In this document: positions 1 through 64,000 of the stretch, piece by piece
Position numbering within the stretch: the first letter of the stretch is position 1
Layout of the letters: each line of letters starts with the position of its first letter
Source: Escherichia coli
Lineage (GTDB): Bacteria; Pseudomonadota; Gammaproteobacteria; Enterobacterales; Enterobacteriaceae
DNA: 64,000 bases
Assembly (NCBI RefSeq): GCF_022846255.1
Contig: NZ_AP025682.1
Strand: one strand, 5' to 3'
Notes under the pieces: generated by a model
What the model saw: the letters and a program-made list of their open reading frames with translations, nothing else
The model's database searches: none
Told to the model about the DNA's origin: nothing
Translations under genes and position numbers: made by a program

Positions 1-752
1 GGCGGTGTGCCAAAGGCGTAAGCGATATCACTGGTCACGACATTGCCAGCATAAGGAATTACCTTCGTGTGGCGCAATGCCCCACCGGTATAAACGGCGA
101 TATCCATTGTACCACCACCGATATCGACAACGCAGACACCCAGTTCACGTTCATCTTCCGTCAATACCGAATAACTTGATGCCAGTCCGGCAAATATCAG
201 TTGGTCAACTTTCAGCCCACAACGTTCAACCGCTTTGACGATGTTTTTCGCCATATCGTTGTGACATGTGATCAGGTGCACTTTTGCCTGCATCCGCACG
301 CCCGAAAGTCCTACCGGATTCTTGATCCCTTCCTGATAGTCAATCGCATACTCTTGCGGGATCACATGCAGCACACGATGCTCATCGCGCACACGCACCG
401 ATTTCGCGGTATGGACGACGTTTTCCACATCTTCTTGCGTCACTTCTTCTTCAGAAATAGGCACCATACCAATTTCATTCTGGCAGCTGATGTGCTTACC
501 AGAAAGCGCCAGATATACCGAAGAGATCTGACAATCTGCCATCAATTCTGCCTGGTCAATGGCGCGTTGTACGCACTTGACCACGGATTCGAGGTCGTTC
601 ACCCCGCCTTTATCCATACCACGCGACGGGCAGCTGCCCACGCCAATGATATTGACCATACCGTCGGGCAGAACTTCCCCTACTAAAGCGGCAACCTTCG
701 CGGTACCAATCTCCAGTCCTACTACCAGTTTTCTGTCCGTCGCCTTGATCAT
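1..752 (-). CDS. ftsA: Cell division protein FtsA, N-terminal part (3' end lies beyond window start)
   Basis: Minus-strand frame open to window edge; ATG at 750-752 overlaps the ftsQ stop (ATGA); translation begins [25 protein letters not shown], matching FtsA. Confidence 0.9.
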
Positions 753-1579
753 TGTTGTTCTGCCTGTGCCTGATTTTGTTGCTGAGTAGATTCCTCTGGC
801 GGCAAGGGCGCCCAGCCTACTGCCGCTCCAGAGTCATAACGCAAATCAACGTAGCTAATCCGTTTGCCATCGGTTTGCGCCTGCTGCTGTAAAACCGGAT
901 AAAGTTCTACAAAGCGAGCCAAACGTTTCATCGTATCGCCCCGGCCAAGATTGAGCTTAATATCGTTATTCAGCGTCAACTGCCAGGAACGCCGCGCGGT
1001 CATCGCCGCTTCCTTCAGAGTAAATCTGTCCTTTGCCAGCATCTGCCCCATTTCGCGATAGCCCTGCAACACTTCATTGGCGCTGCCTTCCGGGCCATAC
1101 AGCATTGGAAGCACCTGCTTGCTGGTGCGATCTGGCGGCACGCTGAAGGTGTTTCCTTCCGCGTCTACCATATGTTGATCATTCCACCGCGCAATCGGCA
1201 CATATTCAACCAGATGAATCTTCAATTCATCAGGCCACTGCTTTCTGACGCTCACCTGCTTAATCCACGGCAGGCGTTGTTCTATTTGCGTCTGGATGAT
1301 GTTGACATCCTGGGTCATAAAGGTACCTGGCTCACCCAATGCCAGGATCGACTGCCGGATATCGTCATTACGCGTGTAATGGCGTTCACCGGTCAACACC
1401 AGCTTTGAGAGCGGCAGGCGTTGCGCATCTTCCATCCAGCCCAACACGACCCAGCCGCTCACCAACACTGTCGTTAAAACGGTCAGCAGGAAAAGGATCC
1501 CCGCCAGACGCGTTCCATTATTGCGGCGAGAAGAAACCTCTTCTTCGCTATTTCGCGTGTTCAGAGCAGCCTGCGACAT
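749..1579 (-). CDS. ftsQ: Cell division protein FtsQ
   Basis: Track ORF, 276 aa; full-length match to FtsQ as recalled; position between ddlB and ftsA. Confidence 0.96.
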
Positions 1580-1580
1580 A

Positions 1581-3969
<2,389 letters not shown>

Positions 3970-4022
3970 TCTTTACGCCATTAACTTCTTAAATTCATAC
4001 GATGCAAAAGGCATCGCTACAA

Positions 4023-5090
4023 TTACGCCCGGGCAGCCCGGCTCACTTCATTTGCCACTCGCTCGGTGGCATCCGGAATGGATGCAGCGCGGGCGCGTTC
4101 TGCCATGGTTAATAAGGTTTCTCGCGACCACCCGGCCAGGGTGTTGGCGACAGCATCCACGCTAAGCTGTGACTGCTCGATAATTTTGGCAGCGCCCGCT
4201 TTTTCCAGCGGTAGCGCATTCCAGTATTGCTGACGGTCTTTATGTTGAAACGGCACAAACAACGCCGGTAGTCCTGCCGCGGCGATTTCACTCACCGTTA
4301 ACGCACCGGAGCGGCAAACGACGACATCCGCCCACGCATACGCCGCCGCCATATCATCAATAAATTCCGTCACTTTATGCTGCGGTTGCCCCGCTTCGGC
4401 ATATGCCTGTTCAACGGTTTGTTGCGAACCTTTGCCGCTCTGATGCCAGATAGTGACTGAATCACCCAGTTTCGCAGCAACCTGCGGCATTGTCTGGTTA
4501 AGAATGCGTGCGCCCTGGGAACCACCCACTACCAACACACGAACCGGACCTTCACGTCCAGCCAAACGTTGCTGCGGCAACGGCAGCGCCAGCACATCGG
4601 TACGCACCGGGTTACCCACCACTTCCGCATTAGGAAAAGCACCTGGAAACGCCTGCATCACTTTGGTAGCAATCTTCGCCAGCCATTTATTGGTTAAGCC
4701 CGCAATACCGTTTTGTTCATGAAGTACAACCGGAATGCCTAACGACCACGCGGCCAGACCACCTGGACCTGATACATAGCCGCCCATACCGAGCACCACG
4801 TCAGGTTTGTACGCTTTCATAATCGCCCGCGCCTGACGCCAGGCGTTGAAGATACGCAGCGGCGCAGCTATCAGTGCTTTTATACCTTTACCACGCAGAC
4901 CAGAGATACGAATGAAATCAATTTCGATGCCATGTTTTGGCACTAAGTCCGCTTCCATACGGTCGGCAGTCCCCAGCCAGCGAACTTGCCAACCCTGAGC
5001 CATTAGATGGTGCGCAACCGCCAGCCCCGGGAATACATGTCCACCGGTTCCGCCTGCCATCACCATTAATCGCTTCCCTTGACCACTCAT
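4023..5090 (-). CDS. murG: Lipid II N-acetylglucosaminyltransferase MurG
   Basis: Track ORF, 355 aa, [29 protein letters not shown]... Confidence 0.96.
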
Positions 5091-6331
5091 CGTGAACCTC
5101 GTACAAACGCCTGCGCTTTCTCCAGACGCGTTTCATAATCAATACGCAACAGCATCATGATGGCTGTCGACATAATCAGTAAGCTCGAACCACCGTAACT
5201 GATCAGCGGCAATGTCAGACCTTTGGTCGGTAACATCCCCGCCGCCGCGCCTACGTTAACCAGCGCCTGGAAACTAAACCAGATACCAATAGAACAGGCG
5301 AGAAAACCGGAAAAACGGTGGTCAATTTCTAATGCTTTGCGGCCAATCGACATCGCGCGAAAAGCGACGAAGAATACCATTAAAAGTGCCAGCACCACAC
5401 CGACATACCCCAGTTCTTCGCCGATAATGGCGAAAATAAAGTCAGTATGCGCTTCCGGCAGATACTCCAGTTTTTGTACCGAGTTACCTAAACCTTGTCC
5501 CCACAGTTCACCGCGACCAAACGCCATCAACGATTGCGTTAACTGATAGCCGCTGCCAAAGGGATCTTCCCACGGATTCCAGAATGCGGTAACACGGCGG
5601 ATACGGTACGGTTCGGCGAGGATCAGCAACACAACCGCTGAAATGCCCATACCGATAATGGCAATGAACTGCCACAATTTCGCTCCCGCCAGGAACAACA
5701 TCGCCAGCGTAGTCACAAACAACACCACCACCGTACCAAGGTCTGGCTGTGCCAGCAGTAACACTGCCAACACCAGAATTACGCCCATCGGTTTCAGGAA
5801 GCCGCGCAGGTTATTACGTACTTCGTCGCCTTTACGCACCAGATAGTTGGCGATATAGCAAAACAGCGACAGTTTTGTCAGCTCCGCAGGCTGAATACGC
5901 AGCAAACCGAGATCGATCCAACGCGATGCCCCTTTAACAGAGCTACCCACTACCAGAACGATCATCAACAGGATGATTGAACCGAGTAGCATCGTAGCGC
6001 TGTAACGTTGCCAGAACTCCATCGGCAGACGCAGCGTAATGATCGCCAGAATGAACGCCAGGATCAGGTAGACGCCATCACGCTTAGCGAAGAAAAAGGG
6101 ATCGTTAGTCAAGCGTTGTCCGATAGGCATTGATGCGGACGTCACCATGATAAAGCCGATCGCCGCGAGGCCGAAGGTCAGCCACAGTAAGGTGCGATCG
6201 TACATGATCAGGCTGTCGGTATCTTTTTCCCGCGAGCCCATCACCCAGCCCTTTAGCGCCGTGGAGATCCAGACCAGAATACTGAATCCTGGCAGGCGCG
6301 GCATTTTCAGGCGAGGAAGAGATAAACGCAT
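5087..6331 (-). CDS. ftsW: Peptidoglycan glycosyltransferase / lipid II flippase FtsW
   Basis: Track ORF 5087..6334 ([10 protein letters not shown]...); trimmed to second ATG to give the 414-aa FtsW start MRLSLPRLK; stop/start overlap with murD; multi-pass membrane protein. Confidence 0.93.
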
Positions 6332-7647
6332 CAACCTAACTCCTTCGCCAGACGGGCAAACTCATTGCCTCGTTGTTCAAAGTTCTTGAATTGATCAAGG
6401 CTGGCACAGGCCGGGGAGAGCAGAACCATATCTCCTGGTTGAACACGCGGAGCCAGCAAGCGCATCGCCTGTTCCATGGTTTCGGTTTGTTCTGCCACTT
6501 CCGGGCGCAGTGCCGCCAGCTGTGCGCCGTCACGACCGAAACAATACAAACGTACGTTATCGCCATTCAGGTAACGTGCCAGCGGACTAAAGTCCGCCGA
6601 TTTACCATCGCCGCCCAGCAACAAATGCAGCGTGCCATCTACGTGCAGGCCATTGAGCGCCGCTTCCGTACTGCCGACATTGGTCGCTTTCGAGTCGTTA
6701 ATCCAGCGCACACCGTTATGTTCCAGCACCACTTCAAAGCGATGCGGCAAACCAGTGAATGTAGTTAACGCTTTCAGGCTACTGGCGCGTGGCAAACCAG
6801 CTGCGTCTGCCAGCGCCAGTGCCGCCAGCGCATTGGTGTAGTTATGCTGACCGGAAAGCTTCATCTCTTTCACGTTCAACACTTTCTCGCCTTTCACCCG
6901 CAGCCAGGTTTCACCCTGCTGATGATTCAAGTGATAGTCGCCCATATTGATACCAAAGCTAACGCAGCGTTCATCCGCACCGCGAATCGGCATTGTTAAG
7001 GCATCATCAGCATTAACCACGCAAATTTTTGCGTTTTCGTAAATGCGCAGTTTTGCTGCACGATACTGTTGTAAACCAAACGGATAGCGATCCATATGAT
7101 CTTCTGTCACGTTCAGAATGGTCGCTGCCACCGCCTGTAAACTGGAGGTGGTTTCAAGCTGGAAGCTCGACAGCTCCAGCACGTACAGTTCGCACTCATC
7201 ATCCAGCAGCATCAACGCAGGCAGGCCAATATTGCCACCCACACCAACGTTAACCCCCGCCGCTTTCGCCATTTCACCCACTAGCGTGGTGACCGTGCTT
7301 TTGCCGTTAGAACCGGTGATCGCCACAATCGGTGCTTGTGCTTCGCGGCAGAATAGCTCGATATCGCCAACGATTTCGATTCCGGCATCAGCGGCAGCGC
7401 TTAAGGATGGATGCGCCAGTGCAATACCGGGACTGGCGACAATCAGATCGGCCGCCATCAGCCATTCATCATTCAGACCGCCCGTGTGGCGTTCTACGGC
7501 TTCGGGTAATTTATCCAGGCCAGGCGGTGTCATACGCGTATCCATAACGCGCGGCGTCACACCGCGAGCGAGGAAAAAGTCCACGCAAGAAAGCCCGGTG
7601 AGGCCCAGGCCGATAATGACGACATTTTTACCCTGGTAATCAGCCAT
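6331..7647 (-). CDS. murD: UDP-N-acetylmuramoylalanine--D-glutamate ligase
   Basis: Track ORF, 438 aa, [18 protein letters not shown]... Confidence 0.96.
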
Positions 7648-7649
7648 GA

Positions 7650-8732
7650 TTAACGTACCTTCAGCGTTGCCAGACCAATCAGGACCAGCATCAGCGAAAT
7701 AATCCAGAAACGTACAATGACGCGCGGTTCCGGCCAGCCTTTCAGTTCATAGTGGTGATGAATCGGTGCCATGCGGAAAATACGTTGTCCGCGCAGTTTA
7801 AAGGAGCCGACCTGCAAAATAACCGACAGGGTTTCAACGACAAACACGCCGCCCATAATCACCAGCAGGAATTCCTGACGCAGCAGTACGGCGATAATGC
7901 CCAGCGCGCCACCTAACGCCAGCGAACCTACATCGCCCATAAAGACCTGCGCCGGATAGGTGTTAAACCACAAGAAGCCCAGCCCTGCCCCGACTATCGC
8001 GGTACAGACAATGACCAGTTCCCCGGCGTGTCGCAGATACGGTATGTGTAAATAGCTGGCAAAATTCATGTTGCCGGTTGCCCATGCCACCAGCGCAAAA
8101 CCACCGGCGACGAATACAGTCGGCATAATCGCCAGGCCATCAAGACCATCGGTCAGGTTTACCGCGTTGCCGGTGCCCACAATGACGAAGTAAGCCAGCA
8201 GAATGTAGAACAGCCCCAACTGCGGCATCACATCTTTAAAGAACGGGACCACCAGCTGCGTTGCAGGCGTGTCTTTCCCGGCAAGGTACAAAGCAAAAGC
8301 AACACCCAGCGCAATAACCGACATCCAGAAATACTTCCAGCGAGCAATCAACCCCTTGGTGTCTTTACGCACTACTTTGCGATAGTCATCAACGAAGCCA
8401 ATAACACCGTAACCGACCAGCACGACCAACACGCACCAGACATACGGGTTGGACGGGTATGCCCACAGCAGCACGGAGATCACAATCGCCGTCAGGATCA
8501 TAATCCCGCCCATGGTCGGCGTACCGCGCTTGCTGAAGTGTGATTCAGGACCGTCGTTACGCACCACCTGACCAAAGGAGAGTTTTTGTAAATGAGCAAT
8601 CATGCGCGGGCCCATCCACAATGAGATGAACAGCGCAGTCAGCAGGCTGACGATGGCGCGAAACGTCAGATAGGAAAAGACGTTAAAGCCGGAATAATAT
8701 TTGACCAAATGTTCGGCCAGCCAAACTAACAT
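7650..8732 (-). CDS. mraY: Phospho-N-acetylmuramoyl-pentapeptide transferase
   Basis: Track ORF, 360 aa, hydrophobic multi-pass protein; dcw synteny. Confidence 0.96.
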
Positions 8733-10084
8733 GTCCCATTCTCCTGTAAAGCGCGTACTACCTCTTCCATGGCAGCACTACGTGAACCCTTAACTAAAAT
8801 CGTAATTACCTGTTGCTCAGCAATCAGTGATTTAAGACGTGTGATAAGCGCAGTTTTATCGGCAAAATGTTCGCCAATGCCGCTGGCGGTACTGATAGCA
8901 TGGCTTTGTTTACCCACACTTAACACACGGTCAATACCCGCCGCCTTCGCCGCTTCGCCCACCTGTACATGGCAGGCCTCGCTTTCAGCGCCCAGTTCCG
9001 CCATATCGCCCACCACCAGCACACGGTAGCCCGGCATTTCAGCCAGTACCTGAACAGCGGCGGTCATGGAGCCGACGTTAGCGTTGTAGGAGTCGTCGAG
9101 CAGCAACTGATTTTCCGCCAGTTGAATGGGGAACAGACGGCCAGGAACAGCTTTCAGATTTGCCAGCCCCGCTTTAATAGCATCAAGCGTTGCGCCCACG
9201 GACATGGAGAGCGCAGCGGCTGCCAGCGCATTCGCAATATTGTGACGCCCCGGCAACGGCAGCAGAACATCGACGCTACCCGTTGGGGTTTGCAGCGTAA
9301 ATTCCGTACCGTGCGAGGTCACGTGGATATTGGTGGCGGTGAAATCGCTGTTGTTAGCATTCGGTGAGAAGCGCCACACTTTGCGTGAGCCAATCACACT
9401 CTGCCAGTTCAGCCAGTCGTTGTTGTCGGCATTCATAATGGCGATACCGTTTTCCGGCAGACCGGTAAAGATTTCGCCTTTCGCTTTCGCGACCCCCGCA
9501 AGCGAGCCAAAACCTTCCAGATGCGCCGCCGCCAGATTGTTGACCAGCGCCGCTTCCGGGCGAGTCAGACTCACAGTCCAGGCAATTTCACCCTGATGGT
9601 TTGCACCAAGCTCAATAACTGCGTAATCGTACTCTGGCGTTAAGCGCAACAGCGTCATCGGTACACCGATGTCGTTGTTGAGATTGCCTGCCGTATAAAG
9701 CGTGTTGCCACACTGGCTTAAAATCGCTGCCGTCATCTCTTTAACGGAGGTTTTGCCGGAGGAACCGGTCAGAGCAACCACGCGCGCCGGAACTTGCTGG
9801 CGAACCCATGCAGCCAGTTCACCAAACGCCAGACGAGTATCCTTGACGATTACCTGCGGCAGATCGATATCCAGCGGACGGCTGACCAGTAGTGCGCCCG
9901 CGCCGCCAGCTTTCGCCTGGTCGGCAAAATCATGAGCATCGAAACGTTCGCCTTTCAGGGCAACAAACAGGCAGCCCGGCGTCAGTTTTCGCGTGTCAGT
10001 GGTTACAGCATCAAGGGTGATATCTGCACCTTGCAGTTCACCGTTGAGAATATCGGTAAGTTGGCTAAGGGTTACGCTAATCAT
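8726..10084 (-). CDS. murF: UDP-MurNAc-tripeptide--D-alanyl-D-alanine ligase
   Basis: Track ORF, 452 aa; Mur ligase P-loop GSSGKTS. Confidence 0.96.
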
Positions 10085-11568
10085 GCAATCACCCCCAGCA
10101 GACGCGCCACCGTGACGCGATCGGAGTAGTCCAGACGCTGATTGCCAACAATCTGGTAATCCTCATGACCTTTGCCCGCGACCAGTACCACATCATTCTC
10201 TTTAGCCTGCATAACGGCGCAAGTCACCGCTTCAGCACGGCCTTCCATCACTTTGGCATGTCCGGCATCTAACATTCCCGCCAGAATATCGTTGATGATG
10301 GCACGCGGTTCTTCGGTACGCGGGTTATCGTCCGTTACCACCGCCACGTCAGCGAACTCTTCAGCAATTGCGCCCATCAGTGGACGTTTGCCTTTATCAC
10401 GATCGCCACCACAGCCAAAGACGCACCACAGCTTGCCCGCACAGTGCAGGCGCGCCGCCTGTAAGGCTTTTTCCAGTGCATCCGGCGTATGCGCGTAATC
10501 CACCACTACCGTCGGTTTGCCTGGCGCAGTGAACACTTCCATACGTCCACAAACCGGCTGCAGGCGTGCGGCAGTTTTCAGCAGGTCAGCCAACGGATAG
10601 CCCAGCGCCAGCAGCGTCGCCAGCGCCAGCAGCAAGTTGCTGACGTTAAAAGCGCCCATCAGATGGCTTTCAATTTCGCCATCGCCCCAGCTTGAGCTAA
10701 AGCGAATCGTCGCACCGCTGTCGTGATAGTTCACTTCTGTCGCTTTCAACCAGCGTCCGTGACAGTTCGGATTGATATGATCTTCCATTGATACCGCAAC
10801 CGCGTCCGGCAGTTTTGCCAGCCAGCGGCGGCCCACTTCATCGTCGGCGTTAATAATCGCCTGACCGCAATGATGCTCAGAATAAAGCAGCCATTTCGCG
10901 GCTTCGTAGTGTTCCATATCACCATGATAATCAAGGTGATCGCGGCTTAAGTTGGTAAAGACCGACGCCGCAAATTTCAATGCCGCCACACGGTGCTGTA
11001 CCAGTCCGTGGGAGGAAACTTCCATTGCGCAAAAAGTCGCGCCCTGATCCACCAGCCCCGCCAGCTCATGCTGAACATCGACTGCCGAACCGGTGGTATT
11101 TTCTGTCGGGATCACTTTCCCCAGCAGGCCGTTACCAACGGTGCCCATTACCGCGCTGGTTTCGCCAAGCAGTTGGCTCCACTGTGCCAGCAGCTGGGTC
11201 GTCGTGGTTTTGCCGTTGGTGCCCGTTACGCCTACAAGACGTAAATTGTCAGAGGGTTCATGGTAAAAGCGGCCCGCCAGTGCAGATAAACGCTCGTTGA
11301 GCTGGCTGAGATAGATGACCGGTACGCCGTGCATTTCACGGATTTCACCGTCGGTCGCCTCATCTTTCGCCTCTGCAATAATGGCAGCCACACCTTGCGC
11401 TATCGCCTGCGGGATATATCGACGCCCGTCCGCCTGATGACCTACTACAGCTACAAAGAGATCGCCCGCCGCAGCCACACGGCTGTCGAGTGTCATCTCT
11501 CGCAGTGCTCGCGAAGGTGCGTCTGGCACCCACGGAGCAAGAAGGTCGCGCAAATTACGATCTGCCAC
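10081..11568 (-). CDS. murE: UDP-MurNAc-L-Ala-D-Glu--meso-diaminopimelate ligase
   Basis: Track ORF, 495 aa; GTNGKTTTT motif; 4-nt overlap with murF. Confidence 0.96.
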
Positions 11569-13321
11569 CTGTCCCCTCGCCTTGATTAATCACAAATTCA
11601 TTTTTATCGCCCGTTGTCAGCGCATCCGGTTCAATGTTCATGGTACGCAATACGCCGCCCATGATGGCACCAAAGACCGGCGCGGAAACGGCGCCGCCGT
11701 AGTATTTACCCGCCTGCGGATCGTTGATAACAACAACCAGCGCGAAGCGCGGCTGACTCGCAGGCGCAACGCCTGCGGTATAAGCAATATATTTATTGAT
11801 GTAGCGACCATCCGGCCCGACCTTTTTCGCGGTACCGGTTTTAATGGCGATACGATAGCCTTTAATCGCCGCCTTCACGCCGCCGCCGCCCGGTAGCGCC
11901 ACGCTTTCCATCATATGCACCACGGTGCGAACAATGGATTCCGGGAAGACTCGTTCACCGGGAACCGGGGGGTCAACTTTGGTAATCGACAGTGGGCGAT
12001 AAATGCCGTAGCTGCCGATAGTTGCGTAGACTCGCGCTAACTGTAACGGTGTTACCATTAGCCCGTAGCCGAAAGAGAAGGTGGCCCTCTCTATGTCAGA
12101 CCACCGTTGTTTTTGAGGATATAAGCCACTGCGTTCTCCGACCAACCCCAAATTGGTCGCTTTTCCCAGTCCAAAACGTGAGTAAGTATCTACTAACGCT
12201 GAGGACGGCATCGCTAACGCCAGCTTGGAAACACCGACGTTACTCGACTTCTGTAATACCCCGGTCAGGGTTAATTCGCTGTAGCGTGCCACGTCTTTGA
12301 TTTCGTGGCCGTTAATTCGATAAGGAACGGTATTCAGTACCGAGTTTTCCCGCACTACGCCACGTTGCAACGCGGTCATCACCACCATCGGTTTAACCGT
12401 TGAACCCGGTTCAAACACGTCAGTGATGGTACGGTTACGCATCGCCTCTTTCGGCGTGCCACTCAGATTGTTTGGGTTGTATGACGGGCTGTTAGCCATC
12501 GCCAGCACTTCACCGGTGTTGACATCCACCAGCACGGCGCTACCAGATTCAGCTTTGTTAAAGGCCACCGCGTTGTTCAGTTCGCGATAAACCAGCGCCT
12601 GCAGGCGTTCATCAATACTCAGCGCCAGGTTGTGCGCCGCCTGACTGTCGGTGGAAGAGATATCTTCAATTACGCGACCATAGCGGTCTTTACGCACAAT
12701 GCGCTCACCCGGCTGCCCGGTAAGCCATTTATCGAAACTCTTCTCGACACCCTCAATCCCTTGGCTATCGACGTTAGTAAAGCCGATGAGGTGAGCGGTC
12801 ACTTCGCCGGATGGATAATAACGGCGAGATTCTTCACGCAGATGAATCCCCGGCAGTTTCAGTTTTTTGATGTACTCTGCCATGTCAGGGTTTACCTGAC
12901 GCGCCAGATAAATAAAGCGCCCTTTCGGGTTGGCGTTAATGCGGGCTGAAAGCTGATCCAGCGGAATGTTGAGTGCGTTAGCCAGCGCCTTCCAGCGATC
13001 ACCGACGCTGATACCGCCAGCGTCATGCACTTCTTTCGGGTCAGCCCAAATCGCTTTAACCGGCACGCTCACCGCTAACGGGCGACCAGAACGGTCAGTA
13101 ATCATGCCGCGGGAGGTGGAAACTTGCTGAACGCGAAGAGAACGCATGTCGCCCTCTTTCACCAGCATATCCGGGGAGATAACTTGTAACCACGCTACGC
13201 GTCCGAGCAGAAAAGCCAGCGCCAGGAGAATACAGCCGCATAACAACGCAAAACGCCAACTGATAAAGTTGGCATGTTCTTCCTGACGTTTTGGTTTCTG
13301 CGTTTTCGCCGCTGCTTTCAT
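11555..13321 (-). CDS. ftsI: Peptidoglycan D,D-transpeptidase FtsI (PBP3)
   Basis: Track ORF, 588 aa; STVK and KTG penicillin-binding motifs present in translation. Confidence 0.96.
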
Positions 13322-13336
13322 GCGTCGCGTTTATCC

Positions 13337-13702
13337 TTATTTTTGCACTACGATATTTTCTTGTGACGGATCAACATGCTGCATTTGCAGCTTTTCCGTG
13401 GCGATCCTTTCCACCCGGCTATGGTCGCCGAGCGCATTCTCTTCAAGGATCAGGTTGCGCCATTCAATGTCTAAAGCATCTCGCTCCAGCACCAGTTGTT
13501 CGCGCTGAGCGGTCAGTAAACGGGTATGGTGCGCCGTGGTTACCACGGTCACCGCCGTCAAAATAATGCAAATGAACAGGCAGAGTGGCAGCTTCCCAAA
13601 TCGCAAAAGATCGTCACCGATAACACCAGGCAATGCATGGCGCTCGTGGCTTCCCATCGATCCTTTAACTTTGCTTAGAGCTTCTGTCACTCTGCTGATC
13701 AT
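13337..13702 (-). CDS. ftsL: Cell division protein FtsL
   Basis: Track ORF, 121 aa, single TM segment, between rsmH and ftsI. Confidence 0.95.
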
Positions 13703-14640
13703 GCGTTCGTCCTCTCTGCAATACGCAGAACTGAACTACGGGCACGAGGGTTCTCAGCCACCTCTTCTTCGCCCGGCATTAACTTGCCTAGTGCTCGCAG
13801 CTGACGGCCACCCAGTTTTTTGAGCTGCTCTTCAGTCATCGGTAACCCTGCCGGAACTTGCGGACCACGGCTGTTTTCACGCATAAAGCGTTTCACAATG
13901 CGGTCTTCCAGCGAGTGGAAGCTGATGATCGAAAGCCGCCCACCCGGGGCCAGCACGTTGAGCGAGCTTTTTAGCGCCTGCTCTATCTCCTCCAGTTCAC
14001 TGTTTACCCAAATGCGCACCGCCTGGAAGGTACGGGTCGCGGGATGTTTAAACTTATCTTTCACCGGCGTTGCGGCAGCAACGACTTCCGCTAGTTCTTT
14101 GGTGCGGGTCATCGGTTGTTCGCGGTTTCGCTCGACAATGGCGCGGGCAATGCGTTTGGCGAAACGCTCTTCACCATAGGTTTTCAATACCCAGGCGATA
14201 TCGGCTTCTTCTGCGGTTTGTAGCCATTCAGCGGCTGACTGCCCACGGGTCGGGTCCATACGCATGTCCAGCGGACCATCACGCATAAAGGAAAAGCCGC
14301 GTTCAGCATCATCAAGTTGCGGTGAAGAGACGCCAAGATCGAGGAGAATGCCGTCGATCTTGCCGATAAGATCGCGCTCGGCAACGTATTCGCCCAGCGC
14401 GGAGAAAGGTCCGTGGATGATGGAGAAGCGCGGATCATCAATAGTCTTCGCAACGGCGATAGCCTGCGGGTCGCGATCGATCGCCAGCAAACGCCCCTCT
14501 TCGCCAAGCTGCGAGAGGATCAGACGTGAGTGACCACCGCGACCAAAAGTCCCATCAATGTAGATGCCATCAGGACGGATATTGAGGCCATTAACGGCTT
14601 CATCCAGCAGCACCGTAGTATGTTTATAGTTTTCCATCAT
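13699..14640 (-). CDS. rsmH: 16S rRNA (cytosine1402-N4)-methyltransferase RsmH (MraW)
   Basis: Track ORF 13699..14769 trimmed to internal ATG-ATG giving [16 protein letters not shown]... (313 aa), the known RsmH N-terminus; the upstream extension would overlap mraZ. Confidence 0.92.
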
Positions 14641-14641
14641 T

Positions 14642-15100
14642 TTATAGAGACAAGTCCTGCAGTCGCTCCGATAAGTCTCCAGTAGCCAACTGCTCTGCGT
14701 CGATATCTTCCTTGACCTGTTGATGCCAGGTTGTTTCATCCCACAGCTCAAACTTGTTGAACTGTCCAACCAGCATCACTTCTTTTGTCAGCCCGGCATG
14801 TTGCCGCAGTACTGGCGCGATTAACAATCGACCTGCGCCATCCATCTGACATTCGCTGGCATGACCTAACAGTAGGCGCTGCACACGGCGCTCAACCGGG
14901 TTCATGCTCGACAGACGCGATAATTTTTGCTCGATAATTTCCCATTCAGGCAGGGGGTAAAGCAGCAGGCACGGGTGATGAATGTCAATGGTGCAAACCA
15001 TTTGACCGGCAGCGTTCTCAAGCAGCTGTTCCCGATAACGGGTAGGCACTGATAAGCGCCCTTTGCTGTCGAGATTGACTAACGTTGCTCCCCGGAACAT
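14642..15100 (-). CDS. mraZ: Transcriptional regulator MraZ
   Basis: Track ORF 14642..15136 trimmed to [19 protein letters not shown]... (152 aa). Confidence 0.92.
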
Positions 15101-15119
15101 GCCAGCCTCACCCCTTATT

Positions 15120-15144
15120 CCCACTTTGCCCCACAATTTCCCAC
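15120..15144 (-). promoter_or_regulatory. Three direct GTGGG repeats at 10-bp periodicity just upstream of mraZ (candidate MraZ operator / Pmra region)
   Basis: Plus strand shows CCCAC three times at about 15120, 15130 and 15140; this matches the known MraZ binding architecture. Confidence 0.6.
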
Positions 15145-15701
15145 TGAAAGGAGTTTACGGAGCGGAGGAAAAGCTTGTCAAGCCAGTCACAAGGCATACC
15201 GAGGTAAAAAACCCGATGTTTACGGCTAATATCAGCGTTGTTTATTTTACGTCCAACGTGCGAAGCAAATTAACGTTATGAATAGCTGTAAGAAAAAATC
15301 CCTCATCGTCATCACCGTTTTAAAATGACTCACTATTTTCCACAGCAAATATAAAGTGTCAGTTTGCGACGCGAGCGGCATTTTAGGACATATCTTCCCC
15401 GGTTAACAGTCCCTGTTGCGTCTGTGTGGCGCTTGATGCCAGCGGGTTTGCGCAAAAGCAAAGAAAAGTGTTTGTTAAATCGGCAATTCATCTCTGCATG
15501 TAACAAAATAATGCAAAAACGCGCTATCGATATCACTTAATTATTGTGAATTTCAGCTGGTGAGGTAATTAACGGGCAGGTTTAAAAGCATTTATCAATA
15601 ATAGCCAGGAATAGTCTTATTTACTTTAAGGATATTGATGTCCATTCCCGTACTCAACGCGCCAGAGAGAAATTCACCTGGCGCGTATTTTTGTTCGCGG
15701 C

Positions 15702-16706
15702 TTAGCTACGGCTGAGCACGCCGCGGCGATAGAGATTACGTTTAATGCGCGTTAAACCAGGTTTTGGCTTACGCGGTTCGTCCAGGCTTGCCAGGACAAT
15801 CTCCAGCACACGCTCTGCGACATCGCGGTGACGTTGAGCCACTGCCAGCACCGGGCACTGTAAGAAGTCGAGCAGTTCGTTATCGCCAAAGGTGGCAATT
15901 GCCAGGTCAGAAGGCAGTTTGCCGTCACGACGTAGCGTGACATCCATCACCCCTTGCAACAACGCAAACGACGTTGTGAACAGTGCCTGCGGCATCGGAT
16001 GCGTTTCCAGCCATTTTTCGAATAACTGGGCAGCCGCCTCCCGCTCATAGCTGTTGGCATAAAGGAAATGCACTTCGCGAGGATCATCTTTCCAGGCAGT
16101 ACGGAAACCTTGTTCACGCAGGAAGCTGACAGAAAGCTCCGGCAGCGCGCCAAGATAAAGTACCGTCTCGGCGGGAAACTTACGTAACTCTTCCGCCAGC
16201 ATTTCGGCATCATCCTGATCGGCACCAACCACGCTGGTGAAGTGTTCACGATCGAGGGCGCGGTCCAGCGCGACAATCGGGAACGGGTCGTTAGCCCAGC
16301 GTTGATAAAAAGGATGCTCAGGTGGCAACGACGTCGAAACAATAATGGCATCAACCTGACGCTGTAAAAGATGCTCGATACAACGCATTTCGTTGTCGGG
16401 CTGATCTTCCGAGCAGGCAATCAGCAGTTGATAACCCCTTTGCCGCGCCTGGCGTTCAAGATAGTTAGCGATGCGGGTATAGCTGGTGTTCTCCAGATCG
16501 GGGATCACAAGACCAATAGAACGTGTGCGTCCAGCACGAAGCCCAGCTGCCACGGCGTTCGGGTGGTAATTGTGCTCACGCACCACAGCCATGACTTTTT
16601 CAACGGTTTTGTCGCTCACACGGTATTGCTTCGCTTTGCCGTTAATAACATAGCTTGCAGTGGTCCGCGACACTCCCGCCAGCCGAGCGATTTCATCCAG
16701 TTTCAC
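15702..16706 (-). CDS. cra: Catabolite repressor/activator Cra (FruR), LacI family
   Basis: Track ORF, 334 aa, [31 protein letters not shown]... Confidence 0.96.
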
Positions 16707-16832
16707 AATTGCCCCTTGCGTAAAATGTAAAAACCATAGCCATTGTACTGGTATGGGTTAAATTCATTAACATCTAAGCGCAGAAAATTAACTGCGGCAA
16801 CTGCTTTTATTCCAGGTTCCCACTGATTTCGC

Positions 16833-16860
16833 AAAAAAAGCCCAACGTGACATGTTGGGC
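16833..16860 (-). terminator. Candidate intrinsic terminator downstream of ilvH
   Basis: On the minus strand: GCCCAACATGTCACGTTGGGC hairpin followed by a T7 run, about 30 nt after the ilvH stop. Confidence 0.6.
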
Positions 16861-16885
16861 TGCAAATTGCGCATTGAGATCATTC

Positions 16886-17377
16886 TCAACGCATTATTTT
16901 ATCGCCGCGCGAAAGTCCGACTACACCAGAGCGAGCAACTTCCACAATTTTCGCCACATCGCGAATCGATGCTAAAAATGCATCAAGTTTATCGCTGGTG
17001 CCTGCTAATTGAACGGTATAAAGCGAGGGTGTGACATCGATAATTTGCCCACGGAATATTTCCGTATTACGTTTCACTTCGTCACGCCCGTAGCCGCTGG
17101 CCTGAATTTTCACCAGCATGATTTCCCGCTCAACATGCGCACCCTGCCCCAACTCGCTCACGCGTAATACATCGACCAGCTTGTGTAATTGCTTTTCGAT
17201 CTGCTCAAGCACTTTTTCATCGCCCACGGTCTGGATGGTCATACGCGATAATGTCGGATCGTCGGTTGGCGCAACGGTCAGGCTTTCAATGTTGTAGCCA
17301 CGCTGGGAAAAAAGGCCAATCACGCGGGATAACGCACCTGATTCATTTTCGAGTAAGACTGATAATATCCGGCGCAT
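16886..17377 (-). CDS. ilvH: Acetolactate synthase III small (regulatory) subunit
   Basis: Track ORF 16886..17407 trimmed to [19 protein letters not shown]... (163 aa). Confidence 0.93.
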
Positions 17378-17379
17378 AA

Positions 17380-19104
17380 TCAGGTTCTCTCCGTTTTGCT
17401 TAACCACATTTCATCCATTCCGCCCCCGCGAATCTGCATCGGGTAGACGTGCTCACTGCCATCGACGGTAACATCAACAAACACCAGGCGATTATTGCGC
17501 ACCTGTTCCAGCGCCTCGCTAAGTTTGCTTTCCAGTTCTTGCGGATGAGAGATCTGGATCCCGACGTGACCATAGGCTTCCGCCAGACGGACGAAATCGG
17601 GTAGTGACTGCATATAAGATTGTGAATGACGGCCGGAATAGATCATGTCCTGCCACTGCTTCACCATCCCCAGATAGCGGTTATTGAGATTCACCACCAG
17701 TACCGGCAACTCATATTGCAACGCGGTAGACAGTTCCTGAATGTTCATCTGAATACTGCCGTCGCCAGTGACGCAAACCACGGTTTCTTCTGGCAACGCC
17801 ATTTTGACGCCCAGTGCCGCAGGCAAACCAAAACCCATCGTGCCGAGGCCGCCAGAATTGATCCAGCGACGCGGTTTGTCGAATGGATAATAAAGCGCAG
17901 CAAACATCTGGTGCTGCCCGACATCGGACGTCACGTAAGCGTCTCCCTTCGTCAACCGCCAAAGAGTCTCGATCACCGCCTGCGGTTTAATCTTTTCACT
18001 GTAAGAGTCATATTTCAGGCACTGACGAGCGCGCCACTGTTCAATCTGCTGCCACCAGTCGCGGATCTCATCCAGCGGTTGATGGACGGATTCTTGCGAC
18101 AGGAGTTCAAGCATTTGTTCGAGGACCTGGCGAGCATCCCCCACAATCGGGATATCAGCAGTCACGGTTTTAGAAATGGAAGTAGGATCAATATCGATAT
18201 GCAGAACCGTGGCATTTGGGCAGTACTTCGCCAGATTGTTCGTCGTTCGGTCATCAAAACGTACCCCGACGGCGAAAATCACATCCGCGTTATGCATCGT
18301 CATATTGGCTTCGTAGGTACCGTGCATTCCCAACATGCCCAGTGCCTGACGATGCGTTGCCGGAAACGCCCCCAGCCCCATTAATGAGGAAACAACGGGC
18401 AGATTCAACGCCTCCACCGTTTCTTTTAGCTGCTGATGACAGCCCGCCGTGATTGCCCCACCGCCTACATAGACAACCGGTTTTTTTGCCGCCACCAGCG
18501 TTTGCAGAGCGCGCTTAATTTGCCCTTTATGCCCGGAGGTCGTGGGATTGTAAGATCGCATACTGACCGACTCCGGCCAGACGTAGGGTAATTTGTTCGC
18601 CGGATTAAGAATATCTTTCGGTAAATCAACGACCACGGGCCCAGGGCGACCACTTGCCGCCAGCCAGAAAGCCTTTTTCAGCACCTGCGGAATGTCTTCC
18701 GTTTGCTTAACCAGAAAACTGTGTTTAACCACCGGGCGAGAAATCCCCACCATGTCGCACTCCTGAAAGGCATCGTAGCCTATCAACGAGGTCGCTACCT
18801 GCCCGGAAAGGACAACTAATGGAATGGAATCCATATAAGCGGTGGCAATGCCAGTAATCGCATTGGTCGCCCCTGGACCCGACGTTACCAGCACGACGCC
18901 GACTTCCCCGGTCGCGCGCGCCAGACCATCGGCCATATGCACCGCCGCCTGCTCATGACGAACTAAAACATGATCGATACCACCCACGGTATGCAATGCA
19001 TCGTAAATATCAAGGACCGCGCCTCCAGGATAACCGAATACTTGTTTAACGCCCTGATCGATAAGCGATCGGACGACCATCTCGGCTCCAGACAACATCT
19101 CCAT
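17380..19104 (-). CDS. ilvI: Acetolactate synthase III large subunit
   Basis: Track ORF 17380..19194 trimmed to [28 protein letters not shown]... (574 aa); TPP-enzyme motifs. Confidence 0.93.
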
Positions 19105-19421
19105 GGCCTGCCTCACTGTTTGACGGAAAAAATGTGTAAAACACATTAACCGTCCGATCTTGCTTAAGCAATTGGCAGACAGAGACATAAACACGGGGTA
19201 ATAAGAATAAACAGGAGGAAAGGTGAAAAGAAACGATAAAATCCTCCATTACAGAGGATGAAATTGATAATAAATCGGCTGAATCCTACAACTTACAGCA
19301 ATTTCTCTATTTTTTTAATTAATCCTAAAATAGAGAGCACAAACATTCAGAATAAAATTCTACATTCAATAAAAAATGCAGAATAAACCAGACATTGATG
19401 TCTGACCTATTCTGCATTCAG

Positions 19422-20366
19422 TTAGCGTTTGCAAATTGAGACTAATTGCTCTTCCATCCACTGATGGCCTTTATCACGCCCGGCAGCTTCATGCCAGGAG
19501 AGATAACAGGTTCTGCTGTTTTGTTTTAACGGCAGCGGTAATACCTGTAACTCTAAGGATTCAGCGAATTCTTCAGCCAACCAACGCGGCGCAATAGCGA
19601 CCAGATGCGTTTGCGACACCACGCTAAGTACGCTCATCATTGCCATGCCCTGATACGCGATACTGGCTTGCTTATCTACCGTGTCATACCAGGTTTGACT
19701 AAATGATGCGAAACGATCGAGCGAAACCGCAGCGTGTTGTTCGTTATAAACATCATGCTTCAGTAACGGGCCTTTAATTGTTGGATGATTTTTGCTGGCT
19801 ACCAACACCATTTCATCTTTAAATAATGGCACACTGGTAAATTCAGGGCGATGGAAGTCTTCATAACTAATCACAAACTCCGTTTCCTGATAACGCAGCT
19901 GATGTTCAGTGTTCTGATTTAATGAAGACTTGAACATAACATGTATATTTGGCGCAATCTGCTCAATGTGATTATAAATCTGCGAGGTCAGAATGCTGTC
20001 TAACGGGCTGCAAACACAAAGATGAAATACACGTTCACTGCTCGCGGGTTCAAAACCTGAACCAGGCAATTCATTTTGTACTAGTTGCAATGCCTGACGA
20101 ACTGAGCCAAAAAGTTGAAATGCGCGAGCAGTCGGTTGAATACCACGGCCATAACGAACAAAAAGCTCGTCATTAAACATCACCTTCAGGCGTGCAACAG
20201 CGTTACTGACCGCAGGTTGCGACATTCCCAGAGCATGAGCGGCACGGGTGATGTTTTGCTCCTGCATCACGGCATCGAAAACGGTTAATAAGTTGAGATC
20301 GACCATGCGTAGCTGTGGCTTGCTTAACTCCGCCGTCTCTGGATGATCTGTTTGTACCTCTGGCAT
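19422..20366 (-). CDS. leuO: LysR-family transcriptional regulator LeuO
   Basis: Track ORF 19422..20450 trimmed to [33 protein letters not shown]... (314 aa). Confidence 0.92.
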
Positions 20367-21023
20367 ACTTAACTCCACTGTCACACTTAACTCCCTTTCC
20401 CTTATTGGAATGCAGAGAAATAATCCTCGAGAATATGATTTATCATGCATATAAAATAAGAAAAAGCAAAATGAGTAAAATTAGGAAAACATAAAGATAC
20501 AGGTTCTGATAAAAACAGAATCCACTGCCGAGCAAAGAGTTATTTACTACAGCATAATAATCCATAATGTTTTTGTTGCGAAAACAATCTAATCATAACT
20601 ACCACGAATACTCAATCATCCACAAAATGGATTAAATGTGCTTTTTAATAATTAATTTATATGTTTAATGCATTAATTCTTAACATTAATTGATCAATAA
20701 TATTCAGCAAATGAATATCAAAAAATTCGCAAAACATATAATTCAATACAAATCATCAAGATAGGTTTTGCAACGCGTGCATTTTATCCCCCTTTCCCTC
20801 GTTGATTAGATGCAAAAAATTATTCTGAAATATGTCAACCGATGAAAAGCATCGGCGGTTAAGCAGAAATTAATATCGCTTGTTTTAACCACCGCAGCAC
20901 AATTAGCTAATTTTACGGATGCCGAACTCACAATGGCGTGACGTTTTTATTGCTTCAGGGTTGACATCCGTTTTTGTATCCAGTAACTCTAAAAGCATAT
21001 CGCATTCATCTGGAGCTGATTTA

Positions 21024-21110
21024 ATGACTCACATCGTTCGCTTTATCGGTCTACTACTACTAAACGCATCTTCTTTGCGCGGTAGACGAGTGAGCGGCAT
21101 CCAGCATTAA
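21024..21110 (+). CDS. leuL: leu operon leader peptide (28 aa, four consecutive Leu codons)
   Basis: [28 protein letters not shown] is embedded at the end of track ORF 20919..21110; sits immediately upstream of the attenuator hairpin and leuA. Confidence 0.9.
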
Positions 21111-21130
21111 GCCAGCACGCAGTCAAACAA

Positions 21131-21159
21131 AAACCCGCGCCATTGCGCGGGTTTTTTTA
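21131..21159 (+). terminator. leu attenuator, rho-independent terminator
   Basis: AAACCCGCGCcattgCGCGGGTTT followed by a T-run, between leuL stop and leuA start. Confidence 0.85.
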
Positions 21160-21201
21160 TGCCCGAAGCGAGGCGCTCAAAAAGAGACAAGGACCCAAAC
21201 C

Positions 21202-23864
<2,663 letters not shown>

Positions 23865-23866
23865 TC

Positions 23867-25883
<2,017 letters not shown>

Positions 25884-25912
25884 TTTGTACACCGTCCGGC
25901 ACTCAATCGCCA

Positions 25913-26143
25913 AAAAGAAAAAAGCCAGCAGATAATCACTGCTGGCGTGGCGATTAACACCAATACTCAGTCACACATGATGTCCGCAAATCAGTAGTCA
26001 GAATGACTCCCCTCCCACTGCATCAGTTCTTCAAGCATGGTTAATCGTTGTGGGACGCTTAACCAACGCAACCAGCACAACTTCGCTATCGCGGTAAAAT
26101 AGTGCTGATAAAACTGACGCATGGGGCACCTCCTTGCTTCATC
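25913..26143 (-). ncRNA. sgrS: SgrS small RNA (glucose-phosphate stress); contains the sgrT ORF and a 3' hairpin plus U-tract terminator
   Basis: Minus strand begins GATGAAGCAAGG...; 3' region carries the GUGUGACUGAGUAUUGGUGU pairing segment and ends in GCCAGCAG...CUGCUGGC hairpin plus U-run; divergent from sgrR. Confidence 0.85.
25991..26122 (-). CDS. sgrT: SgrT small protein (43 aa) encoded within SgrS
   Basis: MRQFYQHYFTAIAKLCWLRWLSVPQRLTMLEELMQWEGSHSDY is the C-terminal part of track ORF 25991..26242; located inside the sgrS 5' region. Confidence 0.8.
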   Translation of the reverse strand: MRQFYQHYFTAIAKLCWLRWLSVPQRLTMLEELMQWEGSHSDY

Positions 26144-26210
26144 GTTAGGAATTATTGACTTAATATAGGGAAAATAAAATTGCTGTCTTTTGCGCAGGAG
26201 TTCCCCTTTT

Positions 26211-27866
26211 ATGCCATCTGCTCGTCTGCAACAACAGTTCATCCGCCTGTGGCAATGCTGCGAGGGTAAATCTCAGGAGACCACGCTCAACGAACTGGCA
26301 GCGTTACTGAGTTGCTCGCGTCGTCATATGCGCACCCTGCTCAACACCATGCAGGATCGCGGCTGGCTGACGTGGGAAGCGGAAGTCGGGCGCGGTAAAC
26401 GTTCACGCCTGACATTCCTCTATACCGGGCTGGCGCTTCAGCAACAGCGGGCGGAAGACCTGCTGGAGCAGGATCGTATCGACCAACTAGTGCAGTTGGT
26501 TGGCGACAAAGCGACTGTGCGGCAAATGCTGGTTTCTCATCTGGGCCGCAGCTTCCGCCAGGGGCGGCACATCCTGCGCGTGCTCTACTATCGTCCGTTG
26601 CGTAATCTGCTACCTGGCAGCGCATTGCGCCGTTCTGAAACCCATATCGCCCGGCAAATCTTCAGTTCGCTAACGCGCATAAATGAGGAAAATGGGGAAC
26701 TGGAAGCAGACATCGCACACCACTGGCAGCAAATATCACCGCTTCACTGGCGTTTCTTTTTGCGTCCAGGAGTCCATTTTCACCATGGTCGTGAACTGGA
26801 AATGGACGATGTGATCGCCTCTTTAAAACGAATCAATACGCTTCCGCTCTATTCGCATATTGCTAACATTGTGTCGCCGACGCCCTGGACGCTGGATATC
26901 CATCTCACGCAACCGGACCGCTGGTTGCCGTTACTGCTGGGGCAAGTTCCGGCAATGATCCTGCCGCGCGAATGGGAAACCCTCAGTAACTTTGCCAGCC
27001 ATCCCATCGGCACCGGTCCGTATGCGGTGATCCGCAACAGCACCAATCAACTGAAAATTCAGGCATTCGATGACTTCTTCGGTTACCGGGCATTAATCGA
27101 CGAAGTTAACGTCTGGGTTCTGCCGGAAATTGCCGACGAGCCAGCCGGAGGGCTGATGCTAAAAGGTCCACAGGGCGAGGAAAAAGAGATTGAAAGCCGC
27201 CTGGAGGAAGGTTGCTACTATTTACTGTTCGACAGCCGCACCCATCGAGGGGCGAATCAGCAAGTCAGAGACTGGGTAAGCTATGTGCTTTCTCCGACGA
27301 ATCTGGTCTATTTCGCTGAGGAACAGTACCAGCAACTGTGGTTCCCGGCTTATGGACTGCTCCCCCGTTGGCACCATGCCCGCACCATAAAGAGCGAAAA
27401 ACCGGCTGGTCTGGAAAGCCTCACCCTGACCTTTTATCAGGATCACAGCGAGCATCGGGTGATTGCCGGGATCATGCAGCAGATTCTGGCAAGTCACCAG
27501 GTCACGCTGGAAATCAAAGAGATCAGCTACGATCAGTGGCATGAAGGAGAGATCGAGAGCGATATCTGGCTTAACAGCGCCAACTTTACGCTGCCGCTGG
27601 ATTTTTCGCTGTTCGCGCACTTGTGCGAGGTGCCGCTGCTCCAACACTGTATTCCGATCGACTGGCAAGCCGACGCCGCCCGCTGGCGCAATGGCGAAAT
27701 GAACCTGGCGAACTGGTGCCAGCAACTGGTCGCCAGCAAAGCAATGGTGCCACTTATCCACCACTGGCTGATCATTCAGGGGCAACGTAGTATGCGCGGC
27801 CTGCGCATGAACACCCTCGGCTGGTTCGATTTTAAATCAGCGTGGTTTGCACCACCGGATCCATGA
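26211..27866 (+). CDS. sgrR: Transcriptional regulator SgrR
   Basis: Track ORF 26190..27866 trimmed to [22 protein letters not shown]... (551 aa). Confidence 0.93.
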
Positions 27867-27894
27867 TTGCTGGTTGATAACAAAATCACTACAC

Positions 27895-28005
27895 TAACGC
27901 CGTTCTCAACGGGGTGCCACGCAGCCGCGTGCGCTGAGAAAATACCCGTCGAACCTGATCCGGATAACGCCGGCGAAGGGATTTGAGGCTCCTTCTCAAG
28001 TCCTT
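27895..28005 (+). promoter_or_regulatory. TPP (thi-box) riboswitch in the thiBPQ leader (corresponds to SroA)
   Basis: CUGAGA ... ACCUGAUCCGGAUAACGCCGGCGAAGGGA thi-box elements read directly, immediately upstream of thiB. Confidence 0.85.
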
Positions 28006-28029
28006 TGCCACTCTTTTGTGAGGTGCAAA

Positions 28030-29013
28030 GTGTTAAAAAAATGTCTTCCCCTGCTGTTGCTGTGCACAGCGCCTGTTTTCGCTAAACCTGTTCTGACTGT
28101 TTATACCTACGATTCCTTTGCCGCTGACTGGGGACCTGGTCCGGTAGTCAAAAAAGCCTTTGAAGCAGACTGTAATTGCGAACTGAAACTGGTGGCGCTG
28201 GAAGATGGCGTTTCGCTTCTCAACCGTCTGCGGATGGAAGGCAAAAACAGTAAAGCCGATGTGGTGCTGGGGCTGGATAACAATCTGTTAGACGCCGCCA
28301 GCAAAACAGGGCTGTTTGCTAAAAGCGGTGTGGCAGCGGAAGCCGTTAACGTTCCTGGCGGCTGGAATAATGACACTTTCGTACCGTATGATTACGGCTA
28401 TTTCGCCTTCGTCTATGACAAGAACAAACTGAAAAATCCGCCGCAAAGCCTGAAAGAACTGGTTGAGAGCGATCAAAACTGGCGGGTGATTTATGAAGAT
28501 CCACGTACCAGTACACCGGGGCTGGGTCTGTTGCTATGGATGCAAAAAGTCTATGGCGATAACGCCCCGCAAGCCTGGCAGAAACTGGCGAAGAAAACTG
28601 TCACGGTCACCAAAGGCTGGAGCGAAGCCTACGGCCTGTTTTTAAAAGGCGAAAGCGATCTGGTACTGAGTTACACCACCTCTCCGGCTTATCACATTCT
28701 CGAAGAGAAGAAAGATAACTACGCCGCCACAAACTTTATCGAAGGTCACTATCTGCAGGTGGAAGTTGCCGCCCGCACCGCTGCCAGCAAGCAGCCAGAG
28801 CTGGCGCAAAAATTCCTCCAGTTTATGGTTTCTCCGGCTTTTCAGAATGCGATCCCAACCGGCAACTGGATGTATCCGGTAGCAAACGTCACTCTGCCTG
28901 CAGGATTTGAACAATTGACCAAACCAGCCACCACACTAGAGTTCACACCCGCCGAAGTGGCGGCACAACGTCAGGCATGGATTAGCGAATGGCAACGCGC
29001 CGTCAGCCGTTAA
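28030..29013 (+). CDS. thiB: Thiamine ABC transporter periplasmic binding protein
   Basis: Track ORF 28018..29013; trimmed to in-frame GTG giving MLKKCLPLLLLCTAPVFA... (327 aa, signal peptide); GAGG about 7 nt upstream. Confidence 0.9.
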   Translation: MLKKCLPLLLLCTAPVFAKPVLTVYTYDSFAADWGPGPVVKKAFEADCNCELKLVALEDGVSLLNRLRMEGKNSKADVVLGLDNNLLDAASKTGLFAKSGVAAEAVNVPGGWNNDTFVPYDYGYFAFVYDKNKLKNPPQSLKELVESDQNWRVIYEDPRTSTPGLGLLLWMQKVYGDNAPQAWQKLAKKTVTVTKGWSEAYGLFLKGESDLVLSYTTSPAYHILEEKKDNYAATNFIEGHYLQVEVAARTAASKQPELAQKFLQFMVSPAFQNAIPTGNWMYPVANVTLPAGFEQLTKPATTLEFTPAEVAAQRQAWISEWQRAVSR

Positions 29014-30599
29014 TTCCCGGCTGGTTAATTCCAGGCGTAAGCGCCGCCACGCTGGTGGTAGCGGTTGCACTGGCGGCGTTTCTCGCCCTGTGGTGGAACG
29101 CGCCGCAGGGTGACTGGGTGTCAGTCTGGCAGGACAGCTACCTGTGGCATGTGGTGCGCTTCTCCTTCTGGCAGGCGTTTCTCTCGGCGCTGCTCTCTGT
29201 CGTACCCGCAATATTCCTCGCCCGCGCCCTCTATCGCAGGCGCTTTCCTGGGCGACAGATGCTGTTGCGTCTGTGCGCAATGACCTTGATCCTCCCGGTG
29301 CTGGTTGCCGTTTTCGGCATTCTTAGCGTCTATGGTCGCCAGGGCTGGCTGGCCTCGCTCTGGCAATCACTTGGTCTGGAGTGGACCTTTTCGCCCTACG
29401 GCCTGCAAGGCATTTTGCTGGCCCATGTGTTTTTTAATCTGCCGATGGCTAGCCGTTTATTACTCCAGGCACTGGAAAACATTCCCGGCGAACAACGTCA
29501 GCTTGCCGCCCAGCTTGGGATGCGCGGCTGTCACTTCTTCCGCTTCGTCGAATGGCCGTGGTTACGGCGACAAATCCCGCCGGTTGCCGCACTAATCTTT
29601 ATGCTCTGTTTCGCCAGCTTCGCCACCGTGCTATCGCTGGGCGGCGGTCCGCAGGCGACCACTATCGAGCTGGCAATCTATCAGGCGCTGAGTTACGACT
29701 ACGATCCTGCCCGCGCGGCAATGCTGGCGCTGATCCAGATGGTGTGCTGCCTCGGGCTGGTGCTGTTGAGTCAGCGATTGAGTAAGGCCATTGCGCCTGG
29801 TACCACACTGCTGCAAGGCTGGCGCGACCCGGACGATCGTCTGCATAGTCGCATTTGCGACACGGCGTTAATTGTGCTGGCGCTGCTGCTGTTGCTGCCA
29901 CCGTTACTGGCGGTGATCGTCGATGGGGTAAATCGCCAGTTGCCGGAAGTGCTGGCACAACCGGTGCTGTGGCAGGCGCTGTGGACCTCGTTGCGTATTG
30001 CGCTGGCGGCAGGCGTATTGTGCGTAGTGCTGACCATGATGCTGCTATGGAGCAGTCGCGAACTTCGGGCGCGGCAGAAAATGCTGGCGGGTCAGGCGCT
30101 GGAGATGAGCGGCATGTTGATCCTCGCCATGCCGGGGATTGTGCTGGCTACGGGCTTCTTTTTACTGCTCAACAACACTATCGGCCTGCCACAATCTGCT
30201 GACGGCATTGTGATTTTCACCAATGCGTTAATGGCAATCCCTTATGCGCTGAAAGTGCTGGAAAACCCGATGCGCGATATCACCGCCCGCTACAGCATGT
30301 TGTGTCAGTCGCTGGGCATTGAAGGCTGGTCACGCTTAAAAGTGGTGGAGCTGCGCGCCCTGAAACGTCCACTGGCGCAGGCGCTGGCCTTTGCTTGTGT
30401 GCTGTCGATTGGTGATTTTGGCGTGGTGGCATTGTTCGGTAACGATGATTTCCGTACCCTGCCGTTTTATCTCTACCAGCAAATTGGCTCCTATCGCAGC
30501 CAGGACGGCGCGGTCACCGCGTTAATTCTGCTGCTGCTCTGTTTTCTGCTGTTTACCGTGATTGAAAATATACCGGGGCGAAATGTTAAAACTGACTGA
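28989..30599 (+). CDS. thiP: Thiamine ABC transporter permease
   Basis: Track ORF, 536 aa, multi-pass membrane protein; 25-nt overlap with thiB. Confidence 0.95.
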
Positions 30600-31281
30600 T
30601 ATCACCTGGCTTTACCACCATTTGCCGATGCGTTTTAGCTTAACGGTGGAACGCGGCGAGCAGGTGGCGATCCTCGGGCCAAGCGGCGCGGGTAAAAGTA
30701 CCCTGCTGAATTTGATCGCCGGTTTTCTGACGCCAGCCAGCGGTTCGCTGACTATCGACGGCGTTGATCACACCACGACGCCGCCGTCACTCCGTCCGGT
30801 GTCGATGCTGTTTCAGGAGAACAACCTGTTCAGCCACCTGACGGTCGCGCAGAACATCGGGCTGGGGCTAAATCCGGGGTTGAAACTAAATGCGGCGCAG
30901 CAGAAGAAAATGCACGCGATTGCCCACCAGATGGGGATTGATAATTTAATGGCGCGGTTACCTGGCGAGCTTTCCGGCGGTCAGCGACAGCGCGTGGCGT
31001 TGGCGCGTTGTCTGGTACGCGAACAGCCCATTTTATTGCTCGATGAACCGTTTTCCGCGCTCGATCCGGCGCTACGTCAGGAGATGCTGACGCTAGTGAG
31101 CACGAGCTGCCAACAGCAAAAAATGACGCTCTTGATGGTGTCGCACAGTGTGGAAGATGCGGCGCGGATCGCCACGCGCTCGGTGGTGGTCGCCGACGGG
31201 CGTATCGCCTGGCAGGGTAAGACCGATGAGTTGTTGAGCGGTAAGGCGAGTGCTTCGGCGCTGTTGGGAATTAAAGGTTAA
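30583..31281 (+). CDS. thiQ: Thiamine ABC transporter ATPase
   Basis: Track ORF 30562..31281 trimmed to [20 protein letters not shown]... (232 aa); Walker [13 protein letters not shown] signature LSGGQ. Confidence 0.93.
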
Positions 31282-31288
31282 TATGCAC

Positions 31289-31385
<97 letters not shown>

Positions 31386-31394
31386 GGCTATCCC

Positions 31395-32159
31395 CTAAAC
31401 CCCAACCACTTTACGCAAAATATCGATATACACCGGCATCAACGGGTGGCGAATTAACACCACCAGCGCCACCACGCCGATGGCAGAAATCAACGGCGTC
31501 AGCCACAACAAACGACCGCGGGACAAATAATGACTCAAACGGTCAGTCGCTTTACCGCTGCGCCATAACCGCCAGCACAGCCAGCCTCCAACCCACAAAA
31601 ACACCGCTGTTGCCAGCAGCAACCATTTAAACTCACCGCTCTGCATCCCGGCAGGAATATCGATCGCCGCACCCGCCAGAATCCCCGGCAGGAAGTAAAA
31701 CGGTGGCCACAGCAAGCAGCCGATAATATTCGGCGTAATAAATTTTGCCACCGGGAGATCCAGCATTCCCGCCACCATTGGCACCAGCGGACGCGTCGGG
31801 CCGACAAAACGACCGACCAGAATGGTGAACATGCTGTGCTGATGCAGCGCATGTTCGGTTTTATCGAGTAATGCTTTGTTCTTCTTCAGAAATGACCAGC
31901 GATGCAACGGCTTTTTAAAACGCCAGCCCAGCCAGAAGGAGATCCAGTCGCCCAGCAGGCAGCCAATAATCCCCGCCAGCCAGGCGTACCAGAAACTTAA
32001 CTCACCGCTGCCAATCAGTGCTCCCAGCCCCGCCATCAGCACCGTACCGGGTAGAATCAAACCGACCAGCGCCAGCGACTCCAGAAAGGCCACCAATAAC
32101 ACCGCCATCAATGAATACACGGTAGATTGGGTAATAAAGTGTTCCAGCAATGCTTGCAT
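31395..32159 (-). CDS. yabI: DedA-family inner membrane protein YabI
   Basis: Track ORF, 254 aa, MQALLEHFITQSTVYSLMAVLLVAFLESL... Confidence 0.95.
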   Translation of the reverse strand: MQALLEHFITQSTVYSLMAVLLVAFLESLALVGLILPGTVLMAGLGALIGSGELSFWYAWLAGIIGCLLGDWISFWLGWRFKKPLHRWSFLKKNKALLDKTEHALHQHSMFTILVGRFVGPTRPLVPMVAGMLDLPVAKFITPNIIGCLLWPPFYFLPGILAGAAIDIPAGMQSGEFKWLLLATAVFLWVGGWLCWRLWRSGKATDRLSHYLSRGRLLWLTPLISAIGVVALVVLIRHPLMPVYIDILRKVVGV

Positions 32160-32244
32160 AATGTGCCTGTCAAATGGACGAAGCAGGGATTCTGCAAACC
32201 CTATGCTACTCCGTCAAGCCGTCAATTATCTGATTCGTTACCAA

Positions 32245-32292
32245 TTATGACAACTTGACGGCTACATCATTCACTTTTTCTTCACAACCGGC
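32245..32292 (-). pseudogene. Displaced araC 3' remnant (last 15 codons plus stop: AGCEEKVNDVAVKLS*)
   Basis: Minus strand reads GCCGGTTGTGAAGAAAAAGTGAATGATGTAGCCGTCAAGTTGTCATAA, the canonical AraC C-terminus, about 1.8 kb away from the intact araC body. Confidence 0.85.
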
Positions 32293-32313
32293 ACAAAAGA
32301 CACCCTCTGCCTA

Positions 32314-32736
32314 TCATTCGATAGTCTCAAAATATTCCACCTGCAGAGAATCACGGTGCTCAATGATGCAATAACGCTGGAAATTATTTGCATAATCACT
32401 TTTATCATGAAAAAACCATATACAATCGTTTTGTAGACTCGGTCCCATTCTTTTCAAAAAATCTATTAGCTTTGCTTTCTGAAGAAAAATGTTATCTATA
32501 TTTCGCCATGTAACAATCACTCTTGTTTGCATATCATCAACATTATAGTAATAGCTATACTCGGCTACGTTTGATATGTTTGGCAAATTTCGCAAACTCT
32601 CTGGCGTATAAAGGAAAAATGGGGAAAGTTCATGCTGTGTATAGTGATGTTCCTTTGACATCAATGAGATATAAGCATAGAAAAATATAAAGAATAAAAC
32701 TAAAAATGATAATAAAATATAAATATATTTTGACAT
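32314..32736 (-). CDS. Hypothetical membrane-anchored protein, 140 aa (insertion gene B; candidate partner/immunity protein)
   Basis: Track ORF; N-terminal about 21-residue hydrophobic segment YIYILLSFLVLFFIFFYAYISL; ATG 6 nt after the gene A stop (translational coupling); AT-rich codon usage. Confidence 0.7.
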   Translation of the reverse strand: MSKYIYILLSFLVLFFIFFYAYISLMSKEHHYTQHELSPFFLYTPESLRNLPNISNVAEYSYYYNVDDMQTRVIVTWRNIDNIFLQKAKLIDFLKRMGPSLQNDCIWFFHDKSDYANNFQRYCIIEHRDSLQVEYFETIE

Positions 32737-32742
32737 CTCTAC

Positions 32743-33591
32743 TCACGACCTGTGCGGATAATGAGGGTTTAAGAAAAGAAAAAGCGGTCTTTCAAAGGGA
32801 GATTCTGAAAACTTTATAGCTCCCGAACTTGATAATGAACTATACAACTCATGATTTATTCTGTTTTTATCTTTATAATAATTAGTAACAGGTCTATTAT
32901 TATATTGATTATATAACAATGTTGAAAAAGACTCATCTAATGGCTTTATATAATTTAACCATTCTGGAAGCTTCTTTTTTATTAGTTGATTTTTTTTAAA
33001 AGGAGGATGGGTTGTAAATAAGAATGGCGTAAACTCAGTATTTTTAAAATTCCCTGGCGCTCCATATGTATCCCATATTTGTAAGGCTTTTGTGTAAGAT
33101 AAAGGTTTTGCCAATAAAAGTGGATCGGGGCCTGTTCCAAATACACGATAAAAACCAATCAAGTCTGAGACTAAATCTTCTGCACTAAATCCGCTATCAG
33201 TATACCAGTTAAAAATAAATGAGTTTTGCCATGCTTCAAACCTCTTCGCAGTTCCATACATTAACGTTAAGGCAACTCTTGCTTTAAGAGTGGGTGAAAG
33301 ACATGAACGAACCATAACCTTCGTATAAACACCGGTATGAAATGTAAGATCTACTCCTAATATTTTTTTCCGAATTCCCATTTCCTGATGATAATCAACA
33401 GGAAAATACCAATCATGAAATTCATCGTAATATGTTGAAAAATGTTCTTGCTCCAATTTTCTTTTTAATATTCTGGCATCTTGTCCCTGAGCATGCCCCA
33501 AATCGATCCAACCTAACTCTTCGGTATAAACTAATCCATACTTTTTCGTTGTTGCAAATATTCCATCAGTAATATCGTTACGTTTTCTCAT
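32743..33591 (-). CDS. Hypothetical protein, 282 aa (insertion gene A), no family recognised
   Basis: Track ORF 32743..33594 (GTG) trimmed to adjacent ATG; strong Shine-Dalgarno GAGGGGAG 6 nt upstream; no signal peptide or TM segment; Asn/Tyr/Lys/Ser-rich C-terminal third. Confidence 0.7.
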   Translation of the reverse strand: MRKRNDITDGIFATTKKYGLVYTEELGWIDLGHAQGQDARILKRKLEQEHFSTYYDEFHDWYFPVDYHQEMGIRKKILGVDLTFHTGVYTKVMVRSCLSPTLKARVALTLMYGTAKRFEAWQNSFIFNWYTDSGFSAEDLVSDLIGFYRVFGTGPDPLLLAKPLSYTKALQIWDTYGAPGNFKNTEFTPFLFTTHPPFKKNQLIKKKLPEWLNYIKPLDESFSTLLYNQYNNRPVTNYYKDKNRINHELYSSLSSSGAIKFSESPFERPLFLFLNPHYPHRS

Positions 33592-34070
33592 CACAATCTC
33601 CCCTCAAAAAAAACGTATAGCAAATAATATCAATAAGGAAAAATATTATTTTTCAATATTTTTTTGTATACAATTCATTTTATGAATGAATTTACAAAGA
33701 TAGCTGCGCCTGATGCCGCTACACTTTTGCCAGACCATGTTCTCCTCTGAGGGAGTAACTGGCGTTTTTCATAGAATGCCGTACTTTTTTCAACAACTGC
33801 CACATCGAACGGCATTTATGGTGGCGTGAAGTGCCTGCCATAACCGCTCAATGTGGTGTTCCTACGATGAACAAACCGCTTGATATATTCTCCTGATGCA
33901 ACCGGACAATATGTTCATGATGGGTATCCCGATACATAAGCCTTCGTTTTATTTTTACAAAAAGAAATCGTTGTCGATATTTTATCAAGAAAAAAAATAA
34001 TTCAGGTAAAACGATTCAACTAAAAATAACTAAAATTAATCCCCCGTGAAATATATAAATAACGTCAGAT

Positions 34071-34104
34071 GAAGAAAGCAAGGGGGTTCCCCCCCTTCTT
34101 TCTT
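34071..34104. terminator. Near-palindromic G5/C7 hairpin immediately 3' of the truncated araC stop (candidate terminator, possibly bidirectional)
   Basis: GAAGAAAGCAAGGGGGTTCCCCCCCTTCTTTCTT read directly; followed by a T-rich tract on the plus strand. Confidence 0.45.
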
Positions 34105-34105
34105 A

Positions 34106-34951
34106 TTATTCACAACCTGCCCTAAACTCGCTCGGACTCGCCCCGGTGCATTTTTTAAATACTCGCGAGAAATAGAGTTGATCATCAAAACCGACATTGC
34201 GACCGACGGTGGCGATAGGCATCCGGGTGGTGCTCAAAAGCAGCTTCGCCTGACTGATGCGCTGGTCCTCGCGCCAGCTTAATACGCTAATCCCTAACTG
34301 CTGGCGGAACAAATGCGACAGACGCGACGGCGACAGGCAGACATGCTGTGCGACGCTGGCGATATCAAAATTACTGTCTGCCAGGTGATCGCTGATGTAC
34401 TGACAAGCCTCGCGTACCCGATTATCCATCGGTGGATGGAGCGACTCGTTAATCGCTTCCATGCGCCGCAGTAACAATTGCTCAAGCAGATTTATCGCCA
34501 GCAATTCCGAATAGCGCCCTTCCCCTTGTCCGGCATTAATGATTTGCCCAAACAGGTCGCTGAAATGCGGCTGGTGCGCTTCATCCGGGCGAAAGAAACC
34601 GGTATTGGCAAATATCGACGGCCAGTTAAGCCATTCATGCCAGTAGGCGCGCGGACGAAAGTAAACCCACTGGTGATACCATTCGTGAGCCTCCGGATGA
34701 CGACCGTAGTGATGAATCTCTCCAGGCGGGAACAGCAAAATATCACCCGGTCGGCAGACAAATTCTCGTCCCTGATTTTTCACCACCCCCTGGCCGCGTA
34801 TGGTGAGATTGAGAATATAACCTTTCATTCCCAGCGGTCGGTCGATAAAAAAATCGAGATAACCGTTGGCCTCAATCGGCGTTAAACCCGCCACCAGATG
34901 GGCGTTAAACGAGTATCCCGGCAGCAGGGGATCATTTTGCGCTTCAGCCAT
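34106..34951 (-). CDS. araC: Arabinose operon regulator AraC, C-terminally shortened (281 aa; ends ...EFRAGCE*)
   Basis: Track ORF 34106..35002 trimmed to [23 protein letters not shown]...; matches AraC throughout but stops 11 codons early at TAATAA where the AT-rich insertion begins. Confidence 0.92.
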
Positions 34952-36990
<2,039 letters not shown>

Positions 36991-37000
36991 GGACACGACA

Positions 37001-38503
37001 ATGACGATTTTTGATAATTATGAAGTGTGGTTTGTAATTGGCAGCCAGCATCTTTACGGCCCGGAGACTCTGCGCCAGGTGACGCAACATGCGGAACACG
37101 TTGTTAATGCACTGAATACAGAAGCGAAGTTGCCCTGCAAACTGGTGCTGAAACCGCTGGGCACCACGCCGGATGAAATCACCGCTATTTGCCGCGACGC
37201 GAATTACGACGATCGTTGCGCCGGGCTGGTAGTGTGGCTGCACACTTTCTCCCCGGCCAAAATGTGGATCAACGGCCTGACCATGCTCAACAAACCGTTG
37301 CTGCAATTCCACACCCAGTTCAACGCGGCGCTGCCGTGGGACAGCATCGACATGGACTTTATGAACCTGAACCAGACCGCGCATGGCGGTCGCGAGTTCG
37401 GCTTCATCGGCGCGCGTATGCGTCAACAACATGCCGTCGTTACCGGTCACTGGCAGGATAAACAAGCACATGAGCGTATCGGCTCCTGGATGCGTCAGGC
37501 GGTCTCTAAACAGGATACCCGTCATCTGAAAGTCTGCCGTTTTGGCGATAACATGCGTGAAGTAGCGGTCACCGATGGCGATAAAGTTGCCGCACAGATC
37601 AAGTTCGGTTTCTCCGTCAATACCTGGGCGGTTGGCGATCTGGTGCAGGTGGTGAACTCCATCAGCGACGGCGATGTTAACGCGCTGGTCGATGAGTACG
37701 AAAGCTGCTACACCATGACACCTGCCACACAAATCCACGGCGAAAAACGACAGAACGTGCTGGAAGCGGCGCGTATTGAGCTGGGGATGAAGCGTTTCCT
37801 GGAACAAGGTGGCTTCCACGCTTTCACTACTACCTTTGAAGATTTGCACGGCCTGAAACAGCTTCCGGGTCTGGCCGTACAGCGTCTGATGCAGCAGGGC
37901 TACGGCTTTGCGGGCGAAGGCGACTGGAAAACTGCCGCCCTGCTTCGCATCATGAAGGTGATGTCAACCGGTCTGCAGGGCGGCACCTCCTTTATGGAGG
38001 ACTACACCTATCACTTCGAGAAAGGTAATGACCTGGTACTCGGCTCCCATATGCTGGAAGTCTGTCCGTCGATCGCTGTGGAAGAGAAACCGATCCTCGA
38101 CGTTCAGCATCTCGGTATTGGCGGTAAAGACGATCCTGCCCGCCTGATCTTCAACACTCAAACCGGTCCAGCCATTGTCGCCAGCCTGATTGATCTCGGC
38201 GATCGTTACCGTCTGCTGGTTAACTGCATCGACACGGTGAAAACACCGCACTCCCTGCCGAAACTGCCGGTGGCGAATGCGCTGTGGAAAGCGCAACCGG
38301 ATCTACCAACCGCTTCCGAAGCGTGGATCCTTGCTGGTGGCGCGCACCATACCGTCTTCAGCCATGCGCTGAACCTCAACGATATGCGCCAGTTTGCCGA
38401 GATGCACGACATTGAAATCACGGTGATTGATAACGACACCCGCCTGCCAGCGTTTAAAGACGCGCTGCGCTGGAACGAAGTGTATTACGGGTTTCGTCGC
38501 TAA
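37001..38503 (+). CDS. araA: L-arabinose isomerase
   Basis: Track ORF, 500 aa, [24 protein letters not shown]... Confidence 0.97.
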
Positions 38504-38525
38504 GTAGCCGCATCAGGTATGTAAC

Positions 38526-38689
38526 GCCTGATGCGACGCTGACGCGTCTTATCAGGCCTACACGCTGCGATTTTGTAGGCCGGATAAGCAAAGCGCATCC
38601 GGCATTCACCGCCTGATGCGACGCCGACGCGTCTTATCAGGCCTACACGCTGCGATTTTGTAGGCCGGATAAGCAAAGCGCATCCGGCA
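38526..38689. repeat. Tandem BIME: two copies of a 79-bp unit, each containing two REP palindromes, in the araA-araD spacer
   Basis: Unit GCCTGATGCGACGC(T/C)GACGCGTCTTATCAGGCCTACACGCTGCGATTTTGTAGGCCGGATAAGCAAAGCGCATCCGGCA at 38526-38604 and 38611-38689 (1 mismatch). Confidence 0.85.
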
Positions 38690-38702
38690 CGAAGGAGTCA
38701 AC

Positions 38703-39398
38703 ATGTTAGAAGATCTCAAACGCCAGGTATTAGAAGCCAACCTGGCGCTGCCAAAACACAACCTGGTCACGCTCACCTGGGGCAATGTCAGCGCCGTTGA
38801 TCGCGGGCGCGGCGTCCTGGTGATCAAACCTTCCGGCGTCGACTACAGCATCATGACCGCTGACGATATGGTCGTGGTCAGCATCGAAACCGGTGAAGTG
38901 GTTGAAGGTACGAAAAAGCCCTCCTCCGACACGCCAACTCACCGGCTGCTCTATCAGGCATTCCCGTCTATTGGCGGCATTGTGCACACACACTCGCGCC
39001 ACGCCACCATCTGGGCGCAGGCGGGTCAGTCGATTCCAGCAACCGGTACCACCCACGCCGACTATTTCTACGGCACCATTCCCTGCACCCGCAAAATGAC
39101 CGACGCAGAAATCAACGGTGAATATGAGTGGGAAACCGGTAACGTCATCGTAGAAACCTTCGAAAAACAGGGTATCGATGCAGCGCAAATGCCCGGCGTG
39201 CTGGTCCATTCTCACGGCCCGTTTGCATGGGGCAAAAATGCCGAAGATGCGGTGCACAACGCCATCGTGCTGGAAGAAGTCGCTTATATGGGGATTTTCT
39301 GCCGCCAGCTTGCTCCGCAGTTACCGGATATGCAGCAAACGTTGCTGGATAAGCACTATCTGCGTAAGCATGGCGCAAAAGCCTATTACGGCCAGTAA
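38703..39398 (+). CDS. araD: L-ribulose-5-phosphate 4-epimerase
   Basis: Track ORF, 231 aa, [30 protein letters not shown]...; AGGAG SD upstream. Confidence 0.97.
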
Positions 39399-39402
39399 TG
39401 AC

Positions 39403-39418
39403 TGTATAAAACCACAGC
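39403..39418 (+). promoter_or_regulatory. LexA (SOS) box upstream of polB
   Basis: CTGTATAAAACCACAG fits CTGT-N8-ACAG; about 55 nt upstream of the polB GTG start. Confidence 0.75.
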
Positions 39419-39427
39419 CAGTCAACC

Positions 39428-39460
39428 AAAACCAGGCTATACTCAAGCCTGGTTTTTTAT
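39428..39460 (+). terminator. Hairpin plus T-run between araD and polB (candidate araBAD terminator)
   Basis: AACCAGGCTatactcaAGCCTGGTT followed by TTTTTTATT. Confidence 0.55.
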
Positions 39461-39472
39461 TGGATTTTCAGC

Positions 39473-41824
39473 GTGGCGCAGGCAGGTTTTATCTTAACCC
39501 GACACTGGCGGGACACCCCACAAGGGACCGAAGTTTCCTTCTGGCTGGCAACAGACAACGGGCCGTTGCAGGTTACGCTTGCGCCGCAAGAGTCCGTGGC
39601 ATTTATTCCCGCCGATCATGTTCCCCGCGCTCAGCATATTTTGCAGGGTGAACAAGGCTTTCGCCTGACGCCGCTGGCGTTAAAAGATTTTCACCGCCAG
39701 CCGGTGTATGGCCTTTACTGTCGCGCCCATCGCCAGTTGATGAATTACGAAAAGCGCCTGCGTGAAGGTGGCGTTACCGTCTACGAGGCCGATGTGCGCC
39801 CGCCAGAACGCTATCTGATGGAGCGGTTTATCACCTCGCCAGTGTGGGTCGAGGGTGATATGCGCAACGGCGCTATCGTTAATGCCCGTCTGAAACCGCA
39901 TCCCGACTATCGTCCGCCGCTCAAGTGGGTTTCTATTGATATTGAAACCACCCGCCACGGTGAGCTGTACTGCATCGGCCTGGAAGGTTGCGGGCAGCGT
40001 ATCGTTTATATGCTGGGGCCAGAGAATGGCGACGCCTCCGCGCTCGATTTTGAACTGGAATACGTCGCCAGCCGCCCGCTGCTACTGGAAAAACTTAACG
40101 CCTGGTTTGCGACTCATGATCCTGATGTGATCATCGGTTGGAACGTGGTGCAGTTCGATCTGCGAATGCTGCAAAAACATGCCGAGCGTTACCGTATTCC
40201 GCTGCGTCTGGGGCGTGATAACAGCGAGCTGGAGTGGCGCGAGCACGGCTTTAAAAACGGCGTATTTTTTGCTCAGGCCAAAGGGCGACTGATTATCGAC
40301 GGTATCGAGGCGCTGAAATCCGCGTTCTGGAATTTCTCTTCATTCTCGCTGGAAACCGTCGCTCAGGAGTTATTAGGCGAAGGAAAATCTATCGATAACC
40401 CGTGGGATCGAATGGACGAAATTGACCGCCGTTTCGCCGAAGATAAGCCTGCGCTGGCAACTTATAACCTGAAAGATTGCGAGCTGGTGACGCAGATCTT
40501 CCACAAAACTGAAATCATGCCGTTTTTGCTCGAACGGGCGACGGTGAACGGCCTGCCGGTAGATCGACACGGCGGTTCGGTGGCAGCGTTTGGTCATCTC
40601 TATTTTCCCCGTATGCATCGCGCTGGTTATGTCGCGCCTAATCTCGGCGAAGTGCCGCCGCACGCCAGCCCTGGCGGCTACGTGATGGATTCGCGACCTG
40701 GGCTTTATGATTCGGTGCTGGTGCTGGACTACAAAAGCCTGTACCCGTCGATCATCCGCACCTTTCTGATTGATCCCGTCGGACTGGTGGAAGGCATGGC
40801 GCAGCCTGATCCAGAGCACAGTACCGAAGGTTTTCTCGATGCCTGGTTCTCACGGGAGAAACATTGCCTGCCGGAGATTGTGACTAACATCTGGCACGGG
40901 CGCGATGAAGCCAAACGTCAGAGTAATAAGCCGCTTTCGCAGGCGCTGAAGATCATTATGAATGCCTTTTATGGTGTGCTCGGCACCACCGCCTGCCGTT
41001 TCTTCGATCCACGCCTGGCATCGTCGATCACCATGCGTGGTCATCAGATCATGCGGCAAACCAAAACGTTGATTGAAGCGCAGGGCTATGATGTTATCTA
41101 CGGCGATACCGACTCAACGTTTGTCTGGCTGAAAGGTGCACATTCGGAAGAAGAAGCAGCGAAAATCGGTCGTGCACTGGTGCAGCACGTTAACGCCTGG
41201 TGGGCGGAAACGCTGCAAAAACAACGGCTGACCAGCGCACTGGAACTGGAGTATGAAACCCATTTCTGCCGTTTTCTGATGCCAACCATTCGCGGGGCCG
41301 ATACCGGCAGCAAAAAGCGCTACGCCGGACTGATTCAGGAGGGCGACAAACAGCGGATGGTGTTTAAAGGGCTGGAAACCGTGCGCACCGACTGGACGCC
41401 GCTGGCCCAGCAGTTTCAGCAGGAGCTGTACCTGCGTATCTTCCGCAACGAGCCATATCAGGAATACGTGCGCGAAACCATCGACAAGCTGATGGCGGGC
41501 GAACTGGACACGCAGCTGGTTTACCGTAAACGCCTTCGCCGTCCTCTGAGCGAATATCAGCGTAATGTTCCGCCTCATGTACGCGCCGCTCGCCTTGCCG
41601 ATGAAGAAAACCATAAGCGCGGTCGCCCCTTGCAATATCAGAACCGCGGCACCATTAAGTACGTATGGACCACCAACGGCCCGGAGCCGCTGGACTACCA
41701 ACGTTCACCACTGGATTACGAACACTATCTGACCCGCCAGCTACAACCCGTGGCGGAGGGAATACTCCCTTTTATTGAGGATAATTTTGCTACACTTATG
41801 ACCGGGCAACTTGGGCTATTTTGA
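39473..41824 (+). CDS. polB: DNA polymerase II
   Basis: Track ORF, 783 aa, GTG start, [21 protein letters not shown]...; B-family polymerase motifs (YGDTDS). Confidence 0.97.
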
Positions 41825-41988
41825 GCAAAAAAAAGAGTTCGCCAGATACCATTTTGATGCGTGACGAATGCTTTGCCATCCAGTACCATAGCGCCCTTTC
41901 CATTCCTGGACCTGAATAACACCACTACCTCATAAGCACGGTAGCGGGTGGTTATTGCCTGCAATTAAAGATATAGAGCCGAACACAT

Positions 41989-44895
41989 ATGCCTTTTACA
42001 CTTGGTCAACGCTGGATCAGCGATACAGAAAGCGAATTGGGACTTGGAACCGTTGTCGCGGTGGATGCGCGAACTGTCACTTTACTTTTCCCATCTACTG
42101 GTGAAAACCGTCTGTACGCACGCAGTGATTCCCCCGTGACCCGCGTGATGTTCAACCCTGGTGATACCATTACCAGCCATGACGGCTGGCAGATGCAAGT
42201 CGAAGAAGTAAAAGAAGAAAATGGCTTGCTGACCTATATCGGTACTCGCCTTGATACTGAAGAGTCCGGCGTAGCCCTGCGTGAAGTTTTCCTTGATAGC
42301 AAACTGGTGTTCAGCAAACCGCAGGACCGTCTGTTTGCCGGGCAGATTGACCGTATGGACCGCTTTGCGCTGCGTTATCGCGCGCGTAAGTATTCCAGCG
42401 AACAGTTCCGTATGCCGTACAGCGGCCTGCGCGGTCAGCGTACCAGCCTGATCCCGCACCAGCTCAACATCGCTCATGATGTTGGTCGCCGCCACGCGCC
42501 GCGCGTCCTGCTGGCTGACGAAGTGGGTTTAGGGAAAACCATTGAAGCCGGGATGATCCTGCATCAGCAACTGCTCTCTGGCGCTGCTGAACGTGTGCTG
42601 ATTATCGTCCCGGAAACCTTACAGCATCAGTGGCTGGTAGAAATGCTGCGCCGTTTCAACCTGCGCTTTGCTCTGTTTGATGATGAGCGTTATGCCGAAG
42701 CTCAGCACGATGCTTACAACCCGTTCGATACCGAACAGCTGGTTATTTGCTCGCTGGATTTTGCCCGTCGTAGCAAACAGCGTCTGGAACATCTCTGTGA
42801 AGCCGAGTGGGATCTACTGGTGGTCGATGAAGCGCATCACCTGGTGTGGAGCGAAGATGCGCCGAGCCGTGAATATCAGGCCATTGAACAACTGGCAGAG
42901 CACGTGCCCGGCGTTCTGCTGCTGACCGCAACCCCGGAACAACTGGGGATGGAAAGCCACTTCGCCCGTCTGCGTCTGCTGGACCCGAACCGTTTCCACG
43001 ATTTTGCGCAATTCGTTGAAGAGCAGAAAAATTATCGTCCGGTTGCGGACGCCGTTGCCATGCTGCTGGCTGGTAACAAACTCAGCAATGACGAACTGAA
43101 CATGCTCGGTGAGATGATCGGCGAGCAGGATATCGAGCCGCTGTTGCAAGCAGCAAACAGCGACAGCGAAGATGCCCAGAGCGCCCGTCAGGAACTGGTT
43201 TCGATGCTGATGGATCGCCACGGTACCAGCCGCGTGCTGTTCCGTAACACCCGTAACGGTGTGAAAGGCTTCCCGAAACGCGAGCTGCATACTATTAAGC
43301 TGCCACTGCCGACGCAGTATCAGACCGCTATTAAAGTCTCCGGCATTATGGGCGCACGTAAAAGTGCGGAAGATCGCGCTCGCGATATGCTCTACCCGGA
43401 GCGTATTTATCAGGAATTTGAAGGCGATAACGCCACCTGGTGGAACTTCGATCCGCGCGTTGAGTGGCTGATGGGCTACCTGACCAGCCATCGCTCTCAG
43501 AAAGTGCTGGTGATCTGCGCCAAAGCGGCCACTGCGCTGCAACTGGAGCAGGTACTGCGCGAACGTGAAGGTATTCGCGCCGCAGTGTTCCACGAAGGCA
43601 TGTCGATTATCGAACGTGACCGCGCTGCCGCCTGGTTTGCCGAAGAAGACACCGGCGCACAGGTACTGCTGTGCTCGGAAATCGGTTCTGAAGGACGTAA
43701 CTTCCAGTTCGCCAGCCACATGGTGATGTTTGACCTGCCATTCAACCCGGATCTGCTGGAGCAGCGTATTGGTCGTCTGGATCGTATCGGTCAGGCGCAC
43801 GATATTCAGATCCATGTGCCTTATCTGGAAAAAACGGCTCAGTCGGTGCTGGTGCGCTGGTATCACGAAGGTCTGGATGCATTCGAGCACACCTGCCCGA
43901 CCGGACGCACTATTTACGATAGCGTATACAACGATCTGATTAACTATCTGGCCTCGCCGGATGAGACCGAAGGCTTTGACGATCTGATCAAAAACTGCCG
44001 CGAGCAGCATGAAGCGCTGAAAGCACAACTGGAACAGGGGCGTGACCGCCTGTTGGAGATCCACTCCAACGGTGGCGAAAAAGCCCAGGCACTGGCAGAA
44101 AGCATTGAAGAGCAGGATGACGATACCAACCTGATCGCCTTCGCCATGAACCTGTTCGATATTATCGGTATCAATCAGGACGATCGCGGCGACAACATGA
44201 TCGTACTGACGCCGTCCGATCATATGCTGGTGCCGGACTTCCCTGGCCTGTCGGAAGACGGTATTACCATCACCTTTGATCGTGAAGTGGCGCTGGCGCG
44301 TGAAGATGCGCAGTTTATTACCTGGGAGCATCCGCTGATCCGCAACGGTCTGGATCTGATCCTTTCTGGCGATACCGGTAGCAGCACGATTTCACTGTTG
44401 AAAAACAAAGCGTTGCCGGTAGGTACGCTGTTGGTGGAACTGATTTATGTGGTTGAAGCCCAGGCTCCGAAGCAGTTGCAGCTCAACCGCTTCCTGCCAC
44501 CGACGCCGGTACGTATGCTGCTGGATAAAAACGGCAACAACCTGGCGGCGCAGGTAGAGTTTGAAACCTTTAACCGCCAGCTTAACGCGGTTAACCGTCA
44601 CACCGGCAGCAAGCTGGTTAACGCGGTGCAGCAGGATGTTCACGCTATCCTTCAGCTGGGGGAAGCGCAGATCGAGAAATCTGCCCGTGCATTGATTGAT
44701 GCAGCGCGTAACGAAGCCGACGAAAAACTGTCTGCCGAGCTGTCTCGTCTGGAAGCGCTGCGTGCAGTTAACCCGAACATTCGGGACGACGAACTGACCG
44801 CCATTGAGAGCAACCGTCAGCAGGTAATGGAAAGCCTGGATCAGGCAGGCTGGCGTCTGGATGCCCTGCGTTTGATCGTTGTGACGCATCAGTAA
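41989..44895 (+). CDS. rapA: RNA polymerase-associated Swi2/Snf2 ATPase RapA (HepA)
   Basis: Track ORF, 968 aa; helicase motifs DEVGLGKT and DEAHH. Confidence 0.97.
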
Positions 44896-44906
44896 CGGAG
44901 CCGAAG

Positions 44907-45566
44907 ATGGGGATGGAAAACTACAATCCGCCGCAGGACCCCTGGCTGATTGTCCTGTATCAGGATGACCATATTATGGTGGTCAACAAGCCGAGCGGTT
45001 TGTTGTCTGTGCCGGGGCGTCTGGAAGAGCACAAAGACAGCGTGATGACGCGCATTCAGCGTGATTATCCGCAGGCAGAATCGGTGCATCGTCTGGATAT
45101 GGCTACCAGCGGCGTGATTGTAGTGGCGCTGACCAAAGCCGCGGAGCGGGAGTTAAAACGCCAGTTCCGCGAGCGCGAGCCGAAAAAACAGTATGTGGCC
45201 CGCGTCTGGGGGCATCCATCCCCTGCGGAAGGTCTGGTGGATCTGCCGCTGATTTGCGACTGGCCAAACCGCCCGAAACAGAAAGTCTGTTACGAAACAG
45301 GTAAACCTGCGCAGACGGAGTATGAAGTGGTGGAATATGCGGCGGATAACACGGCAAGAGTGGTGTTAAAACCGATTACCGGGCGTTCGCATCAGCTGCG
45401 TGTGCATATGCTGGCGCTGGGCCATCCGATTCTCGGCGATCGTTTTTATGCATCACCAGAAGCGAGAGCAATAGCACCACGTTTGTTGCTACATGCAGAG
45501 ATGCTGACGATTACCCATCCGGCGTATGGCAATAGTATGACGTTTAAAGCACCAGCGGATTTTTAA
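44907..45566 (+). CDS. rluA: 23S rRNA / tRNA pseudouridine synthase RluA
   Basis: Track ORF, 219 aa, MGMENYNPPQDPWLIVLYQDDHIMVVNKPSGL... Confidence 0.96.
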   Translation: MGMENYNPPQDPWLIVLYQDDHIMVVNKPSGLLSVPGRLEEHKDSVMTRIQRDYPQAESVHRLDMATSGVIVVALTKAAERELKRQFREREPKKQYVARVWGHPSPAEGLVDLPLICDWPNRPKQKVCYETGKPAQTEYEVVEYAADNTARVVLKPITGRSHQLRVHMLALGHPILGDRFYASPEARAIAPRLLLHAEMLTITHPAYGNSMTFKAPADF

Positions 45567-45589
45567 TAGTCACGCTGGCGAAGTTCGAT

Positions 45590-45680
45590 AGGCCGGAGAA
45601 GGCGTTCACGCCGCATCCGGCAATTTTGCGCCGATTGCCTGATGCGACGCGGGCCGCGTCTTATCAGGCCTACACGTTGA
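45590..45680. repeat. REP palindromes between convergent rluA and djlA
   Basis: GGCGTTCACGCCGCATCCGGCA and GCCTGATGCGACGCGGGCCGCGTCTTATCAGGCCTAC motifs. Confidence 0.75.
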
Positions 45681-45683
45681 AAC

Positions 45684-46499
45684 TTATTTAAACCCTTTCT
45701 GCTGCTTTATCAGCTCATAGGCCTGCTGAATTTCCTGCGCTTTCTGCTTCGCCATCTCCATCATCTCTGGCGGCAAACCTTTCGCCACCAACTTATCGGG
45801 ATGGTGTTCACTCATCAGCTTACGGTAGGCACGTTTGATGGTGGTCGCATCATCCGTCGGCTTCACGCCCAGCACATTACAGGCATCTTCCAGCGTCGGG
45901 CCACGCTGCGCTTGCTGCCAGTTACCACCGCCAGATTGCTGCTGATAACCGCCGCCAAACTGTGCACCGCCCTGCATCATGCGCAAAAACTGGTCAAACT
46001 GGGCGCGGGAGATGCCTAACTCTTCGGCAATGACATACAGCACCGCCCGTTCATTCGGGTGCAGTGAACCATCAGCAAACGCCGCCTGAATCTGGATCTC
46101 CAGAAACATACGAATTAAGTCAAAACGACCAAAGCAGACACTGCGAAACTGGCGCATCTTTTCGCGCAGCGGGTAATTGTCTGATTTTCCCACCCGGAAT
46201 GCATTTTGCGCCGCAGTACGGGAAGCGCCATGCAGATTCATTCGGTCCATCAACTGACTGGCGATATGAATATCAGCCTCCGTGACGCGACCTTTGGATT
46301 TGGTTAAATGGCCCATCACTTCAAAAGTGGTGGCAAAAAACAGCGCCTGACGCTCACGCTGGTTGGCGAACCACGCCATTTTACGGCTACGGGCTTTATC
46401 AAACATATGGCCAATTAACAGGCCCAATACTACGCCCCAAAAGCCGCCGCCCATTATTAAGGCCACGGCCACGCCAATGATTTTTCCCCAATACTGCAT
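45684..46499 (-). CDS. djlA: DnaJ-like co-chaperone DjlA
   Basis: Track ORF 45684..46592 trimmed to [22 protein letters not shown]... (271 aa); C-terminal J-domain (HPD). Confidence 0.92.
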
Positions 46500-46753
46500 A
46501 TATTCCCCAAATCGACACACGGATATCAGGGCTATCTCCCACAATATAAAGGCGCTTTTACCCATTTCTGGCTGCGGTCTATTGTGAGACATCGCCTATA
46601 ATTTGCATTATCATACCTGTCATTCAATGCCGTGCCTAACACCACAGACGCTATTCGGACAGGATTAACACTAGCGTAGAGATGACGAGTACGTTAGTCT
46701 CTGACCGTTTGTCACGCGCAACGTTACCGATGATGGAACAATAAAATCAACGT

Positions 46754-49108
46754 ATGAAAAAACGTATCCCCACTCTCCTGGCCACCATGATTGCCACCGC
46801 CCTTTATAGTCAACAGGGACTGGCAGCCGACCTCGCCTCACAGTGCATGTTGGGCGTGCCAAGCTATGACCGTCCTCTGGTACAGGGCGATACCAATGAC
46901 TTACCCGTGACTATCAATGCTGACCACGCGAAAGGGGACTACCCGGATGACGCCGTGTTTACTGGCAGCGTGGATATCATGCAGGGTAACAGCCGTCTGC
47001 AGGCCGACGAAGTGCAGCTTCATCAAAAAGAGGCACCAGGACAACCGGAGCCGGTACGTACCGTTGATGCGCTCGGTAATGTCCATTACGACGATAACCA
47101 GGTGATCCTCAAAGGGCCGAAAGGCTGGGCGAATCTGAACACCAAAGATACCAACGTCTGGGAGGGTGATTACCAGATGGTGGGTCGCCAGGGTCGCGGT
47201 AAAGCGGACCTGATGAAACAACGTGGCGAAAACCGCTATACCATTCTGGATAACGGTAGCTTTACCTCCTGTCTGCCGGGTTCTGACACCTGGAGCGTGG
47301 TAGGTAGCGAAATTATTCATGACCGCGAAGAACAAGTTGCGGAGATCTGGAACGCCCGCTTTAAGGTGGGTCCGGTACCGATCTTTTATAGCCCGTATTT
47401 GCAGTTGCCGGTGGGTGACAAACGTCGCTCTGGTTTCTTGATCCCGAACGCCAAGTACACCACCACCAACTACTTTGAGTTCTACCTGCCATATTACTGG
47501 AACATCGCGCCAAATATGGATGCCACCATCACGCCGCATTATATGCATCGTCGTGGCAACATCATGTGGGAGAACGAATTCCGCTACCTCTCCCAGGCGG
47601 GCGCTGGCTTGATGGAACTGGACTATCTGCCTTCAGATAAAGTCTATAAAGATGAACACCCGAACGATGACAGTTCACGTCGTTGGTTGTTCTACTGGAA
47701 ACACTCCGGGGTCATGGATCAGGTGTGGCGTTTCAACGTCGACTACACCAAAGTCAGCGATCCTAGCTACTTCAATGACTTCGATAACAAATACGGTTCC
47801 AGTACCGACGGCTACGCAACGCAAAAATTCAGCATTGGTTATGCGGTGCAAAACTTCAATGCCACCGTTTCAACCAAGCAGTTCCAGGTCTTCAGCGAGC
47901 AGAACACCAGTAGCTACTCGGCAGAACCGCAGTTAGACGTTAACTACTATCAAAACGATGTCGGTCCTTTCGATACGCGAATTTACGGCCAGGCGGTGCA
48001 CTTTGTTAACACCAGAGATGACATGCCAGAGGCGACTCGTGTTCACCTGGAACCGACCATCAATCTGCCGCTCTCTAATAACTGGGGCAGCATCAATACT
48101 GAAGCGAAGTTGCTGGCAACCCATTATCAGCAAACCAATCTTGACTGGTATAACTCCAGAAACACGACCAGGCTGGCAGAGTCCGCTAACCGTGTAATGC
48201 CGCAGTTCAAGGTAGACGGTAGAATGGTCTTCGAGCGTGATATGGAAATGCTGGCGCCGGGCTATACCCAGACACTGGAACCACGCGCGCAGTATCTGTA
48301 TGTGCCATATCGCGATCAGAGCAAAATCTATAACTACGACTCGTCTCTGCTGCAATCTGACTACTCCGGCCTGTTCCGGGACCGGACTTACGGCGGTCTT
48401 GACCGTATTGCCTCCGCTAACCAGGTGACGACCGGTGTCACATCTCGCATATATGATGATGCTGCCGTTGAACGTTTTAATATTTCCGTTGGTCAAATCT
48501 ACTATTTCACGGAGTCTCGCACTGGCGATGACAACATAACATGGGAGAATGACGACAAAACGGGCTCACTGGTATGGGCAGGCGATACTTACTGGCGCAT
48601 CTCTGATCGTTGGGGATTGCGTGGCGGGATTCAGTACGATACACGTCTGGATAACGTAGCGACCAGTAACTCCAGCATTGAATACCGTCGGGATGAAGAC
48701 CGTCTGGTACAGCTGAATTACCGTTACGCCAGCCCGGAATATATTCAGGCAACGCTGCCTAAGTACTATTCCACTGCTGAGCAATATAAGAATGGTATTT
48801 CGCAGGTAGGTGCCGTCGCCAGCTGGCCAATTGCCGATCGTTGGTCCATTGTTGGGGCCTACTACTACGACACCAATGCGAACAAGCAAGCCGACTCTAT
48901 GTTAGGTGTGCAATACAGCTCCTGCTGCTATGCGATTCGCGTCGGTTACGAGCGGAAGCTGAACGGTTGGGATAACGATAAACAACATGCGGTATATGAC
49001 AACGCAATCGGCTTTAACATCGAACTTCGCGGCCTGAGCTCCAACTACGGTCTGGGTACGCAAGAGATGCTGCGTTCGAACATTCTGCCGTATCAAAACA
49101 CTTTGTGA
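46754..49108 (+). CDS. lptD: LPS assembly outer membrane protein LptD
   Basis: Track ORF, 784 aa, signal peptide [24 protein letters not shown]. Confidence 0.97.
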
Positions 49109-49160
49109 TTTGTTGATTTACCACGTAATCCGCAGTGCGGTTAATTGAAATGGAAAAAGT

Positions 49161-52254
<3,094 letters not shown>

Positions 52255-52256
52255 CG

Positions 52257-52634
52257 ATGATCAATTCGCCCCGAGTGTGTATTCAGGTTCAAAGCGTCTA
52301 CATTGAGGCCCAATCTTCACCTGATAATGAACGTTACGTTTTTGCTTATACCGTAACCATACGCAATCTGGGGCGAGCGCCAGTGCAGTTGTTGGGGCGT
52401 TACTGGCTGATCACCAATGGCAATGGCCGTGAAACCGAAGTCCAGGGCGAAGGAGTGGTTGGCGTCCAGCCACTTATCGCGCCTGGCGAAGAGTACCAGT
52501 ACACCAGCGGTGCAATCATTGAAACCCCGCTGGGCACCATGCAGGGTCACTACGAAATGATCGATGAAAATGGCGTCCCTTTCAGCATCGACATTCCCGT
52601 ATTCCGACTCGCCGTTCCCACACTCATTCATTAA
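52257..52634 (+). CDS. apaG: ApaG protein
   Basis: Track ORF 52203..52634 trimmed to [22 protein letters not shown]... (125 aa). Confidence 0.93.
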
Positions 52635-52640
52635 AAGAAT

Positions 52641-53489
52641 ATGGCGACATACCTTATTGGCGACGTTCATGGTTGTTACGATGAACTGATCGCATTGCTG
52701 CATAAAGTAGAATTTACCCCTGGGAAAGATACCCTCTGGCTGACGGGCGATCTGGTCGCGCGCGGCCCGGGTTCGCTGGATGTTCTGCGCTATGTGAAAT
52801 CCTTAGGCGACAGCGTACGTCTGGTGCTGGGTAATCACGATCTGCATCTGCTGGCGGTATTTGCCGGGATCAGCCGCAATAAACCGAAAGATCGCCTGAC
52901 ACCGCTGCTGGAAGCGCCGGATGCCGACGAGCTGCTTAACTGGCTGCGTCGCCAGCCTTTGCTGCAAATCGACGAAGAGAAAAAGTTGGTGATGGCCCAC
53001 GCAGGGATCACGCCGCAGTGGGATCTGCAGACCGCCAAAGAGTGCGCGCGCGATGTAGAAGCGGTGCTGTCGAGTGACTCCTATCCCTTCTTCCTTGATG
53101 CCATGTACGGCGATATGCCAAATAACTGGTCACCGGAATTGCGGGGGCTGGGAAGACTGCGTTTTATCACCAACGCCTTTACCCGTATGCGTTTTTGCTT
53201 CCCGAACGGTCAACTGGATATGTACAGCAAAGAATCGCCGGAAGAGGCCCCTGCCCCACTGAAACCGTGGTTTGCGATTCCTGGCCCCGTTGCTGAAGAG
53301 TACAACATCGCCTTTGGTCACTGGGCATCGCTGGAAGGCAAAGGTACGCCGGAAGGTATTTACGCGCTGGATACCGGCTGCTGCTGGGGTGGTACATTAA
53401 CCTGCCTGCGCTGGGAAGATAAACAGTATTTTGTCCAGCCGTCGAACCGGCATAAGGATTTGAGTGAGGGAGAGGCGGTAGCGTCTTAA
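52641..53489 (+). CDS. apaH: Bis(5'-nucleosyl)-tetraphosphatase (symmetrical) ApaH
   Basis: Track ORF, 282 aa, [20 protein letters not shown]...; metallophosphatase motifs GDxHG, GNHD. Confidence 0.96.
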
Positions 53490-53800
53490 ATCCCGTCGAG
53501 CATAAAATCTAATGCTCCTTTAATCAACGTTCGGTGCGCGCTGGCATCGCAAAATTTCGTTCCCAGCGCGTTAACTGGAACAGTTGCAGTCTCATGCGTC
53601 ATGAGCACATATTCTTTGCCGTCTACCAGTAAAAGGATTGGGTTAAGCCGTTCTGGTGGGCGAATACGGCTAAATCGTTCAATAGGTGTTAATGGAATAA
53701 CGATACGGCGATTAATCTCACCAATAATGTCGCTGGTAACATCAATAACAAAGGGAAACGCGGCGTTCCTGCCGCGACTGCGGTATACCGTAAATTGCAT
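53486..53800 (-). CDS. ccdB: CcdB-family toxin (gyrase poison), chromosomal copy
   Basis: Track ORF, 104 aa; MQFTVY..., [16 protein letters not shown] and C-terminal FMLDGI align with F-plasmid CcdB landmarks; 4-nt convergent overlap with apaH stop. Confidence 0.88.
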
Positions 53801-53802
53801 CG

Positions 53803-54036
53803 CTAGAAGCTCCGGTACTCATCAGAGAAACATCCGGTTTCATCAGCCAATTGATTTAACGCAGCGATAGCTTCTGCGTTCTCTTCACGCCAACGTGTTG
53901 CTGCATGTTTTTTAAGTTCAGCATTGAGCGCAACCGTAAGGGTGGCGCTCATATTTAAGCCTGCATCACGAGCGCGATTGACTAACTCACGGTCGACGGT
54001 GACGGTCACACTTTGTGTGGTACGTTTTGCAGTCAT
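53803..54036 (-). CDS. ccdA: CcdA-family antitoxin, chromosomal copy
   Basis: Track ORF, 77 aa; VTVTVD, RWREENAEA and C-terminal SDEYRSF align with F-plasmid CcdA; immediately upstream of ccdB. Confidence 0.88.
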   Translation of the reverse strand: MTAKRTTQSVTVTVDRELVNRARDAGLNMSATLTVALNAELKKHAATRWREENAEAIAALNQLADETGCFSDEYRSF

Positions 54037-54121
54037 GATCTCGTGCTCCTGTACAATTTATACGTCTAGTATACACGGATATCTGCACGTATCAGTGATG
54101 CCGGAATTCTAATATACAAAA

Positions 54122-56647
<2,526 letters not shown>

Positions 56648-56655
<8 letters not shown>

Positions 56656-57178
56656 GATGTGCCTCCTGCCATTCCAGCAGACGTTGCTTATAGTGCCGCG
56701 CCTGCCCTTCGAGGGTTTCGTCGTCACAAATAAAGGTGCAGTGCATGGCAAACGGTGGCAGCCAGTTCAGCCCGCAGTAGATTGCCGTCGCCTGTAGCGG
56801 CTGCGACAGCACATCAAAGCCCGGATGCGCACCAATCTCAAAATGGCTTTCCCCGCCGCCGGTCGTCACCGCCCACAGCAAATGTTTGCCGTGCAGCGCC
56901 GTGCCGCCGTGACCGTAAGCCCATCCGTGCGAGAAAACTTTATCGATCCAAAGTTTGAGGAGCGGAGGAATGCTGTACCACTGCATCGGGTGCTGCCAGA
57001 CGATCAGATCGGCACGAGACAGCGCCTCCTGTTCGGCGGCAATGTCGATATTGAAGTCAGGATAGAGTTGATAAAGAGAGCGAATTTCGACGCCTTCCAG
57101 CGTCCTTGCCTGTTCAAGCATCCGTTTATTCGCATGGGAATGATGCGGATATGGATGCGCATAAATTATAAGAATCAT
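56648..57178 (-). CDS. kefF: KefC ancillary flavodoxin-like quinone oxidoreductase KefF
   Basis: Track ORF, 176 aa, [23 protein letters not shown]...; 8-nt overlap with kefC. Confidence 0.95.
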
Positions 57179-57285
57179 AGGTAGCCCGCGTGATTACGCC
57201 TTTGTTTTCCCACAAAGTGTAGTCATATATTCACGCAGCTTATAGTCAATAATATTGATTCAGAAAAGAGAGAAATCTGAACAAA

Positions 57286-58617
57286 TTACCCCATTCTCTG
57301 CCCGCGGATCGTCATATTGCTGGTCTGCGCCAGTGACATCCCTCGAGTCTCCGGGGCAAACGCTACGGAAATCAACAAGCCAAACAGCGAGATACCCGCC
57401 CCCATTAGCATCGTGTTACTGATACCGTAATTATTGATAAAGATCGGCAGTGCCCAGGTCGATACAATAGTGCCAATACGGCTTAAGGACATAATCACGC
57501 CCACGGCAGAGGCGCGGATATCCGTCGGGAAGAGTTCATTAGGATAGAGCCACTGCAAATTACCCGGCCCACCAGAGAAAAAGGCATACACCGCAAAGGC
57601 CATCACTACCAGCCAGATCCCCATATCCGGGATCAGCCCCAAAACCGCCAGCGCCAGCGTCATCATGGCAAAGCTGCCAATCAACAATGGACGCCGTCCG
57701 GCAGTGTTTAGCCACAGCATCGGCGGAATACAGCCGAGCATAAAGAACAGACTAATCACCACGTTCCCCAGCGCCGCGTTTTTGCCAACCCCCAATCCTA
57801 ACAAACCAACGATTTGCGGGCCAAAGGTGTAAATGGCGAACATTGGGATCACCTGGCAGGTCCAGATGGCGGCAACAAACAGAACAAAAGGAAAATGGCG
57901 GCGATTAAACAGATCGCGAAAACGGGTTTGCTGCGGCTGCTCTTCCTCGAAAGCCACCGGTTCGCCAAACAGTTTTATCATCATCTCTTCGCACTCTTTT
58001 ACTCGCCCTTTGCGTAACAACCAGCGGGGAGATTCAGGCAGTTCGAATCGACCAATCAAAATCAATAAACAGGGAATCGCTGCGCTACCCAGCATCCAGC
58101 GCCAGCCGCCTTCCACATCATAAAGCCAATAGCCGACCAAATCGGCGCAGGTCGCGCCGACATACCACATCGCGGCGATAAAGCTGATGGAAAACGCCCG
58201 CTGACGGGTACTGGAGAACTCGGTGATCATTGAGGTGGCGATGGGATAATCCGCACCGATAACAATGCCGATAAGTACCCGCATCACCAACAGTTCGACG
58301 GGGGATGAGACAAACATCGTCGCCACCGATATCACGCCGATGGCGATGATATCAATGAGGAACATTTTGCGCCGTCCGACTTTATCGGAGATATAGCCAA
58401 ACAGCGATGTGCCAACGAACAGCCCGGCGAGCGTTCCCGCGCCCAGCAAGCCAATCCAGTCAGCGTCCAGTTTCAGCGCCGGAGTCAGTTGCTCCAGCGC
58501 CACGCCAATCATTACCAGTACATAACCATCCAGAAACGGACCACCGCTTCCCCACAGCAAAATGCGGCGGTGAATAGAGGAGAATTTAAGATCATCAAAG
58601 TTTCTGGACGGTTGCAT
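57286..58617 (-). CDS. yaaU: MFS transporter YaaU
   Basis: Track ORF, 443 aa, multi-pass MFS topology. Confidence 0.93.
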   Translation of the reverse strand: MQPSRNFDDLKFSSIHRRILLWGSGGPFLDGYVLVMIGVALEQLTPALKLDADWIGLLGAGTLAGLFVGTSLFGYISDKVGRRKMFLIDIIAIGVISVATMFVSSPVELLVMRVLIGIVIGADYPIATSMITEFSSTRQRAFSISFIAAMWYVGATCADLVGYWLYDVEGGWRWMLGSAAIPCLLILIGRFELPESPRWLLRKGRVKECEEMMIKLFGEPVAFEEEQPQQTRFRDLFNRRHFPFVLFVAAIWTCQVIPMFAIYTFGPQIVGLLGLGVGKNAALGNVVISLFFMLGCIPPMLWLNTAGRRPLLIGSFAMMTLALAVLGLIPDMGIWLVVMAFAVYAFFSGGPGNLQWLYPNELFPTDIRASAVGVIMSLSRIGTIVSTWALPIFINNYGISNTMLMGAGISLFGLLISVAFAPETRGMSLAQTSNMTIRGQRMG

Positions 58618-58675
58618 GGGTTATTCCTGTTTTTTTGCAATGAGAGTCAGTACGGCATTACGTATCAAACCAACA

Positions 58676-58963
58676 TCAGCCGTAACGGAACTCCACACCA
58701 AAGGTGCCGCGCGGGTATTCCCACTGTTCCAGCGCCGACCCCAGCCCCAGAATGCGACAGGTGCCGCACTCCAGACATCCGGCGTAATCGAAGCGCACAC
58801 TGCCGTCATCCTGCTTCTTGTACAGACCTGCGGGGCACGCTTTCACCAGCAGCTCCAGGGCCTGTTTATCGGCATCGGCCTTCATAACAATGTGCGGATG
58901 CTCTTCATCGACATTGAATTTATTGACGCCCAGTTTGACGTCCACATTGACGGGAGAAGTCAT
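58676..58963 (-). CDS. fixX: Ferredoxin-like protein FixX
   Basis: Track ORF, 95 aa, Cys cluster CPAGLY...CLECGTC. Confidence 0.95.
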   Translation of the reverse strand: MTSPVNVDVKLGVNKFNVDEEHPHIVMKADADKQALELLVKACPAGLYKKQDDGSVRFDYAGCLECGTCRILGLGSALEQWEYPRGTFGVEFRYG

Positions 58964-60246
58964 AAAACGGTCACTCCTTTCATGCCATCCTTGATCAGAT
59001 TGATGAAGCCCACTTTCTTGCCGTGGCGGAGGATTTTCTTGCGCATCAGTTCCGGCGCACTGCCGTCAATGGTGAACAGGTCACGCGCCACGCCCACCGC
59101 CAGTTCCGGGTAGCCGCTAAACATGCGTGGGTTATCAAGGAACGCCGGTAGTTTCTGGTACATGCGCATATCGCGCAGCGGGCCACTCTCAAGATGCTGA
59201 CGATATTCCGCGAGTTTTTGCTTACTGAAATCGTCGCTTTTCATCGCTGAAAGCACAGTTTTTGCTGCTGCTTCCCCGGCGGCAATCGCCAGATCCATAC
59301 CGCGAATGGTAAAACCGAGGTTCATACACATTCCGGCAGCATCACCGGCAATCAATACGCCGTCACCAACCAACTCCGGCAGCATGTTGATACCTGCTTC
59401 CGGCACTACGTGAGCGGAATATTCCACCAGCTTGCCGCCCGCGATCAGCGGTGCAACGGCCGGATGTTGTTTGAAATCTTCCAGCATTTGCGGCACCGAT
59501 TTTTTTGCGTCATGCAGATGATGCAAACCACAAACCAGCCCCAGCGACAGGGTATTTTCATTGGTATAAAGGAAGCCACCGCCCATCAGGCCATCGGTGG
59601 GTGATCCCGCAAACAGGCAAGCCGCGCCCTGATTACCCTGCAACTGAAAACGGTCTTCGATAACCGACTTCGGTAACTCGATCAGTTCCTTCACGCCAAC
59701 CGCCACATCCGTCGGTTTAACGCGTTTTGCCATCCCCAGCTTTTCGGCAAGGATGGAATTCACCCCATCAGCAAGGATCACCGTTTTCGCTTCAATCACA
59801 TCGCCATCGGCTTCTACACCGACGACTTTGCCATCGCGCTGTACGAGGTTATCGACGCGGATCCCGGTAATTAACTGCGCGCCCGCTTCTTCGGCCTGCT
59901 CCATCAGCCAGGCATCAAATTTACTGCGCAAAACGGAGTAAGAACGCTGGGATGGCGAGGTTTCGTCGCCGTTGCAGTAGTCCATAGTCATCGCTGACTT
60001 CTCCGTCATAAACGCAAGTTTTTCATGGGTGATCAGGCGTTCTACGGGGGCGGAGTCAGCGAAACCAGGAATAATGTGTTCCAGACTGTGGGCATAGAGA
60101 CGCCCGCCGGTGACGTTCTTGGCACCTGCGGAATTGCCTCGCTCGATAACTAACACTTGCGCACCTTCGCGGGCGAGCACCAGTGCGGCAACCGAACCGG
60201 CAAGCCCTGCACCGACGATGATGGCGTCAAAGATATCTTCGGACAT
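58960..60246 (-). CDS. fixC: Electron-transfer flavoprotein-quinone oxidoreductase FixC
   Basis: Track ORF, 428 aa, FAD-binding GxGxxG at N-terminus. Confidence 0.95.
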   Translation of the reverse strand: MSEDIFDAIIVGAGLAGSVAALVLAREGAQVLVIERGNSAGAKNVTGGRLYAHSLEHIIPGFADSAPVERLITHEKLAFMTEKSAMTMDYCNGDETSPSQRSYSVLRSKFDAWLMEQAEEAGAQLITGIRVDNLVQRDGKVVGVEADGDVIEAKTVILADGVNSILAEKLGMAKRVKPTDVAVGVKELIELPKSVIEDRFQLQGNQGAACLFAGSPTDGLMGGGFLYTNENTLSLGLVCGLHHLHDAKKSVPQMLEDFKQHPAVAPLIAGGKLVEYSAHVVPEAGINMLPELVGDGVLIAGDAAGMCMNLGFTIRGMDLAIAAGEAAAKTVLSAMKSDDFSKQKLAEYRQHLESGPLRDMRMYQKLPAFLDNPRMFSGYPELAVGVARDLFTIDGSAPELMRKKILRHGKKVGFINLIKDGMKGVTVL

Positions 60247-60296
60247 AAGAGCTCCCTGTCAGCGGCAGGGCCAAAATGCAGCCCTACCAGAGTGGA

Positions 60297-61238
60297 TCAA
60301 CGCGCTAAAGCTGCGGTCAGTGCCGGAAGGATCTTCACGGCGTCGCCAACAATGCCGTAATCCGCGAACTGGAAGATCGGCGCATTTTTATCTTTGTTGA
60401 TGGCGAAAATGGTTTGCGACGCATTAGCGCCAACCATGTGCTGGATCTGCCCGGAGATCCCCACCGCCAGGTACAGTTCAGGTTTCAGCATCAGGTTGGA
60501 GATACCGACATAGCGTTCGTGCTCCATCCATTTTTCGTTTTCCGCCACCGGACGAGAACAGGCCAACTCCGCACCTATCGCCTTGCAAAGCTGTTCTGCC
60601 AGCGCAATGTTCTCTTTGCTGCCAATACCGCGACCAACGCTGACCACCAGGCGGGCTTTGTCGAGATCGACGCTGTTGCTCTGACGCGCCTGGGTTGCCG
60701 TGCGGGTAATCGCCACAGCCGGAGCCTGCCACTCCACGGTGTGCGTTTCGCCAGTGCGTGACGCGTCTGGCTGAGCCGCATCGAACGTGCCGCTGCTGAT
60801 GGTCAGTACCGCATACGGCGTGGCAATGCGTTCTTCGCCAATCGCCAGACCGCCGTAAACCATGTGTTTCACTGTCGCTTTACCGTCCTGCACGCTAACA
60901 GCGCTGGCATCGTTAGACACCGCCGCGTTAAGGCGGTAACCCAGTTTCGCCGCCAGTAATTTGCCGCGACGGGTGTTTGGCAACAGCACCAGACCGTCTG
61001 CGCCGTGCTGGCGAATAGTGTCAGCCATGACACCGGCGTAATCTTCGATCATCCGCTCGTCCGGTTTGCCGCTTAATTTCCAGACATGATTAGCGCCGAG
61101 CTGGATTGCCTGTGTGCCGTCGGCATCATTGAGGACGAACGTGTTGATTTGATTAGCTAAAGCCTGCACACCGTTCATCAGTTCCGGCAGACGAGAAGGG
61201 GTATCGCTGAATACCCAGACTTGAGAAAACGTGTTCAT
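60297..61238 (-). CDS. fixB: Electron transfer flavoprotein alpha-subunit homolog FixB
   Basis: Track ORF, 313 aa, [24 protein letters not shown]... Confidence 0.95.
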
Positions 61239-61252
61239 AGCATCCCCTGTAA

Positions 61253-62023
61253 TTAAATGACTTTGCGAAGATTTTCAGCAAATGCGGCGATCTGTTCTTC
61301 GCCGTCGCCTTCAATCACGATGCGCTGACGCTCGCGCTGTTTCGGCGCGGCAACCTGTTGTTCTGACCAGGCTGCCTCTGCGTTAAAACCGATATCCGCC
61401 GCCGACCATACCTGGACTGGCTTTTTCGCCGCGCCGAGAATGGCTTTCATCGAAGGAATTTGTGGGGAGTTGATATCAGTGGAAACAGCAACAACCGCAG
61501 GCAGCGGAATGCTTAACGTTTCTGTTTCATCTTCCAGTTCGCGCTCAACGGTGAGGGTATCTGCCGTCAGGGAGATAATTTTGCTGACGCCGTTAACTGC
61601 CGGAATATTGAGGATTTCGCCTACCAGCAAACCAACCTGCTGGGCATAAAGGTCGGAAGAACCATCGCCACAGAGGATCAAATCAAAGCCTGCTTTCTGG
61701 GCGGCTGCAGCCAGTGCGCTCGCCGTTTGTTGCGGCAGTGCCTGCTCGAACTGGTCATCAATCACCACAATCAGTTCATCCGGACCGCGCGATAGCACAT
61801 CTTTACGCCCTTTGGCGTTGGTCAGGGCTTTACCGCCCACACTTAAGGCCGTCACCTGCGCCTCTGCTGCCTGTTGCTTTAGCTGGCAAGCCGCTTCAAT
61901 AGCGTTGAGATCGTATTGGCTTATTTTGGCATCGGCTTTGCTGAAGTCTAACGAACCATCAGCATTATTGACCGCAATATCCTGTTCATCAGGCACGCAC
62001 TTATAGCAAGTAATAATCTTCAT
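61253..62023 (-). CDS. fixA: Electron transfer flavoprotein beta-subunit homolog FixA
   Basis: Track ORF 61253..62086 trimmed to [25 protein letters not shown]... (256 aa). Confidence 0.93.
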
Positions 62024-62115
62024 TGCATCTCCAGAAATCATGAAGGAAACGTCGTTCATATCGGTGGTGTTAATTACAGATATCACGCCCTTTAATTTGG
62101 AAATAAAACTTTAAT

Positions 62116-62245
62116 CACCAATATTGAAAATGTCACACGCAGATAAATCCAACTTTCAATATTGTTAAGCTCCTCACCAATATTGAAAACATGGCGTAAA
62201 AAAAAGAAATTTTCAATATTGTTTTATGGATCACCAATATTGAAA
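62116..62245. promoter_or_regulatory. Five copies of the palindromic octamer CAATATTG in the fixA-caiT divergent control region
   Basis: CACCAATATTGAAA at about 62116, 62175, 62232 and TTTCAATATTGTT at about 62154, 62211; AT-rich intergenic region between divergent operons. Confidence 0.6.
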
Positions 62246-62492
62246 GTCAGATGCTATTTTTTTACTCACAACAGAGCATAACAAAATGATTAATAATCAA
62301 AATTAACGAAAAAATGCCCTCTATTCACCCGAAACAAAAATGTGATAACAATCACAGAATGCAGCTTATTGAATACCCATTATGAGTTAGCCATTAACGC
62401 GTCCACGAGGTTAATAATAATTATATTAAATGTTAACAAAAATAAAACAAACGGGAACGCAAAATAAATATTCGTTTTCACAGTGGAATTAA

Positions 62493-64000
<1,508 letters not shown>

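Follow-up and report, generated by a model that had tools for sequence, protein, structure and literature searches.

An orphan two-gene cassette at the yabI-araC site of Escherichia coli predicted to encode a CapCone-1 Lipocone toxin and its membrane-anchored immunity protein

Introduction

Between yabI and araC, the chromosome of some Escherichia coli strains carries two adjacent genes that are annotated as hypothetical. What does the larger gene encode, and how is the smaller one related to it? We addressed this question in a 64,000-nucleotide stretch of a B2-type E. coli chromosome (contig NZ_AP025682.1; hereafter the window), in which positions 31300-35100 are 99.8% identical to LF82, NRG 857C and others. 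An initial annotation, made by reading the letters and open reading frames (ORFs), had described the larger gene as encoding a soluble protein that could be the effector or sensor of a module. Here, we compare both genes with their relatives across bacteria, assign the larger product to a recently defined enzyme family, and weigh the roles that the pair may have.

Results

A low-GC island between yabI and araC carries two adjacent genes

The gene order in this part of the window is thiP-thiQ-yabI-[two hypothetical genes]-IS630 remnant-araC-araB. Composition and alignment to MG1655 delimit a 1803-bp island between yabI and araC with a GC content of 34%, versus 54% in the flanks, which is absent from K-12 and contains the larger gene (hereafter the toxin gene), a 140-aa partner gene and the IS630 remnant. 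Imperfect 25-bp direct repeats flank the island, and K-12 has one copy of the repeat in the alignment to MG1655. The features are as follows.

32274..32298, plus strand: imperfect 25-bp direct repeat, left copy, 20/25 identical to the right copy
32299..34101, no strand assigned: low-GC island, 1803 bp, between yabI and araC
32314..32736, minus strand: partner gene, 140 aa, predicted immunity protein, starting 6 nt after the toxin stop
32743..33591, minus strand: toxin gene, putative stand-alone CapCone-1 (Lipocone superfamily) domain, 282 aa, from ORF translation and the RefSeq CDS
33598-33605, minus strand: Shine-Dalgarno GAGGGGAG, read from the sequence, with a 6-nt spacer (ATTGTG) to the ATG
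33719..33858, minus strand: IS630-family transposase remnant, in the island upstream of the toxin gene, mapped to the window from the LF82 RefSeq annotation
34102..34126, plus strand: imperfect 25-bp direct repeat, right copy

In LF82, the IS630 remnant (L001, 4420-4559) is annotated as a frameshifted partial pseudogene.

The toxin ORF runs on the minus strand from an ATG at 33591 to a stop codon at 32743-32745. A mechanical ORF list placed its start one codon earlier, at a GTG (33594); we take the ATG as the start because the homologs all begin with M-S-K/x-R and RefSeq agrees. The same CDS is present in LF82 RefSeq (WP_000044502.1, labelled 'hypothetical protein'), from which the window allele differs by a single substitution, S2R, at a position where at least 90% of the homologs have Ser. 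Much of what the initial annotation had read from the letters stands: the Shine-Dalgarno sequence is separated from the ATG by 6 nt, both GWIDLGHAQGQD and NWYTDSGFSAEDLVSDLIGFYRVFGTGPDP occur in the protein, there is one Cys (C97, which is conserved in the closest clade only), and a signal peptide or transmembrane segment is absent, the highest 19-residue Kyte-Doolittle mean being 0.96 with no hydrophobic segment. A promoter scan showed no convincing sigma-70 site in the sequence immediately before the toxin gene. The initial annotation had also asked whether the ORF might be a degraded fragment of a larger gene; it is a full-length stand-alone gene, and proteins of 281-285 aa with 65-70% identity are found in Citrobacter, Salmonella, Trabulsiella and Leclercia. 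We regard its product as a genuine and soluble protein that is probably expressed, and the gene as part of a horizontally acquired two-gene insertion.

Invariant motifs most likely place the larger protein in the CapCone-1 family

A word-index search returned 300 proteins related to the toxin, and 737 clusters (50% identity) at E <=0.001 were retrieved when 1.84 billion cluster representatives were searched with a profile; the relatives thus number hundreds, in Enterobacterales and beyond. In an alignment of 37 homologs, G27, W28, D30, G32, H33, Y67, Q69, M71, E119, Q122, D132, S133, G134, S136, E138, D139, S142, W173 and D174 are invariant. The protein had initially been described as carrying no recognizable signature, with a function that could not be inferred; neither statement holds, since the alignment reveals an invariant His/Glu/Asp set within the motifs G-x5-H and S-x-x-S-x-x-D, and these motifs place the protein in a Lipocone family, as follows.

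General libraries gave little. NCBIfam and PHROGs yielded nothing useful for either protein, PADLOC matched 0 families for the two at E <=1, the toxin-family profile had 0 matches among PDB sequences, and literature searches by protein accession and locus tag, and for type VI secretion system (T6SS) effectors acting on lipid II, found nothing and nothing relevant, respectively. Pfam returned one sub-threshold match of the toxin to DUF4056 (PF13265; residues 14-146, E 0.46, 10.2 bits); against the 37 homologs, this model matched 21 at E <=0.1 and just one at E <=0.001. Followed into the literature, the DUF4056 lead pointed to the CapCone-1 classification (Burroughs, Nicastro and Aravind, eLife 2025; PMC12419801), in which CapCone-1 is a computationally defined family of the ClaspCone-CapCone-TelC clade of the Lipocone superfamily.

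According to that classification, CapCone domains have a Gly six residues before the active-site His of helix H2, an xD four residues before this His and a beta-hairpin clasp that leads into H2; in H4, S/GxxSxx before an Asp, a Phe-Ser three residues before it, and a small residue and an Asn four residues after it; and further an acidic residue (Glu) in H3, a Gly capping H4 and low hydrophobicity (PMC12419801). All of these have counterparts in the toxin. The H2 motif is GWIDLGH, with G27 and H33 at the required spacing, I29-D30 as the xD, and G27, D30 and H33 invariant among the 37 homologs. The H4 motif is S133-G-F135-S136-A-E-D139-L-V-S142-D143-L-I-G146, every position of which is invariant or nearly so; position 143 is Asp in the toxin and Asn in a minority of relatives. 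The acidic residue of H3 is the invariant E119 (RFEAWQ) within a predicted helix at 100-122. An AlphaFold (AF2) model of the toxin (pLDDT 84.6, pTM 0.83) has a beta-hairpin at 20-30 (strands 20-23 and 27-30) that runs directly into His33, matching the clasp, a long helix at 100-122 bearing E119 and a helix at 137-151 bearing D139; the low hydropathy given above fits the solubility of the family.

Profile comparison agreed with this motif assignment. When the full-length toxin profile was aligned by hhalign with 18 minimal CapCone-1 domains, the probability was 95.9% and the alignment covered H4 only; after removal of an insert at 51-98, it was 97.1% (E 5e-11) over 76 columns from end to end, aligning YTExGWID.H, FE..Q and S.FS.EDL.S(D/N)..G. 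Moreover, homologs of about 50% identity that share the EWYFPVDYYQEM...MVRSCLS insert, WP_183847001.1 and WP_064513733.1 among them, are entries in the published CapCone-1 table itself. The toxin is therefore, judged by its motifs and profiles, most likely a member of the CapCone-1 family. The family has been predicted to attack lipid head groups that are linked through phosphate, the paradigm being lipid II (PMC12419801), and the predicted biochemistry of the toxin rests on this family-level prediction.

The C-terminal part of the protein had been described as a low-complexity tail. Its composition is indeed biased, N, Y, K, S and P making up 48% of residues 191-282, but it is not of low complexity: its entropy is 3.82 bits versus about 4.0 for the rest, with a single low-entropy 12-residue window. 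These residues are conserved at 53-61% in the close clade, and most of the region is modelled as strands and helices, with pLDDT of about 82-87 up to residue 250. We predict from the model that the tail is a conserved folded extension restricted to this clade. A Foldseek search of AFDB50 with the toxin model matched uncharacterised family members throughout, one RHS protein being among the structural matches, and therefore gave no independent functional lead.

The partner gene most likely encodes the cognate immunity protein

The 140-aa partner differs by one residue from its LF82 counterpart (WP_000049681.1; P0315, 99% identity). Its N-terminal residues, about 3-26, form a membrane anchor or export signal, and the alpha/beta domain that follows is structurally similar to the PsbP/Mog1/DcrB fold; a Pfam search of the partner gave no match. 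We also considered a BamE-like architecture, a two-helix hairpin plus three strands, the commonest among the immunity folds described for Lipocone toxins; the partner does not have it, and this candidate was rejected.

The partners of E. coli, Citrobacter, Salmonella, Yersinia and Serratia are homologous and diverge fast. Where the toxins are 69-70% identical, the partners are 43-46% identical; mean identity is 31% for the partner versus 53% for the toxin, and the toxin was the better conserved of the two in 400 of 400 random locus pairs. An N-terminal hydrophobic segment is present in all 73 partners (mean 17-residue hydropathy 2.63), with a net charge of +3.3 before and -0.7 after it, an N-in/C-out arrangement in 73/73 loci. 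This charge pattern would place the partner domain in the periplasm. The gene is adjacent to the toxin gene, co-oriented with it, and encodes an exported or membrane-anchored protein that co-varies with the toxin.

Our fold assignment agrees with the published one, which reaches another function: a 'PsbP/Mog1' domain was listed downstream of CapCone-1 in 89 loci and annotated as a 'toxin effector transport mediating domain', not as immunity (PMC12419801). The same toxin might be accompanied by a T6SS adaptor or chaperone like Eag/DUF1795, which has the PsbP/Mog1 fold, with immunity being absent or encoded elsewhere. We consider this rather unlikely. Eag chaperones act in the cytoplasm, whereas the partner domain is periplasmic by the charge pattern of all 73 loci; besides, the partner evolves much faster than the toxin, the cassette has no other immunity candidate, and the partner is kept intact beside a broken toxin in CFT073 and ATCC 25922, where the deletion of 1 bp divides the toxin between two ORFs (77 and 190 aa). 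For these same reasons we favour immunity, and the partner is most likely the cognate immunity protein of the toxin.

The pair is nearly identical among its E. coli carriers, with broken alleles in some lineages

Of 5426 complete E. coli genomes, 486 (~9%) carry the toxin/partner pair, every time on the chromosome and in a single copy, and the pair is at least 99% identical in 485 of these 486 carriers. Among them are strains that serve as pathogen references or as laboratory standards (LF82, NRG 857C, CFT073 and ATCC 25922), in which both genes still bear the annotation 'hypothetical'. Citrobacter and Salmonella have pairs at the same araC-yabI site, with toxins 69-70% identical, and some genomes among the relatives hold two or three paralogous cassettes (maximum 3). 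The cassette is mobile, as seen from its patchy multi-copy distribution, low GC, IS remnant and flanking repeats.

Intact and broken toxin alleles coexist in E. coli. The intact 282-aa allele (P0001) forms a cluster of 963 sequences, while a truncated 202-aa allele with T131I within the invariant TDSGFS motif (P0006) accounts for 385; P0032 and P0037 are further truncated or frameshifted alleles, and such alleles are common. Together with S2R at a near-invariant Ser, these truncated alleles may reflect cassette decay in progress. The window copy might itself be a decaying, non-functional orphan, in which selection acts on the immunity gene only, against toxin-carrying neighbours, and the toxin ORF is intact by chance. 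The missing hcp nearby (see below), the IS630 remnant upstream, S2R and the many broken alleles, including the CFT073 split, fit such a history; yet the ORF is full-length with every catalytic-motif residue intact, it is preceded by a strong Shine-Dalgarno sequence, and the window allele is one substitution from the majority allele. The near-identity of the pair across the 485 carriers indicates that decay is lineage-specific, and decay of the window copy is unlikely.

Relatives link the toxin to secretion systems

In 100,044 species-representative genomes we identified 168 relatives and retained 80 loci. An ORF of 135-158 aa comes next after the toxin in about 74 of the 80, with a start/stop overlap that is typically 4 or 8 nt. 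In an unbiased clustering of all ORFs around these loci, only generic ABC and LysR families recurred more often than a protein of ~159 aa (16/80), which is Hcp/TssD by NCBIfam TIGR03344 (E 1e-53 to 6e-59). These 16 loci, all from other species, have hcp within about 4 kb: it is directly upstream and co-oriented in seven, among them Buttiauxella as the closest outgroup; seven Xenorhabdus/Photorhabdus loci have it directly downstream in convergent orientation, and in the other two it is at 2.3 and 4 kb. The hcp-linked loci include Buttiauxella and Rahnella, the closest non-Escherichia clade; in Rahnella bruchi, a first pair is followed by a tandem hcp-toxin-partner repeat. We estimate that hcp is expected in about 1% of random 20-kb windows. 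The contexts of two more relatives (P0145 and P0150) were uninformative.

In distant relatives, the domain is fused to delivery modules: it is C-terminal to an Rhs core in two (P0254 and P0234), behind eCIS_core/DUF4157 (E 5e-32) in another (P0258), and behind LysM in two more (P0248 and P0262). The published network data for CapCone-1 likewise count N-terminal fusions to RHS (94) and DUF4157 (21), and HCP eight times upstream and eight times downstream (PMC12419801). In the window, neither the island nor the remainder of the 64 kb gave an hcp remnant in tblastn, and no T6SS gene is present; the cassette is therefore an orphan here. The size of the toxin, 282 aa (estimated at ~33 kDa), is large for cargo inside the Hcp ring and counts against the delivery reading. 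Of the two roles initially proposed for the protein, that of an effector is supported by the evidence; that of a sensor is without support.

The pair could instead act inside the producing cell, as a toxin-antitoxin or abortive-infection phage defence system in which the partner is a membrane sensor that triggers a cytoplasmic Lipocone enzyme on lipid-linked precursors. This reading would suit the lack of a signal peptide in the toxin, the small size, mobility and low GC of the island, and the intracellular antiviral roles that have been proposed for Min-Wnt and some prok-TelC Lipocone families (PMC12419801). CapCone-1, however, is not among the antiviral families of that paper (PMC12419801), neither protein matches PADLOC, PHROGs or NCBIfam, hcp adjacency is recurrent, and the Rhs, eCIS and LysM fusions of relatives suggest export; we regard an intracellular role as quite unlikely.

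A pore-forming T6SS toxin of the Ssp6/Tpe1 type, known from the same cassette layout in Enterobacterales, is highly improbable: such loci have a similar arrangement, with an orphan effector of about 215-230 aa and a small downstream gene, at times beside an orphan hcp, and lengths and coordinates coincide with entries in the homolog table of Mariano et al., but the E. coli protein is without amphipathic or hydrophobic helices. Homology to Ssp6 was also rejected at the sequence level. Ssp6 landmarks were taken from published primers (start MAKG, QEMANA, VDVDKVKRW and end EKVSK), and the protein was recovered with a degenerate VDVDKVKRW pattern from a metagenome contig (L104, 11795-12442; 215 aa) with four of four landmarks matching; hhalign of the toxin family against it gave a probability of 0.3%.

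Discussion

A proposed mechanism for the cassette

Based on these data, we consider it probable that the locus encodes a delivered antibacterial toxin together with a cognate periplasmic immunity protein. More specifically, we propose with similar confidence that it is an orphan T6SS toxin/immunity pair, whose CapCone-1 toxin hits a phosphate-linked lipid head group in the periplasm and whose partner immunises the producer. The toxin would be synthesised in the cytoplasm, away from its substrate, and, as the hcp linkage of its homologs suggests, would be loaded on a T6SS encoded elsewhere in the genome, probably via Hcp or a spike protein, and injected into the periplasm of neighbouring bacteria. 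There, a pocket of His33, Glu119 and Asp139, together with Ser136, Asp30 and Asp143, may cleave or exchange a phosphate-linked lipid head group; the residues are present in the protein, and the activity is that predicted for the family. The substrate may be a phospholipid or a cell-wall precursor linked to undecaprenyl-(pyro)phosphate, for example lipid II; the assignment to a lipid-linked cell-wall precursor is tentative. Attack on the head group would block envelope synthesis. Sister cells would be shielded by the partner, which, anchored in the inner membrane in an N-in/C-out orientation, may bind and neutralise the incoming toxin through its periplasmic PsbP/Mog1/DcrB-like domain.

Several points weigh against this explanation, among them that the authors who defined the family label the PsbP/Mog1-like partner a transport mediator and that the window is without hcp. 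A bolder version is that the toxin is the first Gram-negative, T6SS-delivered counterpart of TelC, a phosphoesterase acting in the periplasm on lipid II or another undecaprenyl-pyrophosphate-linked carrier, which it destroys, and that the PsbP/Mog1-like partner represents a new class of membrane-anchored immunity protein instead of the secretion adaptor assumed in the 2025 classification; this is possible but doubtful. Were it true, the toxin would be one carried by major ExPEC and AIEC lineages.

Significance

The gene adds a new, unannotated member to a family whose definition, dating from 2025, is purely computational, and it is not categorically new; the two-gene layout and the Hcp link are already part of the published CapCone-1 definition (PMC12419801). 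If the prediction is true, the locus offers a tractable E. coli model for the first biochemistry of a CapCone Lipocone enzyme, from a superfamily to which Wnt, serum amyloid A and TelC are said to belong, and a lipid-carrier-targeting activity would join the T6SS effector repertoire. The CFT073 lineage, with its frameshifted toxin and intact partner, provides a natural contrast between immunity and the published 'transport' role.

Comparison with known systems

The only assayed toxin of the clade is TelC, an LXG toxin of Streptococcus intermedius that is a lipid II phosphatase. In the 2025 classification, the likeness to TelC consists in the four-helix Lipocone core and the His/Glu/Asp-type pocket; TelC is active only outside the cytoplasm and is neutralised by the membrane-anchored or extracytoplasmic TipC. 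At the sequence level, no similarity to TelC was detectable, either by hhalign against the published prok-TelC domains, which gave no significance, or by the profile search of PDB sequences (0 matches), and the position six residues after the H4 Asp, where TelC has its family-specific Asp, is occupied by Ile145 in the E. coli toxin. TelC is delivered by the T7SS of Gram-positives via its LXG domain, whereas the E. coli toxin is a stand-alone protein of a Gram-negative without an N-terminal delivery domain.

The Ssp6-Sip6 pair of Serratia marcescens resembles the cassette in its small stand-alone effector without a signal peptide and its immunity gene immediately downstream, and cassettes of this type likewise occupy variable chromosomal sites, some beside an orphan hcp; sequence, fold and probably mechanism are unrelated. 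The partner has no sequence similarity to DcrB, PsbP, Mog1 or DUF1795, and a transmembrane anchor replaces the lipobox.

Within the CapCone group, DUF4056 (PF13265) corresponds to CapCone-DUF4056, a sister family, to which the toxin match is below Pfam significance; in the published network data, the neighbours of DUF4056 differ from those of CapCone-1 and comprise outer-membrane beta-barrels and tandem copies. With CapCone-1 itself, the toxin shares all the defining motifs, the clasp, the solubility, the stand-alone form followed by a PsbP/Mog1-like gene, and the Hcp linkage of relatives. Different from other CapCone-1 proteins, those of this clade have about 45 additional residues (~51-98), inserted as a beta-hairpin between H2 and H3, and are extended by about 50 residues at the C-terminus. 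The yabI-araC copy of E. coli is absent from the CapCone-1 paper, and the partner, there taken to be a transport factor, is read here as the immunity protein.

Boundaries and contents of the island

The 1.8-kb low-GC island between yabI and araC, which carries the predicted CapCone-1 toxin gene and the 140-aa gene of its predicted immunity partner, is enclosed by an imperfect direct repeat and contains a transposase remnant:

Window 32274-32298 and 34102-34126: imperfect 25-bp direct repeat around the island
Window 33719-33858, minus strand: partial, frameshifted IS630-family transposase remnant, between the toxin gene and araC

The two repeat copies are identical at 20 of 25 positions and share the core TTCACAACC.GC.C.AAA. 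K-12 has a single copy of this repeat between araC and yabI, and diverged versions of the toxin-partner pair occupy the same araC-yabI site in Citrobacter and Salmonella. The 25-bp repeat may represent a recombination or insertion site. The araC-side edge of the island is marked exactly by a G+C-rich hairpin with a T-run after it (window 34080-34097), which resembles a terminator on either strand.

Conserved and clade-specific segments of the toxin

The N-terminus of the toxin family reads M-S-K-R-x-D-I-x-D-G, a degree of conservation unusually high for a soluble protein, and Ser2 is kept in at least 90% of members, among them LF82 and the majority allele of E. coli (MSKR). Residue 2 of the window allele is Arg (MRKR), encoded as follows:

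Window 33589-33591, minus strand: start codon of the toxin gene
Window 33586-33588, minus strand: codon 2

This N-terminus might serve as a secretion recognition element. Two further segments, a long beta-hairpin inserted between the helix that bears the His and the one that bears the Glu (residues ~51-98) and a C-terminal extension of ~50 residues (233-282), are found in the clade of E. coli, Citrobacter, Rahnella and Buttiauxella and are missing in the ~230-aa relatives.

Split and multiple cassettes in other genomes

The toxin gene of CFT073 (NZ_CP058222.1 4315217-4317156; L097), of ATCC 25922 and of strains related to them has a 1-bp deletion that cuts it into two ORFs of 77 and 190 aa, both annotated 'hypothetical protein', and the downstream 140-aa partner gene is intact. 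Rahnella bruchi carries two cassettes in tandem (L020, 10001-15090), in the order toxin-partner, hcp (13226-13705), second toxin (13715-~14590) and second partner (14584-15090). Two or three diverged paralogous cassettes were also observed at different chromosomal sites of single genomes:

Serratia: L029/L031/L051/L062
Erwinia sp. 198: L045/L053/L095
Pluralibacter MAG: L024/L076/L092

Comparison with Ssp6

Kinship of the toxin with the Serratia T6SS pore-forming effector Ssp6 was rejected. A 215-aa ORF on metagenome contig Ga0308156_1000051 (L104, 11795-12442), recovered only for this comparison, agrees with all primer-derived landmarks of Ssp6 and is unrelated to the toxin.

Follow-up and report, generated by a model that had tools for sequence, protein, structure and literature searches.

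The window (the whole 64,000-nt stretch of Escherichia coli DNA that was analysed) is of the ABU 83972/CFT073 type and carries, in this order, the plus-strand genes thiB-thiP-thiQ, yabI (31395–32159, minus strand), an island of ∼ 1.8 kb, araC (34106–34951, minus strand), and araBAD and polB on the plus strand. Its positions 32100–34150 are 100% identical to sequences of ABU 83972, UPEC 26-1 and numerous further isolates, most of them from humans. RefSeq lists three features in the island, all on the minus strand: two 'hypothetical proteins', referred to here as gene B and gene A, and an 'IS630 family transposase' pseudogene at 33719–33858.

The interval considered here, 33592–34105, comprises exactly the 514 bp that separate the start codon of gene A (ATG at 33591, minus strand) from the stop codon of araC (34106–34108). 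The initial annotation, made from the sequence alone, had treated it as a single non-coding leader with no ORF of 60 aa or more, and the longest ORFs touching the interval indeed have only 40–53 aa. It had also pointed to a GC-rich segment of ∼ 150 bp resembling a decayed coding fragment. Such a segment is present, the GC content being 0.20–0.30 at both ends of the gap and 0.47–0.49 over ∼ 33700–33900, although its length is ∼ 200 bp; the guess as to its nature was right, as it holds the transposase pseudogene annotated by RefSeq. A comparison of these 514 bp with 5,426 complete E. coli genomes, made with sensitive settings, gave a different set of relatives for each piece of the interval. The features of the island and its borders are as follows.

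32274–32298, no strand: left direct repeat, the start of the displaced K-12-type araC 3' end (repeat search)
32314–32736, minus strand: gene B, 140 aa, putative immunity partner (translation)
32743–33591, minus strand: gene A, 282 aa, distant DUF4056/CapCone-like protein, predicted toxin/effector
33592–33699, minus strand: native upstream region of gene A (alignment with Citrobacter, Salmonella, two species of Trabulsiella, Leclercia and Enterobacter)
33700–33896, minus strand: remnant of an IS630-family element, with a terminal inverted repeat (ATAGCTGCGCC...) and approximately the last 60 transposase codons (RefSeq pseudogene; homology to ISEc33)
33800–33857, minus strand: long imperfect stem-loop inside the IS630 remnant (folding of 33780–33929)
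33899–33937, minus strand: first 13 codons of a PfkB-family gene, MYRDTHHEHIVRL (tblastn)
33938–34070, minus strand: relic promoter and 5' UTR of an HTH-PfkB kinase gene (alignment with ST131 strain 4224)
34071–34104, minus strand: hairpin with an A-tract, a GC stem and a U-rich tract (folding; terminator-like on both strands in the terminator scan)
34102–34126, no strand: right direct repeat, the functional araC 3' end (repeat search)
34106–34951, minus strand: araC, 281-aa form ending ...AGCE, with a double TAA (RefSeq annotation of the 100%-identical ABU 83972 record)

The AraC protein of the window has the same length as in Citrobacter and Salmonella, compared with 292 aa in K-12. The island is flanked by direct repeats of 25 nt that are 80% identical (32274–32298 and 34102–34126), and repeats of the same kind flank the cassette in Citrobacter and Salmonella. 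In the displaced K-12-type araC tail (32245–32297), GAA stands in place of the araC stop codon and is followed by the normal araC–yabI spacer. We found no integrase or recombinase gene in the window island, which consists of gene A, gene B and the IS630 stub only.

Searches of the gene A and gene B products against Pfam and PADLOC produced nothing significant, the match of gene A to the Pfam family PF13265 (E = 0.14, 11.9 bits) falling below the 23.6-bit cut-off. Farther homologues of gene A are named DUF4056 or bear PF13265. An alignment of 20 sequences revealed the invariant residues G27, H33, S133, S136 and D139, which agree with the motifs of the CapCone clade of the Lipocone superfamily: a catalytic histidine preceded by a glycine at a distance of six residues, and S/GxxSxx ahead of a conserved aspartate (bioRxiv 10.1101/2025.01.14.632903). 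Members of this superfamily are predicted lipid- or peptidoglycan-targeting conflict effectors (bioRxiv 10.1101/2025.01.14.632903), and one study proposes that a Salmonella DUF4056 ORF, part of a two-gene unit, is a candidate type VI secretion effector (PMC11669294). A structure model (mean pLDDT 70) had no match in the PDB. By eye, a hydrophobic stretch at the N-terminus of the gene B product looks like a transmembrane helix, and a gene for ∼ 140 aa lies behind the gene A homologues in nearly every locus examined; it encodes 137–141 aa in Salmonella, Trabulsiella, Yersinia, Cronobacter and Rahnella and is split or truncated in Citrobacter. We infer that gene A and gene B are a toxin/effector and immunity pair.

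Homologues of gene A with 61–70% identity are encoded in Citrobacter, Salmonella, Trabulsiella, Leclercia and Enterobacter. The order in Citrobacter and in one Salmonella enterica genome is araC, 167 bp, gene A, gene B and yabI; in Trabulsiella, Leclercia, Enterobacter sp. ENT03 and Buttiauxella the cassette is located between araD and polB. Within E. coli, the cassette was found in 486 of the 5,426 genomes, always in the chromosome and once per genome. In CFT073 a single-base deletion splits gene A by a frameshift; APEC O1, ATCC 25922 and others likewise have three annotated ORFs instead of two, and clusters of truncated gene A proteins are common. Such decay fits relaxed selection and a decayed promoter.

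The gaps upstream of the orthologous genes align with the window over just the 100 bp nearest gene A. This native region has a GC content of 20–28% and contains the Shine–Dalgarno sequence of gene A (GAGGGGAG, 33598–33605) and an 8-bp palindrome (AATTCATT-N5-AATGAATT) at 33672–33692. The six relatives have a promoter of the form TTG(T/C)nn-17-TATAA(A/T/C), whose −10 box ends 22–25 nt before the ATG; an A/T-rich stretch is found upstream of it, and a TG precedes the −10 box in five of the six (Salmonella has none). The ATTT of the −35 region and the G-TATA of the −10 region are invariant in all seven aligned sequences. Compared base for base with its relatives, the window reads TTTTCC-17-TGC-TATACG, a vestigial promoter with the −35 hexamer at 33642–33637, the TG at 33622–33621 and the −10 hexamer at 33619–33614 separated by the 17-nt spacer. 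The G of the −35 hexamer and the last two positions of the −10 hexamer have changed, and thus the TTG/TATAAn pattern of the orthologues is lost, whereas the upstream TG is kept. In sigma-70 promoters, the TTG of the −35 hexamer and the last position of the −10 hexamer (usually T) are among the most conserved. Because the substitutions strike these conserved positions, they should weaken the gene A promoter considerably. What is left may be a weak extended −10 promoter, in which the remaining TGn might compensate for the poor −35 and −10 hexamers, and the E. coli cassette would then be weakly transcribed. Transcription would come from this vestigial promoter or from an AT-rich look-alike, TTGTAT-17-AATAAT at 33673–33645, with a possible contribution from transcripts that read through from the orphaned PfkB promoter discussed below.

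A different minus-strand promoter, TTGAAA (33656–33651) with TATTAT (33629–33624), had been suggested by the initial annotation and has to be abandoned: the two hexamers are 21 nt apart, the spacing taken as functional being 15–19 nt, TTGAAA is not conserved in the orthologues, and a consensus scan found no minus-strand promoter in 33592–34105. Over 32000–35400 the consensus scan returned 12 promoter-like sites, no excess over the 8.3 ± 3.0 expected. A scan with a weight matrix based on consensus frequencies gave a top score of 9.2 on the minus strand, a value reached by 88% of composition-matched shuffles. Inspection by eye of the region upstream of gene A in the window found no convincing pair of AraC half-sites and no convincing LexA box. 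Boxes resembling LexA sites were confined to the upstream regions of some distant paralogues.

The next segment towards araC, the IS630 remnant, is 72% identical to ISEc33 at the DNA level over ∼ 200 bp. A tblastn search matched the last ∼ 35 residues of the transposase through to its C-terminal residue 343 (54 bits), a second reading frame matches residues ∼ 293–307, and DNA homology extends back to approximately residue 280, so that the transposase frame is recognizable while being frameshifted and carrying a 13-bp deletion. Mapping of the inverted-repeat arms of ISEc33 showed that one of them fits the end of the remnant in the window (ATAGCTGCGCC at 33700); no second copy of the terminal repeat or of the remnant was found within the window. 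Where a functional IS630 element has both terminal repeats and an intact transposase, this one has a single surviving end and a broken frame and is no longer active as an element; its exact boundary is uncertain by ∼ 3 nt. Judging from these alignments, the IS truly ends at 33699/33700, and the junction near 33896 does not coincide with either of its ends. The segment 33780–33929 folds well on the minus strand (z = −3.1, none of 200 shuffles being as good), forming the stem-loop at 33800–33857. We considered this stem-loop as a feature of the IS and rejected it on inspection of the alignment; it is probably fortuitous because its arms are not complementary in ISEc33.

Beyond the IS630 remnant, the interval resembles another island. 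Positions 33860–34140 were aligned with the araC–PfkB gap of ST131 strain 4224 with a mean column identity of 82%, homology beginning at ∼ 33900; two stretches of 26 bp and 23 bp that are present in ST131 are missing from the window. The ST131 gene, whose 411-aa product is annotated as a 'PfkB family carbohydrate kinase', heads a five-gene island at the same site (PfkB, a DapA-family gene, TctC, TctB and TctA). A direct search of the E. coli genome set found this type of island in 581 genomes other than the cassette carriers. The PfkB protein has an N-terminal DeoR-like helix-turn-helix segment, as read by eye rather than from a domain search. The part retained in the window includes a TGnTAAAAT-like box (CTTGATAAAAT, with the −10 hexamer ending at 33979; CTTGATAAAA occurs both here and in the ST131 PfkB island), the Shine–Dalgarno sequence GAAGG and a stub of 13 codons, MYRDTHHEHIVRL, whose product matches the N-terminus of the ST131 protein (MYRDTRREYIVRL) at 10 of 13 residues in the tblastn alignment. 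The stub then runs out of frame into the IS sequence, giving a 29-aa ORF (33848–33937). This is the only ORF in the interval with a Shine–Dalgarno sequence and it is evidently an accidental PfkB/IS fusion.

On the minus strand, then, the order is the araC end, the hairpin, the PfkB promoter with its 13-codon stub, the IS630 tail and the native upstream region of gene A. In the history suggested by this order, the window island would owe its right end to a PfkB-type island that was truncated at codon 13 and fused to internal sequence of an IS630 element, the outer end of which would have inserted ∼ 105 bp upstream of gene A; the junction between the PfkB stub and IS630 would have arisen by an IS-associated deletion or else by recombination of two IS copies. 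In isolate 30345_1#335, IS1 removed PfkB through TctB, truncating the island at nearly the same position, and left the same araC-proximal 245 bp, an independent parallel which shows that such deletions recur at this site. The whole leader is present in 486 genomes at 98–100% identity, the same number that carry the cassette. That 486 carriers have the same mosaic at this level of identity points to a single origin.

The orphaned PfkB promoter raises the question of whether the cassette has acquired a new source of transcription. If this promoter, relieved of its cognate HTH-PfkB regulator, were chiefly responsible for transcribing gene A and gene B, the mRNA would carry a 5' leader of ∼ 380 nt that includes the 29-aa fusion ORF as well as the stem-loop of the IS630 remnant. 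The relic promoter has the same orientation as gene A, its CTTGATAAAAT box is common to the relic and the intact PfkB island, a scan found no terminator-like minus-strand site between it and gene A, and the native gene A promoter is altered at key positions; in addition, the putative DeoR-like helix-turn-helix in PfkB means that the promoter may have been autoregulated. However, the 26-bp deletion in the window takes out the −35 region used in ST131 (TTGCTT-17), and what is left in the relic is TTACCT with a 19-nt spacer, whose weight-matrix score of 8.4 is no better than chance. The relic is also 18% diverged, with indels, as unconstrained DNA would be. We regard co-option of the hybrid leader as unlikely.

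The hairpin next to the araC stop codon, noticed in the initial annotation, proved genuine. Its arms (34072–34086 and 34090–34104, with a single bulged C at 34079) begin 1 nt past the second in-frame TAA behind the araC stop; on the minus strand it reads AAGAAAGAA-GGGGGGG-AA-CCCCC-UUGCUUUCUU. The minus strand folds with −23.3 kcal/mol (z = −4.2) and the plus strand with −20.1 kcal/mol (z = −4.5), none of 200 shuffles being as good in either case. The terminator scan identified a stable core stem of seven pairs, five of them G-C, with a 4-nt loop. Past the GC core, the minus strand continues with GCUUUCUUCA and the plus strand with CUUCUUUCUU; the U-tract passes the rule of the scan (at least five T in eight), but the run is interrupted and doubles as the lower stem. 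In L082 (CUVET19-1704), the most divergent carrier examined, the hairpin has become, through four substitutions, a perfect palindrome of 16 bp (−27.9 kcal/mol); among them, 34097T>G provides a partner for the C that is bulged in the window. This improvement of the stem is a small hint of selection for the hairpin structure. The homologous sequence in the PfkB-type island forms a degenerate hairpin (−10.7 to −11.1 kcal/mol, z = −0.5).

We consider the hairpin a candidate terminator that would end araC transcripts and so insulate the island from araC, its efficiency being uncertain in view of the interrupted U-tract UUGCUUUCUU. It would also halt antisense transcripts coming out of the island, and it would stand in for the native araC 3' region, now displaced beyond the island beside yabI.

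Two broader readings of the hairpin concern exchange at the araC end. According to the first, the araC 3' end would be a recurrent cassette-exchange site at which two unrelated islands share a 200-bp adapter (the hairpin plus an outward promoter), and the orphaned PfkB promoter and IS630 tail would have been co-opted as the long leader of a Lipocone-type cassette whose own promoter has decayed; we find this combination quite improbable. According to the second, the hairpin would be mainly a DNA recombination site (att- or attC-like) that bounds exchangeable cassettes at the araC 3' end, and not a terminator. It is the first island-specific sequence, right after the 21–25-bp direct repeat of the araC end, it is common to two otherwise unrelated islands, and in the L082 allele it is a perfect palindrome. 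However, neither island has an integrase or recombinase gene within it or next to it, the 581 PfkB-type genomes have a poor hairpin in the homologous sequence, and the presence of the hairpin in both islands is explained by the derivation of one island from the other by deletion. A hairpin also lies directly 3' of the upstream gene in the orthologous loci, those of Citrobacter and Salmonella included, and its sequence is unrelated in each; unrelated hairpins at the same spot fit terminators and not a conserved recombination site. The second reading is very unlikely. The candidate terminator is thus the reading that we retain.

The initial annotation had also raised the possibility that the interval encodes a small RNA or a peptide and had proposed an RNA-structure and covariance search. 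No known RNA family is present in the interval: an Rfam 15 scan of 31000–36000 returned nothing within 33592–34105 at E ≤ 1. The sole matches in 31000–36000 were sub-threshold naRNA4/REP-like ones at 31285–31401. The interval as a whole folds better than shuffles (z = −3.8); most pieces outside the hairpin fold like them, the native segment (z = −0.6) and the PfkB relic (z = +1.8) being no better than shuffles. A covariation test of the hairpin and leader is uninformative within E. coli, where the 486 carriers are 98–100% identical and L082 is the sole informative allele. A literature search covering araC/yabI, CFT073 locus tags (guessed) and Nissle dRNA-seq found no expression or start-site data for this locus. 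We see no indication of a dedicated small RNA or riboswitch in the interval. That the interval is a dedicated regulatory leader, with a small RNA, regulatory peptide or riboswitch-like structure that controls the module, is extremely improbable: the fold of the whole interval, the stem-loop at 33800–33857 and the 29-aa ORF with its Shine–Dalgarno sequence could be cited in its favour, but no Rfam family was found at E ≤ 1, the structured parts are the terminator-like hairpin and IS-derived sequence, the ORF results from a chance fusion out of frame, clear homology to unrelated elements covers ∼ 400 of the 514 bp, and the orthologous cassettes, with 139–167 bp upstream and a −10 box ∼ 25 nt from the ATG, leave no space for a structured leader.

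The idea of one ∼ 510-bp leader holding the regulatory logic of the module has to be given up: just ∼ 100 bp are native to gene A and ∼ 400 bp are unrelated debris. Positions 33592–34105 are very probably a historical mosaic of four parts and not a purpose-built leader. The functional inferences, terminator activity and a weak native promoter, have a somewhat less than even chance of being right, and the best explanation as a whole, with the mosaic anatomy and the functional inferences blended, is probably correct.

The interval is the scar of known kinds of element, one of them already annotated, and is in this sense ordinary. Its weight for biology at large is little, the suspicious-looking leader resolving into debris of an IS-associated deletion, an ordinary candidate terminator and a promoter that appears decayed. 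The analysis corrects the assumption that all 514 bp regulate the cassette; the segment relevant for reporter constructs would be 33592–33699. According to the same analysis, the UPEC/B2 island is an apparent hybrid in which two older islands of the araC end are combined. Gene A and gene B stand out as an uncharacterized CapCone/DUF4056-like toxin-immunity candidate, a cassette kept in the ara neighbourhood across Enterobacteriaceae and decaying in E. coli.

Each part of the interval can be set beside a known system. The PfkB/DapA-like/TctCBA island of ST131 and 580 other E. coli genomes shares with the window the insertion point and the 281-aa AraC end, and its hairpin, intergenic region, Shine–Dalgarno sequence and first 13 codons are homologous to those of the window. 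However, the window lacks everything past codon 13 and has the IS630 tail and the gene A/gene B cassette instead; at the yabI-side junction, the K-12-type araC tail is kept in the window and absent in ST131. The remnant belongs with ISEc33 and the IS630 family, as the transposase C-terminus (RHHKCRSMWQLLKKVRH...AKV and the stop codon) is recognizable and the terminal repeat ATAGCTGCGCC is kept, and NCBI's PGAP already annotates it as an IS630 pseudogene. Compared with a complete IS630 element, only about the last 17% is left, with a frameshift and the 13-bp internal deletion, and the inner boundary is an illegitimate junction to the PfkB gene stub.

The native upstream region resembles the sigma-70 promoters of the gene A orthologues, several of which are of the extended −10 type, in its position relative to the ATG and in the A/T-rich sequence upstream. 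It retains the ATTT and TGnTATA cores but has TTTTCC in place of TTG(T/C)nn and TATACG in place of TATAA(A/T/C), the last −10 base being G in the window and T, A or C in the relatives. Finally, the hairpin is similar to bidirectional intrinsic (Rho-independent) terminators in its GGGGG/CCCCC core and 4-nt loop, in its A-rich 5' arm and U-rich 3' arm and in its place right behind a stop codon, whereas its U-tract is broken by G and C (UUGCUUUCUU) and the genes that flank it are co-directional, not convergent.

Members of the group of long (~282-aa) gene A orthologues are nearly always found in the ara neighbourhood. Trabulsiella, Leclercia, Enterobacter sp. ENT03 and Buttiauxella carry the gene in the araD-polB gap (comparison loci L010-L014 and L016), and E. 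coli, Citrobacter and one Salmonella carry it in the araC-yabI gap (L006-L009 and the window). Gene A is 64-70% identical among these genera and 51-53% identical to its Buttiauxella counterpart, whereas the flanking AraC and YabI of the Citrobacter and Salmonella loci are 92-95% and 86-89% identical, respectively, to those of E. coli. The gene A-gene B cassette thus looks old, fast-evolving and patchily retained. In CFT073 (L081), gene A is split because a run of T, at a site corresponding to window position 33363, has lost a single base, and three ORFs instead of two are annotated in APEC O1, ATCC 25922 and other strains. Part of the lineage is thus losing an intact cassette to decay.

AraC of K-12 has 292 aa and carries 11 C-terminal residues beyond the 281-aa form. 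The DNA corresponding to these residues is non-coding 3' sequence in the loci studied from Salmonella and Citrobacter (L006, L009, gene B-yabI region), and K-12 reads GAA at the position of their TAA stop. In the window, the K-12-type tail, GAA included, is displaced to the yabI side of the island:

32245-32297: displaced K-12-type araC tail, belonging to a direct repeat (25 nt) of the araC end
34102-34126: other copy of this repeat

In the alternative island of ST131 (L003), the first gene encodes the following protein:

L003 2806-4038: 'PfkB family carbohydrate kinase', 411 aa, with an N-terminal segment that by eye resembles a DeoR-type helix-turn-helix (...SVSDLANYFSVTKETIRTDL)

This protein may be a fusion of regulator and kinase, governing the five-gene PfkB/DapA-like/TctCBA operon in which it is encoded. 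In L091 (NZ_OZ038806.1, 2748-3745), an IS1 insertion and deletion, independent of the event in the window, has removed PfkB through TctB and left the same araC-proximal 245 bp; IS-mediated truncations therefore recur at the araC-end site. Between thiQ and yabI, the Rfam matches to naRNA4, a REP-derived nucleoid-associated RNA, at 31285-31401 score 35-37 bits, below the gathering score of 59.5 bits, and are probably REP elements.

The native region upstream of gene A contains a symmetrical element, only partially conserved in gene A orthologues:

33672-33692: perfect 8-bp palindrome, AATTCATT-N5-AATGAATT, just inside the native region and adjoining the IS630 end

Inspection by eye revealed no LexA-like box in the window. 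Several distant (35-46% identical) gene A paralogues (L053, L056, L060, L077) have CTG-N10-CAG-like sequences ~30-55 nt upstream, overlapping the promoter-like region (for example, ACTGTATAAAAACCAG in Tatumella). Their resemblance to LexA boxes hints at SOS induction of part of the gene A family, as in many bacteriocins.

Follow-up and report, generated by a model that had tools for sequence, protein, structure and literature searches.

A two-unit BIME-2 allele in the araA-araD spacer of an Escherichia coli araBAD operon

Introduction

Within the araBAD operon of Escherichia coli, the genes for L-arabinose isomerase (araA) and L-ribulose-5-phosphate 4-epimerase (araD) can be separated by a near-perfect tandem repeat. 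This raises the question of what kind of element the repeat is, how its number of units is set and whether its position inside an operon has consequences for the expression of araD relative to araBA. The example examined here lies in a stretch of 64,000 nucleotides of contig NZ_AP025682.1 (RefSeq assembly GCF_022846255.1), hereafter the window. The araA coding sequence extends over positions 37001-38503 on the plus strand, with its TAA stop codon at 38501-38503 (ORF list; RefSeq features under the matches), and araD occupies 38703-39398 on the same strand (ORF list; RefSeq annotation of matching genomes), with polB downstream of it in the ORF list. The array fills most of the 199-bp spacer between the two genes, and its description in an earlier note as a tandem REP/BIME array between araA and araD, inside araBAD, agrees with both the ORF list and the RefSeq annotation.

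Sequence and layout of the array

The array consists of two units of 79 bp, unit 1 at 38526-38604 and unit 2 at 38611-38689, separated by the 6-bp sequence TTCACC (38605-38610), which gives a repeat period of 85 bp (79 + 6). Direct reading and a script comparison find a single mismatch between the units, T38540 versus C38625 at unit position 15, and this 78/79 identity is far beyond chance. The earlier note, which had reported two 79-bp units with a 6-bp gap, one difference and an end at 38689, was exact to the base. Tandem Repeats Finder reports a single array at 38525-38689 (period 85, 1.9 copies, 98% matches, no indels, score 323), and the self-alignment that had been proposed as a check thus returns near-identical units; a direct-repeat search over 601 bp detects one family only. 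The 85-bp register extends further to the left, to 38509 (38509-38593 versus 38594-38678, 93%), because a partial REP head similar to a unit end, CGCATCAGGT, closes the 22-nt segment immediately past the araA stop codon.

Each unit contains two palindromic elements, as had been claimed and as a regular-expression scan and RNA folding both bear out. The long element, GCCTGATGCGACGC(T/C)GACGCGTCTTATCAGGCCTAC, has 36 nt and carries its GTAG end on the minus strand; the short element, GTAGGCCGGATAAGCAAAGCGCATCCGGCA, has 30 nt and lies on the plus strand. In unit 1, the long element is a Z2-type REP at 38526-38561 (minus strand by its GTAG end, and reading GCCTGATGCGACGCTGACGCGTCTTATCAGGCCTAC on the plus strand), followed by a 13-bp tail-to-tail linker, ACGCTGCGATTTT, at 38562-38574 and by a Y-type REP with a Y stem and a short apex at 38575-38604 (plus strand). 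The TTCACC separator serves as the head-to-head linker to unit 2, in which the Z2-type REP is found at 38611-38646 (minus strand), a linker identical to that of unit 1 by script comparison at 38647-38659, and the Y-type REP, identified by regular expression and folding, at 38660-38689 (plus strand). This last element ends 13 nt 5' of the araD ATG, and the araD Shine-Dalgarno sequence, AAGGAG (38692-38697, plus strand), begins 2 nt past it and remains free of base pairs in the predicted fold. The T/C mismatch that distinguishes the two units affects the opening base of the 4-nt loop at the apex of the Z2 REP, a location that is predicted to make it structurally silent.

The same scan of the window found two further REP pairs. 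One, at 31287-31368, has a Y-type element followed by a long Z-type element in tail-to-tail orientation and is intergenic, between an ORF ending at 31281 and a minus-strand ORF at 31395-32159. The other, at 45589-45673, has a head-to-head Y-linker-Z2 arrangement, which is the plan of the naRNA4 units, and lies between the convergent ORFs 44907-45566 (plus) and 45684-46592 (minus).

Classification as a BIME-2

REPs are defined as imperfect palindromes of 20-50 nt with a conserved GTAG (CTAC on the other strand) at the foot (PMC8266576, PMC3333891). All four elements of the array carry GTAG/CTAC at the foot and fold into hairpins with a bulge or mismatch, with predicted energies between -14.3 and -21.4 kcal/mol, and the dispersal expected of a REP is evident from a 400-bp query that matched a median of eight places per E. 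coli genome. In both units the Z2 element on the minus strand and the Y element on the plus strand face each other tail-to-tail over 13 bp, as in a BIME. The long element is one to two mismatches from the canonical long-Z REP, GCCTGATGCGACGCTGGCGCGTCTTATCAGGCCTAC, as quoted by Durrant et al. (PMC11208160), the REP of unit 1 differing at one position. Published REP lengths are 35 nt for y, 29 nt for z1 and 37 nt for z2 (Corneloup 2021, PMC8266576), and the units of the REP325 array are described as Y-l-Z2 (PMC4550694); it is on these lengths and on the REP325/naRNA4 typing that the long Z (36-37 nt) is equated with Z2.

Two classes of BIME have to be distinguished. BIME-1 elements are single pairs of a Y and a Z1 REP with a long L linker that often holds an IHF site (PMC3333891), and BIME-2 elements are tandem Y and Z2 pairs with short linkers. 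The ara array has the composition of the latter, given that its long Z aligns to the Z2 hairpin of naRNA4 and its short element has the CCGG/CCGG stem of a Y REP. The apex of this Y element is 5 nt shorter than in the canonical Y, and its assignment draws on the stem and on the fact that the K-12 locus is listed as a BIME-2 in the literature. The tandem character is likewise present, with two units here and one to four elsewhere, joined by linkers of 13 and 6 bp. BIME-1 (RIB/RIP) elements share with the ara array an inversely oriented REP pair in an intergenic region, but they are single-copy and have a short Z1 and a long conserved IHF-binding L linker, whereas the ara array is tandem, with a long Z and linkers of 13 and 6 bp. 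BIME-1 was rejected on the tandem arrangement, the long Z, the short linkers and the lack of a match to WATCAANNNNTTR.

The IHF consensus, WATCAANNNNTTR, has no match within the array, and the whole window has two matches, where chance alone would give about 2.3. IHF binding is consequently dropped for this array, since it has neither an L linker nor a consensus match and such binding belongs to BIME-1 (PMC3333891).

Among curated RNA families in Rfam, only sub-threshold matches to naRNA4 and two chance-level matches to Giardia RNase MRP were returned. The best naRNA4 (RF02564) match, at 38578-38643 on the plus strand, aligns both hairpins and scores 57.4 bits (E = 7.5e-10), below the gathering threshold of 59.5, and membership was rejected. 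The REP325/naRNA4 locus (yjdM-yjdN, six Y-l-Z2 units) resembles the ara locus in being a tandem Y and Z2 array transcribed from an upstream gene (PMC4550694). The ara array differs in a head-to-head linker shorter by 6 nt, a Y apex or loop shorter by 5 nt and a total of two units rather than six, and the resemblance is one of shared REP ancestry, not of membership. On its sequence, the array is best classed as a two-unit allele of the known BIME-2 element of the E. coli araA-araD spacer, a real but ordinary occurrence, already known, of a common allelic state.

Unit number in E. coli

The number of units at this locus was surveyed by searching 5,426 complete E. coli genomes twice; each search listed 59 chromosomes at even steps down the ranking, and sequences fetched for each length class confirm the unit structure. 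The allele frequencies are estimates from these evenly spaced samples, and the figures are rough given the bias of complete RefSeq genomes. Spacers of 284 bp with three units account for 22/59 and 23/59 of the two samples; in the first, the flanks of most three-unit rows were not joined, and the class was inferred from four fetched rows. The two-unit state of the window (199 bp) was found in 10/59 and 13/59, about 17-22% of the sampled complete genomes. A single unit (114 bp) was present in 8/59 of each sample, a single unit with a boxC-like palindrome (168 bp) in 18/59 and 14/59, and an inserted IS621 in one of 59 each time. No allele of at least four units occurred among the 118 sampled rows of complete E. 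coli genomes. A four-unit allele of 369 bp was detected in a collection of species representatives, in NZ_JAATUR010000005.1, labelled E. coli SCPM-O-B-8794. The comparison across strains that had been suggested as a check therefore yields discrete spacer lengths corresponding to one to four units. In E. albertii, one unit is present.

Several details of these alleles are worth recording. The four-unit allele is the largest seen, and shows several GTAG-to-GCAG changes at the REP feet. In the 168-bp allele, which makes up about 24-31% of the sampled genomes (for example E. coli 2022N21-074, L004 501-668), a boxC-like GC-rich palindrome, TTGTTTTCCCCCTCGCCCCTTTGGGGAGAGGGCCGGGGTGAGGGGAAACGACCTCTC, takes the place of the distal units, and the bases just 5' of the araD Shine-Dalgarno sequence are altered from CACGAAGGAG to CTCTCAGGAG. 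Over 38104-39103, identity to the window reaches 99% or more in only 10 of 5,440 matching records and is 95-99% in most, which marks it as a relatively uncommon ara haplotype whose closest strains are GPEC1186 and SCU-485.

The unit number is not tied to the surrounding sequence. GPEC1186 has no differences from the window at 800 flanking positions, yet has one unit fewer, and in FDAARGOS_1372 an identical 199-bp spacer is embedded in flanks with 19/800 differences. Changes in unit number are therefore faster than point mutation and uncoupled from the flanks. The two units of the window, with T and then C in the loop, match the first and third units of some three-unit alleles (L006), in which the middle unit is divergent. 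The window allele thus looks like a three-unit allele from which the middle unit was removed, which would be consistent with recombination between the repeats.

The K-12 locus and its use by gyrase, TnpA_REP and IS621

The orthologous array of E. coli K-12 MG1655 (approximately 66,566-66,813) has the same Z2 and short-Y unit, the same linker plan and the same flanks. Its araA-araD spacer measures 284 bp and holds three units rather than two, with REP pairs arranged as in the window. The K-12 loop is TGGC where the window has TGAC and CGAC, the head-to-head linker is TTCAAC versus TTCACC, and the left flank reads CATCCGG versus CATCAGG.

This K-12 allele is a documented substrate of gyrase. BIME-2 elements are preferentially bound and cleaved by the enzyme, as published for the K-12 allele at this locus, and Table DS3 of Sutormin et al. 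2019 lists araD-araA 66566-66813 as BIMEs2 with three in vivo gyrase cleavage sites, obtained under ciprofloxacin with and without rifampicin (PMC6379681). A remark on the entry in the same table reads "Espeli, Boccard 1997: 2 cuts". In the supplement, the Topo-Seq signals at 66656/66741/66826 and at 66663/66748 are spaced by 85 bp (PMC6379681), which is the unit period. If the coordinates follow MG1655 numbering, the signals map, tentatively, to the GCATCC head in the Y REPs and to the partial head adjacent to araA. In the same study, Y REPs were a more frequent target of gyrase cleavage than Z2 REPs, and blocking transcription raised the BIME-2 signal (Sutormin et al. 2019). The gyrase binding proposed in the earlier note is accordingly supported for the three-unit K-12 allele by published Topo-Seq sites (PMC6379681). 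The strongest of the listed K-12 signals, 66826, adjoins the araA stop codon, at the partial REP head and not at a full REP.

Oligonucleotides B315 and B316, which represent the araD-A BIME of MG1655, were cleaved and strand-transferred by the REP transposase TnpA_REP in vitro, and the number of tandem BIMEs per locus was reported to vary between strains (Ton-Hoang et al. 2012). IS621, an IS110-family element with a bridge-RNA recombinase, has the target sequence ATCAGGCCTAC (Durrant et al., PMC11208160), for which perfect natural matches lie in the Z2 REPs of unit 1 (38551-38561, plus strand) and unit 2 (38636-38646, plus strand). In E. coli 3045 (L009 690-830, NZ_CP103570.1), IS621 occupies the homologous site. 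By analogy with the K-12 orthologue, the array of the window would be a site for gyrase, TnpA_REP and IS621 alike.

The junction in strain 3045 reads ...ggccataacagtat/ctacgcgctg, so that the insertion falls on the CT core of ATCAGGCCTAC, the target within a Z2 REP. A second case of IS621 in the BIME was seen in strain 2011C-4315 (H159), and insertions in the array occur in approximately one of 59 sampled genomes.

The araA-araD spacer in other Enterobacteriaceae

A single scan of species-representative genomes with an AraD yielded 80 loci, in 79 of which both the araA stop and the araD start could be located. In 77 of these 79 species the spacer is structured (47-369 nt), with a median z of -3.6 against shuffled sequences and z < -2 in 70 of the 77. 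The two with almost no spacer by parsing, Citrobacter sp. MGH106 (L031, 11 nt) and Trabulsiella odontotermitis (L087, 0 nt), may be parsing artefacts.

The structured elements are of at least three unrelated kinds, namely REP pairs, boxC-like palindromes and hairpins followed by a T-run. Under a simple motif classification, 38 of the 77 are REP-like (one of them also boxC-like), 15 are boxC-like only, 13 have a GC hairpin and T-run directly 5' of the araD ribosome-binding site, and 11 have other hairpins. A GTAG...GGCA REP oriented as in the present array ends 10-15 nt before the araD ATG in 31 species, which represent at least 10 genera; its stem varies with pairing kept (CCGGAT/ATCCGG, CCGGGT/ACCCGG and CCTGAT/ATCAGG). 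Tandem amplification of the unit was found in Escherichia only, among the loci scanned. That unrelated palindromes occur at one junction speaks modestly in favor of a useful hairpin there, the alternative being that the site is simply a tolerant one.

The hairpin and T-run loci (L020, L030, L043, L054, L056, L057, L062, L063, L067, L069, L073, L080 and L089) come from Leclercia, Lelliottia, Silvania, Phytobacter, Franconibacter and other genera. Their spacers of approximately 51 nt, such as GGCCTGCCGCAGGGCGGGCCTTTTTT, resemble intrinsic terminators, inside the operon and at the place of the E. coli BIME. One locus assigned to a distant organism (L051, CACSKA010000010.1, "Chryseobacterium sp. 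18061 ... Ancestor") encodes an AraD with 94% identity to the E. coli protein and has a Citrobacter-like REP pair in the araA-araD spacer, and is probably a contamination or a mislabelled assembly.

Predicted RNA structure and possible roles

The whole spacer, folded as RNA, has a minimum free energy of -96.5 kcal/mol (z = -5.74). The individual hairpins, in the sense of the mRNA, range from -14 to -21 kcal/mol, with the Z2 elements of units 1 and 2 at -21.4 and -21.1 and the Y element at -14.3. An additional hairpin with a 10-bp stem, at 38509-38535 on the plus strand (-15.7 kcal/mol, z = -6.05), arises from pairing of the partial REP head, CGCATCAGGT, with the head of the first Z2. It begins 5 nt past the araA stop codon and is present in the minimum-free-energy structure of the whole spacer, and it excludes the first Z2 hairpin because both need 38526-38535. 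Between 38200 and 39000, neither promoter-like nor intrinsic-terminator-like sites were detected on either strand; a Rho-independent terminator was rejected as an identity, no GC-rich hairpin with a U-run occurring on either strand of this interval.

The account that best fits these data, and that is very probably correct, is of a two-unit BIME-2 allele that changes by whole units through recombination or slippage, is expected to act on the DNA level as a site for gyrase, TnpA_REP and IS621, and on the RNA level would form a hairpin barrier that is perhaps also a partial attenuator. The array would gain or lose whole units when its 85-bp direct repeats recombine unequally or replication slips between them, and the partial REP head beside the araA stop codon may have seeded the first duplication. 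Alternatively, the changes might come about through strand transfer by TnpA_REP (RAYT). As in the K-12 orthologue, the DNA is expected to provide a transcription-independent site of gyrase binding and cleavage, a TnpA_REP substrate and an IS621 target. In the araBAD transcript, the array would fold into a stack of stable hairpins that most likely bar 3'-to-5' exonucleases and so shield the upstream araBA segment, and that may partly attenuate read-through, which would set araD below araBA or allow it to decay independently of araBA.

The stabilization of upstream mRNA is a general documented property of REPs (reviewed in PMC12306157), and the intercistronic REPs of malEFG and hisJQMP stabilize the mRNA upstream of them (Newbury 1987 and Higgins 1982, as cited in PMC12306157). 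Those operons resemble araBAD in having REP hairpins between the cistrons of a utilization operon, with a proposed role as a barrier to 3'-5' exonucleases; they differ in that the stabilizing function was shown experimentally there, whereas for araBAD it is proposed by analogy. The role suggested here at the RNA level draws on this analogy with other operons and on conservation of position. A literature search for araBAD expression data, mRNA 3' ends, half-lives and REP-stabilized ara intermediates found nothing. An effect of the array on the araD/araBA expression ratio, as the earlier note had envisaged, is plausible by the same analogy, and it gains modest support because a structured hairpin element is found in this spacer in 77 of the 79 Enterobacteriaceae species. 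The dosage of the array does not seem to be strongly constrained, given that E. coli tolerates one to four units, a boxC-like replacement and IS621 insertions.

This tolerance is also what a neutral origin would predict. The array could be selfish or neutral DNA, a non-autonomous REP/BIME element that persists in a permissive spacer through TnpA_REP activity and gene conversion, with no effect on ara expression and with copy differences that reflect neutral slippage. The range of one to four copies, the boxC-like replacement of distal units in about a quarter of the sampled genomes, the toleration of IS621, the gain or loss of one unit between genomes with identical flanks and the recombination of the K-12 ara BIME by TnpA_REP in vitro (Ton-Hoang 2012) all speak for it. 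However, the retention of a strongly structured element, differing in type, by 77 of 79 species and the fixed distance of a REP from the araD start codon over at least 10 genera are both unexpected for pure neutrality, although a permissive "safe site" could mimic them. Neutrality is a genuine possibility on this evidence, but not the favored one.

The effect might alternatively be on AraA itself, if a stop-proximal hairpin stalled terminating ribosomes and so led to mRNA cleavage and trans-translation, with reduced translation of AraA. A rule to this effect, for REPs less than 16 nt from a stop codon, is attributed to Liang et al. 2015 in PMC12306157, and the 38509-38535 hairpin, 5 nt past the TAA and part of the whole-spacer fold, would be placed to act in this way. 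That hairpin is not a canonical REP, however, and the competing Z2 hairpin is more stable and starts 22 nt past the stop; in K-12 the corresponding stem is mismatched (CATCCGG versus CCTGATG). Down-regulation of AraA by this route is therefore doubtful.

Equally doubtful is the view that the array is chiefly a transcriptional attenuator, in which Rho-dependent attenuation at the BIME would cut read-through and set araD below araBA at transcription and not at decay. Attenuation associated with BIMEs has been reported (Espeli et al. 2001, as cited in PMC12306157 and PMC8266576), and the 13 other species with a terminator-like GC hairpin and T-run before the araD ribosome-binding site are in keeping with it, but the E. 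coli spacer has no terminator-like site. Strong attenuation would moreover be costly, since AraD is needed against the accumulation of L-ribulose-5-phosphate.

It is very unlikely that the array is the source of a small RNA that binds HU and condenses the nucleoid as the REP325 array does. The RF02564 match and the Y-linker-Z2 plan shared with REP325 (PMC4550694) would favor such a role. Against it, the published effect depended on hairpin structure, not on sequence (PMC4550694), the score is below the threshold, the model has a longer linker and Y loop, the match is one of shared REP ancestry, and ara is transcribed only on induction. Finally, the 78/79 identity of the units might have pointed to an artefact of assembly or to a very recent duplication private to this genome. 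That reading is refuted by the population data and has a negligible probability, since the unrelated complete genome FDAARGOS_1372 has the identical spacer, two-unit lengths recur among the sampled genomes at the frequency given above and the T/C difference is common to the first and third units of three-unit alleles.

Significance

The BIME-2 of the araA-araD spacer has been catalogued and used experimentally for decades, and the array described here is a textbook repeat of little significance in itself. It has practical use as a length marker (114, 168, 199, 284 or 369 bp) that changes faster than its flanks, at a locus with a documented gyrase site in K-12 and two perfect IS621 targets.

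L-ribulose-5-phosphate, the substrate of AraD, is toxic, and AraD averts its accumulation; the AraA:AraD ratio matters for this reason. A more speculative reading, and a rather improbable one, is that in nearly all Enterobacteriaceae a stable RNA hairpin may be required between araA and araD and can be supplied by any available palindrome, be it a REP pair, a boxC-like element or a terminator-like hairpin, and that in Escherichia the unit number, from one to four, may act as a heritable, fast-mutating dial of the AraA:AraD ratio. If it were true that copy number tunes araD against araBA, the array would represent a simple natural control of operon stoichiometry by repeat number.

Follow-up and report, generated by a model that had tools for sequence, protein, structure and literature searches.

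The 74-bp spacer between araD and polB of Escherichia coli very probably (a probability of roughly 85%) carries two overlapping signals which act on different transcripts, namely the terminator of the araBAD operon and, nested in it, the promoter of polB. The window analysed is a 64,000-nt stretch of the E. coli assembly GCF_022846255.1 (contig NZ_AP025682.1), with the feature at the araD-polB junction. According to the proposed mechanism, RNA polymerase arriving from araBAD would transcribe both arms of a hairpin (39428-39456) together with the U-run and would terminate as at an ordinary intrinsic terminator, whereby polB would be insulated from the strongly arabinose-induced operon. The polB promoter would be built into the same DNA, with its -10 in the hairpin loop and a weak -35 overlapping the right end of the LexA box. 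Transcription of polB would then start at about 39450, inside the 3' arm of the hairpin, giving an mRNA that begins with UGGUUUUUU. Since such an mRNA starts in the 3' arm and does not include the 5' arm, it would be unable to form the terminator, and there is no need for a promoter further upstream whose transcripts read through the hairpin. LexA bound at 39402-39417 would occupy the -35 and the region upstream of it, presumably repressing by steric hindrance, and would block initiation until DNA damage leads to LexA cleavage. The elements of the region are as follows, in window coordinates:

38703-39398, + strand: araD (L-ribulose-5-phosphate 4-epimerase, 231 aa), from the ORF list and the E. 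coli annotation under the match
39402-39417, no strand assigned: LexA operator (SOS box) CTGTATAAAACCACAG, from sequence, pattern search and conservation
39415-39420, + strand: putative weak -35-like hexamer CAGCCA (3 of 6 positions as in TTGACA), placed by sequence and by the positions of the -10 and the start
39428-39438, + strand: 5' arm of the terminator hairpin, AAAACCAGGCT, from folding; the same DNA is the spacer and extended -10 region of the polB promoter (-22 to -12)
39438-39443, + strand: -10 hexamer of polB, TATACT, from the invariant TATA.T, its fixed distance from the box and mapped starts 7-8 nt downstream
39439-39445, + strand: hairpin loop ATACTCA, from folding
39446-39458, + strand: 3' arm AGCCTGGTTTT (39446-39456) and T-run TTTTTT (39453-39458), from folding, context conservation and the expression of araD and polB
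39450, + strand: transcription start of polB (T), by homology with K-12 position 65803; the Klebsiella equivalent is 39451
39450-39472, + strand: polB leader, 23 nt, unstructured, from the fold of 39450-39510 (first 26 nt unpaired)
39473-41824, + strand: polB (DNA polymerase II, 783 aa) with a GTG start, from the ORF list; the same start is used in K-12 (NP_414602.1)

The gene order in the ORF list is araB, araA, araD and polB, followed by a 968-aa ORF 3' of polB which we take to be rapA by synteny with the annotation of O157 Sakai. The last gene of araBAD is araD, with its stop codon TAA at 39396-39398. A 901-bp stretch over the araD-polB junction had matches in 5400 of 5426 complete E. coli genomes, with a best identity of 98.6%; the annotated features under the match were araD and polB, whose annotation was identical across E. 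coli genomes. The intergenic region has the same length in K-12 (65781-65854), where a window position x corresponds to 65780 + (39473 - x), and the two spacers differ by five substitutions, all located outside the LexA box, the stem and the -10. Elsewhere in the neighbourhood, the spacer between araA and araD (38504-38702) is 199 bp long here and in O157 Sakai and 284 bp in K-12 (published coordinates), so that an insertion or deletion of about 85 bp, possibly a repeat element, separates the strains. The 3' end of polB itself contains a Rho-dependent termination region at about 41701 (K-12 63552; table of Adams et al., 2021) and the main start of rapA/hepA at about 41665 (K-12 63588; 21 reads, 324-nt leader; Kim et al., 2012).

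The sequence-only reading of this region had described a stable hairpin with a T-run between the SOS box and the GTG of polB, and this was confirmed by folding. The 11-bp hairpin at 39428-39456 reached -15.8 kcal/mol compared to -4.1 ± 2.2 kcal/mol in shuffled sequences (z = -5.4), and none of 200 shuffles was as stable. Its stem begins 30 nt past the TAA of araD, so the region combines a stable, GC-rich stem-loop and a U-run with a position just 3' of the stop codon of a co-directional gene. The T-run lies partly within the stem and is continued by ATT, whereby TTTTTTATT comes after the stem. A rule-based terminator scan did not list the hairpin at 39428-39456; in our reading, this is because the stem absorbs four of the Ts and leaves too few for the tail rule. 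An Rfam scan of 38900-40000 at E ≤ 1 returned no family, meaning that the element is not a known structured RNA. Covariation in the stem was weak, with 86.8% paired cells and only 3 double changes, and the covariation score was no better than that of shuffles; therefore, no compensatory evolution is claimed. Support for the structure comes from invariance, energy and context and not from compensatory change, and the maintenance of the stem through sequence invariance is understandable since the 5' arm is promoter DNA as well. Both arms contain CCWGG (Dcm) sites.

The response to L-arabinose is one of two indirect lines of evidence for termination at the hairpin. In EHEC EDL933 compared with and without L-arabinose (PMC11127945, Supplementary Data 1), the induction was 43-fold for araB, 59-fold for araA and 98-fold for araD, whereas polB increased only 1.65-fold (adjusted P 0.02). 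The spacer, box, hairpin and T-run of the window are the same in Sakai, a second O157:H7 strain. The drop from 98-fold to 1.65-fold across the spacer is indirect evidence that arabinose-induced transcription is halted before polB, and it agrees with the earlier assignment of the hairpin as the araBAD terminator; the exact point of termination would be the U-run. In the Term-seq tables of Adams et al. (2021), there was no entry for araD, as the ara genes were uninduced in the media used. The small rise of polB could reflect either a slight read-through or an indirect effect. If the terminator were leaky to the point that polB depended substantially on read-through from araBAD, the level of DNA polymerase II would be coupled to arabinose, and the significant 1.65-fold increase in EHEC would be its trace. 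Such a dependence is very improbable: compared to araBAD, which is induced 43- to 98-fold, polB hardly responds, it is transcribed from a conserved promoter of its own with a mapped start, and the effect may be indirect since 1187 genes changed in the same experiment.

On the promoter side, the earlier reading had claimed a consensus SOS box right after the araD stop. A box is indeed present, beginning 3 nt past the stop codon and covering about -48 to -33 as counted from the start of polB transcription, although it starts at 39402, one base before the 39403 given earlier, and the word "consensus" was an overstatement. The core CTGT-N8-ACAG is perfect, in a 16-bp palindrome with an A/T-rich centre. 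However, the 20-mer GACTGTATAAAACCACAGCC agrees with TACTG(TA)5CAGTA at only 13 of 20 positions, which makes it a weak operator. The polB box is also said to have a high heterology index. The bare core pattern was found twice in the 64 kb compared to 0.71 matches expected, and 19 of 100 shuffles gave at least two, which is not significant. Because these chance statistics were unimpressive, conservation was relied on instead: CTGTA.A.A....CAG was invariant in the 80 aligned sequences, including loci with a different upstream neighbour, and the box is identical in K-12 and O157 Sakai. The element is a palindrome, conserved in orthologous promoters and placed at the promoter, where it overlaps the -35 position. 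As for regulation by LexA, reviews list polB among the genes with an SOS box and describe LexA binding as weak. The only other match to the core pattern in the window, CTGTTGCTGTGCACAG at 28054-28069, has a GC-rich centre and is thus probably a chance occurrence rather than a LexA site. Across the relatives, the form of the box tracks its context (alignment A2, columns 5-21), with CTGTATAAAACC(A/C)CAGC where araD is adjacent and CTGTACAAAA(T/A)A(A/T)CAGT in most loci with an insertion. The right half of the latter form is more symmetric and nearer to the consensus, which suggests that the operator may be stronger there.

The -10 of polB occupies the last base of the stem and the hairpin loop. 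TATA.T was invariant in the 80 aligned sequences; most species have the perfect TATAAT, and the window shares TATACT with K-12 and some others. The -10 follows the LexA box after exactly 20 nt in the window and in 77 of 79 related loci, and after 21 nt in the other two. The whole upstream region of polB aligned almost gap-free in the 79 usable loci, with the GG of CCAGG invariant as well. No hexamer close to TTGACA was found 16-18 bp before the -10; the best candidate, CAGCCA at 17 bp, takes its first three bases from the CAG of the LexA box. With such a weak -35, the promoter should rely mainly on the -10 region, and in our reading it is this weakness that, as a threshold artefact, kept a generic promoter scan from finding a site at the polB promoter. 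Promoters preferred by sigma-S typically have a C at -13 and a -10 of the CTATACT type. The window resembles them in having GGCTATACT with C at -13, and its sigma-S-type TATACT differs in this respect from the TATAAT of most relatives. These features would fit the contribution of RpoS, without which polB reportedly does not reach its full expression (Dapa et al., 2017, cited in a review).

The transcription start was located using published 5' ends (Kim et al., 2012; PMC3415461, supplementary file 2). The K-12 start of polB is at 65803 on the minus strand (2 reads, 23-nt leader), with an upstream 51-mer ending in ...GGCTATACTCAAGCCT, and that of Klebsiella pneumoniae is at 69499 (4 reads, 24-nt leader), with a 51-mer ending in ...GGCTATAATCAGGCCTG. 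Both lie inside the 3' arm, 7 nt past the -10 in K-12 and 8 nt in Klebsiella. Despite the small numbers of 2 and 4 reads, the starts match between K-12 and Klebsiella and also fit the position of the conserved hexamer; low counts are expected, as polB is repressed by LexA in exponential growth. The sequence-only reading had left two options for the polB promoter, either to overlap the hairpin or to read through it, and the first is the one that stands, with the -10 in the loop and the starts in the 3' arm. It had also named what would speak against its view, a start downstream of the hairpin with no LexA dependence; the start proved to lie in the hairpin itself, and reviews count polB among the LexA-regulated genes. 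At about 39307 (K-12 65946), the same data set assigns a further 5' end to polB, just as weak with 2 reads, which lies inside the araD coding region and 166 nt upstream of the GTG; its transcript would contain the full hairpin. Among other resources, the Cappable-seq tables had no TSS at K-12 65800-65805, the ROSE in vitro transcription tables had no polB entry, the sigma-factor network tables contained only an expression row for b0060, and full-text literature searching returned nothing specific on the polB promoter or the araD terminator. The first 26 nt of an RNA starting at 39450, the GTG included, are predicted to be unpaired, and a weak Shine-Dalgarno-like GGA is present at 39462-39464. 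Its leader being short and unstructured, its Shine-Dalgarno sequence weak and its start codon GTG, polB has features in keeping with a protein of low abundance.

The two signals were separated by comparing 80 loci from species-representative Enterobacteriaceae genomes, which were found with the PolB N-terminus (414 relatives detected) and of which 79 were usable. A hairpin was considered intact if 6/6 core pairs were present and its tail contained 5 T or more. This was the case in 54 of the 58 loci with araD directly upstream (spacer of 74-352 bp, some with inserted repeats), again in line with an araBAD terminator. In comparison, intact hairpins were present in 2 of 8 loci with an opposite-strand DUF4751 neighbour (Salmonella and several Citrobacter) and in 3 of 11 with a co-directional inserted gene (DUF218 or unknown). 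The Fisher test between the araD-adjacent and the opposite-strand group gave 6e-5, a value uncorrected for phylogeny, as is the context association as a whole; the hairpin losses are concentrated in a small number of clades. All these loci retain the LexA box, the 20-nt spacing and the -10, regardless of whether the hairpin is kept or lost. The Salmonella counterpart of the hairpin does not fold (-3.3 kcal/mol, z = -0.1). Where the polB-proximal hairpin was lost, araD often has a different strong hairpin with a T-run right after its stop, as in Pseudocitrobacter (-17.9 kcal/mol), Phytobacter (-20.8 kcal/mol) and C. sedlakii (-16.9 kcal/mol), and three DUF218 loci with the old hairpin (L014, L018 and L071) have no terminator after araD. 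Such a pattern is expected if the 3' arm and T-run serve transcription arriving from upstream, while the box and the -10 serve polB. There are exceptions: one locus (L067) lost the hairpin although araD is adjacent, and it is also missing from seven loci in which the gene inserted co-directionally ends directly ahead of the box.

The comparison also revealed the araD-polB junction as a variable insertion site in Enterobacteriaceae, with inserts of 740-1080 bp. A divergent DUF4751 gene lies between araD and polB in Salmonella and Citrobacter, a co-directional DUF218 gene is found there in several other genera, and unannotated ORFs occur in Pseudocitrobacter and at locus L028. The insert is on the opposite strand at L008, L010, L012, L015, L017 and L021-L023 and co-directional at L014, L018, L026, L043, L049, L053 and L071.

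The conservation of the arms also allows another reading, in which polB has a second regulator that binds the inverted repeat CCAGGC-N8-GCCTGG as an operator centred on the -10, and the repeat is not an RNA terminator. Both arms are nearly invariant in sequence with little covariation, and the 5' arm is conserved even without its partner. Nevertheless, this is very improbable: a palindromic operator would need its two arms, whereas the 3' arm erodes without restraint where araD has ceased to be the neighbour, the stem is followed by a T-run as in intrinsic terminators, the expression step of 98-fold versus 1.65-fold falls across the repeat, and replacement terminators follow araD where the hairpin was lost. 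It is hardly credible that the hairpin is a leader attenuator damping polB transcripts from a promoter upstream of it, for, although the linear order of box, hairpin and GTG looks like a promoter-leader-terminator layout and TATAAA in the box (39405-39410) resembles a -10, the starts mapped in two species lie inside the 3' arm, so that the hairpin is not contained in the transcript, the leader from 39450 is unstructured, the corresponding -35 would fall in the coding end of araD or in unrelated inserted DNA differing between loci, and several lineages lost the hairpin but kept the box and TATAAT at the same spacing.

Within the preferred reading of a terminator with a nested promoter, the 5' arm deserves separate attention. 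Its AACCAGG (-20 to -14) was more than 90% conserved overall, and in the 12 loci without a 3' arm, where the latter was 46% conserved, AACCAGG(C/T) of the 5' arm was still conserved at 84% (window 39428-39437; alignment A2, columns 34-41). In comparison, the stretch of 12-13 nt that separates the 5' arm from the LexA box varies freely (38% conserved). The conservation of the 5' arm without its partner hints at a role of the polB promoter region -20 to -13 beyond hairpin pairing. The half-site AACCAGG may serve as a promoter element that has escaped recognition or may bind a factor; it might determine selectivity for sigma-S or make the promoter depend on Dcm methylation at the CCWGG sites.

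The overlap might also exceed an economical packing of two signals, either through such a role of the half-site or through a link of DNA polymerase II to nucleotide pools or carbon source, or both, but this is on the whole unlikely. The initially transcribed regions of pyrBI, codBA and upp give UTP-sensitive reiterative transcription. The terminator U-run is at the same time the initially transcribed sequence of polB; the transcript would begin with UGGUUUUUUAUU (39450-39461), i.e., a purine or two followed by the U-run, and by analogy with these three genes UTP-sensitive reiterative transcription could occur at polB. In addition, terminating araBAD polymerases could occlude the polB promoter. 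If true, reiterative transcription or occlusion would link the level of DNA polymerase II to nucleotide pools or to the carbon source.

The arrangement as such is already known. Textbooks and databases already cover the LexA site and promoter of polB and the end of araBAD; the first two were reportedly described in 1990, and the control region of E. coli polB (dinA) has been studied since that year. The K-12 region is the same locus, with a 74-bp spacer, an identical box and hairpin and a GTG start; the comparative dissection adds detail and not a new kind of element. The hairpin resembles the intrinsic terminators of enterobacterial operons in its GC-rich stem, 7-nt loop, U-run and the A-run upstream of the stem, as well as in its position about 30 nt past the stop of the last gene. 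Unlike the usual ones, it also supplies the promoter of the next gene with a -10, in the loop, and a start site, in the 3' arm, which places the 5' arm under extra sequence constraint and leaves almost no stem covariation. Another repair gene, uvrD, is similar in having an SOS box and then a terminator-like hairpin ahead of it; it is said to be under LexA control combined with a leader terminator or attenuation, with the hairpin inside the LexA-controlled transcript. This is the opposite of polB, where the start within the 3' arm means that the transcript never contains the hairpin.

For the organism, two same-direction units with opposite needs share 74 bp, a sugar operon induced about 100-fold and a damage-inducible polymerase made at low level. 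By having the -10 and start of the second promoter inside the terminator of the first unit, polB would be insulated without its own transcript being terminated. The case also calls for caution in annotation, since a hairpin that follows an operator and precedes a start codon is not necessarily a leader attenuator, and it is the position of the transcription start that decides. Finally, the comparative pattern in Enterobacteriaceae amounts to a small and clean natural experiment, in which the box and the -10 always travel with polB and the 3' arm is kept almost only where araD, or an unterminated insert, reads in.

Follow-up and report, generated by a model that had tools for sequence, protein, structure and literature searches.

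Between the core genes folA and apaH, the minus strand of this Escherichia coli DNA carries an intact ccdAB operon, in which two full-length family members lie antitoxin first with a 2-nt gap, an internal Shine-Dalgarno sequence, and a predicted CcdB fold. Below, "the window" denotes the whole stretch of DNA that was analyzed, 64,000 nucleotides. The proteins are WP_000125566.1 (CcdA) and WP_001160966.1 (CcdB), as annotated in CFT073 and strain A20; the window translations of both are identical to those of A20, with which the window as a whole shares 98.2 to 99.2% identity. We hold with high confidence that the locus is a chromosomal type II toxin-antitoxin system of the "ccdO157" type, present as the CFT073/NRG857c allele in the folA-apaH islet, and that this explanation, together with the mechanism and near-neutral role proposed below, is the best one. 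CcdB is predicted to be a gyrase (GyrA) poison. The coordinates of all features are collected in Table 1; the two small minus-strand ORFs that a preceding sequence-only reading had placed here agree exactly with the ORF list.

Table 1. Features of the ccd islet and its flanks, with positions in the window
Feature	Position	Strand	Basis or remark
folA, core gene flanking the islet, directly upstream of ccdAB	54122-54601	-	ORF list and annotation
folA-ccdA spacer, 85 bp, presumed ccd promoter/operator	54037-54121	-	Sequence
Predicted -35, CTGATA	54090-54095	-	Promoter match
Predicted -10, TATACT	54068-54073	-	Promoter match
Imperfect inverted repeat CGTGTATACTAGACG, 15 bp, candidate CcdA/CcdB operator	54063-54077	-	Overlaps the predicted -10
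ccdA Shine-Dalgarno, AGGAG	54046-54050	-	Sequence
ccdA, antitoxin gene, 77 aa	53803-54036	-	ORF list, Pfam, annotation WP_000125566.1
ccdB Shine-Dalgarno, GGAG, within the 3' end of ccdA	53810-53813	-	9 nt upstream of the ccdB start
ccdB, toxin gene, 104 aa, intact	53486-53800	-	ORF list, Pfam, annotation WP_001160966.1
TTAA overlap of the convergent apaH and ccdB ends, 4 nt	53486-53489	.	Sequence; left edge of the variable segment
apaH, core gene flanking the islet, 282-aa allele	52641-53489	+	ORF list and alignments
Islet, approximate extent, ~0.6 kb, 47.2% GC	53491-54098	.	Alignments with K-12 and E. coli C

The start of folA was taken as MISLIAAL, following the annotation; the listed ORF extends further upstream. 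The ccdA stop codon TAG (53803-53805) and the ccdB ATG (53798-53800) leave a gap of 2 nt, which recurs in all examined plasmid and chromosomal relatives of the subfamily, and with the Shine-Dalgarno sequence inside ccdA the layout is suited to translational coupling. On the plus strand, positions 53484-53491 read TCTTAAAT; the apaH stop TAA occupies 53487-53489 and the ccdB stop TAA is the reverse complement of 53486-53488, so that the two ORFs, stops included, overlap by 4 nt. This overlap, which the sequence-only reading had pointed out, is plain in the sequence and is found in 7 of the 7 ccd-positive loci examined. The same reading had called the folA-ccdA spacer AT-rich, and its GC content is indeed 38.8%, against 52.7% for the whole window.

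Profile searches place both proteins in their families over essentially the full length of the models: CcdB matches Pfam PF01845 (E = 7.1e-32) over residues 2-103, covering model positions 1-101 of 101, and CcdA matches PF07362 (E = 1.5e-26) over residues 8-77, covering positions 2-71 of 71. Among solved structures, CcdB aligns end to end with the Vibrio fischeri (2kmt, E = 5e-17) and F-plasmid (1vub, E = 1.2e-10) proteins, and CcdA aligns with F CcdA (2adl, E = 9e-6) over residues 8-75. An AlphaFold model of CcdB was built on a 25-sequence alignment (pLDDT, 85.8) and has a C-terminal helix at residues 87-102. When this model was compared with the PDB using Foldseek, the top 16 matches were all CcdB (TM, 0.79 to 0.88), with MazF toxins ranking after them (TM, about 0.65 to 0.7); the best superposition was with 4elz_C, from the V. 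fischeri CcdB:GyrA14 complex (TM, 0.88). CcdA comprises an N-terminal ribbon-helix-helix DNA-binding region, with the strand QSVTVTV, and a C-terminal toxin-binding tail, and its residues W49, F70, and R75 are invariant across the aligned relatives.

The motifs from which the sequence-only reading had recognized the pair are present (VTVTVD, RWREEN, and a C-terminal DEYRSF in CcdA; MQFTVY, DVTSDII, and RRIVIPL in CcdB), and its assignment to the CcdA and CcdB families is upheld by the profiles, the alignments to solved structures, and the predicted fold. Of the conserved C-terminal residues that it had named as a check, Gly-Ile is kept, and the F-critical Trp99 is Asp102 here. Against the NCBIfam models of F-type equivalogs (NF010262/NF010264), CcdB scores 61.2 bits with a cutoff of 147 and CcdA scores 38.6 bits with a cutoff of 100. 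By these profile scores, the pair belongs to the CcdA and CcdB families, yet its members are not F equivalogs.

The folA-ccdA spacer holds a single promoter-like match, CTGATA-16 nt-TATACT (54095-54068). It agrees with the consensus at 9 of 12 positions, and such matches occur once per kilobase, which is chance density in shuffled sequence; its position, not its score, is thus the evidence. The imperfect inverted repeat CGTGTATACTAGACG has the form CGTGTA-N3-TAGACG and contains a GTATAC hexamer, which arises where the left half-site of the repeat meets its spacer. The sequence-only reading had described GTATAC-type palindromes across 54037-54121. One exact copy does lie in the spacer (54069-54074); the others, GTATAA (54058-54063) and GTATAT (54112-54117), each carry one mismatch, and enrichment of the hexamer was rejected, as the window holds 5 where 7.1 are expected.

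We compared the 110 nt preceding ccdA in 26 loci, namely, the window, three plasmids, F, and 21 loci from a scan of species-representative genomes. In 18 of the 24 related loci, CGTGTA-N3-TACACG is found with at most 2 mismatches, 35 to 41 nt ahead of the ccdA start codon, and the repeat occurs in nine genera (Escherichia, Hafnia, Serratia, Pectobacterium, Erwinia, Pantoea, Izhakiella, Photorhabdus, and Xenorhabdus); the F upstream region holds no counterpart of it. Since the motif was derived and scored on the same sequences, the shuffle statistics are circular, and the real evidence for the candidate operator is its constant position in otherwise unalignable DNA. Judged from this comparison, F-type GTATAC palindromes describe the operator-like element less well than a CGTGTA-N3-TAGACG inverted repeat that related ccd loci have in common. 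In the F system, CcdA has weak affinity for its array of GTATAC-like sites, and a repressing chain forms when CcdB bridges the CcdA dimers (PMC5389731). By analogy, we infer the same repression logic at a different site for the window operon, and the subfamily-specific CGTGTA-N3-TACACG repeat, distinct from the F GTATAC array, would be a concrete candidate for that operator.

The mechanism that we propose follows what is known of the family. A sigma-70 promoter in the 85-bp spacer would transcribe ccdAB, and a CcdA dimer would repress it, with CcdB as a bridging and strengthening partner, by binding CGTGTA-N3-TAGACG and neighboring half-site-like hexamers over the -10. The disordered C-terminal tail of CcdA would neutralize CcdB, and CcdA itself would be degraded by Lon; CcdB freed in this way would bind the GyrA dimer around Arg462 and trap the gyrase cleavage complex, so that growth stops. 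In the family, GyrA R462C confers resistance to such poisoning, and for the O157:H7 allele gyrase poisoning is a literature report (PMC10886550). Given scores below the F equivalog cutoffs, mechanistic details of F need not transfer to the window pair.

The site is variable across the species. When 1 kb around the locus was used as a query, 5425 of 5426 complete E. coli genomes gave a match, and 2021 held the full stretch, at the same site and with the same layout; the islet alone is present in 2024 genomes, in one copy each and always on the chromosome. It is retained in 37% of the genomes and absent from 63%. K-12 MG1655 and E. coli C have instead a 77-bp REP-containing spacer, which in K-12 holds no gene, in line with the short and empty K-12 spacer of the sequence-only reading, and the locus does mark the window as non-K-12. 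It is useful as such a marker; the nearest matches found, CFT073 and A0 34/86, are presumably phylogroup B2 strains. Four states of the site were met: the REP spacer, the ccd islet, a larger insert that includes a ccdA remnant, and the same larger insert plus an IS.

Alignment shows that the ~0.6-kb islet replaces roughly 50 bp of the K-12 REP-containing spacer. Its left edge is the apaH stop, as three site states diverge 0 to 1 nt after the TAA when aligned with empty-site strains, and its right edge lies between 54098 and 54112, 10 to 25 nt past the folA stop. The GC content of the variable segment is ~47%, versus 53 to 55% in the neighbors, and neither flanking direct repeats nor an integrase or IS was seen at the islet edges. 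The final 25 nt of apaH vary with the state of the site: ApaH has 282 aa (...GEGEAVAS) in the ccd and ccd-remnant states and 280 aa (...DLGEAAAS) at empty sites. As a rough check of this linkage, the long tail was counted in about 2449 genomes, compared with 2021 plus 537 genomes in the ccd and remnant states.

A plasmid source of the islet was looked for and not found, the nearest plasmid CcdB proteins being only 74% (Hafnia) and 71% (Klebsiella aerogenes) identical. The single "plasmid" CcdB match at 98% lies on an 834-kb record that also carries apaH and is presumably a piece of a chromosome. The species-representative scan, which used two peptide patterns and can miss relatives, returned 24 loci, of which only one, in Escherichia, occupies the folA-apaH site; the other 23, at 48 to 62% identity, are located elsewhere.

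Terminator-like elements were found neither in the folA-ccdA interval, nor downstream of ccdB, nor downstream of apaH on the plus strand. Three terminator-like matches lie inside ccdB on its own strand, at chance density, and the predicted folds at the junctions amounted to weak AU-rich hairpins, apart from a plus-strand hairpin within ccdB (z = -2.9). No known RNA families were found in the ccd region, the four Rfam matches in the window all being elsewhere. The absence of terminator-like structures at the junctions makes folA read-through and convergent transcription of the apaH operon possible. We think it quite improbable that the islet is in fact wired in this way into two core transcription units, with folA reading through into ccdAB, surA-pdxA-rsmA-apaG-apaH running antisense from the other side, and apaH lengthened by 2 codons. 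If so, read-through from folA would feed ccdAB from outside the autoregulated promoter, and transcription of the apaH operon would cross ccdB and next ccdA in the antisense direction, so that host-gene transcription could shift the toxin:antitoxin balance; the linked lengthening of apaH would belong to the same remodeling of the junction. In the literature, we found no discussion of folA read-through or convergent apaH transcription at the ccd islet.

That the ORFs are fortuitous or miscalled, with no toxin-antitoxin locus present, has a negligible probability in view of full-length profile E-values of 1e-26 to 1e-32, the match of the predicted fold, more than 40 loci that share the conserved operon layout, and the consistent annotations from the NCBI pipeline. 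A weightier alternative is that the module is present with an attenuated or dead toxin, the locus acting only through CcdA, as repressor or spare antitoxin, or not at all, as a decaying remnant. The F toxin ends in Trp99-Gly100-Ile101, and Trp99 is critical for killing. Two reviews have noted the change from F Trp99 to Asp in the CFT073-type CcdB and called its toxicity unproven (PMC7232551; PMC11205521), chromosomal CcdB toxicity has been called attenuated (PMC10886550), and the system has been described as degenerating within E. coli (PMC2654758). Other strains do carry ccdB pseudogenes, beside an intact ccdA each time, broken by a 13-bp deletion, a +1 frameshift, or C84*; the deletion corresponds to window positions 53605-53617 and is present in roughly 260 to 306 of about 2020 ccd-positive genomes. 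The window ccdB, however, is full length, with no frameshift and no premature stop. Its tail reads Asp102-Gly103-Ile104, and Asp-Gly-Ile is kept in 24 of the 25 aligned CcdB sequences, only F having Trp. Judged from the alignment, Asp102 is not a sign of decay, because it is conserved across the subfamily; the reviews weighed an inactivating variant at what is actually the conserved state in many genera. The CcdB of V. fischeri also has no Trp at the F-99 position, yet it was crystallized with GyrA14. Therefore, Trp at this position is not family defining, although its absence could bear on potency. Residue 10 of the window CcdB is Gly, which is nearly invariant in the 25-sequence alignment, versus Ser in O157:H7, and residue 28 is Glu, a residue type common in relatives (Asp, Gln, or Glu), versus Val in O157:H7; all 19 invariant columns are kept, in an alignment that by construction includes the window sequence. 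By this comparison, the window CcdB is nearer the subfamily consensus than the O157:H7 allele, which is reported to be toxic. An inactive toxin is thus unlikely in our estimate, and we consider the window allele probably active on its sequence.

With regard to its role on the chromosome, the module is most likely near neutral, a selfish islet and not a maintenance device, the reading that best fits the patchy distribution (37%) and the recurrent loss of ccdB. A part in antibiotic tolerance or stress responses, as reported for the locus, may exist as well. It is a further step to regard the module as a stress, persistence, or anti-addiction device that benefits the host and is kept by selection, which we consider doubtful to about the same degree as a dead toxin. 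Such a benefit would accord with a contribution of chromosomal ccd to multidrug tolerance (cited in PMC10886550 and PMC11059956), with the induction of the NRG857c ccdB by bile salts, by acid, and inside macrophages (PMC7232551; PMC11205521), with an association with particular gyrase/topoisomerase IV alleles (bioRxiv 10.1101/2021.09.24.461737), and with retention in more than a third of complete genomes. Stress induction of a toxin-antitoxin operon is, however, no proof of toxin activity; the islet is missing from most genomes, ccdB has been inactivated repeatedly and independently, and chromosomal ccd is reported neither to stabilize an unstable plasmid nor to prevent large deletions (PMC2654758). 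An anti-addiction role toward F is further at odds with the reported failure of chromosomal CcdA to neutralize F CcdB (PMC7354431).

The feature is a known one. Publications from 2007 to 2009 onward cover the locus, its position, its patchy distribution, and its decay, and annotations of the exact allele exist for CFT073 and many other genomes. Wilbaux et al. (2007) and Mine et al. (2009) reportedly described the ccdO157 islet of O157:H7 between folA and apaH, and the latter are said to have cataloged the same four site states and to have found an inactive toxin in about 30% of variants. The ccdO157 islet at this position (PMC3184786; PMC7167474; PMC7232551), the plasticity of the folA-apaH site with REP as the alternative (PMC3184786; PMC7167474; PMC2654758), and the CFT073/NRG857c allele at this site, which is 77 bp in K-12 (PMC7232551), have all been described. 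The sequence-only reading had said as much in calling the locus not itself novel; it was correct, the finding is ordinary, and as a discovery it carries little weight. The Asp tail and the inverted repeat, both subfamily wide, are small points that may help those who work on ccd.

Among known systems, the founding member, F-plasmid ccdAB, shares with the window pair both protein families, the fold, the operon order, the ribbon-helix-helix N terminus of the antitoxin, and a perfect GTATAC hexamer 33 to 38 nt upstream of the ccdA ATG. Identity to the F proteins is low, at 29% for CcdA and 37% for CcdB, and F Trp99 corresponds to Asp102. In F, the operator spans 113 bp and consists of some eight GTATAC-like sites in an array (PMC5389731), where the window and its relatives have CGTGTA-N3-TACACG. 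The window locus is chromosomal, unlike F, and chromosomal ccd has been reported to lack post-segregational killing (PMC2654758). Cross-neutralization runs one way, as F CcdA acts on chromosomal CcdB and chromosomal CcdA is ineffective against F CcdB (PMC7354431; PMC10305079), with the opposite wording in one review (PMC10886550).

The best match among solved structures is the chromosomal CcdB of V. fischeri (PDB 2kmt, 3jrz, and 4elz), at about 35% identity; it differs in genus and context and ends in Thr-Gly-Ile, versus Asp-Gly-Ile in the window. Closer are the other pairs of the subfamily, from Hafnia, K. aerogenes, IncL/M plasmids, Serratia, Pectobacterium, Erwinia, Pantoea, Photorhabdus, and Xenorhabdus, which are 55 to 74% identical to the window in CcdB and 57 to 74% in CcdA. 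They share the 2-nt gap, the Asp-Gly-Ile/Val tail, and the upstream inverted repeat, and none of them adjoins folA or apaH; within this sample, the site is confined to Escherichia.

The ccdO157 locus of O157:H7 (EDL933/Sakai) agrees with the window in insertion site, gene order, spacing, and the 4-nt overlap with apaH. Its CcdA is identical at 77 of 77 residues and its CcdB at 102 of 104 (98%), and the 632 bases of islet DNA at 53490-54121 share 99.1% identity with O157:H7 strains. The two CcdB differences are Gly10 and Glu28 in the window, against Ser10 and Val28 in O157:H7, and the ApaH tail has Ser in the window where O157:H7 has Gly. O55:H7 has the same CcdA as the window and a CcdB with Ser10 and Val28, as in O157:H7. 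The sequence-only reading had likened the locus to the chromosomal ccd of O157:H7 at exactly this position; the site is as it said, and the allele is that of CFT073/NRG857c rather than O157:H7. The ccdAB-1 locus of adherent-invasive E. coli NRG857c, equivalent to the ccdAB of uropathogenic E. coli CFT073 (Bustamante et al., 2020; PMC7232551), has the same allele in the same context, with no difference from the window pair at the protein level.

In other E. coli strains, three folA-apaH loci (L006, L007 and L008) carry broken ccdB alleles, and ccdA is intact in all three. The disrupted alleles comprise a small deletion, a nonsense mutation and a frameshift, and toxin-first decay of the ccd module is visible among present-day complete genomes. 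The coordinates of these and the other features are collected in the table.

The adjoining apaH gene varies as well. A two-codon indel gives ApaH a C-terminus ending at 282 aa versus 280 aa, and tail length tracks the adjacent spacer, with the long form in strains carrying ccd or a ccd remnant and the short form in strains with the REP-containing spacer. The variable region at the folA-apaH site therefore extends ~25 nt into apaH. Antisense to ccdB, a strong hairpin, GGTGCGCGCTGG...CCAGCGCG, lies beyond the apaH stop codon at a distance of about 45 nt; the 131-nt stretch enclosing it folds better than 200/200 shuffles (z=-2.9). A classical terminator was ruled out because there is no U-tract.

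Positions of variable features in the window and in compared loci
Feature	Position	Strand	Genomes
ccdB 13-bp deletion	window-equivalent 53605-53617		about 260-306
ccdB nonsense mutation C84*	codon 84		
ccdB +1 frameshift	window-equivalent 53680		
ApaH C-terminal indel (apaH 3' end)	window 53464-53472		about 2449 (282-aa form)
Hairpin antisense to ccdB	window 53533-53575	plus	
ccdB on CP054241.1	288719-289030		
yabI-araC islet	window 32229-33860		486/5426 (complete islet)
yabI-araC islet ORF, 140 aa, hydrophobic N-terminus	window 32314-32736	minus	
yabI-araC islet ORF, 283 aa	window 32743-33594	minus	
araA-araD spacer	window 38509-38689		
Fourth folA-apaH state	L009 1497-2227		
Third folA-apaH state	L003 3190-4614 (window counterpart 53490-54121)		537/5426

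CP054241.1, an 834-kb sequence deposited under the label of an E. coli plasmid, holds a ccdB gene 98% identical to that of the window and likewise adjoining apaH. A true plasmid-borne copy is less likely than a piece of chromosome or a replicon assigned to the wrong class, which is the most probable reading.

Two further sites in the window are variable. A second non-K-12 islet, found complete in some of the complete E. coli genomes, lies between yabI and araC and contains two ORFs, neither with a significant Pfam match, alongside an IS630-family transposase fragment. The araA-araD spacer contains tandem 85-nt units, probably a REP/BIME-type array, whose copy number differs from that of the compared E. 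coli strain A20, resulting in an 85-nt offset between the two sequences.

At the folA-apaH site itself, a rare fourth state was seen in strain 2017-02-2CC (locus L009). Here ccdB is reduced to a 72-bp 3′ remnant that retains the overlap with the apaH stop, followed, in place of the remaining islet, by a 204-aa gene annotated as an “IS1096 element passenger TnpR family protein.” The third state, seen in E. coli UTAK-1 (locus L003) and in complete genomes that include O111:H8 and H19 strains, carries genes for a DUF4291 protein and a 155-aa hypothetical protein, together with a ccdA remnant of 45 aa. Because this remnant is clearly diverged from the window ccdA, internally deleted and promoterless, a ccd lineage other than the window's seems to have occupied this site. 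The third state, with its DUF4291 gene and ccdA remnant, was reportedly already described by Mine et al. in 2009.

What the first reader, a model, noticed from the sequence alone, without database searches (positions are those of the whole stretch)
62116..62245. Five evenly spaced copies of the palindrome CAATATTG in the fixA-caiT divergent promoter region
The motif CACCAATATTGAAA occurs three times and TTTCAATATTGTT twice within about 130 bp, so a self-complementary octamer CAATATTG recurs five times at roughly 20-38-bp spacing. This looks like an array of operator half-sites for a dimeric regulator of the carnitine (cai) and fix operons (CaiF, CRP or FNR are candidates from the literature; exact assignment not verified here).
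Basis: partly seen in the sequence, partly recalled or inferred. Interest (0 to 1): 0.35.

Follow-up and report, generated by a model that had tools for sequence, protein, structure and literature searches.

The report
CaiF activator sites, cai–fix promoter
The five CAATATTG repeats between fixA and caiT are real: four are the two published binding sites of CaiF, the carnitine-pathway activator, so this is textbook regulation, but the fifth is a solitary copy inside the fixA core promoter that is conserved across about a dozen genera and is not mentioned in any paper I could read.

Summary
Observation confirmed. CAATATTG occurs at 62119, 62157, 62178, 62214 and 62235, against 1.48 copies expected in the whole 64-kb window. 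The spacing is 38/21/36/21 bp, so the copies are not evenly spaced.

The window is E. coli. fixA starts at 62023 on the minus strand and caiT at 62496 on the plus strand.

Copies 2+3 (62154-62188) and 4+5 (62211-62245) each read TTTCAATATTG-N13-CAATATTGAAA. This is the published CaiF operator: sites F1 and F2 of Buchet et al. 1999, as quoted in PMC12083890 and PMC3680233. Each 13-bp spacer holds a CRP-like site. A perfect CRP site lies at 62341-62356. No FNR consensus is present.

Copy 1 (62114-62129, ATCACCAATATTGAAA) has no partner 13 bp away and lies in the predicted -10/-35 spacer of the fixA promoter. In 40 cai-fix loci with both gene starts, its 14-mer is intact or nearly so in 13 of 14 CaiF-bearing lineages while its flanks diverge. 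It is the only copy in Edwardsiella, and the motif is absent where no CaiF gene is seen. CaiF belongs to the CaiF/GrlA family, and GrlA acts from a promoter spacer. A GrlA-like role for copy 1 is plausible but untested.

The parts
62114..62129 (.). Solitary ('orphan') CaiF-type half-site ATCACCAATATTGAAA (core CAATATTG at 62119-62126). It has no partner 13 bp away and lies inside the predicted fixA core promoter.
   Evidence: The position where a partner would sit (62095-62105, ATTTGGAAATA) matches TTTCAATATTG at 4 of 11 bases (read directly). The copy fills the 17-bp spacer of the predicted promoter. The 14-mer TCACCAATATTGAA is 14/14 in Escherichia, Salmonella, Citrobacter, Pseudocitrobacter, Pluralibacter, RIT691, Shimwellia, Proteus, Providencia and two Edwardsiella-type loci, while the 30-nt flanks fall to 7-18/30 in the distant genera. 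Genus-weighted identity is 0.88, against 0.57-0.64 for the flanks.
62154..62188 (.). fix-proximal full CaiF site, TTTCAATATTG-N13-CAATATTGAAA (cores at 62157 and 62178). It is one of the published sites F1/F2; which of the two was not determined here.
   Evidence: Sequence (inverted repeat I3). Published consensus as quoted in PMC12083890 and PMC3680233. Conserved in all 35 enterobacterial cai-fix loci found by the genome scan, although that scan selected for this pattern.
62163..62178 (.). CRP-like site TGTTAAGCTCCTCACC, concentric with the fix-proximal CaiF site (centre 62170.5). Inferred to be the CRP site at -69.5 of fixAp.
   Evidence: 2 mismatches to TGTGA-N6-TCACA. The conservation pattern is that of a CRP site: the arms TTA and TCAC are conserved and the central 6 bp are not. 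The RegulonDB v8 paper says fixAp has a CRP pair with the proximal site at -69.5.
62211..62245 (.). cai-proximal full CaiF site, TTTCAATATTG-N13-CAATATTGAAA (cores at 62214 and 62235). It is the other published F site.
   Evidence: inverted repeat I6: 11-nt arms, 100% complementary, 13 nt apart. Present in Escherichia, Salmonella, Citrobacter and Proteus. Absent in Pluralibacter, Atlantibacter, RIT691 and Shimwellia.
62220..62235 (.). Second nested CRP-like site, TGTTTTATGGATCACC (centre 62227.5, 57 bp from the first).
   Evidence: 3 mismatches. The 57-bp offset equals the difference between the remembered positions -126.5 and -69.5. Those positions come from memory of the Buchet 1999 abstract, which I could not read here.
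62341..62356 (.). Perfect CRP site TGTGATAACAATCACA (centre 62348.5), inferred to sit at -41.5 of the cai promoter.
   Evidence: 0 mismatches; the only perfect match in the window. Both arms are conserved across genera.
62108..62136 (-). Predicted fixA promoter: -35 GTGACA (62136-62131), 17-bp spacer, -10 TAAAGT (62113-62108). Inferred transcription start at 62101.
   Evidence: Consensus scan. The start at 62101 fits CRP at -69.5. It also fits the remembered, unverified 289-bp separation from a cai start at 62390.
62101..62109 (.). Conserved block AAATAAAAC next to the solitary copy. It may be the true -10 of the fix promoter (minus strand TTTTAT; TATTAT in Edwardsiella, TTTAAT in Proteus).
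   Evidence: Genus-weighted identity 0.91. Sequences. Function not resolved.
62378..62383 (+). Inferred -10 of the cai promoter (CATTAT), with the inferred start at 62390.
   Evidence: Strongly conserved block CCCATTAT. The geometry fits the CRP site at -41.5. The start itself was not verified here.
61253..62023 (-). fixA (electron transfer flavoprotein FixA).
   Evidence: translation [15 protein letters not shown]...; RefSeq annotation of the same locus.
62496..64000 (+). caiT (L-carnitine/gamma-butyrobetaine antiporter); runs off the end of the window.

Best explanation
The five CAATATTG octamers are the recognition cores of CaiF, the pathway-specific activator of the divergent caiTABCDE and fixABCX operons of E. 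coli. Copies 2+3 and 4+5 form the two published CaiF operators (F1 and F2). Each is an 11-bp inverted repeat with a 13-bp spacer, which puts the two cores 21 bp, or two helical turns, apart. Each spacer holds a CRP-like site concentric with the CaiF site, so each unit is a composite CaiF-CRP-CaiF element. By my reconstruction these units are centred near -70 and -127 of the fix promoter. A separate perfect CRP site sits at -41.5 of the cai promoter. With cAMP-CRP and the carnitine-derived effector (crotonobetainyl-CoA according to PMC12083890), CaiF bound at these sites switches on both promoters. That much is established knowledge, matched here to the sequence. The fifth copy is a solitary half-site of the same extended sequence (TCACCAATATTGAA). 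It lies in the fix core promoter, about -13 to -28 from the inferred start. Its conservation shows it is under selection as a CaiF-type site. The following step is inferred, not shown: I think it most likely binds CaiF at the promoter itself and contributes to fix activation from the -10/-35 spacer, as reported for its family relative GrlA at LEE1.
For: The copies match the published operator TTTCAATATTG-N13-CAATATTGAAA exactly, twice. The locus is the E. coli fixA-caiT intergenic region. An exact-pattern scan of 100,044 species genomes found the motif in Enterobacterales only at cai-fix intergenic regions (35 loci); the other 85 hits were coding or AT-rich chance matches. Loci sampled through CaiT homologues, independently of the motif, show the motif wherever a CaiF_GrlA gene is in the locus (Providencia, Shimwellia, two Edwardsiella-type loci). 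It is absent from the region upstream of fixA and caiT where no such gene is seen (Shewanella, L128, Campylobacter). Nested CRP-like sites show a CRP-type conservation pattern, and the RegulonDB paper places a CRP pair at fixAp with the proximal site at -69.5. For the solitary copy: it is 14/14 in 12 lineages while the flanks fall to 7-18/30; the genus-weighted profile gives 0.88 against 0.57-0.64; its distance to the first full site is constant at 38-40 bp, and its distance to the fixA ATG is about 96 nt except in Citrobacter sedlakii (82) and the two Edwardsiella-type loci (255, 263); it is the only copy in the two Edwardsiella-type loci. It fills the spacer of the predicted fix promoter. 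CaiF matches Pfam CaiF_GrlA (26.6 bits, cut-off 25) and PDB GrlA 4kt5_C (E 0.0035). GrlA is described as binding the 18-bp -10/-35 spacer of LEE1 and acting like MerR.
Against: The papers I could read mention only two CaiF sites (F1, F2). If the 1999 footprints covered the fix promoter and showed no protection there, the solitary copy is at best a weak site in vitro. I could not read Buchet 1998 or 1999. The fix transcription start is reconstructed, not read. It rests on the -69.5 quoted, on my memory of the figures 289 bp and -41.5, and on a consensus promoter scan that found no more sites than shuffles did. The conserved block TTTTAT would be an alternative -10 and would shift the solitary copy to about -19 to -34. 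The predicted spacer is already an optimal 17 bp, unlike the suboptimal 18-19 bp that the MerR and GrlA mechanisms correct. A site inside a core promoter more often represses than activates. Entomohabitans has lost the copy.
Confidence: 0.9

Rival explanations
1. The solitary fifth copy is a non-functional relic. The array arose by tandem duplication of a 57-59-bp unit, and copy 1 is the truncated end of a third unit that happens to survive.
For: The array is 2.5 copies of a 57-59-bp unit (D1 and D2). The number of full sites varies among genera: none in Edwardsiella, one in Pluralibacter, Atlantibacter, Shimwellia and RIT691, two in Escherichia, Salmonella and Citrobacter, three in Proteus. 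This shows units are gained and lost. Accessible literature names only two CaiF sites.
Against: A relic would decay. Instead the 14-mer is 14/14 from Escherichia to Proteus, Providencia and Edwardsiella, while adjacent sequence drops to 7-18/30. It stays about 96 nt from the fixA start in most genera, the exceptions being Citrobacter sedlakii (82) and the two Edwardsiella-type loci (255, 263). It persists where all full sites are gone.
Confidence: 0.12
2. The solitary copy is a negative operator. CaiF bound between -10 and -35 blocks RNA polymerase and caps or delays fix expression, for example at high CaiF levels or without effector.
For: It lies inside the core promoter, and sites there usually repress (general knowledge). 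The predicted spacer is already optimal at 17 bp, so a MerR-type correction is not obviously needed.
Against: CaiF is known only as an activator of fix and cai. The fix promoter is used as a CaiF-activated biosensor. In Edwardsiella-type loci it is the only CaiF-type site, so there it would have to carry whatever positive control CaiF exerts.
Confidence: 0.2
3. Each 8-bp palindrome CAATATTG is a complete dyad-symmetric site for a CaiF dimer, not half of a site. The published 11-N13-11 operator would then be two dimers flanking CRP, and the 'orphan' would be an ordinary full site.
For: The core is a perfect palindrome in all five copies and in nearly all the genera sampled. The two cores of a published site are 21 bp apart, far for one small dimer (131 aa). 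A single copy is conserved on its own and is the sole copy in Edwardsiella.
Against: The conserved flanks are asymmetric (TCAC on one side, GAA on the other), which suits one protomer reading about 14 bp. An HTH dimer normally needs half-sites about 10 bp apart (general knowledge). The published model is one protomer per 11-bp half-site (AlphaFold3 legend).
Confidence: 0.2
4. The octamers are half-sites of CRP or FNR, or simply preferred AT-rich sites of a nucleoid protein such as H-NS, rather than of CaiF.
For: CRP and FNR both influence cai and fix, and H-NS represses carnitine metabolism. The region is AT-rich at 31% G+C.
Against: CAATATTG matches neither TGTGA-N6-TCACA nor TTGAT-N4-ATCAA. 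The only FNR-like hit in the region is the CRP site itself. The published CaiF operator is this exact sequence. The motif tracks the presence of a CaiF gene across taxa.
Confidence: 0.02

Closest known systems
CaiF operator sites F1 and F2 of the E. coli cai-fix regulatory region (Buchet, Nasser, Eichler & Mandrand-Berthelot 1999, Mol Microbiol 34:562; quoted in PMC12083890 and PMC3680233)
   Same: Copies 2+3 and 4+5 are these sites: the same 11-bp arms, the same 13-bp spacer, the same locus.
   Different: Copy 1 has the same extended half-site sequence but no inverted partner at 13 bp. It lies in the fix core promoter rather than upstream of it. The papers I could read do not mention it.
GrlA at the LEE1 P1 promoter of EHEC/EPEC (Islam et al. 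2011, as described in PMC10877973 and PMC4856446)
   Same: Same protein family as CaiF (Pfam PF07180 CaiF_GrlA; PDB 4kt5 GrlA is the only solved relative). [quoted passage not shown]
   Different: The LEE1 spacer is a suboptimal 18 bp, while the predicted fix spacer is 17 bp. No binding of CaiF to copy 1 has been shown. GrlA has no reported upstream sites of the F1/F2 type and is controlled by GrlR rather than by a small molecule.
MerR-family activators bound in the promoter spacer
   Same: A dyad-symmetric site centred near -22, between the -35 and -10 hexamers (the copy 1 core is centred at -21.5 on the reconstructed numbering).
   Different: CaiF is not a MerR-family protein. MerR operators are about 18-20-bp palindromes in 19-20-bp spacers. 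This is an analogy of position only.
Tandem CRP sites at about -69.5 and -122.5 of acs P2
   Same: The RegulonDB v8 paper states that fixAp has a CRP pair at similar positions. Here they are the two CRP-like sites 57 bp apart.
   Different: At fixAp each CRP site is nested inside a CaiF inverted repeat, so the two proteins share the same 35 bp.

Membership tests
CaiF operator (F-site) | Two 11-bp arms, TTTCAATATTG and CAATATTGAAA, in inverted orientation | tested here: met
   Exact at 62154-62164/62178-62188 and at 62211-62221/62235-62245. Copy 1 supplies only the right arm.
CaiF operator (F-site) | 13-bp spacer between the arms | tested here: met
   13 bp in both pairs (I6). For copy 1: not met. 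The nearest arm is 24 bp away (I5), and the position 13 bp to its left matches 4 of 11 bases.
CaiF operator (F-site) | Located in the cai-fix divergent regulatory region of a genome that encodes CaiF | tested here: met
   fixA and caiT flank the array. caiF lies beyond the end of the window but is present downstream of caiE in the 99.6%-identical E. coli locus L121 and matches PF07180.
CaiF operator (F-site) | Protected by CaiF in gel-shift and DNase I footprint experiments | not testable with these tools
   Known only through secondary quotation of Buchet 1999. The primary papers are not held. Nothing is known for copy 1.
CRP site | Match to TGTGA-N6-TCACA | tested here: not met
   The octamer itself does not match. 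Separate sites do: a perfect one at 62341-62356, and sites with 2 and 3 mismatches at 62163-62178 and 62220-62235 inside the CaiF spacers.
FNR site | Match to TTGAT-N4-ATCAA | tested here: not met
   With up to 2 mismatches, the only hit in the intergenic region is the CRP site GTGATAACAATCAC (L121 9818-9831).
Spacer-binding activation (GrlA/MerR-like), considered for copy 1 | Activator site lies between the -35 and -10 hexamers of the regulated promoter | tested here: inconclusive
   True for the predicted promoter and for the start reconstructed from CRP at -69.5. The start was not read from primary data, and a conserved alternative -10 would move the site onto the -35.
Spacer-binding activation (GrlA/MerR-like), considered for copy 1 | Suboptimal spacer length (18-20 bp) that the activator compensates | tested here: not met
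   The predicted spacer is 17 bp. This weakens the claim of the same mechanism but does not bear on binding.
Spacer-binding activation (GrlA/MerR-like), considered for copy 1 | The regulator belongs to a family with a documented spacer-binding member | tested here: met
   CaiF matches PF07180 CaiF_GrlA and GrlA chain 4kt5_C. GrlA spacer binding is described in PMC10877973 and PMC4856446.

The most novel reading that the evidence does not exclude
The solitary CAATATTG copy inside the fixA core promoter, not the published upstream sites F1 and F2, is the ancestral and most widely conserved CaiF operator. CaiF bound there would activate fix from the -10/-35 spacer as GrlA does at LEE1, which would make spacer binding a shared mechanism of the CaiF/GrlA family. 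The upstream composite CaiF-CRP units would then be lineage-variable amplifiers, present in zero to three copies.
Probability: 0.3. Interest if true: 0.5.

Novelty: already known. Interest (0 to 1): 0.27.

Why it matters
The main feature is the textbook CaiF/CRP control region of carnitine metabolism, so it adds nothing new in itself. The fifth copy could matter in three modest ways. First, it would add a promoter-embedded CaiF site to a regulon described for 25 years as having two sites. Second, it would link CaiF mechanistically to GrlA, a virulence regulator whose spacer-binding mode is unusual. Third, the fix promoter is the sensing element of current L-carnitine biosensors (PMC12083890), so an unrecognised CaiF site within its core promoter bears directly on their engineering.

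Tried and rejected
1. CRP or FNR as the protein reading the octamer: rejected by consensus scans.

2. An RNA element: no Rfam match of any weight in 61900-62650 (best E 0.46, to eukaryotic miRNA families).

3. Further CaiF regulon members: the exact-pattern scan of the species genomes gave no convincing non-cai locus. The Gilliamella, Ignatzschineria and Pseudomonas hits are coding sequence, the Thiofilum hits are a repeated element, and the Providencia burhodogranariea hit is an AT-rich ssu intergenic region with no cai or CaiF gene in the locus.

4. A CaiF site upstream of caiF itself: there is no CAATATTG in the caiF-carB intergenic region of L121.

5. A degenerate left partner that would make copy 1 a third full site: 4 of 11 matches at the 13-bp position, so rejected.

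6. Reading the primary papers (Buchet 1998, PMC107209; Buchet 1999 by DOI): not held. A full-text search for the motif found only the 2025 biosensor paper.

7. Deciding the true fix -10, TAAAGT or the conserved TTTTAT block: not resolvable from sequence.

Full report
**1. What is in the sequence**

- The palindrome CAATATTG occurs at 62119, 62157, 62178, 62214 and 62235. The whole 64-kb window holds 8 copies, against 1.48 expected from dinucleotide shuffles.
- None of 20,000 shuffles of the AT-rich intergenic region (31% G+C) gave more than two copies.
- With flanks, the units are ATCACCAATATTGAAA three times (62114, 62173 with one change, 62230) and TTTCAATATTGTT twice (62154, 62211).
- The start-to-start spacing is 38, 21, 36, 21 bp. 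The copies are therefore not evenly spaced: there are two closely spaced pairs 57 bp apart, plus one extra copy. Together they form 2.5 repeats of a 57-59-bp unit.
- The other three copies in the window (7227, 9235, 52198) lack the flanks and are at chance level.

**2. Where it is**

- fixA runs on the minus strand with its ATG at 62023. caiT runs on the plus strand with its ATG at 62496.
- The 472-bp region between them is found in 5391 of 5426 complete E. coli genomes, with a best identity of 99.6%.
- In one such genome the RefSeq annotation reads fixXCBA, then caiTABCDE, then caiF on the opposite strand. caiF itself lies beyond the end of the window.

**3. What four of the copies are**

- Two open-access papers quote Buchet et al. 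1999. [quoted passage not shown] Each site consists of two 11-bp inverted half-sites separated by 13 bp, 5'-TTTCAATATTG-N13-CAATATTGAAA-3' (PMC12083890; PMC3680233).
- Copies 2+3 (62154-62188) and 4+5 (62211-62245) match this exactly.
- The octamer is not a CRP or FNR half-site.
- CRP is nevertheless part of the same architecture:
  - A perfect site, TGTGATAACAATCACA, lies at 62341-62356.
  - Each 13-bp CaiF spacer, together with the edges of its arms, reads as a CRP-like site: 62163-62178 TGTTAAGCTCCTCACC and 62220-62235 TGTTTTATGGATCACC.
  - Across genera the arms of these nested sites (TTA and TCAC) are conserved and the central six bases are not. This is the signature of a CRP site.

**4. 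Promoter geometry (partly reconstructed)**

- The RegulonDB v8 paper says fixAp carries a CRP pair like that of acs P2, with the proximal site at -69.5.
- If that site is 62163-62178 (centre 62170.5), the fix start is 62101.
- From memory of the Buchet 1999 abstract, which I could not read, the two starts are 289 bp apart, with CRP at -41.5 of cai and at -69.5 and -126.5 of fix.
- These numbers fit the sequence exactly. The perfect CRP site centred at 62348.5 puts the cai start at 62390, behind a strongly conserved CATTAT. 62390 minus 289 is 62101. The two nested CRP-like sites are 57 bp apart.
- The consensus scan independently proposes a minus-strand promoter: -35 GTGACA (62136-62131), a 17-bp spacer, and -10 TAAAGT (62113-62108). 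That scan found no more sites than shuffles did, so it is supporting evidence only.
- On this numbering the two CaiF/CRP units are centred near -70 and -127 of fix.

**5. The fifth copy**

- Copy 1 (62114-62129) has the full extended sequence of a right-hand half-site but no partner. The position 13 bp to its left matches 4 of 11 bases, and the nearest arm is 24 bp away.
- It fills the 17-bp spacer of the predicted fix promoter. Its core is at -18 to -25 and its centre at -21.5.
- None of the papers I could read mentions it, and a full-text search for the motif found only the 2025 biosensor paper.

**6. Comparative evidence**

- 35 of these are cai-fix loci, from Escherichia, Salmonella, Citrobacter, Proteus, Atlantibacter, Pluralibacter, Pseudocitrobacter, Intestinirhabdus, Entomohabitans and an unnamed enterobacterium. 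The rest are coding or AT-rich chance hits.
- The scan selected for a full site and not for the solitary copy. Yet the solitary copy is present in 30 of the 31 scan loci that hold both gene starts. It lies 38-40 bp (core to core) from the first full site and about 96 nt from the fixA ATG (82 in Citrobacter sedlakii).
- I also sampled loci through CaiT homologues, independently of the motif:

| Locus | Solitary copy | Full sites |
|---|---|---|
| Salmonella enterica | present | two |
| Shimwellia blattae | present (one change in the 11-mer) | one |
| Providencia rettgeri | perfect | degenerate |
| Edwardsiella ictaluri and a related contig | the only copy | none |
| Shewanella, an unnamed contig, Campylobacter (no CaiF_GrlA gene in the locus) | absent | none |

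- The 14-mer TCACCAATATTGAA is 14/14 in twelve lineages, while the 30 nt on either side fall to 7-18/30 in the distant ones.
- Genus-weighted identity to the window is 0.88 for the solitary copy, against 0.57-0.64 for its flanks.
- Only Entomohabitans has lost it.
- The number of full sites varies from none to three. The three in Proteus are spaced 59 bp apart.
- The solitary copy is therefore the most widely conserved CaiF-type element.

**7. How it most likely works**

- Established: CaiF at F1 and F2 together with cAMP-CRP activates both promoters under anaerobiosis with carnitine.
- Inferred: the solitary copy is a working CaiF site at the fix promoter itself.
- CaiF matches Pfam CaiF_GrlA, and its only solved relative is GrlA (4kt5).
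- This gives a family precedent for activation from exactly this position.

Points against, or unresolved:
- The predicted fix spacer is already 17 bp.
- Sites in core promoters more often repress.
- Only two sites are reported from the 1999 footprints.
- A conserved block next to the copy (62101-62109, identity 0.91; minus strand TTTTAT, TATTAT in Edwardsiella, TTTAAT in Proteus) could be the real -10. That would shift the copy to about -19 to -34, over the -35.
- Each core is a perfect palindrome, which leaves open that each copy is a complete site for a dimer rather than a half-site.

**8. Verdict**

- The main feature is already known (CaiF sites F1 and F2, with nested CRP sites).
- The one addition is a deeply conserved solitary CaiF-type site inside the fixA core promoter. 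Its function is untested and, as far as I could check, undescribed.

Noticed in passing
window 62101-62109: The block AAATAAAAC beside the solitary copy is as conserved as the CaiF sites (genus-weighted identity 0.91). On the fix strand it reads TTTTAT (TATTAT in Edwardsiella, TTTAAT in Proteus). It may be the true -10, which would conflict with the start reconstructed at 62101.
   Followed up: partly
window 62024-62100: The fixA leader is well conserved (0.73). The distance from the solitary copy to the fixA ATG is about 96 nt from Escherichia to Proteus, but 82 in Citrobacter sedlakii and 255-263 nt in Edwardsiella-type loci. No Rfam match.
   Followed up: partly
L023, L076, L112, L118, L119 (Proteus); L040, L078, L103, L031, L124; L125, L127: The number of full CaiF sites differs by lineage: three in Proteus (59-bp period), two in Escherichia, Salmonella and Citrobacter, one in Pluralibacter, Atlantibacter, RIT691 and Shimwellia, none in Edwardsiella. 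This indicates gain and loss of a 57-59-bp unit.
   Followed up: yes
L125 about 9740-9790 (Edwardsiella ictaluri cai promoter region): Where E. coli has the perfect CRP site, Edwardsiella has TTGATTAAGATCAC, one mismatch from the FNR consensus, upstream of CATTATAAT. This suggests direct FNR control of cai in that lineage.
   Followed up: no
L086 (Entomohabitans teleogrylli), about 150-170 nt from the fixA ATG: At the place of the solitary copy the sequence is TCACCCGACGTCGCTGAA. The flanks are kept, but the core is replaced by a different palindrome (CGACGTCG).
   Followed up: no
L126 8767-9873 (Shewanella algae): An unannotated 368-aa ORF sits between fixA and caiT. No CaiF_GrlA gene and no CAATATTG motif are present in the 21-kb locus, so carnitine genes there must be regulated differently.
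   Followed up: no
window 7227, 9235, 52198: Three further CAATATTG copies in G+C-rich context, without the TCAC/GAA flanks of CaiF sites. They are consistent with chance (1.48 expected).
   Followed up: partly
L097-L099 (Thiofilum flexile): The same 120-bp stretch carrying the search pattern recurs on three scaffolds, so it looks like a repeated or mobile element. Unrelated to cai.
   Followed up: no
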